A stretch of DNA of 64,000 nucleotides from positions 4,712,001-4,776,000 of the forward strand of contig CM102287.1 of NCBI GenBank assembly GCA_046563655.1. Direction: 5' to 3'. The stretch comes from Yuukianura sp. NJ FZ-2021. Lineage: Eukaryota. The notes below the pieces were generated by a model, which saw only the letters and a list, made by a program, of their open reading frames with translations, did not search any database and was not told the DNA's origin. Position numbers and translations under genes: made by a program. Positions 1 to 64,000 of the stretch are shown piece after piece; the stretch's first letter is position 1; each line of letters opens with the position of its first letter.

Positions 1-72
1 GCCATCTCCGTCAATTTGAGAGACGGAGATGCTGGAAGTATTGCAAAGAAATTGTGAAGGAAAATGCAAGAA

Positions 73-1935
73 CGAAATTCAGTTTGTTTTGCGTTAATTT
101 GAAGATTTTACAGCGTCTCGAATTGGCAAAAATGCTGCGTCTTTAAGCGTGTTTGAATAGGGCAGAGATTCTGTGTGCAAGTGGGATTTTGTGAGATTTG
201 AGATAGGGGAATATACGGAGCAAAAAGGGCTTCCCCCCTCGTCCTTTGTTGTGCCGCCGAGGCGAGTGCCGGGAAAAAAAAATAAAAATTGAGAGTGGCA
301 GGGAAACTTTTGGAGCCGTACGATCCCCTTGCAGCTCCGGACACTTTTCAGAAGACTCCTCAACTTCACCATGCAAAATCTCTCTCAGAAAATTAAAAAA
401 AATTTTTAAATGTGAAAATTCATATCTTCAGAAGGAAATGCGTTAGAGAGCTAATCTCTTCGCGAATAAGTTCAGAAAAATGTGCAGAATTTTGCAAGGT
501 GGAAATTTTGCAACTTTTGCAAAAACTCCAAAACTTTAAAAATTAATATCTCGTGAATGGAATGCATTATAGAGCTAATCTCTTCGCGTCTAAATTCAGA
601 GGGACATGAAGTATTTTTAGAAAATTTAAAACAGTCAAATCGGAGCACAAAGTTTTTCGACGATTTTTGTAAAAAACGCAAAGACTATAGTCTTTGCATT
701 TTTTCAAATTTCATCAAAATTTTGAAGGTGCGTTTTTCGCAAAATTTTTGCACCAAATTATGCGAAATGTTGTCTTGCAACGTGAACGGGACGAAAGGTC
801 CACAGAAATTGCAACAAAGTTGAAATTTTTAGAAATTTCTAAAAACGGAAAACTAAATCTGCTTGAGAAGCAGAACCATTTTTTTTATTCATTCCTTCCA
901 TCAGTAGAACATCAGCACAGCATCAGTACAACAACAGACTGAAAAAGTTGAGCCAAGAAGTGGTCACTTTTGAATGGATTAATCCCTCAACTTTTTCATC
1001 CATTCAAACTACCTCCATACAAAACATCCCAAAATTCAAAAATACTTTGCGAATTCATATTTTACGAACAGATCTCTTTTCAGCGCTATCCTGTTTTTTG
1101 CAAAATTCTGCACATTTTTCTGAATTTATTCGAGAAGAGATTAACTCTCTAATGCATTCCATTCACGAGAGATATGAATTTTTAAAGTTTTGAAGTTTTT
1201 GCAAAAGTTGCAAAATTTCCACCTTGCAAAATTCTGCACATGTCGTATGACTAGATCCGAGCGCTGGAGCCACAGAAATTGCTGCAAAGTGGAAATTTTT
1301 CCAAGTTAAAAACTGCTAAAAATGAGTGTGTTGGTAGTTGGTAGCGAAAAAGTTGAGTCGTAAAGTGAGGATTTTTGAATGGATTAATCCCTCAACTTTT
1401 TCATCCATTCAAACTATCTATATACAAAATATTCCAAAATTCAAAAAAACTTTGCAAATTCATATCTTACGAACAGATTGCCTCCCAGCGTTATTCTCTT
1501 CTTTGCAAAATTCTGCACATTTTCCTGAATTTATTCGCAAAGAGATTAGCTCTCTAGCACATTTCGTTTTGCAGATATGAAATTTCAAAGTTTTAAGTTT
1601 TTTTTTAATTTTCTGAGAGAGATTTAGCATGGTGAAGTTGAGGAGTCTTCTGAAAAGTGTCCGGAGCTGCAAGGGGATCGTACGGCTCCAAAAGTTTCCC
1701 TGCCACTCTCAATTTTTATTTTTTTTTCCCAGCACTCGCTTCGGCGGCACAACAAAGGACGAGGGGGGAAGCCCTTTATGCTCCGTACATTCCCCTATCT
1801 CAAATCTCACAAAATCCCACTAGCACTCGGAGTCGGAATCGTTTCCATATTCAAAACACGCTTAAAGGCGAAACATTTTTGCCAATTCGAGACGCCGCAA
1901 ATTCTTCAAACTAACGCAAAACAAACTGAATTTCG
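73..1935. mobile_element. Foldback-like element with long modular inverted repeats (non-autonomous, family unknown)
   Basis: 73-~497 is the near reverse complement of ~1502-1935 (the same spurious ORFs appear at 94-372(-) and 1629-1823(+)). ~480-600 also pairs with ~1120-1240, and ~945-1150 is directly repeated at ~1350-1555. No transposase ORF or clear TSD. Confidence 0.65.
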
Positions 1936-3556
1936 CGATTTCATCGCTGTACGTCAAAAATCTTATAATTTTCGTGGATTTTTATTGTTTAATCAGCAGA
2001 TAGAAGCGGTGCAAATGCATAAACATAAACAATTTTTGGACGTTTTATATTCGAAGATCTACGTGGAACATTATTTTTATTTAGGTACGGGCATCTTCGT
2101 GTTCTTGTGTTTAACACTTTGTAATTAATATCGGTTTTCTTCTAAAAGCTACAACTTTTTTAGCTGTACGACAGAAACTGAGCATGAATTCCACGTTTCT
2201 CACAGAAGCTAACTGAAATTGCGGTAGTCCTGATTTATAAATGAGTACTAAAAGTACTAGTGACGTCCAGTTTCTCCCGGTGCTTTGTCGCGGATGATGC
2301 TGGAATCACAACTTCCTGGAAACATACAAAAAAAATTGTAATTAAAATAAAATTATTGTAATAGGTTCGTACGCCATTGTCAATCTAACTATCGCTTCTT
2401 ACGCCTTAAAATCTAGGGAAAGCGGCGGCGCGTCAAGCAAAAGTGAAAGCTGATCGCAGGGATAGTTGAACGGCTGAGTGGCAGAGGGAAGCGCTTTCTC
2501 CGTTTTCAAAACTCCGGTTCAAATTGTCCAAACGAAAAAAAAGTAGTTACTGCCTCCAATTTTTTCTTAAAATGATTTTTACTTTCGTCAGTACTACTGG
2601 ATGTTGTCGTTGAAGTTGATTGTCATTGGAAGCGACTAGAGATCCATGGGAGTGGAAATGATTGTGATTGAGATTGAGAACGAAGACTGCGGTGGTTCAG
2701 TTGCGCTGAACGGTAGTGGTGAGTTGTTGATTGGGAAAGACAATTGAGTAAATTTGAACTGAAAGATTAGTGACTTGGCAGAAGAAAAGACTAGGAGATA
2801 AAAATCCTGGAATAAATTGACTTTCTCCTGCCTCTGCCATGAGCATTATGCGGAGACAGCATTGTCTCTTGTCCTCAAAGAATTGAAATCCTTTCCCATC
2901 AAAGATTCAGTTAACGACGGAGCAATCAGAAAAAATTGGGAAGTCTACCCCTGCTTTCCCCCAAAAACGTAAGCTGTACTTTCTTTCTTCCCTTGAATTA
3001 AAGTTTATTTCCAGTCGGAATGTTTTTGGTTGTTGGTTCATTAGAATCCAGTCCCTCCCCCACAATGAATATTCATCCATTTCCTTTACGATACGACTCA
3101 CGGACATCCCTCGTCCGTAACAAAAATATTCTATAGTACTTCTTTCCGCTCCTAATACCGATTTTCACTTCAGGTTTATATTTAAGCTCTTCAGAAAAAC
3201 AACAACCAAAAATAACCGCAAAGCAACAAAAACTGAACAACACTAAACTACGTAGAAATTGACTTCCTCCCAGCTTCATAGCGCCGAAATCACCGCGAAA
3301 AGTCAAAGTTCTTATCACATTTTAGCAAAAAAAAAAAAGAAAGATGTCAACAATTGAAAAACAAAATAAAAATCCATTTTAAAGTCCCAGAATTATTTTT
3401 CACTTGTGAAACTTTGACGCCGTACAATTTAACTTTGCAGGCTTTTGTACTAGGAATTTTCGTACAAATTTTAGATTTAGAATTTAGAGACAAAACCTGT
3501 CAAAGTCCAAGAGACTATTCTGTTAAAATTTAGTCCAAAATTTATAATTTCATAAA

Positions 3557-4103
3557 TAAATCGGAAAACCCTAAGGCCAAGATGGATAACGTTCAACAAT
3601 ATTTTTCGTTTTGAAAAATATTGACGCCGAACAACTTTATTACGAACCATAGCGTAGGAAGTTTAGTCAAAGAATTTTCAATTAAAAAAAAATAGAAAAA
3701 CCCTGACTCTGACTAACGATGGATAAACTTCAAGAATGCTTTTCACGTTTTGAAAAATGTGGACGCCGTACAACTTTATTTTAGACCTATTTTCTTGAGG
3801 TAATGCAAAAACGCATTAGATTTTTGTGTCAAAAATCGGAAATCCTTAAGGTGAAGGCGTGCAACGTTCCAGAATGCTTTTTGTTTTGAAAAAGGTTGAC
3901 GCCGTCCACCTTTATTACGTCCACTTTCGTAGGAATTTAAATCCAAAATTTTTCAATGTAAAAATTATATCGAAAAACCCTGACAAACGATGGATACAGT
4001 TTAAGAATATTTTTCATGTTTTGAAAAATGTTGACGCCGTACAAGTTTATTTCAGCCATATTTCCTTTAGGTAATGCAAAAACCAATGTAGATTTTTGTG
4101 TCA
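3557..4103. repeat. Degenerate tandem repeat: two ~270-275 bp units, each made of two related subunits
   Basis: Units start AAATCGGAAA..C.TAAGG (~3557, ~3832) and end AGGTAATGCAAAAAC..AGATTTTTGTGTCA (~3831, 4103). A GTTTTGAAAAA..T.GACGCCG core recurs four times. Confidence 0.8.
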
Positions 4104-7100
4104 TTGTTTTGTCGAACAAAAGAACTGGAAGTGAACGGAAGTTTCGTTTGTGGAGGGTGACTTTGGTGTTTTAGTTTTAGTTCAACGTCGACTGGATGAC
4201 ATGGAGAATGGAGTCTGGAAAAGGCTAGGAAAGAAGAATCAGTTGATGACGATGAAGAACAAGAAGCGAGAGGAAGAAGGGGGGTTAAATGTGGAAAATA
4301 TGGAAATCGGAGGGTGCGGACAGAAGAAGCGGATCGGGAAGCTTTCCCCGGTTTTAGTTTCCCTCTGACTGAAGAGACACGACACAAGGATCTACCTTCC
4401 GTTCCTCATTTTTTTAACGCCACATTAGGAGAGCTCTCCATCCTGTCCGGGCCAGAAGAACCTCTCATTACTCTCCACAGCCAAAAATGAACTTTCTCCG
4501 CCTAGTTCCCCCGGCCGAAACTCCAAAAAAGAATAGGGAAAGTACCCTCTGACTCCCGTAACTAAATCTTTTGTCGGCAGTTCCGGACTCCACTCCAGAC
4601 ACTTTATGATCCTCCTCTCATCTTTTAATACGCTCCACCAGTCCCAAAATATAACTCATCTTTTCAAAAAATATTAAAACAACAATATACTTATTCTCAA
4701 AAAAATGAACCATTTCATACTATACTCCAAATTCCACATCTTGGTTTTTCGAAGAACCGAAGCTTTTGAAATCCCAGTTTAAAAATCCAAGTTTTTGAAA
4801 CCATTTCAGCAGTATCATCCCTTCACCCCCTTGATTTGAAAATTCGAAGGGATGAAATCCCTGGTGTATGTCTCCAAAAAAAACTTTCCAACGAATTCCA
4901 ACTTTCCATTTGGCCACACCACTTGCCTAGTCAGTTGCTCAGATAAATTGCTAGTCTTTGGCAGCAGTGTCTCAAATGTAGCGTTAAGGTAATGACAGGA
5001 TAGTCAACATGTTTCCACATGATCAATTGGCAAATAACTTCCAAGAAAGGGATGGAAAGGGCGACTCGACGAAGTGAAAGTTCGGACTTTCGCTTCCTCC
5101 TTTCCTCTGCGATGGCTCTTCAATCATCATCAAAATGACCAACCACTTCATGTAAAATGCATGAAGATGAAGAAATCTTCCTTTCTCATGGTAATTCTCC
5201 CAATACATCTCTCCGCTGGACACAACTCCTTCGTCCGGGAGAGTCTCTTGGACTGGAAGTCCAGTGTGCTTCGAAAAAAAGTAACAATGGACATACAGGA
5301 CGCGGAGGCGGGGAAAAATTGTAGCCAACTTTCTAAAAAAATCAACATCATCCGAGATGCGATATTTCAAGGGAAAAAGGGTTTCCTGTCCGCTCCCATC
5401 AGCCCCCATTTTCAATCATCCAAAACTAACCAATCTGTCTTCCTTTGACTGATCTCTCCTCATTTCCAAATCTAACATTTCAAAAACAACCATAAAAAAA
5501 AACCTAACCTAAGCTAAACAGAAAAAAAAACTACCCTCTAAACCAACAGCTTTACCAAAATGTGGCCAAATTCAACAATTCAACCCCTCTCACCCTTTCA
5601 GCTTCAAAAAACTAACAAAAAGTTTCCGAAAAACTGAATTCTCCGATATTCCAGTACCCAATTAATCTCCGTCTTGCTTTCACCCGAAATCTAGATTCAA
5701 AATTTGTTCAATTTTTCCACAAATGCATTTCGAAAAGCTACAAATTTTTCTTAAAATTACTTTTTTTTTGTGTTTAAAATCCACCCCGAAGCTCCCTATT
5801 TTTATCGAAACTTGATCCGCATGAAGCCCTTGGATTTTTGAAATTCGTTTCACGGAATCGATTCCCCTGATTTGGATTAGGTGTCATGTGTGATCTTGGA
5901 ATTAACACTTCTCCCGCCGCCGCCCGTCGTTCCAATTCCCAGTTTGTGGTCACCCACAAGATCAAAGAAGATCCAAAAGGCTACTGTGTGATGTCCTTAG
6001 AGACAAGACACAAGGCTCCACCGCCCCTGAATTTCACACTCTTACTCACTATCATCCCCACCCCCAAATGACGCCATCCCTCTGGCCCTTAATATATTTA
6101 AAACAAAACAGTTTCGACACTCTGGCAAAGTGTCGCCGGCTCTCCTCTTCCTCAAAGGATTTCAAAGGAGCAGAGGGAAGTAGGAAGCAGAATCCAGAAC
6201 TTCGGTTCCATCGACGACGACATTCTACACACGAGCCAGAAGCAAAAGAAGAAGAAGAAAAAACTGTAAGAATCTTGGTAAGATTTTTCTTTGGTGAAAC
6301 ATTATACTTTATAACTAGGTGGAAGATGCTCTCTCGGTCATCACCGTCTCCCGTATTTCATCCTCCTCTCCTTTCCCAACTGTATCTCATTACAACTCAC
6401 ACAGGAAAAGAAAGAAATCTCCTCTGCAGAATATGGCAAAAGAAACTGATTGAATTGGAAATTTGAGCAAAGCGGAGAAGACGACGCCATCTTGAAAGTG
6501 AGCGGATGTGAGCCAAGAGCTTTCAAATTCAGCGCTCTGTCTACTTACTAAAAAGCTAAAACGAAGAAAGAGGTTACCTAGTTTTCTCCGAGACAGAGGA
6601 AAACACATACGTTTGTTCAAAATATTACGTTGATCAGATTCACATCAATTATCATCTCATGTCTCTTAATTTTCTAGTATTTCCACTTTTAGTTCTTGTT
6701 TTCAACCAACATCTCCTTGAAAAGGTCACCAACAAGGTCAAACTTTACAAAATTCAAAAGGACAAATGAAATTTTACCTCCTGAGGTCAATTTACGACAC
6801 AACAAAGGTCATTCGCCACAATTCCTGTCATTTTTATAATTTGAAAAATTTACAATTTTTTTTACAATTTATGACAGTGCCATCCTGTCATTGTTCATTT
6901 AAAAGTTCAAGTACAGTGTCCGGTTTAACTTTTCAATTCCTGCTTTCTCTCCTAAACAGACGCCGGATTGTTCAAAATTTATGAAAATTTTCACCTGTTC
7001 GACGCTACAAAATTGAAAAATGGCGTAGCAAGGTGCTTTCAAGGTGCCTTTTTTGACGTCAAGTGAAGTGGATTCGGTAGTGGCGTCGTTATTTTTTTGT

Positions 7101-10100
7101 TTGAAATGCTTTTCGTCGGCATTTGGAAGTTTTTTGAAGTAAAGTTTGTAGCCTGCCTCAGCATAAACCACCTGTAATTTCAGTTCGATTTCCCCGTGGT
7201 GGTTCAATTCTTGTGAACAATGGACAATGGTTCTGTGGAGGAGGAAACTGGCATCTGCACCTTTCCAACCCTAAACAATGAAATTTGCAATGGAAATGAG
7301 GGCTCAGCACTCTCTTTCTGTGTAATACGTTTCAACTCTGTGCCTCGCCTTAGCTGCCATTCCTCCACAATTTCAAAAAAAAAGTTCCCCACCAAAGCCA
7401 CCACCACCAGCCCAAAAACTGTGGTGGTGGTGTGCTGAAATTGACAAGCGTGGCTGATTTGACGACGACAATTTCCCATTGTCCTCTTCTGTCCTATTGT
7501 TGACTTCCAATACTCTACACAAGGGCTGACTGAAGAGTTAAAACAGATTTTCACCTTGGGAGATTCATGACAAAACAACTTCTTCTGCTGTATACTGCCA
7601 ATACTTTGTCTACGTGGTTTCAAATACACAAACTACTCTGCTCCGCGATCCTGGAGCTTCGCTTGACGCTTCCAAGTGGCCACGTTCCCAGGGAATTTTC
7701 TGGAGCTTTTCCTAAATATTATTGAATTAATCCAACCATGTAATTGAAGCCCATATGCTAGTCCTCTCCTAAGCCCTCTGTCAACTTTCACCGTGAAACG
7801 GATCGTGATCGAAAACCAAAATAACAAACTGCCTACAGCCCATACTTTCGTTTTCAAAATAGTTACTCCCTATTCCTAAAAATTTCAATTTTCTGTCAAA
7901 ACGGAAACCATTTCCTCTTAACTTTGAATAAAACCGTTCCCAAATTCCTAGAAATTTTTCAAACTCCGACGCCATTTAAAACTCTGATCCTCCACTTTCT
8001 CTTTCTCGAAATTTCCAACTTTCTCTTTCTCCAAATTTCCTGCTGTTTTTCTCCAAATTTTCTTTCCTGGAAAAATTTCTCCTTTTGAAAAACTTTTCTA
8101 CGCATTTGAAAATGAATCCACGCCAAAGTGAATCTTGCCAAGTCGAAATGGAGGCAGAAGAGGGGAAATTTTTGGCCGTGGGTTCAGAGTTAAAGGTTCC
8201 TGTGTGTATTTTTGGGAGTGGTTGGGTCGGTAAGTGGGGCCATCCTTGAGTGTTTCTGTTCTTGTGAATATTCATGAGGGAGGGGTAATTTCACTTGCAA
8301 ATGGGCTGGATCCAACCTCTTCTTCTGCCGGGGATACTGCGAGGGAGGATAAGCTCCTGGATGGGATCCAGTCACATATGCACATCCCTCCACCCTCCAT
8401 TCCCACCAATTCACACGCTCTACTCCTAAGACTACCAGATCAAATCAAGACACACAAAAAATCCAAAAAGAGGAAGATGAAATCCTTAGATGAGCAGATG
8501 AGAGCAGGGAAGGATTAGCAACAAAAAGAAAGAAAGCTTCGCAAAAGGAAAGAAAGATGCTTTCTCTTCTTTCCTAGAACGGGAATGAATAATACACGGA
8601 GACAATCCCTCAGAATACTCAGAAATATTCATCACTAATCTCACTCTTCCAGTTACCCAGCTTCTCAAAAAAAAAATGAAACGTTTCAATTCAAGCTTTC
8701 CAATTTTCAACTCAAAAATTTTAAAATTCAAAAGGATCACCTTTATAATATGTAGTAACACTGACAAAAAAAAAAACAAACTAGGGAACGCGACAAATGA
8801 ACTACAGATCAACTGTAGCAAAATAGTGAGAATTTTACAAGCCAAAAAACTGAAGAAAAAATTAACGGCATTTGGCACTAGCAAAAAAAAGTTGGAACAG
8901 ATTCTTTCTCCGTTGGAACAAATCCACAATTTCGCCTTCTAAATTGTAAATCGTTTCCAAATATTGAAAAGGCGAAAAATTCCTGAAATTTTATAAAAAC
9001 CAGAATTTTTGCTGCACCTACTCAACCACAAATGTGACCCGAAAAACAATGCCAACAAAGAGTTCAACAACACTTGAAAAATTAAATCTGATCTTCCTGG
9101 ATGAACTTTGGTGTTTGTGTGATGTGAGAAAACCAAAAAAAATCAAATCTGAAACCATTTCCACTTTTTGCTTGATACAAAATTAATGTTCAGACTTCGC
9201 CTGTTCAAAATCCAAAATCTCTCGCTCAAGTATAAGAACAATTGTGAAAAATCATAATTGAGCCTCACCTAATGGACAGACTGCGCTCATAAATCAGTTA
9301 GAAATCAGAGGGATCGGATCTCTCTCTCTTTTTCTTTTGCATCTCCCCACTCCCAGACCATCTCAGAATCACGTTTAGCTTCGAAAGGAAGATGAGGAGG
9401 CAGAGGGAGTGCAAAAGCCAAGTACAGAAGCAAAGATCAATTCAAGGAGCTACCCGCCCTCTCCTTCATCATTATTACCCACTCCCTAGATTAATAATCT
9501 CCAACTAACTCTCTCCTGTAACCACCGTAACCACTCATAACCACTCCAAAAGTTACCGCATTCCATCGATTCGAAACACTTCAAAACTCGTTCTGGACCC
9601 ACCTCTTCACAACACTTGATCGGAACAGATCCTAAACTTTTTGAAGCGATTTGTGATCTCATAATTAATCATACCTGACTTTGACAAGGGTTATTTCTCT
9701 CTGTTACGCTTTTACACTCATCCACTTTAAAATCCTAAACCACACAGGAGCAAAATATTTACGTGAGGAAAACTCACTCTTAAAACAAAAACTGGAAACT
9801 TAAATCTTCCTTGTCTGTATTCAAATTTTAATTATTTCAGTAGCCAAAGATGAAAAGACGAAGATTGCTCCACACTGCAACCCAATTTCCATTTTAATCA
9901 AGCCCCTCTCCCAAGGTGTGGAAATCACCAATTTAGGCACTTCAAATTCTCACACCAAAATTTTCACACTTTCAATTACACAATTCTCTTTTTCGAAATG
10001 TTCGTGCCGTTCAACTTTTCTGCAATTTTCACCCCTTAAAATTTAGCTGAACGTAGTTCAATTTTTGTTGTTTTGGGAAGAACGTCAATTTTTAAATCTT

Positions 10101-12210
10101 CGAATTTCTAACTTGAGTTTCCGAAGAATTAGAATACTGTTTTATGATTTGAAAAATTATTACTATTTTCGAAACTTTTCGAAATTCGTCGCCTGTACCA
10201 AATATCGAAGCTACTTTACTCCTTAAAGTTTTAACTCTGAATTTAAACAGAAAAATATCGGATGGAAATGATGTTCGGTTGAACGGAATGTGAAGAAGGC
10301 GGAGACGGACAATAAATCAAAAGGGGCCCCTTAATGTGACTTAATGTTTCGAAACTGGAGTCTAAAGGGCCCCCTTCTCCCTTTTCTTTCTCTTTTTGAT
10401 TTCGGTTCATTTAGTAAGTGCGACACTAAAAAATAAGTCAACACAATAAAAGTCTCCCTCCTATTTGTTCGGAACCAACAGAGTCACTTTCACTCAATCT
10501 CAGCCCCACTTTCCTCGTCCACCAGCAGTATTTTAACTTTGACGACTCACTTCTAAAAGCAATTTCAAATCAATCCATGGATAAGATCAACTTCCTCACC
10601 AATTCTAACATTTCAATTCTTCCATGTAAAGAATTCTAAAGGCCTCACTGAATCTCGAATCAAAACTTTTCGAAAAATTTAGCAGCAGCTTTTGCAGCAA
10701 AATAAAAAACTTATCGACGTCAAAGTCTAGCAGTGGTAGCGACGAATGGAATGAATGAAATTTACCTGTCGGCCAAGAGGGGAGTGTCAGAGCATTAAGT
10801 ACACAAAACACCGTGCATTATTCTCATTGCCCCAATTTCATGCTTCCGAAACATTTTTAAAAACAAAATTAGTTCAAAAAGTGCACCGGATGTTCAAAAT
10901 TTTCTAAATCTTCGAAACACTTTAAGAAAAAAGCTAACAAATCAACCATTTCACCCAGAAAATTAAAAAACAAAGTAAAAAATCTTCCAGTTTTGCAGAA
11001 ACAACAATCCAACTTCTCTTCATGCAGAATTTCTCTTCTAAAAATCAAAAACAAACCTAAAATTTCCCATTTCAGAAGGAGAAATCGAAGTTTTCGAATT
11101 TAAAGTTACGTTTCTTCTAAAATTCGAAAACAAACTTGAAATTATCCCAATTTAGTACCAGAAAGACAAAGTTTTTGTCAATCTCGTGCTTAGTTGCTTC
11201 TAAAATTGAAAACCGAAGCTAAAATTATTGCATTTCTAAAACAAATCGAACTTTTTGGTGGGTTAACGTCGCATGAGCCTCTAAGATTCGGGTGACATGA
11301 CCTCATGATCTTGTGAGGTGCTAAAAAGTAATGTTAGTTTAGCGTGGCGGTGGACCATAAGGATGGTAAAGATGACAATAACCATTAGGATCCCTGGAAC
11401 TGAATGAACAAATAGGAAATTGCTCTCCTCACAACTACCTAGAGAGTCAAGGTGGAAATTAGAAGTCGTTAAGCCTGCTCGAAGAATCCTTCCACCTAAA
11501 GTTCAATTCTTCAAAAAACAAAACAACAAAGTTACAGACATGCTAATTGCACCTCTCAAAAGATCTCTCACCTTCCGCATCTATCATCATCAAACAAAAG
11601 TCCGAACAGAGAGCGTTCAAAACTGTCCATTTTTACCTTGGCCAAAAATATCTTACTGCTTTTCAGCATCCAAGCTTCGAAGAAGAAAAAAAAATGAAAA
11701 AACGGATCAGTTTAATTTTTTTCAAACTTTGCCTACTCAAAATTCAACATCTCTTCGCCAAAAAAATGAAAAAATTGAAAGCTTCTCTTTAGTCGATTTC
11801 CGATCAGAATTTGCTTTTAGCCTTTGCCTCACTTACGTAAATCTCCAATATCTCAATTTAAATTGTTTCATAACTTCTGCTTCGTTTCCCCGTGAGGAAA
11901 TCTGTGTTTAGAATTGCAAAATTCCGCTCATACGTGGAACAACCAATGGCTCTCTTCTCTCAGAGCGAAGCAAAATCCTAGTAGTACAGAGGATCGCAGA
12001 GCCTGATGATGTTCGAAATGAATAAAAGATTAAGTTGAACTATTTAGAATCCCAGCTAAACCTATAGCCGAGATGAACATGATGGGAATTACTTTTTTTC
12101 TGTTCTAAATTCCATATTTTCTCATTTCCTGGAACAGGATTTTGGTTTCTTTCAAGACAAGGCCACAAAAACAAAAGAAGAATAAATAAGAAGGAAAATC
12201 ATCCCCCTTA

Positions 12211-12970
12211 AGCCCGTATCACATTGCCGACGCACCTCAACTTTTTGCGTTGGATTTGAATCCAACGCGAGAAAAAGGCTATCACACTGGATTTGAGGCT
12301 GCGTTGAGTTGACGCGCGTTTTTTCTCAGCCTCAAAGTTGACGCGACGTCAAAATCGGGGAGCTATCACACTGGCTCTTTCCGATTCAAAACTGACGTCG
12401 CGTCAAGAAAAGTTGACGCGATGAGAAGTTGAACTTGGTTCAACTTTTCTTTGCGTCAAAATCAAATCGGAGCTACAAACCACAGCTGATTGTGTTTGTT
12501 TACGAATACAATCGTGTTTTAACACTTAATTGTGCTTTCGTGAAGTGTGTCACAGTTCATATCATTATCAAACATAATTTTGATAATTAATATAATAGTG
12601 TTTTAACGTTTCCCGGCCGCGGAACATGTGTTTAAGTTTAACTAAGGTAAAAAGTATCTGGCATCTGTACTTATAGATTGCATTATCGTATTCCTTAGCA
12701 ATTTTGGCATTTATAATTAAAAAATTGGAGAAATTGAAAATTGTTAATTGTGGTTTGGCGCTGCAAGATTTTTAAAATGTTCTTCAGTCAACCACATTCG
12801 TCACAGATGTCAGTGCAGTTCCAGCGTTAATTTTGAAGCCGCGTTATTTCTGACGCCAGGACCTTGCAATGTGATAGCTACCATCTTTGCGTCAAAACCA
12901 ACGCGCCTCAATTCTGGGCGTTGGATTTAAAGCCAACGCTCAACGCAAGCGGTGCAATGTGATACGGGCT
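12211..12970. mobile_element. MITE, PIF/Harbinger (Tourist-like) type, 760 bp
   Basis: Perfect 17-bp TIRs AGCCCGTATCACATTGC (12211-12227) and GCAATGTGATACGGGCT (12954-12970), flanked on both sides by TTA (12208-12210, 12971-12973). A 3-bp TTA/TAA TSD is characteristic of PIF/Harbinger. No coding capacity. Confidence 0.9.
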
Positions 12971-15900
12971 TTAGACCAAAAAGAATCAAAATTGACCTGA
13001 TGCTGGGAGCATGTTCACAAAAAGTCGTCCTGCAAGGGAGTGGAGCTAAACGCTGCTCCCCGGGGGGTAACAGAGCGGTAGGTCAAAGGTCATGTGTTCT
13101 GGACATCACTTGAGGTCACTTTGTTTCAAGTCAAGACACCCTCAGGAGGGAGTCTGTAATTACTTTACATTGAAATTGGAAACGCACTCCACTGAAAACC
13201 CCATTTTCTCATGATCATCCCTGACAAATGGCTTTTCACCACAAAATTAATCTGTTTCAAAAACAAAATTTACACTCAAAAAATTCAAAAATTTAATCCC
13301 CAAGAAATTCGAAATTCTACTCTTTTTATACAATTCGTGCCCTGAACTTGGAAATTTCAAAATTTCTGAATTTCTTCCAAATTTTGAATCTCCCAAGAAA
13401 AGTCAGAAAAGTTGTTCGGTATAATTTTGTGTCGTGAGTCAAACTCATTTTGAAAAGTCACACCGTGCACAAATGGCGGAACGAGTTAATTTTTGAAGTG
13501 ATTTAAACAAAACGGGATTTTTGTTATTTTTTAAAAAATAATTACTCTAAACAGTTTTAAGTTTTCCTTGAGATCATTATGCCCAATTTTCCAACGTTTA
13601 GGACCAACAAAACCATTAGTCACTCTTAGCTCTAGTTCTGTACCAACTCCGCTTCATTCCACTCACTTCCCTCCTATTATTTTCTAGTACTCAAATTTTT
13701 AGTAGCTTTTGTCGTGACGGAAGTCCATTTTCAGCCTCTCCTTTTTTCAAAATTTCAATTGTTTCAGGCTGATCCCATTTCCTCTGTGGAATCTCTCGTC
13801 TAAAAGACACTTTGCATGACAAAAATACCGAGAAATCTTTAGGTTATTTACCCCCTGACATCACCGCATTTACAGTTCAGCAAATACCAACGCAATTTCG
13901 AAACTTTCAATAAGCCTAAATTTCGACCACCCTTTCCTCAAAAAACCTCAAAACGGCGTTGATTCTGATTTTGAAAAACTTGAACTTGAACCTAATTTTG
14001 ATTTTGTACTCTGCACATTGAAAATTATGAGGGTGAATTCGTTTGATTTAATTTCCAAGTCAAGGTCCTTTTGTTTTGGAAATCAAATGCAGCGGGAGTA
14101 ACTAATTAATTTCACATGTACATAATTTTAATTCTAATGGAAATTTTAAACTTTAGCTTCCTCGTCAACACTTCTCCTCCGGTTCTATTTTCATCCAGTC
14201 TGGAAAACATTCAGCTCTTGTCCAGACCAATACTGGAGAAACAATAATCCTCCTACTAGATTTTCACACCTCTGGTGTCAATTAATCCTAATTACTATTA
14301 ATCTAATCACCAATTAACTAAATCAACACACCTACAATTGCTTTAACAGGTCACCGTCCTCCAGCACAAAGCACTTTCAACTGTCTCATTATTCTAGAAC
14401 AAGGTCTGCCTTCTGTTCCAGTTCAATCACCTTTCAAGAAACAAAAAAGTAAAAAAACGAAATCCAAAAACTCAACATTTCACAAATTCGACAATCCAAA
14501 TTTCTCCAAAGGCTTGAAATTTTCAAAAATAGTTACTTTATGTTCCAATTCAATCGTCTATCAAAAGAACAACCAAATTCAAAAAAGAACAAAAAAAAAC
14601 TCAAAAACCAAATCCAAAGAACTCCTACAAACCAAATCCAAAAAAAAGACACATAAATAAAACCGACTCTAAAAAACTTCATATTTCACAAATTCGACAA
14701 TGACAATTTGTCAAAACTTTTCCTCTTTTCCGAAATTCAAGAATCACAACTTCTCAAAACCTTTTAAATTTTCAAAATTCAAGCAAAAAACAAAGTTTTG
14801 GAAAACTGGCTCCAAAAACATCGTAAAAATTTTCAGGTACAAATTTTTCTCTCCAACATGTCAACTTTTGAAGAAGAAAAATTGACGTAAAGTGTCTAGT
14901 CATTTTTCTGTTGTAGGAAAAGACAATTGAAAATTGACAAATAATATTTAGGAAAGCAAAAGTTGGAAGAAACAAAAGGAAATACCATTTTCTACTCGTT
15001 TTGAAACTCTATCTCCAGGTGAAATCAGACAGATGAGCAGTTGCTACCATGAATTCATTATTCGACTACTGCAACTCATCCTCTTCTAGCTCTGCCTCCC
15101 TGATTGTCTTGTCATCCTCCTCCCTACCGGATTTCACTGTCAAATTTTAAATCAACTTTGTCAAATTTCTACCCTGCCAATCCTTCTACCTCCTCCAGCA
15201 ATTCACCAATTCCCCCACTTTACTCCTTCTGGATCTTCAAAGATCAAAGGTCACCGAAAACTATTAAACTGCTGTCGATATTCATGGACATGGCAGGCTG
15301 TCCATGATCTCATCACCATAAAATCCACCACCTCCACGAATAATTCACACTTCCTTGTTCTCTTTTTTTTAACCAAGTTTTGAGTTTTGACACGAGTTTT
15401 GAGGAAATCCACCGGAAAATCTTTCCTCTTCCACAAAAGCACGATTCCCTCAAAACTAAAAAAAATGAAAAAATCGAAAAGAAACGACGGAAGATGAAGC
15501 TTGAAGTGACGCTAGTGCACAAGAGGGGATTGGTATTAATTAAATTCCACAAAAATCCCCTTTCCCCATTGTTTTTCTTAAAACAAAACATCCCGGAAGG
15601 GGTCAAAGGGCACCCTGTCCCTTAACCAAAGTCGTAATTCATCTCCAGGTGAGATTACATTAAAACAAACCGAGAGACAACAGAACAGAACAAACGATCA
15701 TCAACCAACACTTCACAGGTTCAAAGAAAACCTTCTGCACTAAAATAAAAATGCTGAACACAATCCACAAAATCAAAATCGCACACAAGATACGAAAAAT
15801 CTTCTAGAATTCAATTTTCCAAAACATCGAAATAAACACTTACTTCAACGGCATTCTACATCAACGGCATGTCAAAAATTCAAAAAAATACCCCTCTATT

Positions 15901-18804
15901 CAAATGCTTGTTCTCAAGATACACCGAAATTTCAAAATTTGAATACCTTCTATGCCGCACATCTAAAAACTAAAAACTTCATTCGAAAATATAAAAATAA
16001 ACACCAAATTCTTACATAAATGGCGTTCAAGGCCAACAAAATTTCAAAAAATCGTCAAATCTTCAACGCCGAACATCTCAAAATTATGAAATGTCCAGTT
16101 TAAAATTCAATTCAAAAAGTTCCCATTGCTGAAAGTTTTTTTTTGTGTCTGTTTTGAAATGCTGTAGCTTGGCATCAATTTATAATAAAACCGAGGTTAT
16201 AAAGTATCCCAAAACTTGAAGTTTTCCAAAATGAATTCAACTTTTCGTCTGTAAAGGCCCTACTCAAAAACATTTTCAAATTCAAAATTCATTTTTTAAA
16301 AACTTTTTAATCTCCCTCTCTCTCCAAGTCTTGAAGGGGGTGAAAGTAGTTGGTTTTCTGTGTAAGCTCTGTAAATCTTGTTGGGATTAATTAGAGTCTA
16401 TGATTTACGATTACACCTGTCTGTCCTCACCTCTCTCCTTGCTCTTTTTTAAAACACATCTCAGCTTTTCAACAAACAACAACCCAACAATGAAATAAAA
16501 CCAATCTCAAAAAACGAACTAAACAAAAAACTATAACTTTACTACCAAGTATTTTGCCATATTTTAATTAAACCTTGCTCAAAATCCTGAGCCCACCTGG
16601 AGAACAAGTACATTGACACTCAGCATCTTCTAGGTGATGCTGCCTATCTTCGAAGCGCTGCTGTCTATACTCTAGATGATGCTGCTCATCTTTTACAAGT
16701 ATCTTTTGGATACTAACTTTGGATATTTGATTTCAGCATCTTATTTTCTCGGTTTCAGTTGACTGGACAGAGTCGTAAAATTTATTTTCCCACACCTTAG
16801 TCGATTCCCAATTAGCAATTAACAAGCCTCCTATTTTCCATTTCGCACTACTCAAAAACCAATCGACATTGACATCAAGGGAAAGCCAACAGAAATAACA
16901 CGGATCACTGCTCAGTTCAAGTACAGATTTAGCAAAAGTGTCAATCATAAAATAAACATAACCTACACAAATGGTTCAAACGCAAACTACTCAACAGCAA
17001 CAAGATCAACCATATCCAGTACCACATTCTGAATACTCAACAAACAAAACGAGGATGAGACGAAACTTATCAAGAATTTGATTACGCTATGCTAGCTCGC
17101 TACAAAAATGATTGGTGACGTTAATGTTAGTTTTTGGCGTTCAACCTAGCTTTTAAAGATCCAAAATACTTCCCTGTGAGTGTCCTTAATAAAGATGCTT
17201 TATGGCCAAAGTCCATTAAGCGTTTGGTGGGAGTTTATGAGCGTGTCAAAGTCCCCACACACAATGGGAACGTATTAAACGCTCGGTTTGAGGCCACATC
17301 AGGCCAACAATAGGTTGAGGGTGGGATACACTGGAACTTTTAGTAGCAAGCATCAACAGTAGTGGTGGGGTCATAATTAACAATAGGAAGCCATCACAAC
17401 AATGCCCTCAAAAATACACTCAAAAAACTGAAAAGGCAGGTTTTTAAAAGCCCCTGTCAAAAAGAAACCCATTGGAACCTTATTGACTACAAAGGAACAT
17501 TTTGAAACAAAAAACAGAAAAACAATGAAACAACTTTCTTCATCTTCGCCCATTCATCTTCTCCTTTTTTTCCAAATAAGACAAAAGTGATTATTTGTTT
17601 TCCAAGTTTTTAAAAACACTGCGCTCGTGCTGTCGTGTCCTGCTGACCGGAAAAAAAAGTTAAAAGACGTGACGAGTTCTTAATGACAAAATTCATTTAG
17701 ACAAAAGAGACGACGGGATCCGTGTCTTCTTTTTTCAAAATTGTTTGTCAAGACACACGACCAAGCAACAAGAGCTTCAAGGGAATCCGACACACCTTTT
17801 CCCATTGTCTGGTTCATAATACTTGGAAGTACTTTGGAAGTACTGCTTAAGACCTTCCACAAAGTCACTTGAGGAGTCAAGGAAGAGCAAATTGCCTCCA
17901 AAGACAAAAGTATAAGAGGTTATCTCTAAAAGATAGATACCAAAGATCGCTTTTTGAGAAACCAAAAGTGTCAATTGACACCTCAACGCTAATGGCCGAC
18001 AGCATTTCATCATCGGCTGCTCATCGACACCTTTCACATTTCAGAAACGAAAGCACTAACCAATTCTTTGACTTTGTTCTTTTCATTAAACGCAGAGTGA
18101 TAAACAGCGTCAGTATCATACATTCCGTGATGCGCAGGCGCTGCGTATAACATTGAGCATTTGCTAAGTAAAAACGAAGATTGTCGTTGGTAGCAAGTGT
18201 AACCAACAATGGTTTAGACTAGTTAGATTTGTAGGATCACTTTAAGTAAGTTAAATAGGAAGGTCCGTCTTACAAACGGAGGTGTTAACTAGCCATTGTA
18301 ACCACGCGCAGGTTATACTTCGCAGATACAAATGAAAACGATTTTAGTTTTGTGTTTTTATGCGATCAGGTTAGAATTTTATGCGATAGAATTTTAGCAA
18401 TGATGGCAAGGCCATCTTTTCAGTTTTTGAAATTTGCATTATTGCAAAAATTTGCACAACTCCGAAACGCCATTTACGAAATTTTTGAAATTTTGCTTCG
18501 AAATCTCTCAAGTTTTGTAGATGGTTCAACATCCAGCAGAATTTCAGAGCATCCAGAAGAGTGTTTCGGACAATTGAAATTCTGGATTTGGAAATGAATG
18601 TCGCAAGATGCATATAGTATGTCCATCACTGTCCACTGACATGTGACAAATCTGCGACACCCACTGGAGACGGACAGATCGTGAATGTCGTCTCCAGGAA
18701 TCACAAAGTTTAAAAAAAAAGAGAAAAGACGAACCTGAGCATGTTATCTGAGCCTGGGATCGGAGCTTCGTGTCTTCTGGATCCTCCGCTTCAAGGCTAC
18801 TGAA

Positions 18805-21186
18805 TTAAACTGATCCTCTTCTGACTTGTGACAAATTAAAAGCGGCCTTATCCCCTTCTTCATCTTCCTCGGCTGCTAAATATTTAACACCTCCGTACTC
18901 TTGTTCCAGTGCACCACAACGCTTTCGTTCCTTCCAGTGTTCCAGAACGCTTCCAGCTCCAGGAGTTTCAGTAGGGGACGAAGAAGCTGTGTTCCGGAAC
19001 TTGTTTGTCACAAGCCGGCTAGATGACGCACGGTGAGACACATTTCCACAGTTTCTTCTCTGGAAATCACTTTGTCTCCAGATCTTGATTCCAAACATGT
19101 TGAAAATACCTGAAAAACGAAACATTTTGTAAGTTTTTTGGAAATTGAAATTTTGAGAGTTTTGAAAAGAGGAGAAAGAGAAGGAATAAATTAGGGCAGT
19201 GTCGAAATTAATTCGGAGAACAAGCGTTGAATAAGAAATCGATTTCATCTGGAGGCTGCCGCCAGCGACCTTGGACTTTTAAGTTTTTAAGTACTGCCAA
19301 AATTCATTCCCTCATTCCCCTTCCCCCTCTCTTCATTAGCTTTTCAAAACTCTCAATTCCTTATGCATGTGCATTTCATTTATTACGTATGTACATAATT
19401 CCAACAGAAGGAATTGTCACAGTGGCAGGACTCACTCCGAGTCAAACAGGCTCCACAAAAGGTCACGGGTCACCGAAATCCAGAATTTCATCTGCAAAAA
19501 CTCCAAAAAATTAGACTTTACACGTTGATTAAATGTTACCTTATTTAGGATTTTCTGTAAGAACGTAGGTTTCGAATTACCAAAAATTGATACTCCAGGA
19601 AAAAAGGTAAACTTGACTCCTTGTGACCCACTGCGAGGTAGGAAAAAAAGTTTTGAAGAATGAGAGATGCTTTTTTAGAAAGCCGAACCCCATCACGCCG
19701 GATGAGAATTTGTTGTTCCTTGCTGTGCAGTTTCAATTTCTAAAGAAAAGGAACACAGGTTGTTTGGCAGGGGTCAAATGTCAACCTCACTCTCAATCAT
19801 TGACAATAATCTAAGTACCTTACACACCGCCGACCGAACAGTTTTCGTTTGACGAAGGTCGACGCCGTCCTTTTTCAGTCAATCTTCCAAACAGAATACG
19901 GCGAACGCCATACAAGTTCACCTATAGTGCCGATTGCTCGTAAATCATGTTTTGCAAATGCTGGAACACGGTGCGAAAATTTTGAAACCTGGAAATCCAA
20001 AAAGAAAAGTCAATCAAGGGCTCATAAAGCGGGGTTGTGGTCGTAGGTATTGAAATTGATCTTAATTTGCCTTTTGATGGAGCATGAGTGGACACTGGGT
20101 GGCAGTTGGTGTGGTTTTAGATTTGGCGAGGTAACGTTGAGGTGTCTGATCTCTCCGCAGCACTCCGTTGGAAGGGCGTCAAGAAGTGCTTCATGGGGAA
20201 GGAGTTTGAGATGTTGAACCAATGGAAGGGAGATCTGAGCCGTGTGGATGGGAGGTCTCAATGCCCAAGTGGTGAGGAGCCGAGAGCTTTCCGTGCCTCA
20301 GTCGTTGGCTAGTTCTCTGCGACTGTGCTTCCAAACCCGTTCTTTTCGTTGAGTCAATCCAACTGTCGAATCTCTACCACCATTGCAAGTATAGATTCTT
20401 GACACAATAATCGTTTGAGAACCAAAACAGGCCCAATGTCCAACGCCAGTCGTCCCAGAGGGGACTGTCATCTTGTCGTAGTAGATTTGAAGCGTACCAG
20501 GTGAAAGTTGTCTTGACAAGACACAAACGCAGCGTTGTCCCTCAGTCTCACTCGTAGAGAAATCTGAAAAGTGAAGAAAGTGTTAAAACTGTCAGAGAAA
20601 GTGCAGTGACAAGGGACAACTTTAACACAAAGTGACCATTCATAAGTTCCTTCGACTACAACGAACCGACTAATCTTGTCTTGGAGACAAAAGGTAAACG
20701 TTTGGATTCAACTTACTCTCTCTGTCTCTGAAAAGCAGGGTAATAAACTTTATTGCACTTCGCATCGCACCTGTTTGCGAATTCCGGATAGGTCAAATGT
20801 TAAGTTTTCATTTCCAACTGCGTCTCACTCGCACGATCCCGATCCGATTCCATTACGTTGCATATATGCATAACTGAAACAGAAACATCACGTTTACAAA
20901 CAAGTAACTGGTTAATGGATACTTGATTTCTTGATTGATAGATGCTATAGTACAACCTTTATCGAATCTGGTACTTACCTTTTGGAGATGTAATGTACTT
21001 AATTAAGTAGAAAACAAACTCGATTTAATAACAGTCCTGAATTGGCGACGACGTTGTTGCACCGATGGACGACAGTCTGTCGTCGACAGACGACGGGAGA
21101 CGTAACGTAGGTCACACGATGGACTTCTGACAATGACTTTACACCGATTGCCATGGCGGGTAGAACAGCACTAGTGAATGTACTGA
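18805..21186 (-). ncRNA. Putative spliced transcript divergent from the POU gene (lncRNA or small-ORF RNA)
   Basis: Minus-strand TCAGT initiator-like motif at 21186-21182, donor AAG|GTAAGT at 20979/20978, and acceptors CTTTTCAG| at 20563 and GTTTTTCAG| at 19109, each opening GC-richer exon-like blocks. No expression evidence. Confidence 0.3.
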
Positions 21187-21808
21187 TTCGTAAACGTTAA
21201 TTAACTCAATTGACGGATGATTAATTACGAATCTTTTTCATGAATTCTTGAATTCTGCTTTTTTTTTCGTTTTGAAAAGACAACGAAAAAGAATTATGGA
21301 AAAGGGCGCGGATTCGGTTTGTTTACAATTTCAAATTTTAAAAGTCTCACCGTGCCCCTTCACGTACACTTGTATGAATTTAACTTTAATTGAGCTCTGT
21401 GTGCCAAATATTCGCAAAATACGATCAATGTTTGTAAACCTTCACAAATTAGCAAATTATGAAGTGCAGTATTCAATTGCGGAGCTACTGATTAATACCA
21501 CAGTGAAAAGCTTGAATTTTTTAGATTTTATTTTCATTTTTGCTAATCCTGACTCAAAACCTTGAAAATTAGAAGCGCGGGAAAATTTTTTGAAAATAAA
21601 ATGTAAACAAAGGAATTGACAGATGATGGAATGCCAGACGCAGACAGAGAAAATTAATTTTTTGAAAAATTTCGCAAATCGTAAAGTTTTTGGCAAATTT
21701 TGGCACAATTTTCGGTATTTTATTAATCATTCCGTTGTGCCAAATGAGAGCCTGTGTGCTCAATTAAGCGTTTCGTGTGGTTGTTGGTGAGTAAAGGAGC
21801 GGAGTGGA

Positions 21809-21816
21809 ATGCAAAT
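21809..21816 (+). promoter_or_regulatory. Octamer motif ATGCAAAT just upstream of the POU CDS (candidate autoregulatory site)
   Basis: Exact canonical POU-binding octamer ~195 bp before the ATG at 22004. Function is inferred; an 8-mer can occur by chance. Confidence 0.35.
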
Positions 21817-22003
21817 TAGTGTCATCGTCACCACGGCCGCCATGACTGAGAGACCTGTTCTGCTGGTGCATCTGGTGTGTGACACAGAGGTCTGACTGAT
21901 CTGTCAACTGTTGCTTACGTTATTGTTCTCTTCTAGATTTGAAATCATCTCTGAGCATACTAATTTCCAAAATCCCCTCTTGTCTTCCTCCAGGTTATGG
22001 GTA

Positions 22004-24146
<2,143 letters not shown>

Positions 24147-24290
24147 AGCCCCACCAACAGCATCAACTTCCAAAGTCAGAGCCCCACCAGCATCAAGTTC
24201 CAAAGTCGGAGCCCCACCAACATCAATCAACTTCGGAGCCCCACCAACAGCATCAAGTTCGCAGCCCCACCAACATCAAAAATTCAAGAC
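24147..24290 (+). repeat. Minisatellite immediately after the POU stop codon, five AGCCCCACCA(AC)AGCATCAA-type units
   Basis: Units of 33, 30, 27, 26 and ~26 nt, each beginning AGCCCCACCA. Confidence 0.9.
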
Positions 24291-24803
24291 CCACCATCAT
24301 GATCGTCGTTCCTGGAACTTTTGAAACTTGACCCTGCCAGCAGCGATTATGTTGGAGACGAAAGTGGTGCGCAACTGTCCAGTGCAAGTGAGAGTGGTCC
24401 CCCTCCTCACATCGCTGATCGCTGCCAAGCGCCCTTCCCTCGATCGCTGCCAAGCCCTCCTCCCTCATCGAGTCACTGCGAGAGACTTGGACTTTCTCCC
24501 ACACTTTCTCCTCAGAGCCACAAGGTAAGCAAGTACTAAAGCAACTTTTTTGTGCCAAAGGATCGGAGAAACCACTTTTTCAAGTCTCCCTGCTGCCCAA
24601 ATGGACGAGGATAGCCCTTAAGTCTTTATTCCAAGGGACCCCCTCCCTTCGAGGACACTTAACAGTGTCCTGTTCCCGGTTGATTCTTTTCTTACAGTTA
24701 AGAAACTTATCGAGCATTATTCCAGAGAAAACTAGTCTTTGTTCAATGGCCAGAAGAGAAAAGAAACAAGATTGTACATACTAAACTTAACTTTTAACGT
24801 TCA

Positions 24804-24809
24804 AATAAA
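24804..24809 (+). promoter_or_regulatory. Candidate polyadenylation signal of the POU gene
   Basis: First AATAAA downstream of the stop, at the transition from GC-richer UTR-like sequence to AT-rich DNA. Confidence 0.45.
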
Positions 24810-27800
24810 ATTATACGTCCCTTCTCAAATCAAAATCTCACAAAAAAAATTCATTTTTTCAAAATCTTTCAAAATTCGAAATTCGCTTCAAAAAATTCAA
24901 ATCCAAAATCACTTCGTAGTCAAACTATCAATAGACCCAAATGCTGATGAGGCATCTTTGATTAATTTAAAGCACCCAAGACCGAAATTTTTCATTTCGC
25001 TTTTCGACTTTTAAGCTAAGCTTCCAATTCTTTTCATGACTGAAAAATTTAAAGTTAAATTTAAGTTACGTTTTAAATTAATAGCATTTAGACCTACAAT
25101 TTTTTCAGTTAGTTTTTTTTGAAAAGTTCGAATAATTTTGGTTGAGTTGTTTGAGCACACTTTGGATGACTTTGGACTTAAAAGTGTTGGTCATCTTATT
25201 GTCATCTTGTTGAGAAATAGTAAGATTGGAAAATGTTGAGAAGATGAGATGATCTGTTGAATGGGTTTTTTAGAGGCTTGGCCTTTGAACAGTTTTGTGA
25301 AGTGATGCCCCAAGGAGTTTGGGGCAAAGAGCTCAACAATGGGCACGAGTTCCTGAACCCCATGGGGTACACAATCGATGCATTCCAAATTCCTTGACTC
25401 ATGTCACCCGGGTAGTCTGCGGAAAAAAATACTTGCCCTCTGAGGTCATCCTCAACATCTCTCAAAGTCCCCTCTTTCCCGCATTTTTTCAAATATTCCT
25501 TTTTTTCAAACTCTGTTCTAAATTCCTGTTCTAAAAAACTTGGTCTGTTCTAAAAAACGGAATTGAGAAGGGGAGTTTCATTAATTACGGCCATTAGACC
25601 CCATTTTTATTGCAATTCTCATCTTAATCTTCATTACTCCTCATTCCCCTGTCTAGAATCGAAGCTAATTCTACCCGGATTGTACTAAAGCAATCCAAAG
25701 AGAGAAAAATCTACAATCGAATCTTGAAATTCTCGATTTTTTTTTCTTTCGATTTTTTTCAAAACGCTGAACCAAGGGTGAGAAAGTGAGAGAATCGCTT
25801 CAATGGATTTTGGAATTGGAAACCGAGACAAATTTTGTTCCGGATTTGAACTCTACTGTAAAGCTGAAACTCTGAAAATAGAAAAAAGGAAATTGATTGA
25901 ATGAACTCAAATTGTAAAAGTGTAAGGGTCCCCCAAAGTAAAAGCTCATCACATCTCCCGAATCTCGGTGAGAACTTTTGCAATTCCCATTGAAGAGGGA
26001 CCCTTCATCATTCGATTTGATTCAGAGGAGACGGAAGTTTCAGTTTAATAAGAATAGAAAAATCCTTAGGTGCCTTTGCCACACTCTGTCCGACGGAAGA
26101 TGAATTTGAGACGTTAGGAAGAGGGGGGACCCTTAAGGGCCCTACAAAAAAAGAATAGAAAAAGTGTAGGGGATCTTCTCTCTTTTTCTAGAGATGCCAA
26201 ACACACCTGGATTTGTATGTGGAGATGCTGAGAAAAAGTGTCTGGATCTAACTCGTCTTCCATAAAAAAACATAGTTTTTCTTCACAGTTTTTGTTTTGT
26301 TACTTTTTAACCTTAAGGGCCCTGCCAAGGGAAGGGTTAGGCCAAGGGACCCCTTTGTTGTAAAGCCGAGATTTCTCTCTGAGCAGTGAAAAAACATGAG
26401 TTTCTTTTTATTAATACCTCGTGGGAAATTTTTATACTCTTTTTTCAGTTTTCTTTTGTGTACACGGGGACCCTTAAGTCCTACCCCCGACCCCCTTTGG
26501 GGTCAGGGGTGACCCTTGGAAATGATATTATTGATGCGTCTTTTATCCTTTGAGGGAAGGAATTAAGAGCACTCCTGGGAATTCTGTCACATAACATAAC
26601 CTTACCTAACCTTAGGAAACGGAGCCCTTGGACAGGGCCCTTGATGTAGTTCAGTGATACTAACTTCAGTTGTGCAGTTATGATTTATTCTTTTCATAAA
26701 CCTAACAACCTAACCTAATCTTTTCAAAACCTAACGTTATTCAGAGAGAAAACAAACGTAAGAGGGATGCTACAGACTAAATCAGGACAGGTCCCTTTGA
26801 AGGGACTCTCTACCGATTCTCACTGTCACTCAATCCTTAAGGGGTCCCCCTTTACAACACTCGGCTTTATTATGCAAACAAAATTTCAAACTTGTTTCAT
26901 TTCAACTGTTGCATTTTTTCAATTTTCAAAAAAAGACACCGTAAGAACTCACCTTCTCTCGGTTACTGTTTTTTAGAATGTTTGATTTTTTCAAAATTTT
27001 ATAAAAATCTGAAACAAAGCAACTCCTTTTTAACTGCTGAAAAAACTGTTTCACTTTCTGAAAAGAAAAACTACCTCGCCCTTTGTACCGTTTTTTTAGA
27101 ACGGGCGATTTTTTCAAAATTTTGAAAAAATTCCATAACAAAGCACCTCGGCGTAACAAAAACTGCTTCGAAAAATATCTTTTTTATTGCAACATTTTTA
27201 TTTTTCCACTTTTTTGTATGTCCTTACACGCCATTCACAAAAACTTCATTAAATTCGTCCGAAAAATTTTTGAATTTTTAAAGTTGTAAAGAGAAAGTGA
27301 TGTGTAATTTCTAATTTCAAAAACGACTTTCAAAATTTTGATTTTTGGTTTTGGATTTGAAAATATTTGAGAATCGTTTTAGCTTGAATGTGGCCAACAT
27401 TAAATTTTTTGCTGACTTAGGTAATACTTATGTTTGAAAATTTTTGGGTAAGATTTTCAAAATTCTGATTTCATTTTTGGCTTTTGAAATTTTTGTGACT
27501 GCTGTGTTGGTGGTTGTGTCAAAATTTGTCTGGCAGTGTGTGAAAGCCTTCTTTCTTTTCCGTTTCTTGTGAAGTAAAATCAATGCCTGACGTCACGTGA
27601 GCTCAGAGTGAGTGGCGTGAATAGTTAATGCCTTTGTGTTTTCCCTTTGCTTTCTCCTGGCCTCGGTCCCACTTTCCCTCTTTTTTTGGTGTGGCCGGAG
27701 GTTCGACTCCCGCCGCCGTCACTTTTTCCAAATTCAGGTCACGTTCTCCGTCCAAATCTAAATTTCACGCGTAGCCCCCAAAAATGCATTTCGGGAGAAA

Positions 27801-30800
27801 AGAGAACGAAAAGCCAAGTGAACGTTTCTTTTCCCTCTTTGCCTTCTGGTTAGGCTAGCTTTTACGTTAGACTGGGTTTTACATTAGGTTCTAAAAACCT
27901 AACCAAAAAAATGGTTAGGTTAGCCTAAGCCAAAGCCAAGGGAGGATTACTTGTCGTATTCACATATCTTCCCAAAATATGATTTGGATCCGAGAGGAGG
28001 GAGAAAAGCCGGGAGTTATTGGTGGCATTTCTCACTTTCAGATCAAACTTCAAACTACTTTCCCCAACTCCTCTGGTTAGGTTAGCCTCCTCTGCGTTAG
28101 GTTTGGGGTAGGTTGGAGTTAGGTTTAGGCCGGTCGTTGTGGTGTTTTAACTCAATTTTGGGTAGGATTATTTATGACTTATACTCTGTTCCATTATGAC
28201 ACTTTCAACTGCTAGAGTTTCTGAGAGTGACAGTTATGAGGATTCATTGAGAGCAGTGAAGCTTTCCATTCATGCCTCACTTGATTCAAACACTGGATGT
28301 GGAAATAATTACATGGTTACAAACTTAACATGTTAACCTTAACAAATGCTAACTTTTGAAAATGTTCAGTTGAAAATGTTTCTTTGAGTGTGGACATCCG
28401 TGACAAAGTGCCTACCGCCTAGAGTCTTTGTGAGGTTAAGATGAAAGTGTGAAGGCTTAGTTGTCAAGAGAGTGCTAAAAGCAGAAGGTGTCAAATTAGG
28501 ATTTTGGAGATTAGAAGTTAATGAATGCAAAGTACACACAAGGATTTTGCACAATTCCGGAGGCAGGCATGAAGTGGGTACAAGGACGTGGGGTTCTGCA
28601 CCGCAACCGGAAAGTGTTCAAAAACTGCACGTCACTTACAAAATTTCATACTTTTTGAAATAACTTTTAGTTTATAAAAAGTTTTCCTTAGGTGGCTCTT
28701 TGTTTGCTTCCATGAGTTGCATTTTGAAACTTTGAAATAATGAATTATTATTATAATGAATTTTCATTTTTTTAATTTTTTTTTTTTTTTTGCTTTTTTT
28801 GTACCTGGAAATCGGAAATTCTTGAAAATTTTGTTGCTAAACTTTTGTAAATTGATTTTTGAGTCTGGAGCTTGTGAAACTGATCTTACTCTTATAAAAT
28901 ATTAACTTATTAGTGTTGGTTTTTGTGTGCTGTTTATTATGTTAGTTAAGATTTTGAATTAGGTTAAGGTTAGGCTTTATGAAATCACATGAATTTCGAC
29001 TTTTGCATTATGGGATAAGTAGATGTCCCCTAGTCCATTAATTGCCATGGTAACTTTTAGAAGATGGATGTGCTGGAGTGAGTGGACAGTTTCATTGGAC
29101 TTTTGTCTCCGGCGCGTGGCAGTACTCTCCCTAGTCATCTTCTTTTGACAATGCAAAGATCATCTTTCCATTGTTCTTCCCCTTTAATTTCATTATCCAC
29201 TGCAACTTCATCTCTACTCTACTCAGATCTCAAATGCAATGCCCAGGAACTGCTCAAATTCCACCGACAATGCGCATCTTCTTAAATTTTTTTCTCATAA
29301 ACAAAGTTTAGTTTTTTTTTCTTGAAGCTTACACAAAAACTGGGGCTGAGATGTTCAATTACTGCCAATTATTCACAAGTTTTTGACTTCTTTGGCACTT
29401 CCTTGAGCTTTTGTGCGTTTTTTGTTCTGAAAAGCTTAAAAGTTAGGTTAAGTTGGGATGATAGGTTTTGTGTGGGACCGATTACCCAAATGATACGTTT
29501 AGTCTAATCAACTTTGAGGAAATTAATACGTACGTGAATTAACAGAAACCACCACTTTAAGTTCCACTTGCGCAAAACACTCCATTTCCATTCTAATCCA
29601 AACTCAGTCCAAGTTATATTGTACTGTGTGCATTCTGCTCAAGATGCTCTTCTTCAGGTTAGGTTTATAACGTAACCTATTGTTGTTGCTAGAGAAGGCT
29701 GAGGGAGAGATGTGGTTTCCATGGCGACAGGAGGCAAAGGTGGTTGCATTCCTTGACTTGATCTCTGCCTCTTCTCTTCCTCACGGCACTCCCTCATTCC
29801 AGCCTCTTCACTAGGCACAGAATCTCTCAAGAATAACCTTAACCCTTTCAATTCAAAAGTTAGGCTATTTATTAGTGGAATAAGGGGTAGGGGGCCTTAA
29901 GGAATGGATTGATACCTTAAGTGCCCCCTCCAGGCACAACTCTGTTGTAAGATGCGGTTTTTTGTGAATGTTGCGTGGAAATGACCAATTTCATGGTCCT
30001 CATCTCCCTATTCGGAAGCAGAATGAGGTCAAACAGTCTCTTACTCCCACTTTTAATCAAAGTCGTTCTCGTACAATTAGGAGTTTTTATCAAAAAAGAA
30101 AAAAGTTAAGATTTTTTCAGAAAAGTCGCTTTTTTAAAGTTGAGTAATTTTGAAAAGTTAGTTTTTGTGTTAAGTTGGAGTTAGGGAATGTTGTTGGTCT
30201 AGGTGTAGCAAGTTAGAATGTTGATGGTCAGGATTAAGGAGGTTGAAATTATGCACATAAATTGAAGAGCGGATCTTAGTTGCATTAAGTGCGAATAAAG
30301 CAGAGTGGCAGTGGACCACATTTGGCAATTGTGTCAACATGCCCCAGGATTAACGAGGATTAATTACAACATGCCTTGGAATATATCCAATCACAATCAT
30401 AATATTTCAAAAAAAAATTAAAGTTTTGATGAGCTTGTGATGTGTAAACCGATGTTGACAAAAACTCTTGTATTTTATGAAAATTTCTGGCTAAAAATTC
30501 ATCGTGTTTCCAAGTTTTAGTTTCCGTTTCTAGATTTGTTGGGATGTTTTGGAAACTGCCAAACTTTTGTATTTCTCCAATATTTTGAAACAGTATTTCT
30601 AGGTGATAAGTTTCAACTGGTTATAAATCTGTGTGTATGGAATTTTCAAATTTCGTTTGTGCACCATTCAACAAAGCCTTCAAAGTTCTGTTAAATTTTC
30701 AAGTTAGTTTTTGCGAAAATTTCGATAAATGTGTTAAGGGGTTTGAGACAATTTTGGATTTTGAAATTTAGTCTTTGGTTTTTTTTTTTTTACTTTTTGT

Positions 30801-33800
30801 GTCTGGAGAATTTTGTGCTTGGTAGCAATATTTGTACGGAGTATTTTGGACCTTGTGCAGTAAGTTAGGAAGTACATAGTGTGTGTTGGTCAGAGGCAGT
30901 AGTATTTGTGTGTATATTTTGATTCTGTTGGATTATTGTTGGCGTGGGTGGGGATTTGAGGGGCGGGGGGATGGTGGGCACAGGAGGGGAATCGACTTCT
31001 TCTTCCTTCGGAGGAATCGGGACGTGACCTGAAAGAAAAGTATCCAACGCAACCCCCCTCGCCAAGTACACTTCCAACTTTCACAGTCCAGCAGGGACTT
31101 ACAGCACACAACTCCACGCAATTCAACCTTCCCAAATATTACTCTTCAGCTTTTTACAGCATTCGATTTCTCCTGTTCCAAAATTCAAAATTTCAGTTAA
31201 AATAACCGCCATGCACAATTTTTTGAAATGCTGAAGTCCGGAATTGTAGTACAATTTAGTTGTTGCTTCAGTGTAACTCTGTAGTTCAGATTACAATTTT
31301 TGTGTATTTCAGAATTTCCTCTCTGTTTTTTTTTGTGAATTTAAGTTGTAATTTTGGATTTTGGTGCTTTCTGTTAGTTTTTGTATGGTTTCATTGATTT
31401 GTAATTTGAGGGATGTGGGATGGAAATGGATTTGGTTGGGTTTATAGTGGATCCTTGTGATGTAAATATATGTGCATAAATTAGAGTAGTCGAGAGGAAT
31501 GCACTTTCTTAGGCAGTCAACCCAAATACACTTTCTCCACCTTTCTCCCAACTTTGTCACTTTCCAATTCAACCACACTACCATTTTTAGAACAAGTTCA
31601 AACTTTTCTAGAACAGGAACAGAGTTCCTTACCTCTAGGCCCTTTTTGTCACTTTTCAAAAAAAAAAATCCAAAAATTCAATTCTACTTCTGAAACCAAA
31701 CAAGACTTGGTTTGTATTTGGCGTCTCTTCGTCTCTTTTGTTGCAGATCTCGCAACTTTGTCGCAGATTTTCTTTTTCTTTCATTGTTTTTGTATAATTT
31801 CCAATTTATTTATAAAATGAAAAGAGAGATTTTTTGTTGTAGTCCACTCCGCCTTGTTCACTTTTGTTGTTTGTTACTTGTGGTTTGGTGTGGTGTCCAA
31901 AAAGTAAGGTGTGGATGACCTTGGTGAAGATGAGGACAGGAGAAGAGAGCCCAGACGACATGAGTGGTGATTCTGAGATCAACTTTTAGCTTCTTCCCAA
32001 CATTGGAAAGTTTCATGGGCCAAGTAGCTTGTATTTTTTTGAGGTGAATTTGTGAGTTGAGGTCAGAGAGTGAGTCTGTCCGTGGGTCGGGGTCACCAAG
32101 TGGGAGTGACACCTACTCCATCCTCCAAATGCTCCCTGACTCAACCCGAAACCACTTTGCAAAGTATCCAACTACTCATTGTTTGTTGGTTAGGATGGAT
32201 GAATGGACGAGATGTAAAGATCCAAAGTTTGGGAAGATGCGCACAAGTCTAACTTACACGTTCAATAACATTTTACATCTTCTAGAGAGACCTAACCAGC
32301 CACTCCTTAGCGTTAAGCGTATACATAAGAACCTCCTTGGCACAATCACATCTTCAATGGACAGTGTCAATGGGCGACTGACCTTTGACCTCGTCAAACT
32401 TCACCTAAAACCTACAAAATTTATCCCAAAACTTGCCAATTTCGGCCAAAAAGTTACCAACTTTTGCCCAAAACTTATCGAACATTGTGAAAAACGTTAG
32501 AATTTAGCCGAGAAATTGCTTCGCATCTTCGAAATGCGGACAAATGTGTTGTTTTTTATCGCACGCCAGTATATCTTGACAAAAATATCTCGAAAATATC
32601 TCGATTTCGATATGTTAGGATGGACTCAACATATTTTTGGCATGAGATATTTTTTAAGAGATTCCATTGACAAAGATTTGAATACTCAAGCCGCCGTTGG
32701 AAAAAAAAACTAAATGATTTCTTGTTGAATGAAATGAATTTAAAATTCAGTTGAGGAAAGCTTCCATTACCCTATTTTCAGGAAAACAGTTTTTTGTTGT
32801 ATTTTTTTTTATTTTTTCGTTTGCAAATTTTTGGAAGCTTTTTTTTTAATTTTTTGCCAATTTTTTTTATTTGTTTTTTTTTCTTTCGTTTTGGCTTTTT
32901 CTTTGTTATTATGCGGGAGTGATGCTGCAGAGAGTCGCCGAGTTTCATCTGATTTGGAAGATCCACTTTTTTCTGCTTAGATTAAATACTGCGTGAGTGT
33001 CTTTATGAGATTTTTTTCTGTCTTTTTTATGTTTATCTTTACCCGTTTTTTTCGTTTTGTTTCGTTGTGGAAAAAGAGAGATGAGGTTTGAGAGCAAGGG
33101 GGTCTCGTGGCTGTCGTTCCGGTGGCTGTGCCCCACCGTGGGTCTGGTGGCTCTCTGTCTCCGTTCTGGATAAAAGAATATTCCAATTTGAGTATACAAT
33201 TTTGGTGAATGTGCCCTTGGAGACCTTAGCTGAGTTTCTATGGTTCCCTGGAGGGGAAGGAGGGAAGCTTTAAGTCTCAGAAATACAGCCAAGGATCCAC
33301 CGTCATCTTGGAAGGGGCTCTTATCAATCATATGAAAAACAATGGATCAGAACTTAAAACATCCAATGTCCCTTTAGCCATCTACAAAAAAAAACCAGTC
33401 CCACCAGAAAACCTGATCCACGGAGAGACAGGTGGAAATGTGGACCCACCAAAGTGAGCCACCAAGTGGGGCAAATGCATGGGATTTACAAGAGGAGAGA
33501 GCCAGAGGTCATTCTTAACCTTCGACCCCTAGGGCCAACCCACCTTTTACTTATGAACCAAACCTCAAATTATAGGCTACAACAACCCATCTTCATCACT
33601 CACACAACAACAGTAACTTTTAGACATACACACAAAAAATCTTCATATCAAAACCATCTTCAGTCCAAAAACCCACCTTTTACTGCACAAAAAAAGCAGA
33701 ACTTTTTTTTGTGATTTTGGTGTACAGTAGAAAACGTCAGTTTTTGAGATATTCGGCCAAAAACCCCCAGAATGTGGAAATTTTCACCCAAATTGGCAAG

Positions 33801-33879
33801 GATTCCATACCTGCAAAAATCTGCAAAGTTGCAAAAGTTTGTGCAAAAAAGCGCTAAAAATAGAAATCAAATATCGGAA

Positions 33880-34140
33880 GCAAAGAAATCAGAAAATTCG
33901 ACATCAGAAAAACAGAATCCGGAGAATTAGACAGCAGAAAAACTGAAATCAGAAAAAAAAAATCAGAAAAATTGAAATCAGAAAAATAAACAGCCCTCAA
34001 TCAGAATAGGAAAATTCAGAAAACAGAAATCTGAGAAATCGAAAAACAGGAATAAGAAAAATTAAAACTCAGAAATCAGACTGGAAGTTTTAACAATAAT
34101 TTCTAGAAAGAGAAATCAGACCAACAGAAAATCGGAAAAA
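33880..34140. repeat. Degenerate short-period repeat (AAATCAGAAAA-like)
   Basis: Many copies of TCAGAAAA/AAATCAGA variants in ~260 bp. Confidence 0.7.
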
Positions 34141-37100
34141 TCGTCGCAATTTTCTTCCGTTTCCGATTTTTGCGAATAATTGAAAATCGAAATGAGTCAA
34201 CTGATGGATTCTGCGCATACTGGATCGTTAAGTGTGGATGATTCAATTAATTTTCCCTCTGGGAATGTGTGTAGGATTTTGATGGAATTTACCCCTTTTC
34301 TCCCCAATGTCTCTTCATTTGATTAACTTTTATTCTACTCTCTCCCTCACCCCCTTAACTTTAATTTCAACCTGACGCACCACCACCGCCATCCGCATAA
34401 GTTCTCTATGTCTTCTGCGACATCTCCAAAACTTTTGTCACAAAACCAGTTTATACACCTCTGTACTTAAATGACACACCTCTGCCACAAGCGACACAAA
34501 AAACACACTTTTGCAAAAAACCAGAAACCACTCCAAGAAAGTCATCAAAGTAAGCCAAAAATTCCAAAATTGTGCATCTATCACACCAGCACAAAATTTA
34601 GCAAAAGTAGATTTGCTGAAAAAAAATCCAAAAAGCTGAATTTGGTTTTAACAGCGCTTTCGAGGTGATTTTTGTATTTTGCAACTTTTGATTTGTTAGG
34701 CTATTTTTTTGTCATTTTGGTGTGATTTTGGATTTTGCACATTATGCTTGTAAGTTGCATTGAAATTGTCATGTTTCGGTCGTAAAGTGTAAGAAGAGAG
34801 GGAATGGATTGGCCCAATTGACACAACAATGCCAAATTCCTGGAAGCAGGAAGGAGTTTATGTCGGGGTGGAAAGTGAGGGTCGGAGGAACGATTCTCCG
34901 TCACGCTGTCTTCTTTTTCCGAGGCCACAAACTGTTCTGGAGGGTCACCATTAGGATGCGGTCACTTTAGGAAGTTCCGAAGAGGTCATCATTTACTCTC
35001 CACTTCTTCAAAGTCACCCGCCGTGACCAAGGGACACATCAACCACTCTGTACATCCAACAGGTACTGCCTAATCCTACATCAATTCCCCCATTTCAATT
35101 TCACAACTCCTCTACATTGAAATTCACCCACAATTCCTTCGAAAGGGACAAAATTTCAAAAAGTTTCAAAAATTCCGTCAAAACAAAGTCGAGTTTCTAA
35201 TTTTGAAATGGACTTTTTGTTGCTAAACTTTTAGGTCACTCACAAAATCATCAACTCCCGGTTTTGCATACTCAGGAAGATGAAGATGAATACCAGTTTT
35301 GTCGGCGCGATTTGACCTTTGACCTTTGTGACCCCGCTGGAGCACAAAAATTGAAACTGAATGCTGCTTTTTTGAAATTTTTGAACAACAGCATATGTGT
35401 AAGTGGAGGAGAAGACAGGTAGCGAAGAACAGTTGTGTGTTGGAAGTGGTTTGTGCCTATTAATTCTTGGAGTCAATTGATATGCCAGGTCATGCCTCAA
35501 CTTCCTACGAAATATCCAACAATTACACTCCAACTGGCCCAACGTCTAAAACACAAAACGAAATACTATCCTGCAAACCACGCTTACTCAAAAATGTTTT
35601 CATTATATTCATTTTACCAAAATTTAGTTACAAAAAATCATAAATTAAGTAAATCAAACATCCGTTTTTATTTATCTCCAGTTTCTTCAATTTTCATTCA
35701 ATTTGGTTTAAATTCTCAGTTTCTCTTCGCTTTAGAATTTCCAATGCACAAATCCAGTCCGTGGTTTAAGTTTCTAAAATGTCTGTTTTTCTTACTTCAT
35801 AGGTTTTTTTTAAAAGTCGAACTGCAAACGAGTGTAAACGCCATCCAGAAAAAGAAGACGCGACGATTGCAGACTAGCTGATGAAAGCGTTTCAGTTTCT
35901 GCGATGTTTTGTAAGGTTTTGTTTTATAAATTGTCTTAGCTGAAGTAAACTTGAATTAAGTAATTAGCAATTAATTAACTGTGGGTAATTAGTAATTAGA
36001 TAACCGAAATCGATGAAATGAGTTGAAGATTTTGCAAATTTGGAAAATCGAACAACGAATGACTTTTTTGAACAAATAATGTTGATATTTTAACTTGATT
36101 TTGTTGTGCATTTTTTGTTATTTTTGAACATTAATTTTTCCTGGGAAGGCGGATCAATTTGAACTAAACACAAAGAGAAAGGAACAATGGGAGCTACTTT
36201 TTATTTCCTGGATCACTGACAACCTAAACTGGGAAATGGCCAAAAGTCAACATGACCCGCCAGTGCCCGCGACCAGGTCACGTGTATGCCCCGCCCCTCC
36301 CGATTTTTCGGTGCGGCGGGTGGGGAGGGGTGCATTGTTCCCGGGTATTAGTGACAAAAGGAAGGAAATCGACCTGGACCGAACCCCAGAGAGCCAGGAT
36401 CAGCAGAGCCCCTTTTTATGATGATCCGACACTACCCGGCATTCCCCCCATTTTTAGTCACGCTTTTCAATACAAACCTAACCTAAACTAGCCTAACAAT
36501 CACAGCTAGGATTCTCCCCGGCACAATTCAAAATAAGTCTCGTGATTTAGTTGCAAAACGAAACGCAACCTAAAACCTAACCTTAGCCTAACGAAACTAC
36601 TTTTTTGCACAAAAAATGAACCTGGCTTAGCCATTTAGGATGCGATTAACCTTGCGAACGCAAATTAACTAAAATTCAAAAAAGTTTGAACTTTTTACTT
36701 CAAGTGCACTCAACATTTTTGAGTTTCTTTTGCTTTTTTGGAAACATAAAACATGTAGGTTGGTGGTTAGTAATGGATAATGGTAAGTTGATGCATTACT
36801 GAAAATGACTAAATAAGAAGATGATGATGCGAAGATGCGATTTTCGAAATTTTGTTTTTTTGAAATTTTACTTTTTTTAATCCGCTGTTTCTGTATGAAA
36901 TTTTTGATTGAACTTTTTTATTTGAGGAGTTTGTTTTAAAAAAGTGGTTTTTGGTGGTAGTGGTGTTTGTTTTGTTTGGATTTTTGAGTCTGAGTTTTTT
37001 TGGATTGTTGATTCTGATAAATGGATTTTGAGTGGAGGTTCAAGAGCCTTTTTTCCTTTCGTTTCAAGTGCTTTTTCAGGGAAGAATCAAAGAATCAGCA

Positions 37101-39873
37101 CTTCCTAATAAGTTCCCTCCACAAGAGCAATTATACTCTGTCGGTGGGGCCTCAGTGCCACCATACTTGGCGAACCCACCGTGAGAACTTGGTGGGGCTA
37201 ATACAAAGAAAAATGCTTGAGGCTACCTCTAAAGCCCCGTTGACTGAAAAAGAAAGTTATTTTTGTAGGGAGAAAGTAAAAGAAGGATGTGAAATTGATC
37301 TCTTCAGATTAACGTCAAACCCCCACAGTTTCACTTTGGGCAATTGCTTCTCTTCTACTTTGTTTTTTTTTAGGAAACCGGTTTTTTAAGAAGGGGTTTT
37401 TAGAAAAAGTAATTGTAGAATTTAGAAAGTGTCACTCTGTGGGTTTGCTCAATTTCGCACGGGAATTGGAAAGAGAAAATCCAGTTCCTAATTAAACTGA
37501 AAAGTGAAAGGGGAGAACTGGATTTTGGACTTTTTTAGTTTTTGAAATTTTTTCATTTTTTAAAAAAGTTCCCCTCGAGGGGGAGAACAATGGGGGTGGG
37601 GAGGAGTGAAAGTGTTCTGGGTAACATTGTGTCCGTGGGAGTGGAGTTAATCCAGGCGTGAAATCTCTGTGACTGGGACTAAGGGCTCCCCTCTCCCTTG
37701 AGCTCCCTTTTGCTCAGTGCCGAAGGATTAAGGCCTCAGCCTTCGTCTGAATAAATATTTGCACCCACCAACTTCTCACTCCCACCCAAATATCATCCAC
37801 TACCCACAAAATTTACAGTCAAATGACCTCCAAAAACACAGCTTTTCTAAACAACTTTTCAAAAAAATGAGGGAAAAAAATTCAGAGAGGATACAGAAAA
37901 TAAAAAGAAAATGCAGTTGGAAAAACTCGTTTTTTCAACAACATTTTCTGCATCCGATGCAATTTCTCTTTCAAAACAAAAAAAAAACTGTCCTAAAAAA
38001 TCAACAAAACTGCATTCGTCAAATTCAAAATTTCAATTTTCTGGTTTCAAATTTCAAAAATCAACCTTAAAATTTTGTAAGTTGTAAAGGTTACGCATAA
38101 ACTAATGTAAATTCTTTTAAATAGTGATGCTTTGTTCACTCCTTTTTCAACTGACTTGGAAGTTGAAGTTGGAGCTAAGAATTGATTTTAGTGCTGTTTT
38201 GGGTTGGAAAAGGAAGAGAAAGTGGTGAAAGTGAAGAAAGTGCTTAGTAGTGTGTCTCCCTTGTCTTCATTTGCATCCCATCGATCCAAACAAATATCTT
38301 CTTCCTTCTTCCCCCACCTTATCTCCATGGTTATTCATACGTGATCTCATTCCAACTCCAGCTCCACTTCAACCCAACATGGGTACATCGCCTTACTTCA
38401 ACCAACTACACTTCTTCAACCACTGGGTACATCACAGACTCCTGCCTTCCTTCAACCACATACTTTCTTTTCCCTTTCTCACAGAGAAAGTTCCTTCCTC
38501 TCTCTTTTTTTGTTGGAAGAGAAAGCCTTCCGTCCACAAATTCCTTTGTGACTCTTCTGCTCCTCGGCTGTCCCTCATTGAATTTTCTCCATTTTTTAAA
38601 ATTTTAGAATTTTTTAGAAAAAGTCCCTAGAGGAGACTGGAGGAGGGTCGTTTCGTGACAAGTGGAATTAGATTAAGAGCGGGAACAAAGGCCTAACCCT
38701 TTCCCCCGTTTCAAAAAGTGTCAAATGAAGCGACGCGTCAAACCCAAAAAATGAAACTTATTCAGCATCAGCAGAAGTAAGTTCGGTTTATTGGATTCTG
38801 CGGTCAGCCTTTCATTCTCCCGCAGTTTTTAAAAGACTGAAATTTAAAAAAAATGAAATCCAATCAAACACCAACTTTTCATTAAGAACTGAATTGGAGA
38901 GAATGCGGTGGGACGTGGGGCCACAAAAGCCCCACTAGAAATGTCACATTTTAATCAACTTCAATTAATTTCATGAACATGACATTCTCCAAAGTGCTGA
39001 GAGACTCAATCCGAATCGCAACAGGACAAATACATTTCCTCCCATGAAATTCAAAATTGCAAAACTTAAAATTTTATTCGTCCATTCGCAAAACTCGAAA
39101 ATTCGAAATCAAGATTAGATTATTTTTTATTGAAGATTGTAATAATTGACACGACACAATACTTAATCGTAATTCAAAAAACTACCTCTGGATCTGGTGA
39201 TATCTGCATATAACTCATTGTGAAACTAGAAATTAAAGTGGGAAAAAATCTTAAGACTTTGAGCAACGACGCTGTTTCAGATTAACTACTTCTAATCTCT
39301 AAATTTTAAATTCCGTTTTTTTCAAACGTCACAATTTGAATTTAAGTTATAAGATTAGGTTAATGTTATGTGTTTAGTTGAATGTTAGGTTAAGGTTAGG
39401 CTATTCTAAATTGCTATGTTATTAATTGGTGATTTGGAGATGAATTATGGTTGGTAGGGTGAAAGTGGGCCTAATTTGTCTTTTGATTTGTCCTAGACCG
39501 AGACAGTTGTGCATGGGGAGGTCACTACTGTGGATTCATCATCACCCAAATGTGACACCTTGAGGCCAAGGTCCCGCCATATGTGAACCTCCATCTGCTC
39601 CAACTTGCAAGGGCCCAGGGGCCCTTAAACGCTTTCCCGGTTCCGTCCAACGGGCCCTTTGTCCTCCGAATCGCTTGATTTCAGCCAACAATGGGAGTCA
39701 GTAACTGCTTTCCCAGAGAGTGACAAATTGTCACAGGGCCCTTCCCCTCCCCTGTCCCTTCGTGGACAGTGTACCAAGGAAATTGGTAATAACCAAAGGG
39801 AACCAGAGCTAAACCGAGTCTTTTGTCCCTGCGAACCAACATTAAGGGCCCCCATGTCCACTTGATGTCGTCC

Positions 39874-39886
39874 AGGTCAATGACCT
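39874..39886. promoter_or_regulatory. Perfect IR1 palindrome AGGTCA-A-TGACCT (consensus ecdysone response element)
   Basis: Exact match to the idealised EcR/USP IR1 element, followed by another AGGTCA half-site at ~39891. Function untested. Confidence 0.5.
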
Positions 39887-42800
39887 CGAAAGGTCACTTG
39901 GAAATGCTGAACTTTCATGTTGAGATTTCTCTCATGCCTAATTGGTTCCTGAGTGGCGAAAGTTCTGGAGGCGAAATATTGACACTGACGAAACAGAGTC
40001 GTGCCAAGGGCCCTTGTTCACCATTGTGACAAAAGAAAGTGAAGAGCCCTTGAGGGCTGGTTTAATTGTGCGGGTCCAAGGGCCCCTTCATTCACTCCGG
40101 GTGACTTGAATTGTCAAGAGACGCGATGCCTTCAGGTCATGTCACACTTGATAACATTAACCTAACACTTTGTGAGTCACTGAACCGGAAAAAAGACAAG
40201 GACCGGGTCAAGGGTCACTCTAAAGTGATTCCATTCCACCTGAATTTCTTCTCAAAAGTAATTTCATATCTCAAAAAACCGAAAAAGTTATGTAATTCTG
40301 AGTTCCTAAACGTAATTTCGAAAAGGCTTAAGGTTATGTTTTGTTCTATTGAAATTTTGAAAAGAATGTCACGCAGCGATGACCTGGAGTGACCCTGTTC
40401 CGATTCATTTCATTCGACACACTTCACTTTTTTGTGCCTCAAGGCACAAATGAAATGCCGCTGAAAACTAATGTGAAATTTATGTTACGAAATTCTCATC
40501 TGTCATTTAGCTCGTTCCAGCAATTCTTGGAAAACTGGAAGAGAATTTTTAAAAAAATTTTAAAAAGTGAAAACCGATTTCATTTTATTTTTGTCTAATT
40601 TTTGAGATTTTGGAAGTGAAAGGAGGGAATTGTTGGTGTTTTGAGGCTGTTGTCATTTAGGAGAGAGACAAGTCGTTTGAGATGATGGTGGAGAGTGTTT
40701 TAGCAGAAGTAGTGCGCATGTGCATGGGTAAATCAATGGAGGTCTTCGTGTGTCCTATGAATATGCAGTGTCTTCCAGAAGATGCCTTCCAGAAGCAGCG
40801 TCCTTTCCAGTGCTGGAGAAAGTGGGCTGGAAGTTTACCTTTCGCTTCCCACCACGGCCTTCCCTCATTTGCATCCAAACGAGTCTCCTCCCCCAAACCA
40901 TCTTCCCCTCACTTTCACTTCCTCCACAAAACATCCACTACCACCACCACAGCACCTAATCTAACATTAAGTAAAAAAGTTAACCTATCGAAACGTAACA
41001 AGTTATATTCAATAAAAATTACATCGCAATGAGAAACATGATCAAGGAACTAACTGTAATTCACTAGCCATCGAAACCTAATAGTTTAGACGACTAAAGT
41101 TTTCACAAGACGTTTAACTGCACAAAAGTCTTTTAGAATCGACATGAACTGTGCTTTCTTTTTGTTTTTGTGCCCATGCGCCAGTGGTTTCTTGTTTGAT
41201 TGACTGCTACGTAATGGTTGTGAGGAGAAAGTAAGTTCTGAATGTCAACAAGAGAGTCTGTTGAGGCCTGTCACCCTTCCAGATCTTTGTCTCTCTGCAT
41301 CATTCCTCACCCTAGTCAAGAAGGAAAAGACTCAAGTTCAAGATCAGGCACATGAAAAATTATATTGATTCACTCCAACCACACATCTTCACTCCCAAAA
41401 ATATTCACTTTCCATTCCAACATAACCATCCCTATTCTGAACAAAAACAATAACTACGAAAACTACAAGATGCAACAACATCTTGCTTTTCTACAAAAAC
41501 AAAATTCAAGCCAAGAAGTACTTTCGTGCTCTCTAGAAAGTCGTCGAACTATACGGAAATGTTGAACTTTCTCTATTTCAGGCAGATTGATTGCATGAAA
41601 AGGAGAAATCGAGTGATTTATGATGACGAAAAACACTTTTCCGTTTGATCTGAGGAAAAGTGGGATGTTCAATTAAGTTGATTGTTGGCTTCTGATTCGT
41701 CGGAATTAGTGGAATTGATTGAAGTTGTAAAAAGTAAAAGTTGTAAATAGGAAATACATATGCATGAGGTTGTTGAGTATTGTTGTGAAAGTGATTGTTA
41801 AGGTCCATTGTGATGCATTGTGAAGTGCATTTGAGTAATTGAATTAAGGAAATGCAACCACAGAAAGTCACCGCAACTGGCTTTCACTTTCACTCTAACA
41901 AAACATTCCCAGTTTTATTGCCTATTTCACTCCATTTCCTATTCTAAACCAAAACCAATTCCACTGATTAACACTCCTACTACTACAATAGTATAAATAA
42001 ATATATATTATAATACAACATTAATATAATATAATATATTAAAAAATATCAAAATACTGCAAATAAATGAACAGCTTAAAGTGAATTGAGTTAAAGAAAA
42101 TAAAAAATTTCATTGTGAAAATTTTAAATTTTTTTGTTACATCACAACGCCGCACAATTTTAATTCTATTTTTACTGGAGCAAAAAAAAAATTAAATTTT
42201 GAAGTTACGTGATCTGATGGTACCAGACGAGAATTTTAATAATTCGAAATTTTTCAAAATGTTGAACTTGAAACTGTATTGGTATCGTATGGGGAAACCA
42301 AAATTCAAAAACGAAATTCAAAAAAATCGGTTTAGTGTGACTTTATGTTGAAATGACCTAGGGAGCAGATTATGTGCATCTCTTTGCACAAATTAATGAA
42401 AATTAGGAACCGACGAGAAAGTGCAAAGTGAAAACTGTGCTCTTCCTTGCCGAAATTGTTTTGTCTCAACTTTCTCCTCTGCATTATTCATCAGTGGAGG
42501 GAACAATTAAGGCTCTCCTCTGACCTTGGGTGCTCAACTTTCAAACCCATAAGGGGGTTGTAACGTTCAAGTAAATGCTAAAATATGTGCATAAATTAAT
42601 TCCAAAGTTCACCACCAGGGGAGGTGCAGGCCACAGAGACATCAGAGAATAAAACCAGCCTCCTTTGACCATCATCCGACACAACAAACAAAACTTTGGC
42701 TCCTCAAATACTTCAGTTCCAATTTCAAACTTTCCCTCCTTTCTCTTTTGAAAACTACGAAGAGATTTGAGGATTGGAGGAAATTGTGCTGGAATGACCA

Positions 42801-45800
42801 AAGGACTGAGTCTGTTCCTTTCTAAAATTGTAAGGAAAATAACACGCGAGCAAAGGAGACTTTAGACGGAGAAGAAGCGGAGCGTTGTGCGAAGGGGGAA
42901 CGAGAGTCACGTTTTTCGTTTCCCTGGAAGGTGGGGGCGGGGTAACTTTTTCCAAGGAGCAAACCCTGTGCTGAGTCGTCTTCTCTATTTGAGGGTGGGG
43001 AGAAGATGAAGAAACGTGCTTAGAATATGCCTCAGTTCTTGAGAGAGGCCTTTCTTCCACTGCCCGCTTTCCCAAACGTGCTTCTTCCGCCGCCTTTGCC
43101 CTCGACTACGGCCAATTCCCTCAAATATGTACATACGAATGGCCACACAACACTCCCTTTCACCAGCACAACCAACAGCACACAGGACTAAGAAAACACG
43201 AGCTACTGCCAGCATCGCTTCAACGTCGCCTCAAAAATATTCTGCGCTTCTTGGCCAAAATCTTCATAAAAACGAATAGATGCGTAGACTTCAGGAAACA
43301 GAAAGTATTCTTCATAACCCAAAGATTTGATATGGTTATGTTAGTCTGTATGATAGGAGTTAGTTAATTAGGTTTCAAGATTAGCTTAATTTTGACAGAA
43401 CAGTCTCAAATATGAACTGGTTCAACAGAGCTATTTGGTTCAATTAAAAAAAATCAAAGTTTGGTTCAACTGCAACTTGTTAAACAGAATTGGTTCAACT
43501 TATTTTGAAGAACAAAAAATGAAGTGCAACGAAATCAATTTGACATTTGAACAAATCCGGTTTGAACCAATACTAGCTGAATCAACGGTTGATGCCATTA
43601 GAACAGTAGTTTTTATAAAATTTTCGTAACATGGAGACTTTGGAGACTGAAATTTTGAGTTTTCTGTGAAATTGGAGAAAGGAAAGTGAAAACTTTCTTT
43701 TCCGCAACGAGCGACACCTACTGGAGGAAAGTGCAGCTTTTGAAAGCAACGGAATGCAGGGTTTTACTTTGAAGCAAAAGTGAAAGTGTGGAGAAAGCAC
43801 AGGGAAAGTGGTGGAATTATGATTTCTGTGTCTCCCGAGGCCAGGACGTGGGTTAATGAACATGGAGATTAATTATCACCTCCATTCATTGTCTTATCTC
43901 TCTCTCCACTCCATCATTTATTAATCAACTTTCACTCACTTTCACTCCCAACCACAACATTTCGAAATCTGCCGCCTTTATTTTCAACGCTCCCGCTTTA
44001 TTTCAATCTCCCTCTGTCACAGCCTAAGCATCCGAAACAATAGAACCAACTCCCGGAAAATCAGTTTCAAAATTTCCCTCTACCAAAAATCATTTCAAAA
44101 TTTCACACCATTTTACACTTTTCACACGACTTGCCGCTTTCACCAGAAATAAATCCACGCAACGAAACGACTAATTCTTAATTCTTGAAATTGTACAATT
44201 TACATGGAAATGGAACAACCTCTCTTTTGTTTTCTTTTTCACAAGGAAAATTTAAATTTCAAATTTTCAACTTTTTCTCTCCGATTCGTACTGAAAAAAA
44301 AATCAATTGCTGAAAAGTGAAAATTAACAGGCATTCCAGCACCATAAATAAATTGGAGATACAAACTGTAGGAGTTTTTGGAAATTTGGAAACGAGGAAA
44401 GGGCGGGAGAAAGTCAGTACTAAAATTAGCATAAATCTTTGGCATGGATTAGGCACAACTTTAACGTTTTTAGGTACGTTTAGCTCTGTTAGGTTAACAA
44501 CCTAACCGTTAGGTTACACTTTTCGTACTACTATCTCAAATCCTAACGCTCCGCTTTAAGTAAAAGTAATGGCACTCAAAGTCGAATTCAATTAAAATAG
44601 GGAGGGGAGAACTCGGAGTCATAAATTTGTCACTTGAAAAACAGGAAAAGCGGGAAATAAAAAGTTAAAACAGAAAGTTTAAAAAGTAAAAAAGTAGAAA
44701 AAAAAAAGGAAAAAGTAAAAGTACGTTTAATCAAGCGGACTTTCACTTTGTATCTCGTACTTTGCATTTTGCTACACTTAAGAAAGGAGGAAGCGACGAA
44801 AGTGAAAGTTAAGGTGATAAAATATGCAGATGAACATTTTCTACTTTTTTCTCGCAGACAGTAACAAAAAAAGCAACTCAAAAAGTGCTTTTTCTTAACT
44901 CGAAATTTTGAAAAGATTCCAAAAACTTTTCCTTCTTTTATTTTTCTTTTGTTCTCCGCTTTCTCTAAGAAAAAAAAAAGCAAAAGCGTAGGACACCTTC
45001 ATTAAAACTCCATAAATATTACTTTGCATTTTTCTAGTTTTCAAAAGAAAGTTTATTTTTTTTAGAACAAGAAAGTTTCTTAAAAAAGAGAAACTTTTTG
45101 AAATTTTTCTCCTTTCTTAAAAAAAGTGCGGGAGTCCATGATAAGTGAGGCACTTGACACAGGCATTTGAACCGCTCTGGAGAGCGGCTTCTGGAAGTTA
45201 TTGCCTGGAATTAATGTTCTCTCATGAATAATTCCTTAATTATTGTTCTACTAAGAAACGCATCTCCACACGATCTTAAGATCTTACCCCGTGGGGTCAC
45301 CAGGGGTCAAGTGCAAATCTGAGAAGGGGGGGGGGGGTGAATGCGGATGAGGGGGGGGGAGGTAATTAGCATAAATGTGTCGTTAGACATGACATGGAGG
45401 TTCCTGTTGGAGGATCCATTACACCCCCAATGAAGTCCCCCTCCCATTGTTCCCCCTTGGAACTGTCGAAGGGTGAAGCTCATCAATCATCTTCCAAAAT
45501 CAAAGAGCTGGACGCTCTCGCGCAGGAAGAACAGCGAAAAATTGAAACTTTCTCTTCCGCATCCCCCGTCCTGCTTCTCTCTTTTGTTTTCACCCCCATT
45601 TTTTTCTCATTTCAAACAAAAAAGTTATAAAAAATGGAAAAATAAAAAAGCTTAAAGCCTGGCTTTGGGCTTTTTGGTTTTCCAAAAAAACCTCCGTGAA
45701 ATGAAAAATATCATCCCCACAAACCCTCATTTTCCCCCAATTTTTTATCCAAAATATCATCAAATTCTTCATCCCTCAATTTTACTTGTTTTTGATACGA

Positions 45801-47004
45801 ACAAAAAATCGCCTCATTTGTGAGGTTTTTTTTAGAAAATCTTTTTACAAAAAACACAAAATTCCTAATGTTGACGCCGCCTGAAAAAAATAATAGCTTG
45901 AACTATAAAAGAATTTCGAGATGAAAAAGATGCGAATATCACTTTCACGATTGGTGGTAATTCGCATAGTAATTTAGAAATTGTCGAAAAAAGTCCAAAA
46001 ATTTCAAAAAATTAAAAACAACTAGCTCACTACACAATCCTTTTAGTCTTTTAGATGCGGAAAAGGCTGTTAGAATTGAATTTTGAAAAAATTCTGATCA
46101 CCAATTCGTCATCAAATTCGAAATTGGAAGTGAAAGGAAACTTAATTTTTGAATTTTTGAATTTTCCCTCGGGAATCATTTTCCAACACTTTCACTTTCT
46201 CCTCCAAGCCTCCCCGCTTAACTCACAATAGCTAAACATTAAAAATGTAAAATTCAAATCTCCCGAGCTCTTTTTTCCCGCCCGCTCCCCTCAGGATCCA
46301 AGAACCTGCTGGTTTTGTCCAAATCCCACCGTCTGTCAGCCTCCACCGTCGTTTTGCTCCTCACTTATGCTTTCTCCAGGGCCGTTAAACTCAAAAAGAT
46401 TTGGAAATTATACGGAAGTGATGTTTAAATGTATGAACGTTCTGGCGGGAACGGAATGACCACTTTCACTTTCGACTTTTCAAAAGTGGCGGGTGAGTGA
46501 AGTGGGTTAGGTTGGAGAGATCTACATTTCTATTAGGGATGGTGGGGCTAGTGGTGGTGGGGCTGGTGGTTGGTGGTATCCCTGGCGGAATAATTATATG
46601 TGATAAGACTTGCAGATGAAGACGTTCATTTGAAAATCTAATGGTTTCCTCATCACTATTCTCAAATCCCCTTTATAAACCCTTGTTTCCATTTAGACGG
46701 GACACCAGTTCCCTACCAAAGTCCACCACTCAAACATCTCTCTCACAAATGGACTTGGACAAACACATTTTTTTTTTCAAAATTTTGAAAAGTTTAAATT
46801 TTGAGTTTTTTGGTTTTTGAAAATGTGTGGTTTGAGTTAGGGAGCGTAATGGCTGCCTCCCTGGAGAGTGAGAGTGAAAGTGGTGAAAGTCCGAGCCTGC
46901 TCCGGAATGGATCTTTTTTGGTAAGTTTTCAAAGCTTTCAAAGCGCAACTTTTCCACCCCCTCGTTTTCATCCCTCTCTTCCTTCAGTAATCTAATCTTG
47001 TTCT

Positions 47005-47155
47005 ATACATGCACAAAAATACATGAACAAAACATGCGTGCACAAAACATACATGCACAAAACATACATGCACAAAAACATTTGTGCATAAAGTGAAAGC
47101 TACGGTCAGCAAAGGCAAATTGAAAAGAGAAACAAATTGAAAAGAGAAACAAACA
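47005..47155. repeat. Short tandem repeats: (CATACATGCACAAAA)-like x~5, then AAATTGAAAAGAGAAAC x2
   Basis: Directly visible repeated units. Confidence 0.75.
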
Positions 47156-50100
47156 AATTCAAATTGGGCAACTTTCTCCCTCTTTCTAAATCGAAGGTAA
47201 ACTTTGACCGCCAGTTTTCAAAATTTCGAAACTTTCTCCCGCCCCTCACCTTTACATAACTTAACCAACCAATTGATAGTCTCCTCTGTCTCTTTTCTTA
47301 TGGAAATGGTCGTTTGTGGGAATGTTTTGGCTTGATTTGCCTTGCTTTCACTCCATTTCCTCCTGACCACTTTTGCCAAGATTAAATTATAAAGTCAATG
47401 GACTTCCTTCCCGCCTTCGATGCTAATAAATCCAATACCATTTGAACATTGAAAAAAAAAACTTAACTTCTGCCTTATTTCAATACCCCTCTTTTAGTAA
47501 GTGAAAACATTCAACTTCCGCACCCCCTACCTTAAGTTAAAAAGTGGAAACATTCGAGACTTTTGCCTTATTTCAACATTTCTTTCTCGAGAACAGGAAA
47601 TCATGCATTAAACATCTCCGACCGTCTTCCATCGCTATTGAAAAAAAAATCGACTGTGTCGACTTTATAGACTTTTAGCATATTTAAATTCCTGGATTTT
47701 TTTTTCAAATTCGGGAAATCCAAAAATCCTTTTTAGAAAAGTCGGTTCTGGGAAAGTGTTTTTGAAAAAAGCCTTTTCTGTGTTCCCATTCTATGCTTAA
47801 ATACTTAATTGAACAATGGTGAAACAAGGTTTTGCTCCCTCCCTCCACGTGCCTCAGTTTGAAACAACTTGTTTTTGTAAACGAACCAATTGAAAAAGAG
47901 TTGTGACGGAGGGAGTAACTACGGCGGAAGCACAAAGAGCTTGGGGTGCGTCATATTAATAATTTCTGCAACATTGCACATGTCACCAATTGTCTTCAAA
48001 ATGGAAAAACAACATCCCGCTACTCCAGCTCTTAATCACGCCGTCACGCGTCACTTCAAACTTTAACTCTCTCCAATTACAAACTCATAACTCACTCTCA
48101 CCAAACATTTCCAAAGTCAACCTCACTTTCTCTGGCATAATCTAATCTAACTAACCCAAATTTAACATAACCAACATAAGTTTAAGAAACGAAACTAATT
48201 TTTAACAAAATAAATCTAACCTAGACTTTCTCCAATCACAAACTCACAAATGACTTTCACCAACATTTCAAAAGTTAATTCCGCCTTAATCAAGCTATTC
48301 TAACTGGACTAAATTTAATACAACTCATTAACGTAAAAAAACAAACATAAAAATTTAGTCCAATTTCAAAAATTTAGCACAACTTTTCAAAATTCGAGTT
48401 CAATTTTTTAAAAATTTCTACCTCAACACTGTTCATTACAGCTAAATTTCCAGAAAATTAATATTTCTTTCACTTTAATTTTGTTGAGTGGCGTTTAACT
48501 AGTGCATTGTTCGAAAAAATTGCAAATGTTAGGAATTGAAATTTTGAAATTCCTAAATTTTTGAAATTTTTATCTTTTTGAAAATTTTTGGCTGTTGTGA
48601 CTGTGACTGTCCGATTGTGAAGTTGAGTTGAAGTGGTATGTTTGTTGACATTGGATGCAGTTGATGTTGGTTGATTGTGAGACTGTGGTGAATAAGCTAT
48701 GCTTTCTCCTCAGTTGTTTATGTAAGTGTGTAGACGAGATAAAAGAACATTTTTCCCTATGCAGTCTCATCTGCATTGCAAATGACTCTCTCCCCTGCTT
48801 CTGAATATTCAGCACAAAGCTCACCATCGCATCCTACTCTCCGCAACGAAGAAAAAAGAAAGCGGAGAAATGGTGTCTAGGAAACCAGTTCCCAATGGGG
48901 ACTCATCTTCTCTCCTTTGGCTTCTCTTCAGGATTTTTAGCATTTAGAATTTAAAACTAAGGATATTCTTGCATTTTTAGAGTAATTCAGGAATAAGTCC
49001 TGAGGGGACACGTCAACAGCTTCCTTAAAAACCAACCTTCCGCTGTGCTTTTTAGTCTCATTTGTTAGAAATTGTTCCGCTTTAAGTCCCATTGTCTAAA
49101 AATGGTCCCGGATTTTAACTAAGGATGATCTCAAGCCACAATCCTTCATTCTGCTCGACTCTGATTAAAAACTGTTGACTCTGAGCAAACAACGAACGCA
49201 AAGTGTCAATAGACCAAAGGACGCTGCGCTTTCTAAAACAAGAAGACTAAAAACTAGAAAATCCAAATGCAAAATCTAGTCTAACTCAGCACTTTTCATC
49301 ACAACTAAGCAACTTTCGGAAAAAGGGAAAAGGTGAAGAAAAATCTCCAAAATATTTTCCCTTTTTAGTAAAGTTTTTATTTTTCAGAAATTCGAAAACT
49401 TATAATTCCCTCCACCTAAAAGTGTTGTGTTTTGCCGTAAGTAGAAAAATTACAACAATTTCATTTTTAAGCAATATGGACAACAAAGTTTCTTAAACTT
49501 CTGTCAATCAATTTGAACAAATTCTTGAAAAGTTTTTTAAAAAAAATGGAGGAAGGGCGAAATGAAAAATGCCGTTACTGTTTTTTTTTCTTTGATGTTT
49601 GTGAAATTTTGAAAATTTGGAGCAGAAAGTGGAATTGACTTGTGATGGTGGTGAAAGTTGTTTGGATTTTGGTGTTCGTTGGACCGTTGGCCTGAGAGAG
49701 CTTAGAGCATGGTGGTGAAAGTGACAGGGATTGTGGCCTTGCGGTGACATGCTCATTGTTGCAGCAAAGGCGACGACTCGGAAAATTAGGAATAAACATA
49801 TTCAGTGTTCCGAAGGCTAATTCCGATTGACAGCTCAACATCCACTGCCAAAGGATGCTGTCAAGCATTAACCATCACAAATACAACTACTATCACTGCT
49901 TAAATTGGATCACATCACAAACACTGCTGTCCAAAGCGGACGCTAAAAATCATGTTGGATTTGGACGCCACTCCACTTTATTTTTCTTCGTGTTTGCTAT
50001 TTTCGTGTCAAATATGATGAAAAGATGCGACATATTCTTCAGCCTCGGAATTTGCATTTTAGAAACTTATGCTGAAAATTTTCGAAATTCAAATATTAAC

Positions 50101-52249
50101 TTCAAGCAAAGCCTCGTAGCCTTGATTTAAAAAAAAACGCAATTCAAATTTGAAATTACGATTTCGAATTTTGGTTTCACTTTCAGTTTTGTTTCTGTTT
50201 TTGACTCGTGAATCTGCTTTTGCGGTTAGTTTTAGAAGAGGGTCAAACAAATTAAAAATGGTGCAAATGAGTTTCTCTCTGCGGTTCAAAGGGAAACGTG
50301 ATTCTCATAATTTTCAAAATTTCTCCGAAAAACTTTCATCTTTCTCTAAAAGAAGATGGAAGACGCTTGGTTAGAAGATTTGAACTTTTTTTTGGAGATG
50401 CTTTCTCTTTCAACTTTTACTTTGGTGGTGACTCATGTTGTGTCTTTGGGTGCAACTGCTGCTGCTGACAGAGTTGGCAGTGGCTTGGCCCCTGTCAAAA
50501 ATACAATTAAAATTTGTTTCTGTCTCCGGCCGTCGTGGTGTAGAAGCGGTTAGATTTGAATTGGAAATTGGCTTCGAAACAGCTGCCGAGGTCTTCCGCC
50601 CCTGCTCTTCTGTGGTTTACCAAAAACTTTATTGAAATGTCTCCATCTGGGCTAACCTAACTTATTTTTTCCTGACAGAAAGTTATGATTCAAGTCGTGG
50701 CGGGGGTGGTTTGGGATGAGATTGACTTCTGCGCCCTTCGCCCGCACCCTCACCCACACAATTAGGGGCAGCACAAAAACCAACTTTCTCCTGGAGAAAC
50801 AATACCACATTGGCATTTATTGGCTCCAGTTATCATAACTTCCCCCTGCCAAAACATTCCGTATCTATATCATAACAGGGAAATGGTTAGGTTATGTTAG
50901 TATGTTAGATTAGGTTAAGAAACGATGTGGAGAAAGCACAGTCCATTATAATGACCCGAGAGAGTAATGGGGTCTCGAGGGACGAAAGCATCTACAAAGT
51001 CATTTCCAAGTCAAGTAGCCATTTGGAAACGAAGTTCCACAAGGAAAAGACACGCTAATCACATTCAGTGACCAACCTTTGATCATTCTCCAACATAACA
51101 TAACATTCACTACAAAGAAAAACTAGCCTAACTCAGAAAAAACACCTTACAAACAAACATTAACCTAAAAATTAACACGAATTTACAAAAGAAATGCAAA
51201 CTAAAAAGCTTAAGCTATATAGCTAAACAGACTAGAATTTAAAAGCATCCAGAAAAATTCGCGTTGAACGACGAGGAAACTGGTAGAACTGAGAGAGGTT
51301 TAACATGTCACAAAACTTCTGAGTTGCAGAAGAAAAATTTGCTGGTATTAACCTTGCTTTTCAAATGGAATAGAATATTGAAATGTTAAAATTGAAAGGG
51401 TTTAGTGAAAATGTAAATGAAGAATTGAAATTGAATCGCGGGAATTTTGGAACAGTTTGTTTTCGTTTTATTTCGACACTTTCTCCATATGCTTATTTAT
51501 TCAACATTTAAATGGAAATCGTCTCCTTTGATACTGGGGCTTTTGGATTCTAAAATCTTCCTGGAAGGTTTTTTGGTTCGAAAGCGGATAAAATGGCGAG
51601 TGATCTGTTCCCATCGGCATCTTCCGCACGTCGTTCCTCATCTCATCCACAAACACCAATCCCTCAATGCATTCTTAATGATGACGCCGCTCTGAAAAGC
51701 ATCAACGGATCAACTTTCTCTTTTTTCTTTACATTTTTTCAAAAACAGGACCTGGAGAAACTTTTTTTTTCTTTGAAGACAAGCTGGAGATTTGAGTCTC
51801 CTTAACCACAACATCATCCCCTTCTTTAGAAAAATAGAACTGAAGGATCCTGTGCTAGAATTTCAGAACATTTTCAAAATCCTTCATCCTCCTGTGCACA
51901 AGCACATAATCCTCAACGTCTTTTTCAAAATGACATTTTCTACTCACTTTTTTGAAAACTTTTTTTTTCTTCTCGAAAAGGTTGAAAAGAGAAAGTGAGA
52001 AGGCGGAGTCACGGGGCGTGGACAGTGGCCTTTGGAGTTCCCGCGGAGAAAGTGAAAGTGGGAAATGTAAATGGGAAATTCTTTTCTCTTTTTTCGTAAG
52101 TATAAATCTGGGCCCAAGGGCCATTACGCCCCTTATCCCACTGACTTTTCATCTCTTCCAATTACGCTAAAAGGCATTACAAATTCTAACCATTTTGGAT
52201 TTCAGCGGGAAAAGAAAGCAGAAGGGAGATTGTTATCACTTTCACTTTC

Positions 52250-52420
52250 CCCAAATTTCCCACTTTTTCTAAATTTCTGTTTTCTTCAATTTCACATTTC
52301 ACCAGAATTTCCCAGTTTGCACTTTTTCTAAATTTCCCACTTTCTTTTTAGTAGAATTTCCCAGTTTGAGTTCACAATTTCCCGCTTTTGCATTTCCCAC
52401 TTTTCCTCAATTTCCCACTT
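52250..52420. repeat. Degenerate tandem repeat of AATTTCCCA(C/G)TTT
   Basis: About seven copies of an ATTTCCC(A/G) core. Confidence 0.65.
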
Positions 52421-53707
52421 TCTCTGGCAAGGTCACATGACTAGGAAAAGAGAAAGTTAAAGTTAAAAGTGAAAGGTTTAACGGTGCTTGGCGAGGGCGG
52501 GAAAATTTGAAAGTTTTTTAAGCGGGAAAAAAAGCTGGAGAAGAGGAACGAAGGTGAAGATGCGAAATAAATCCAGGAAGCCGCTGGAAGTCTGTTGTCG
52601 ACAGGTCATAATAATGATAATAGTTTTGGAAATGGAATACTACTGGCAGTATACCCGAGCAGTAGTGGATCTTCTACAAGAAAGTGAAAGTGGATGAAGG
52701 TGAGGAAGATGACAGATCCAGAGTCTACAAGGATCCCCATAACTCAACACTCAAATGGCCTTGGACCGAAGTCAGCTGAGACTCTTTATCTCCTTCCAAA
52801 CCGCATCTTCAAGCCCTCATTTCCATAAGGGGAGCAAGTAAGTGTCATCATCATCGGTTGTGTTGTTGCCATGGATACTTCAAAGTCATCTCCAGGGGGG
52901 CTGAAAAGGGGGGTGTCCATTAACACCCCCTGCCTGGTGATGTGATTTTGGCTCTTTTGATGTTTCCATTAGAGGTCATTCCCAGACTGGGAATTAAGTG
53001 ACATCAAACAGACGACGAAGTGTTGATCTTATTAAATATGGAGGACACAAGATATGAACCATTACGCAACAGTCGGAGTTTTCTCCCCTCCGTAAGTGAA
53101 AGTGGACACAAATCAGGGTACCCTTAACATAACAACCATTCATTTCAGAAATACCCATGGGACACAGGGCCAGATAAAAACTAACTTTTTTCCATCTGCT
53201 AACGGTCTTTCGTTAAAAAAAATCGTTCTTTTCGGTTTCCAAGTTCAATTCTAAAGCCACCGACTTAAAATTTGTTTTACGAAAGTTTTAACGTCACAAA
53301 CAGAAGATCCATCCATCGCCTCGATCTGTTGTTGGAATGGCCGAGTTTGATTGGATTTTGATAAGTTGATCCCGGATATCTTTCATTCTGAGAAAATTTA
53401 TTCAAAATTTTGAATTCTGAAATTGCCTTCTTGAACATTGAATCATCTTGTTTGCAACAAAATAGCGGAATTGGTCCTTTGCCAAAAGAGGAGAGATCGT
53501 TTATCGTTTGCTATATTTTTGCCAGGTGAAAGTGACAAGATGAGCAGAATGCTAAAATTAGACTTCAGCAGAAGCAGCAACAGAAGTTTGTGCTTCATTC
53601 ATGTTTGTTTTGTGCATAAGCTGATCTTCATTCCGAGAATTCTTGAAAAGACATTTCCGCATTTGTTTAGATTTCTAGTCGTAAATCACAAGTTTAAAAA
53701 ACGTTTA

Positions 53708-56700
53708 ATGTTGTTGTTTTGTATCTTTTTAGTTGCAGTGGTTCACCAACAACTGCCGCAATGTCATGCACAGAGTGTCAACCACCTTGAACTATCACGA
53801 CAAGGTCATCAACCTCCAGTTATAATTGGTAAACAGAACTTTGGATGTAAAATTTTGAACTTTGAATTTTTTAAATTAAACATTTTGAATGTTTGTTTTC
53901 AGGTGGACTGTTTGACGCGACAGATTCGCTGGAAGAAGCAACACTTAAGTTGGCCGTAGAACAAATCAATCGAGACCCTGCGCTACTGCCATACCATCAC
54001 TTGTCACTCAAGGCAGAGACTGTAGAAGGAAACAGTTCGTTTCACACGGCAAGAGCAGGTACTTAAGAATCAGAACGTTATTGTATTTCAAAATTTTTAA
54101 CTTTAAGTTTCTTTTTGAAAATTTTCTATGTTTTTTTTTTGTAGTGTGTAGTTTGCTACGTGAGGGAATCGTTGGCGTTTTTGGTCCGCAGAGTTCAGAT
54201 GGGGCAGCACATGCTCAGTCCCTCTGCGACAGATTTGACATTCCGCATATCGAAACACGGTGGGACTACCGCACTCGGCAGGACAAATATGCCATCAACG
54301 TCCATCCGCATGTCGATACATTGGGACAAGTAAGACAAACGTCCCAACACGGCCAGTCATCGACATCTTGACTTCAACTTTGACCTTGACCTTTGCTTTT
54401 AGGCATATGCCAATCTGGTAGACAACCTTGGAGAAAACTGGTTCAACTTTGCCGTACTTTACGACGAGGAAGAGGGACTCATCAAACTTCAAAATGTCGT
54501 CCGCAGTGCTCTACTTAACAAACGGAACATTACAGTTCGCCAGTTACCATCAGATGACTACAGGTTGACACAATATTCGTAAATTCAGAAAAATGATTTT
54601 GGCTTGGCTTGATATCGAAAATTTTCTTCCAGACCTCTACTGAAGTTGCTTCAACGAGAGTACCACATCCACAACATCATTGTAGATGCTTCTGTGGAAA
54701 AGACGCTGGAGGTGTTGATGCAAGCAGAGCAAATCGGAATGACAAGTCACGAGTACAGTTACATCCTGACAACTCTTGACCTCCAAGCAGACGAAATGGA
54801 CGAATACAAACACGGAGATGCTCAGTTCTTTGCCTTTCGGATTGTGGATCCCGAACGTGATGAAGTTCAGCGTATCAGTCAACAGTTGGCTGCGACGACG
54901 CAGACGCCACGCTGGAGAGGAGCTCAATTTCCACACCGATTTCCAACACCACACCGATCCAGTCTAACTGTAATACTCAATTTGGTTCATTGCTTTTCCA
55001 AAATTTTCAAAATTTTGATTGTTTTGACCTGTGTTTTTTTTTAGACCGCGCAAGCTCTGGTATTCGACGCTGTTCTGCTGTTCAGTAAAGCACTACATAA
55101 GAACACTGACATGCTCAGAACTGTACCGACTTTGAATTGCAATCAAGATGTGGGATGGACAGAGGGCTCGACGTTAATAAACGACATGAGAGCAATGGTA
55201 GGAATTTTTTCACATTTTACAACATTTTTTGCAAAATTCGATTTTCAAAATTCAAAACTGAATTAGCTTTTTTTCTGCATAGGCTGCATTCCAAGGGCTC
55301 ACTGGAACAATTCAGTTTAACAACTCTGGATATCGGACAGATATCACCTTGGATCTTGTCAAAGTCACCAAAAACGTAATTCTAACGACTAACTTTTACT
55401 TCACATGGTTGAACGAATAATTGAAAACGAAAATTTTGAACATTTCAACAACTTGTTTGATAGGGATTTGTGAAAGCTGGAAACTGGGAGTACGCTAGGT
55501 TTACCAACAGTAGAATCAATTGGTTGCCGCCGAGTGAAGCAGAGGAAAAAGAACTGAAACTGAACGAATCTGATCGGTTGCCGCTGAGCTCAAGAAATCT
55601 CAAAGTTACTACAATTATGGTAACTTTCCTATATTTTTTTTTGAAATTGGGATTCATAGTTCTGGATATCATTTTTCCATTTTCTCTTTTATAGACGGAT
55701 CCATTTTGTATGTACAAATTGTCAGTTGATCGTAAAGAAGGGAATGAGCGATTCGAAGGCTACACGATTGACCTTGTAAATGAACTTTCGCAAAGACTTG
55801 GATTCAACTACACAATTCAAATCGTTCGAGATGGAAGTTATAGCGGGATGATCCAGGAAGTGGTGGATGGCACTGGAGATCTCGTAGTGGCCGATTTGAC
55901 AATCACCGAAGAGAGACAGCAGAAGGTCGACTTTACTATGCCAGTAATTCAAAATTTCAAAATTCATCTTAAAACTTAAAACTTTTTCGAAATCAAGTTC
56001 TTAAATGATTTCGTTTTTTCAGTTTATGAATTTGGGCGTTTCGATTCTGTTTGTGCCGCCACAAGCGAAGCCACCGAGTCTCTTTTCCTTCATGTCGCCC
56101 TTTGCTCTCGACGTTTGGATCTACATGGCCATTGCCTTCTTTGGCGTCTCGTTAGTTCTGTTCATTGCAGCAAGGTATTCCACAAATTTTCAGAAAATTT
56201 TAGAAATTTTTGAAGTTTTTCATAATTTTGAAAATTTTTTGAACAGAGTCAGTCCACTTGAATGGGACAATCCACTTCCTTGCATTACTGATCCGGACAA
56301 ACTGCACAACCAATTCAAATTCTCCAACAGCATTTGGTTCACACTAGGGTCTATTATGCAGCAAGGTTCCGATTTAGCTCCAAAGTCCGTAGTTTTCAAA
56401 ATTTTGAAAATTTTCAAAAAATTTCTCAATGTTGCAATAACACTTGCCATTTTGTGTTTGAATTTTTACAGGGCCGTGTCTACTCGTATTATTGCTGGGA
56501 TTTGGTGGTTCTTTACGCTCATCATTGTCTCTTCCTACACAGCAAACTTGGCAACTTTCCTTATCGTAAAATATTTTAAATTTTCAAAAACTGGAAACAT
56601 TCTTTCAAATTTTCACATTTTTAGTACATTTTTTATTCTCTTATGATATTATGATTTGATAGGTTCAAGAACTGGACGAGTCCGTAAAGAGTCTGAGTGA

Positions 56701-58108
56701 TTTGGCAAACCAGACTAACGATAAGATTCAGTACGGATGTTTGATAGGAGGAAGCACATCCAAAGTCTTTTCGGTACGAAAACATAACTTAATGAATAAT
56801 ATGAGATGTTTTATTTACTATAATATAATATTTATTATTATATTATAATAATTGACCTGATTGATCAGAATTCGACTTCGGACGAGAAGAAGAGAATGTG
56901 GGAGAACATGAGCAATAAGTGGAAGGACGCTATGAAGCTCACAAATAATGAGGGCATTGACGCCGTCAGGGTATGAAATTTCCAAAATACAATTTTAATT
57001 CGAGTTTCAAAAAAAAATTGAAAAAAGAAAGTTTTAAAAAATCGTTAAACTACTTTTTGAAATGCTCACAGAGTATAAGCTTAGCTTTACGAATGTGAAT
57101 TATTTTTGAGTTTAGGAAAGCAAAGGGAAATATGCGTTCTTCATGGAGAGCACGAGTAAGTTTGAATTACCTCGAATTGACTGCTATTTAAAATAGTAAG
57201 TAACCGATTAATTAATTTAATCGATTATTTTCATTTCATTAGTAATCGAGTACAACATGGAGAGAAAGTGTAACTTGGCCCAAGTGGGGGGACTAATCGA
57301 CAACAAGGGATATGGCATAGCACTCAAGAAAGGTTTTCACTTTGACTTTTGAATTTTAATGTTTGAATTATATTTTTTATTTTATATAATATTTTATATC
57401 ACAGAATCTCCGTACATGGATCTATTCAATGGAGCTGTGCTCAAGTTACAGGAAAATGGAAAATTGGATGAACTCAAAAGGAAGTGGTGGAAGGAGCAGA
57501 GGAAAGAACAAGCAGAGACTTGCCCAGTAACATTTCAATTCTTACAAAATTTTTACAAAATTTTTTAAAATTTTGAACTCTTGTTTTTGATTTTTGTGAA
57601 TTCATTCTCATAGACCGCCAGTGTGAGTGATGCAGTCAAACCTCTTCAGCTTGCCAACGTTGGAGGTTAGATTCTAAAAAAATTAAACATTTTTAGTGAA
57701 AGCTCGACGTTTTAAAAGTATTTTTTGAAAAGGTGTTTTCGTGGTGCTGGTCGTTGGTTGCATTGCCTCTGTGTTCATCACTTGTTTTGAAGTTTGGCTG
57801 CACTCGAAATTTGATCGTCGTGACCTCCATGACCTCCAAGGGGTACGCCCTTGAATTCCATTTTTCGAATTTCCAATGTCACCAAGTTTTTTTTCAAGTT
57901 CAGTGTAACATTTTTTTTTCCAAAATTTCAGGATTCTCGAATTCGTGAAATCTTGAAGGACCTTCAATTTGCGCTGCAGTGTCGCGGAAATGTGAAACCA
58001 GTTCGGAAAAAGTCCGATTCCACCAGGCCAAGTATTGGAAACAGCAAAGAAGAACTTGGCAGTACACCGTACATGAAGTACGCAAGCAACAAATCACTAG
58101 CTGACTAA
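53708..58108 (+). CDS. Ionotropic glutamate receptor subunit, kainate-type (GluK-like), ~932 aa
   Basis: 20 GT-AG exons in continuous frame: 53708-53828, 53903-54058, 54145-54329, 54403-54563, 54633-54969, 55045-55197, 55283-55375, 55464-55619, 55695-55943, 56023-56174, 56247-56384, 56472-56565, 56663-56773, 56869-56970, 57116-57155, 57243-57332, 57405-57526, 57614-57665, 57733-57842, 57932-58108. Signal peptide; ATD (IGGLF, GVFGPQS, DIPHIETRWD); S1 (ADLTITEER, VDFTMPFMNLGVSIL); M1; SPLEWDNPLPC; M2 (WFTLGSIMQQGSD); M3 (WWFFTLIIVSSYTANLATFL); S2 (GST, YAFFMEST, GYGIA, LKRKWW); M4 (NVGGVFVVL). Confidence 0.95.
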
Positions 58109-58466
58109 AGTTTAGGAACTTAATACTTATAAACTTTTAGTTGAATTAAATATTTAAAAGGTAACCTAGAAAAGTAATTTAAGTACGAACTGGATACTGA
58201 GAGTAATTAAATATGTAATTTATCAAACCCACGTCAAATAAACAATAAATTAGTCAAGTCTAATGACAATAATTATAATAATCTAATAAAGTATATATAA
58301 ATACGTAGGATAAATTTAAATCTCGTACACAATTAACTTTGCTCCCCATTTTGGAACCTAGTTTCGAAGTGTTGCTCTTCAATTTGAACTTACTCTTCAA
58401 TCTTTCTAATCTTGGTTTCCGGATTATCAACGGCAGTCCTCATTTTTTTTCCAGGAGTTTACAAGT

Positions 58467-59866
58467 TCATGCCGAAGGCTCTGCTTTGATTGGAGATTTT
58501 CTGGAGTCTCTGCAAAACATCTGAAATTGAGAATTTAATTAGTTAGAAAAAAATATAGCAAATAGTAATTAGTAAATTATAAGTCCAGGAATTGTGAACT
58601 TGCTTGATGTGTCGGCCAGTCTTTTCTTTGACAAAAGGCAGAACAGTATCGAACCCCCTGGCATCCGGAACACTCCAAGCTTCCATCTCTGCCACAATTC
58701 TCACACTGGACACAAAAAAGTTAATAAGAAGGAGAGTTCAACGTAAAAACAGCGATTAATTGCTAACCTTAGAGACGCATATTGTTTGTGGAGTGCCGGA
58801 AGGCTTATAGTTGTCGGGCGTCACGAGCTCAATTGTGTAAGTTTGAATTCTGTTGGAATCAAAGACACGAACGACTTGCGACTCTGAGGCTGCCACAACT
58901 TGATTTTGGATTAGCGTCGATCCAATAATGGAATTTTGAAGTTGAACTTTGAGTTGTTCTGCTTCTTGATTTGTACGTTCCTTAATTTCCTTCAAATAGG
59001 CCTTCAAATTCACAGCGGCAGAGAAGATTCCATCGACGGCCTGGAAATACAAAATACTGGAATTTAGCACCAATTTCCCTTGGAAAGAAAATCTATTTGG
59101 CTTGCTATCGAATGATTTATGTGGATACCTCTTCGACGGTTTGCCAAGCTTCTTTGGTTGCGGGCGGAAGTGTGACTTGAGAAACTTTTAGTAGTGAGTC
59201 GGCCAGTGAGCCAAAACTTGAATCCAAGGCAGTCGTGGACATGGACGGATTTGAAGAGGCATCAGAAGAGCCGTCCTCCATCTTCATTACTTTGTTATTG
59301 GTCTGCTTGTGTCTATCGTCACGTTCACCGGCTACATATTTGCGTTTCCGTTGATAAGGCGTAAAGTGTCGGACGGGAGCAGACTGGAATCAACACATCA
59401 GGATGTGAAGTTACTAAAAGGAAAGTTTTTGCAAATGAGGACTTACGGCTGACGCATCGTCAACACAAATTGAACAAATGCAACTCATAGCATGAGGAAC
59501 GAGGAATCCTTTTTGAATCAGCGTTTGAAGCGTTCGTCCTCCGAATCGAATCGATCGCTTCCAGTCCTTGCTACTGCCTCGACCGCAATGAGCTTCAAAT
59601 TCCGTTGGGGTAAACCAGTCTGACCCAAGTTTAATACACTTCCCCTTATTTCCAGATCCGAATTTGTCTTTGTAGAATTCAGCGTTCGTAATCTTGCAGC
59701 GTACAGGTAGCATGGTTGCTGATGCAGCGTCTTCCAAGCTCATCCTTTGTCCTGGTCGAGTGTCCTCCTCATACTCCAAAATGTCAACACCAGTTTCTTG
59801 CGTAGTTGGCGACGTTCCAGCTGATTGTGGTTTTTGACGGTGACCTTTGCCCTGTGGTGGTGACAT
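58467..59866 (-). CDS. Deaf1: Deformed epidermal autoregulatory factor 1 (SAND domain, coiled coil, MYND finger), ~367 aa
   Basis: Coding exons 59866-59447, 59383-59129, 59040-58768, 58705-58604, 58520-58467. SAND domain with the KDWK motif ([27 protein letters not shown]), DEAF1-type [11 protein letters not shown] and [28 protein letters not shown]...[19 protein letters not shown] probable 5'-UTR exon lies at ~60062-60003. The last intron is GC-AG. Confidence 0.93.
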
Positions 59867-60297
59867 TACGCCGCTTCCGGTACCATTCTAAAAACAAAAC
59901 AGAAGTCGTAAATCAAAAACAAATATTCGACAATTCCTGTCAAAGTCAATGTAAATTACAGTGTTTGAATTTAAAACAATGAATTGTTTTTCAGAAACTC
60001 ACCGTTTTCACTGTCGCTACTATACCGGAAACGCTGGGTGGTTGACACGTTCAGAGGCAGTCCTGCTAGGAGAAATTAATTAAATTCAGCAATTACCCGC
60101 AACCCACGTCGGCAGCACAGCAGCTGATTCACGAAATCCACAACATGAAAATGAAATTGTTTCTTTTTCTTTTTTTATTCCTTTTTTTTTTATACAGAAT
60201 CTCATTCTGCCCCCAATGTCTCATCCAATTTGAATTTTCACGCGGGAAAACAATGTATTGCTTGTTTTTGTGGTGGAAGTAACGATTAACGAACGTC

Positions 60298-60492
60298 ATT
60301 GTAGCCAAATAGTGTGATTGAGATCCCTCCACTCTGATATTTTTGGTGGCTACAATGGTTGGCTACACCTGAGTGGCAACTTAAGTGACCACTTTATCCT
60401 TAAACTTGCAACATCAGTTGCCGTACATTGTAACCAGCCATTATAGCCATTAAAAATGACGAAGTGGCTACGGCTACACTGTGCGGCTACAT
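60298..60492. repeat. ~195 bp palindromic element built from TGTAGCC/GGCTACA motifs (MITE-like)
   Basis: Nested inverted repeats: TGTAGCC..AGTGT at the left end vs ACACT..GGCTACA at the right; TGGCTACAATGGTTGGCTACA vs TGTAACCAGCCATTATAGCCA; GGCAACT vs AGTTGCC. TSD not evident. Confidence 0.55.
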
Positions 60493-60568
60493 TAAATATC
60501 GTTAGACCGTACCGCAACCGTGTTGGTTATCCGTTATCCCTATCCAAAATCCGTCGGAATTTTCTCAA

Positions 60569-60589
60569 GCGGAACCGGAAGCGGAAGTG
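60569..60589. promoter_or_regulatory. Tandem ETS-type motifs (GCGGAACCGGAAGCGGAAGTG), candidate DEAF1 promoter element
   Basis: Three CGGAA cores in 21 bp between the MKK4 3' end and the DEAF1 5' exon. Confidence 0.35.
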
Positions 60590-60944
60590 AAAGCATTCCT
60601 TGATTAATTAGGTAATCAAGTTGAATTAATCAATTAAGAAGTGATTAAACGGGCCATACCGTTTAACGGGCCATAGCCAAGTCGAGGCGACATGACAATG
60701 GAGGTGTTCTTATGTTTCGATATCTCAGGTAAGGAGTCTCTCTCGTTCTTCGTTCGTATCTTTGGCTAAGCACTTGCTAGCGCCCGCCACCTTACTTTGA
60801 TACCTGCGCCTAACTGGCAACAAACGATGTAAATCCCTAGAGTTAAGTTTATTATAAATCTGTAAGCAGTGTCAACATTATTTATGCATCATGCTTCTTC
60901 TGGAAACGCAGCCATTCCGGTGATTGCTGCCTCGGAACAAGTGA

Positions 60945-63174
60945 CTAGTCATCCAGAAGGGCCAAGTCCTCAAGTCTCTGCTGCAGCGAGGGACCCATTG
61001 CATCAAATACGTACGAAAAGTACCCCTTGACGTCAACTTTCTCGGTGGCAGATCGCTTCAGGAAGGGGTGCTGAAGCAGGCGGGCGTACTTGGGGCGTTC
61101 TATCTCACGCTTGATTAGGCTGTTTTAGGTAACAGCAAACAAAAACATATTAGGAACTATTGGACATTTAAAGAAAGATTTGTTGATCTTGGCTGGAGTC
61201 TTACCAGGTATTGACGAAATTAACAAATTCAGGCGAGAATGTGAATCCATGGGTTCTGGTAGTAAGACGCGGGGGATCTCCTGCAAGTTTTTAGAAAATT
61301 ATGATTCTGATTCGATTTTGTTTAAAACAGGATTCGATGTGTTGACGTACCTTGAACTACTTGGCTCAATTGCTCAAATATGGAGTTCCACTTGGGGTAT
61401 GGGAAGACGCCTGTTGACACTTCGAACAGAGTAATTCCCAGCGACCAGACGTCAGATCTGATGTCATACCCTGTAGCAGAAGACGGGTCAATTCGCTCGG
61501 GCTGGAAAAAATCAACAGTAAAGGTCAGTTGAGAAATTCGTCAACTTTATCCTAGGATTAGTCACTTTTCACTTAAGTGCTTATGCTTATGCTTACGGCC
61601 ATGTATGGTCTGCATCCGGCATCACGACTCTGCGCAATAGAATCCACCAGTTGCCCAGAAATCCCGAAATCGCAGAGCTTAATATGGCCTTCCCGGTTTA
61701 GCAAAATATTCGAGGGCTTAACATCCCTAGAGCACAGAAACGAGAAATCAATTAATAGCCAGTTACCAATTACTGGCAGAAAAGTAATTGTGCCGCCAAA
61801 ACCTTACCGGTGAATAATCCTCAGTTCTTCTTTCAAGTAGCTCAAAGCCCGGACCGTCTGTCGGAAAAATCAAAGTTTAGCTACCGATTTGACTAAAACG
61901 TTTTAAAACGTTTTCAGCAAGACTACTTACCACGAGCGCGATTTTCCCAATTATGTTCTCTGGTATGCGGTCGCCCATCTTCCGGTAGACGTACTTGTAG
62001 AACTGCTCCAATGAAGAGTCCATCAATTCCATACAGATCCAGCAGTCTCCCTCCTTGAATACTGCACCATAGAACTATCCAAAACGATATTAGAATCTTA
62101 TTAAGCATAACGATTTAAAGCATCAACCACATTGAGAATCCCGGTTTCTGTCGTTTTCTTACCCCAACAATAACTGGACACGAATTGGACCTAAAATATT
62201 ATTGCAACATTCAGTTTATAAACCAAAGATCAGCATTGCGAAACTAAAAGTCATCAAATGTTGTAAAATTACTTCATGACGACTTCCAAATCCATCATAA
62301 GCTTCTTCTGTTCACGCTCGTCCACGGTACACCGAATTCGCTGAAAATGAAATGAAGTTGATTCAGCAAAGGTCAAAGGTCATGATTAAGAAACGCTTGT
62401 TAGACTGTCCCTGACCTTGACAGCAATGGCTGTGGACGATCGTTTGTGGAACATTTTGTTCACCGTGCCATAAGCGCCTCTCCCGATCTCTCCCAAGTCT
62501 GAAAATTTAAAGCAATTTGACAAGTTTAGTTCTTTTGAAAGTTATTCAAAGTTTTTTCCAAAATGATTCAAAAAGTTTTATGATTTGCTCCATTAGGTTC
62601 ATTAGATTTGTCCTTTCATGTTTCACTAACCCTCCAAATCATCCGCCGTAAAATCAAAAGTCAATTCTGGTGAAATTTTCAATTTTCCGGAACTATGCAG
62701 TCCAGAATTTGCTCGAAACTGGTCACTAACAATGAAAAATGAAGACGTTTTATGCCCGGAATCTATTCATCGGTTTGATTTAGCAAATTAGTTGATCAAC
62801 TAACGATTGATCGTACGTACATTTGTGTCACGCTGTTTGAACTGCCTGGCCCCAATCGTTCTTGGGCTATCGGTATAGGCTGAAGAGGAGGAACGAATTG
62901 TCTCGGACTCGTATCTGAACTGGCTTCTCCCACTGGACCAAAGTAGCTCGAGTCAAAGTTCAGTCTTAGTCCATTACGCAGATCTAAAATTAATCACATG
63001 ATCAATTAGTTAACTTCAAGCTCAATTAGCACCCAACCTTCATTCTATGGATATTGAATGTTCGCTTCCGTAACGTTTCATAATCGTTCAACATAACGTT
63101 AAAAATTCCAATTTGATCTTACTTGCGCCCAGTGCAGGATTGCTAGGATTAAAAGACGTTGGCCGTTCTGCCAT
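60945..63174 (-). CDS. Mkk4: Dual-specificity MAP kinase kinase 4 (JNK/p38 activator), ~404 aa
   Basis: 12 exons in frame: 63174-63123, 62983-62821, 62725-62631, 62498-62416, 62340-62273, 62190-62163, 62074-61931, 61857-61808, 61726-61597, 61501-61351, 61280-61205, 61119-60945. D-site-like [12 protein letters not shown]4-typical [89 protein letters not shown]. Confidence 0.95.
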
Positions 63175-64000
63175 GATTGGTGAATTAAGTGTTAGTCAAT
63201 TGGGGAACTACAGTTAGCTAATAAGAGTTAACCTGGACATTAATTACGTATTAACTAATCTAATCAATTCAACAACTAAACAATTAAATCTGCCTAGATT
63301 TATTTGTCTATTTTGTAAATCAAAATTTTAAAAAGTGATTTTGATTTTTTTGAAAAGTGAATAGAATTTCTGCCTATTCTTAATTTATGTTTGCTCAAGT
63401 TTTCCGCCACTCAATTTTTTTCTGTTTCTCCCCTGCCTTTGTCTGCTGCTCCCTTTAGTTTTTTTAGTATTTTTATTTTTTTTGCTCCTTGTTTACTTTC
63501 TTGTTCCAGCAGCGACAAGTCCTTTTAAGTTTCTGTGTTAATTGTCAATTACTAAAGCTTAATTGTGATTGGTGATTTGGATTTATTAAGTTGTGTGGGA
63601 GGTGGATACGCGTGACTAGTCGTGGCGTCGGTGGCAAAGGTCAAGGGTCATTGCATCTGACTTTATAGTTCGTATTTTGGTGCTCTTCGTTTCTTTAGTA
63701 AGATGCGGAGCTTCCGTGCAGATTATGCGTAGAAATCAGCTGAACAACTTTGGTGTCAGCCTTGTATCGTATTGATTTCCTCTGGCTGTCGCCTTTCTGA
63801 CTTTGCTTCTGCTAGATTCTAAAATTCTGTTCAAATTAAAAAAAGTGACATTTAAAAAGTCAGATTTTAAAGATAAGGAAGTTGAAGCTGTTGACTAATT
63901 TAGTATTTGTTTGTGGTTTGTCTTGCAGTTTTGAAAAATCAGTTCCAGCAAGGTGGAGGACTCTAGGGTGTACTTGAACCATCATGGGAGGGTAAGGATG

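Follow-up and report, generated by a model that had tools for sequence, protein, structure and literature searches.

A predicted kainate-type glutamate receptor clade of springtails with threonine or serine at the lurcher position of the channel gate

The gate motif SYTANLAAF of ionotropic glutamate receptors (iGluRs) is the longest segment that is identical across iGluR subtypes, according to PMC6445585, from which we also take the numbering of the lurcher position. That paper and a preprint on GluK2 A657T describe what may follow when Ala is replaced by Thr at position 8 of the motif: a higher apparent agonist affinity, less desensitization, slower deactivation or a standing current. According to PMC6445585, receptors of the delta, AMPA, kainate and NMDA types with this change form constitutive or high-affinity, slowly deactivating channels, and both mice and humans are harmed by such alleles. 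For mice with GluK2 A657T, the preprint reports slower EPSC decay and an uncovered standing current. The preliminary description of the locus presented here had stated that this substitution is known to alter gating, which agrees with both sources. In GluA2, the gate is lined by T617, A621, T625 and M629, which act as a hydrophobic seal (PMC9068512), and the mutation T625N nearly abolishes desensitization and makes deactivation 17-fold slower (PMC13635229).

Insect receptors of the KaiR1D type (Carabus, Rhynchophorus, and the Drosophila CG3822 core, PDB 5dtb/5ehm) have the same ATD-LBD-TMD architecture as the protein described here, as well as its ADLTIT..R ligand-binding segment and its Gln at the Q/R site, and they are 46-47% identical to it over the full length. 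However, their gate and linker are canonical (ISSYTANLAAFLTVERM) and their S1-M1 linker reads YRKP, and our protein differs in these regions. CG3822 is presumably KaiR1D itself, although the texts that we searched did not equate the two names.

Our protein is encoded in the window, by which we mean the whole 64,000-nucleotide stretch of DNA that was analysed. The relevant features are listed below.

53708..58108, + strand: whole coding region of the predicted kainate-type iGluR (20 exons, 2799-nt CDS, 932 aa)
53708-53828, 53903-54058, 54145-54329, 54403-54563, 54633-54969, + strand: exons 1-5
55045-55197, 55283-55375, 55464-55619, 55695-55943, 56023-56174, + strand: exons 6-10
56247-56384, 56472-56565, 56663-56773, 56869-56970, 57116-57155, + strand: exons 11-15
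57243-57332, 57405-57526, 57614-57665, 57733-57842, 57932-58108, + strand: exons 16-20
55839..55844, + strand: place where LBD loop 1 has lost 10 residues, between Tyr503 and Ser504
55914..55916, + strand: S1 ligand-contact Arg528 in ADLTITEER, aligned to the corresponding Arg in the ligand-binding core of CG3822
56053..56058, + strand: Val548-Pro549 of the S1-M1 linker
56359..56364, + strand: both Gln codons of the MQQG pore loop, with Gln at the Q/R site
56472..56565, + strand: exon 12, which encodes the M3 inner helix
56533..56559, + strand: gate motif SYTANLATF, positions 1-9
56554..56556, + strand: ACT, encoding Thr662, gate position 8
56563..56565, + strand: ATC, encoding Ile665, gate position 11, equivalent to the pore-lining T625 of GluA2
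56663..56680, + strand: start of exon 13, M3-S2 linker positions 12-17 (V Q E L D E)
56756..56758, + strand: S2 Thr697 of the GST ligand-contact motif
57146..57148, + strand: S2 ligand-contact Glu747 in FFMEST

The gene model was built from tblastn matches of springtail homologues, with the profile score deciding between GT..AG candidates at each junction; canonical splice sites in all introns are therefore true by construction, because the search was limited to GT..AG introns. The assembled 932-aa protein contains no internal stop. Among the unspliced exon pieces, Pfam recognizes ANF_receptor (3e-7), Lig_chan-Glu_bd (5.1e-23) and Lig_chan (3.8e-25). The first of these matches, to the amino-terminal domain (ATD), reaches 30.2 bits on exon 5 alone (cutoff 25.4), and the full ATD aligns with relatives. 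The Lig_chan-Glu_bd match is on exon 9, and both lobes (S1 and S2) of the ligand-binding domain (LBD) are present, with loop 1 shorter by 10 residues. M1, a re-entrant pore loop, M3 and M4 occur in iGluR order: three hydrophobic segments (aa 568-587, 640-658 and 836-856) accompany the MQQG pore loop, and three aligned stretches correspond to M1, M2 and M3 of GluK2. The numbering of the Q/R site (586-QQGCD-590) is that of PMC9068512. The ligand-contact residues in S2 were placed by alignment with relatives, in which GST Thr697 and FFMEST Glu747 find their counterparts, and not by a PDB match; exon 13 (37 aa) has only weak, spurious matches among PDB sequences, to designed armadillo repeats. The preliminary description spoke of an otherwise intact gene of 20 exons that keeps its ligand-contact residues in S1 and S2, and the model bears it out on both counts.

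The affinity of the protein is consistently with kainate receptors. A phmmer search of PDB sequences with the M1-M3 region found 192 distinct sequences at E<=0.001, the best being GluK2 (5kuf_A, E 5.1e-32), and the 18 best are all kainate receptors except for two entries that are named only 'Glutamate receptor'. Among solved structures, the S1 exon matches CG3822 best (E 1.7e-23), followed by GluK3, GluK2 and GluK1, and every named match in the homologue searches is kainate-type. We conclude that the predicted product is an intact kainate-type iGluR subunit.

Within exon 12, which is preceded by tttacag, starts with GGC at 56472 and ends with ATC at 56565 before gtaaaa, positions 56533-56559 read TCC TAC ACA GCA AAC TTG GCA ACT TTC, or SYTANLATF. 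These are the letters, and the Thr codon, that the preliminary description had given. In the phmmer comparison, the GluK2 segment ssytanlaafl aligns column by column with the window's segment, which puts Thr on Ala-8; the protein matches SYTANLAAF at eight of its nine positions, and the exception is this Thr. Position 8 is Ala in 359 of the 377 arthropod-type proteins aligned and differs in the other 18, so the mismatch is a departure inside the iGluR family and gives no ground to exclude the gene from it.

It might be supposed that Thr-8 is a sequencing error or a rare allele. Position 56554 is crossed without a single differing letter by two DNA contigs, record 6 of X1 (56195-57579) and record 22 of X4 (56416-56601). 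X4 has a different organism label, sample and study; X1 is possibly the source of the window, which makes X4 the independent contig set. A third set, X2, represents a divergent haplotype or strain and covers the whole gene, and 56288-57119 is free of differences among the 40 of its 81 differences that are listed. Moreover, three other species have six related proteins with Thr or Ser in the same column. Nothing was found in favour of an error or rare allele, and this explanation is already contradicted by the evidence, to the point that we give it practically no weight.

The six related proteins are annotated as 'glutamate receptor ionotropic, kainate 2(-like)' and come from the springtails Allacma fusca (P0020, P0036, P0050 and P0391), Orchesella dallaii (P0061) and Folsomia candida (P0121). 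The window protein is about 48% identical to its springtail relatives and branches off as the sister of the five full-length proteins taken together. The window model and five springtail proteins form a clade with SH-aLRT 100 and a stem of 0.33 in our main tree (47 rows, 842 columns), from which the gate and linker columns (687-709) were removed. The rows of this tree were picked by hand, with 29 from the window's half of an 87-row tree, 12 named insects or crustaceans and 6 outgroup rows. The 87-row tree, in which linker-tail columns were removed and gate columns kept, also recovers the clade with SH-aLRT 100. Its rows result from reducing 382 rows to 215 (at least 85% profile coverage, <1150 aa), then to 117 (80% identity) and 87 (62%), and this thinning left P0353, P0370, P0300, P0252 and P0338 out of the trees. 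Both trees are 'quick' searches, with SH-aLRT as their only measure of support. In the 47-row tree, the insects of KaiR1D type form a slowly evolving group separate from the springtail clade, and the forks between groups are open or supported at 82-89.

All seven members of the clade that were found depart from Ala at position 8: Thr is present in the window protein, P0020, P0036, P0050 and P0391, and Ser in P0061 and P0121. The window protein and those of Allacma, Orchesella and Folsomia have in common the signature SYTANLA(T/S)FL(I/L)VQ. The receptor clade has so far been seen in springtails only, and Thr or Ser at position 8 is an old, clade-wide trait of it. Thr had initially been presented as an isolated oddity, and this view gives way to a clade trait accompanied by fixed changes in neighbouring residues. 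The same description had proposed an alignment of orthologues and paralogues and had allowed that Thr might prove common in the subclade, with normal gating; the alignment has now been made, and of these two halves it is the commonness that is borne out.

The neighbouring changes extend from the gate into both linkers between the LBD and the transmembrane domain (TMD). Among the 377 aligned proteins, position 11 is Thr in 350 and Ile or Leu in the clade; position 13 is Glu in 302 and Gln in the clade; position 14 is Arg or Lys in 293 and Asp, Glu or Leu in the clade; and position 15 is Met in 249 and Leu or Lys in the clade. The first of two residues in the S1-M1 linker is Lys or Arg in 320 of 373 aligned proteins and Val or Thr in the clade. 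With T, I, Q, E, L and V at these sites, the window protein has the full signature of Thr/Ser-8, Ile/Leu-11, Gln-13, non-basic 14, non-Met 15 and a non-basic S1-M1 linker. An association between positions 8 and 11 is visible among the 351 proteins with a canonical motif, where Thr-11 is absent from 11 of 13 proteins without Ala-8 (P0252 and P0300 keep it) versus 9 of 338 with Ala-8, although these counts are phylogenetically dependent and the six springtail rows represent one event.

Other arthropods also have kainate-type paralogues without Ala-8, with Thr in Pieris spp., Val in Neodiprion spp., and Ser in Tuta absoluta, Rhipicephalus microplus, Ornithodoros turicata and Petrolisthes cinctipes. 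As in the springtail clade, these are predicted wild-type proteins, and most of them are without Thr-11. However, they belong to unrelated lineages and have more divergent motifs and linkers (in Lepidoptera, for example, F9 is replaced by L), and the IVQ(D/E)L linker of springtails is absent from all those listed. The comparison with Lurcher mutants is different again. The GluD2 Lurcher mouse, GRIK2 A657T and the AMPA and NMDA receptor mutants have Thr at gate position 8, as does the window protein. However, these are single harmful changes in a canonical gate, whereas the Thr or Ser of springtails is the wild type of a whole clade and is joined by substitutions in the S1-M1 linker and at gate and linker positions 11, 13, 14 and 15.

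It is important to consider that the window copy might be drifting, with relaxed or lost channel function, such that its gate residue no longer matters. Several observations would fit this. The terminal branch of the window protein is 1.05 long, versus 0.11-0.52 in relatives, and its ATD and S1 evolve faster (identity to the clade is 0.39 and 0.46, respectively, versus 0.57 within the clade). Its 10-residue deletion in LBD loop 1 is private, being relative to CG3822 and to all clade relatives. Among the 40 of 81 differences listed for X2, half of the 26 coding variants are non-synonymous (13, with 13 synonymous), and no spliced RNA was seen; the only RNA contig that covers the site is unspliced. 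However, the reading frame runs through 932 codons and 20 exons without a stop or frameshift, and among the 12 of 20 indels listed, 10 are intronic and the two exonic ones (30 and 9 nt) are multiples of three. Eight of the listed non-synonymous variants are clustered in exons 1-2, and past codon 130 the list contains 12 synonymous variants and 5 non-synonymous ones. The ligand-contact residues Arg, Thr and Glu have been retained, and the region from pre-M1 to M3 is as conserved between the window protein and the clade (identity 0.73) as it is within the clade (0.72). We consider loss of function improbable. Nevertheless, given the long branch, the divergent ATD and the loop-1 deletion, the response of this receptor to its ligand may differ from that of its relatives or be weakened.

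A further proposal, made in the preliminary description, was that A-to-I editing acts as a gating switch. ADAR would turn ACT into ICT, which is read as GCT (Ala), in some transcripts, and the channel would toggle between a lurcher-like and a canonical gate. As at ADAR recoding sites in iGluR pores, e.g., the Q/R site, a single A-to-G change, here at 56554, would suffice to recode a gating residue. A single RNA contig covers the site, X6 record 25 of an environmental metatranscriptome (56495-56707). One A>G is present at some place in its span, which contains 59 A's, so that the chance of a random match to 56554 is about 1/59. However, this contig is from another sample, so a plain polymorphism could account for the change. 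It also reads straight through intron 12, and it may thus be pre-mRNA or DNA; the RNA evidence as a whole comes from one run, with a word share of 0.09. The exon-intron duplex expected by analogy with ADAR pore sites was not found around 56533-56559. Exon 12 with its flanking introns has a minimum free energy of -55.2, versus -58.85 +/- 4.46 for shuffled sequences (z +0.82), which indicates no stable local structure. The gate motif lies in none of the 25 longest of 142 inverted pairs within 55600-57600; these 25 are AT-rich and join intron to intron, and their nearest arm starts at 56568. Finally, under the standard genetic code, no A-to-I change turns a Ser codon into an Ala codon. With Ser present in Orchesella and Folsomia, the feature that the clade conserves is not the restoration of Ala. 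The editing idea at 56554 thus finds no support, and we regard it as very improbable.

The explanation that we prefer, and that we hold to be somewhat better than an even bet, is that this gene encodes a working kainate-type subunit of a springtail clade in which the outer gate and both LBD-TMD linkers, which pull on the gate, have been remodelled together, and that the channel would still be gated by glutamate. We think of a re-tuned gate and not of a one-off leaky channel because the trait is old and clade-wide and because neighbouring residues of the gate and linkers have changed with it. In the ancestor of the clade, Ala-8 would have been replaced by Thr (by Ser in two species), the pore-lining Thr-11 by Ile or Leu, Met-15 by Leu or Lys, the Glu-Arg pair of the M3-S2 linker by Gln followed by Asp, Glu or Leu, and the basic residue of the S1-M1 linker by Val or Thr. 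By itself, Thr-8 would be expected to shift the balance between closed and open states in favour of the open state, an effect that it has in GluD2, GluK2 and AMPA receptors. The linker changes, together with the larger hydrophobic side chain at position 11, could then have shifted the balance back or re-set it. Such a channel would still open in response to glutamate, with its sensitivity and kinetics altered, as opposed to leaking constitutively. Compensation by Ile or Leu at position 11 is something that we infer; the position-11 mutant on record here, T625N, is a gain of function, and our literature search found no report of a T-to-I change at this position. For Drosophila KaiR1D, which is the closest relative to have been characterised, a preprint gives a glutamate EC50 of 10.7 mM (bioRxiv 10.1101/2025.10.06.680643). 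Given such a very low affinity, a gate change that raises sensitivity could be an ordinary step of tuning.

It is also conceivable, and was the main idea of the preliminary description, that the subunit is of an unmodified lurcher type. If nothing offsets Thr-8, receptors that contain it would stay open tonically, or respond slowly and with high sensitivity, and the animal would use them as standing or integrating glutamate sensors. Thr is present at the relevant position, the effects of this change in four receptor types and in the GluK2 mouse point in this direction, and the hydroxyl side chain is conserved, as Thr or Ser. A further point for this alternative is that the whole clade has retained the trait, which has therefore been selected for something. 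However, the bulkier hydrophobic pore-lining residue and the rewiring of both linkers are as expected if the raw effect needed offsetting, and the known alleles are damaging in mouse and human. Overall, we consider an unmitigated lurcher channel unlikely, though a contender to be taken seriously.

Our literature search, to which subscription journals were mostly inaccessible, found no paper with the string SYTANLATF and none combining Collembola, ionotropic glutamate receptors and kainate. A stronger form of the re-tuned gate, which we offer as a possibility with more doubt than belief, is that the lurcher substitution was fixed clade-wide as the wild type, and maintained while the major springtail lineages split, by co-evolution of the outer gate (Thr-11 to Ile or Leu, Met-15 to Leu) and both linkers. 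If so, the receptors of the clade would be natural and viable glutamate sensors of high sensitivity or slow deactivation, and the accompanying substitutions would be ready-made second-site suppressors of lurcher-type gating. For the iGluR family, the departures from Ala counted above show that the kainate-type expansions of arthropods vary more at position 8 than one would gather from a literature centred on vertebrates. A change from Ala to Thr that is the textbook case of gain of function and disease here appears as conserved wild type, as Thr or Ser, and the springtail clade may therefore serve as a natural experiment on which residues allow a lurcher-type gate to be tolerated or used.

A tblastn search with the closest homologues placed 20 coding blocks on the + strand. 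We scored candidate GT..AG junctions, the only kind sought, by their fit to a profile built from four springtail proteins and then assembled the exons; canonical splice sites are therefore true by construction. The resulting gene has 20 exons from 53708 to 58108, with a coding sequence of 2799 nt (932 amino acids, no internal stop) and introns of 67-145 nt. Unspliced pieces of it match three Pfam domains.

Pfam domains in the receptor gene
Exon 5, + strand: ANF_receptor, 3e-7
Exon 9, + strand: Lig_chan-Glu_bd, 5.1e-23
M1-M3 frame, + strand: Lig_chan, 3.8e-25

Among solved structures, the S1 exon matches the Drosophila CG3822 ligand-binding core best (5dtb/5ehm, E 1.7e-23), relative to which the ADLTIT..R segment is kept, Arg included. 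The window protein also has the Thr of GST, the Glu of FFMEST and a Gln at the Q/R site. The exon model, Pfam matches and alignments bear out the preliminary description of an intact 20-exon gene with the S1 Arg, GST and S2 Glu, and the gene belongs to the kainate-type branch of the family of ionotropic glutamate receptors (iGluRs). Loop 1 of the ligand-binding domain has a clean gap of 10 residues between Tyr503 and Ser504 (55839-55844, exon 9), and the missing residues include the conserved Trp before GM(I/V). CG3822 and each of the five full-length members of the clade other than the window protein still have them. Exon 9 is a single continuous frame, which rules out a missed exon, so this is a true deletion.

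The gate motif, read directly from the window, is TCC TAC ACA GCA AAC TTG GCA ACT TTC (56533-56559, + strand), in an exon with the borders ...tttacag/GGC and ATC/gtaaaa. As a PDB query we used the unaltered translation of the open frame 56020-56565, which crosses two short introns in frame. At E<=0.001 it matched 192 different PDB sequences, and its three exon parts match GluK2 M1, pore loop and M3 (best 5kuf_A, E 5.1e-32). In the M3 part each column pairs with one of GluK2 (...ssytanlatfl here, ...ssytanlaafl there). The Thr (codon ACT) therefore occupies gate position 8, counting the Ser of SYTANLATF as 1, as had been claimed; this is the Lurcher site in the numbering of Wilding and Huettner (PMC6445585).

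We placed contigs of public sequencing runs on 53600-58200. Four of the DNA runs share one sample, and one of these four, X1, is possibly the source of the window; the others are X4, a DNA run with another organism label, sample and study (0.81 of words); and X6, an environmental metatranscriptome (0.09 of words). The Thr codon is crossed with no other letters by X1 record 6 (56195-57579) and X4 record 22 (56416-56601), both agreeing with the window at 56554. X2 record 9 runs the full length of the gene, differs from it at 37 letters and has 44 gap letters, and is therefore a divergent haplotype or strain; among the 40 of 81 difference rows listed, it has no difference between 56288 and 57119. 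Given these contigs, a sequencing error or private allele at the codon is very unlikely, and to error as such we assign a negligible chance.

The M1-M3 query gave 1401 matches at E<=0.001 among 1995 candidates, and we examined the best 120 longer homologues. Position 8 is only Ala in 116 of these; the four exceptions, three Allacma fusca proteins (Thr) and one from Orchesella dallaii (Ser), are also the closest relatives of the window protein in this set. A profile of those four found one further relative, from Folsomia candida, with Ser, and a search limited to short proteins turned up one more Allacma protein, the fourth, which is partial and has Thr; of the 113 short proteins that this search added, all others matching the gate motif have Ala. 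The same profile, run without a word index against 1.84 billion representatives, added no closer relative among the best 150 of 21399 matches at E<=0.001. We aligned the 381 proteins fetched before the short-protein search, and the window model, to one profile. The lurcher column, filled in 377 rows, holds Ala 359 times, Ser seven, Thr six, and one each of Val, Gly, Leu, Pro and Glu. The window protein breaks the hallmark motif at one position, as do 18 of 377 sampled relatives. With the Allacma Thr and the Orchesella and Folsomia Ser in this column, Thr at position 8 is a clade trait.

A maximum-likelihood tree (IQ-TREE quick search, LG+C20 PMSF; 47 rows, 842 columns) was computed with the gate and linker columns 687-709 left out. 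It unites the window model and five full-length springtail proteins (SH-aLRT 100, stem 0.33), the five forming its sister group (95). An 87-row tree, in which the dropped columns were the linker tail and not the gate, again gives the clade at 100. Identity of the window protein is about 48% to its own clade and 46-47% to insect KaiR1D-type proteins. The latter form a tight group apart from the springtails, and the tree does not order the groups, so we do not call the springtail clade a KaiR1D orthologue. The position of the window model in the tree makes a springtail, or a close relative of one, its probable source.

The clade is canonical at gate positions 1-7, 9, 10 and 12, and departs from the family elsewhere.

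Gate and linker positions altered in the springtail clade (usual residue, count; clade residue)
Position 8: A, 359/377; T/S
Position 11: T, 350/377; I/L
Position 13: E, 302; Q
Position 14: R or K, 293; D/E/L
Position 15: M, 249; L/K
S1-M1 linker: K or R, 320/373; V/T

The whole gating collar is derived. The hydrophobic seal of the closed GluA2 gate is lined by T617, A621, T625 and M629 (positions 3, 7, 11 and 15; PMC9068512); two of the four lining positions are therefore altered alongside position 8. With T625N, desensitization almost disappears and deactivation becomes 17-fold slower (PMC13635229). Among 351 canonical-motif proteins, Thr-11 is missing from 11 of 13 with a non-Ala position 8 versus 9 of 338 with Ala; these counts mix related rows, since the six from springtails represent a single event.

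It had been suggested that A-to-I editing could restore Ala and switch the gate, which we consider highly improbable. The minimum free energy of exon 12 and the introns on either side (56385-56720) is -55.2 kcal/mol, whereas shuffled sequences give -58.85 +/- 4.46 (z +0.82), so it folds no better than chance. There are 142 inverted pairs in 55600-57600; the 25 longest all join AT-rich, low-complexity intron segments, and none of these 25 has an arm over 56533-56559, the nearest beginning at 56568. Moreover, the Ser of two relatives cannot become Ala by editing. The sole RNA contig, X6 record 25 (56495-56707), follows the genome across all of intron 12 and may be pre-mRNA or carried-over DNA; it comes from another sample and has one A>G somewhere within a span holding 59 A's.

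Many introns of the gene share a TTTTCAAAATTTTGAAAA-like motif, AT-only, partly palindromic and of low complexity (about 55944-55977, 56184-56243, 56389-56430, 56568-56634, 56997-57053 and 57533-57577). Copies pair inverted between adjacent introns, e.g., introns 10 and 11 (31 nt, 87%), and their contig depth is several-fold in excess; the motif is therefore dispersed in the genome. Other genes were also seen in the window.

Other genes in the window
23209-24143, + strand: POU-homeobox gene (Pou domain 2.4e-21, homeodomain 1.3e-7, pieces)
59417-59887, - strand: SAND-domain exon, 2.4e-28, just downstream of the receptor gene
61576-61803, - strand: protein-kinase exon, 9.7e-11, just downstream of the receptor gene

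The end branch of the window protein is 1.05 vs 0.11-0.52, and a drifting copy might be considered. Identity to the clade is 0.73 from pre-M1 to M3 (0.72 within the clade), 0.39 in the amino-terminal domain (0.57 within) and 0.46 in S1 (0.57 within); the latter two regions explain the long branch. In the 40 listed of 81 difference rows from DNA runs, 14 single-letter variants lie outside coding sequence, and the coding ones divide evenly, 13 synonymous to 13 non-synonymous. Codons 39-84 hold eight of these 13 non-synonymous changes, from the X2 haplotype or strain and X1 contigs, and past codon 130 the listed variants are 12 synonymous vs 5 non-synonymous. Of 12 indels listed among 20, read against the exon model, ten are intronic and two exonic (30 nt and 9 nt), the X2 30-nt deletion in exon 1 being in frame. 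Exons 1-2 (53775-54031), at the start of the amino-terminal domain, are a variant hot spot, and changes further on are mostly synonymous. These identities and the listed variants agree with a gene whose frame is maintained and whose channel core is under constraint, and we regard drift as improbable.

What is established here is an intact kainate-type subunit with a real and old Thr-8, co-inherited gate and linker changes, and a conserved pore. According to PMC6445585 and a GluK2 A657T mouse preprint, A8T alone moves iGluRs toward the open state, and Thr-8 by itself would do so here. We infer that the larger hydrophobic side chain at position 11, which lines the pore, and the rewired linkers would offset or re-set this shift, giving a ligand-gated channel of altered sensitivity and kinetics, not a leak; judged from sequence, this is moderately probable. 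An uncompensated high-sensitivity or tonic subunit, as the preliminary description proposed, seems a rather unlikely outcome. KaiR1D has an EC50 of 10.7 mM (bioRxiv 10.1101/2025.10.06.680643), so in a KaiR1D-like background it would be nothing unusual for a gate change to raise sensitivity.

Cluster look-ups identified further departures.

Other arthropod proteins that lack Ala at position 8
P0353, Pieris rapae (cluster of 5, four Pieris species): Thr
P0338, Tuta absoluta: Ser
P0300, Rhipicephalus microplus (tick): Ser
P0327, Ornithodoros turicata (tick): Ser
P0252, Petrolisthes cinctipes (crab): Ser
P0238, Neodiprion spp. (sawflies): Val

These natural, independent changes in kainate-type paralogues mostly lack Thr-11, yet P0252 and P0300 keep it, and their linkers differ from those of the springtails. 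A literature search that took in few subscription journals found no paper containing SYTANLATF, nor any combining Collembola, ionotropic glutamate receptor and kainate. In placozoan iGluRs, Ala at position 8 is completely conserved according to a recent survey (PMC12226733). Because of the natural Thr, Ser and Val in Pieris, Tuta, ticks, crab and Neodiprion, position 8 varies more in the expanded kainate-type receptors of arthropods than is usually stated. The value of the springtail receptors lies in a natural set of co-substitutions that is directly testable through residue swaps.
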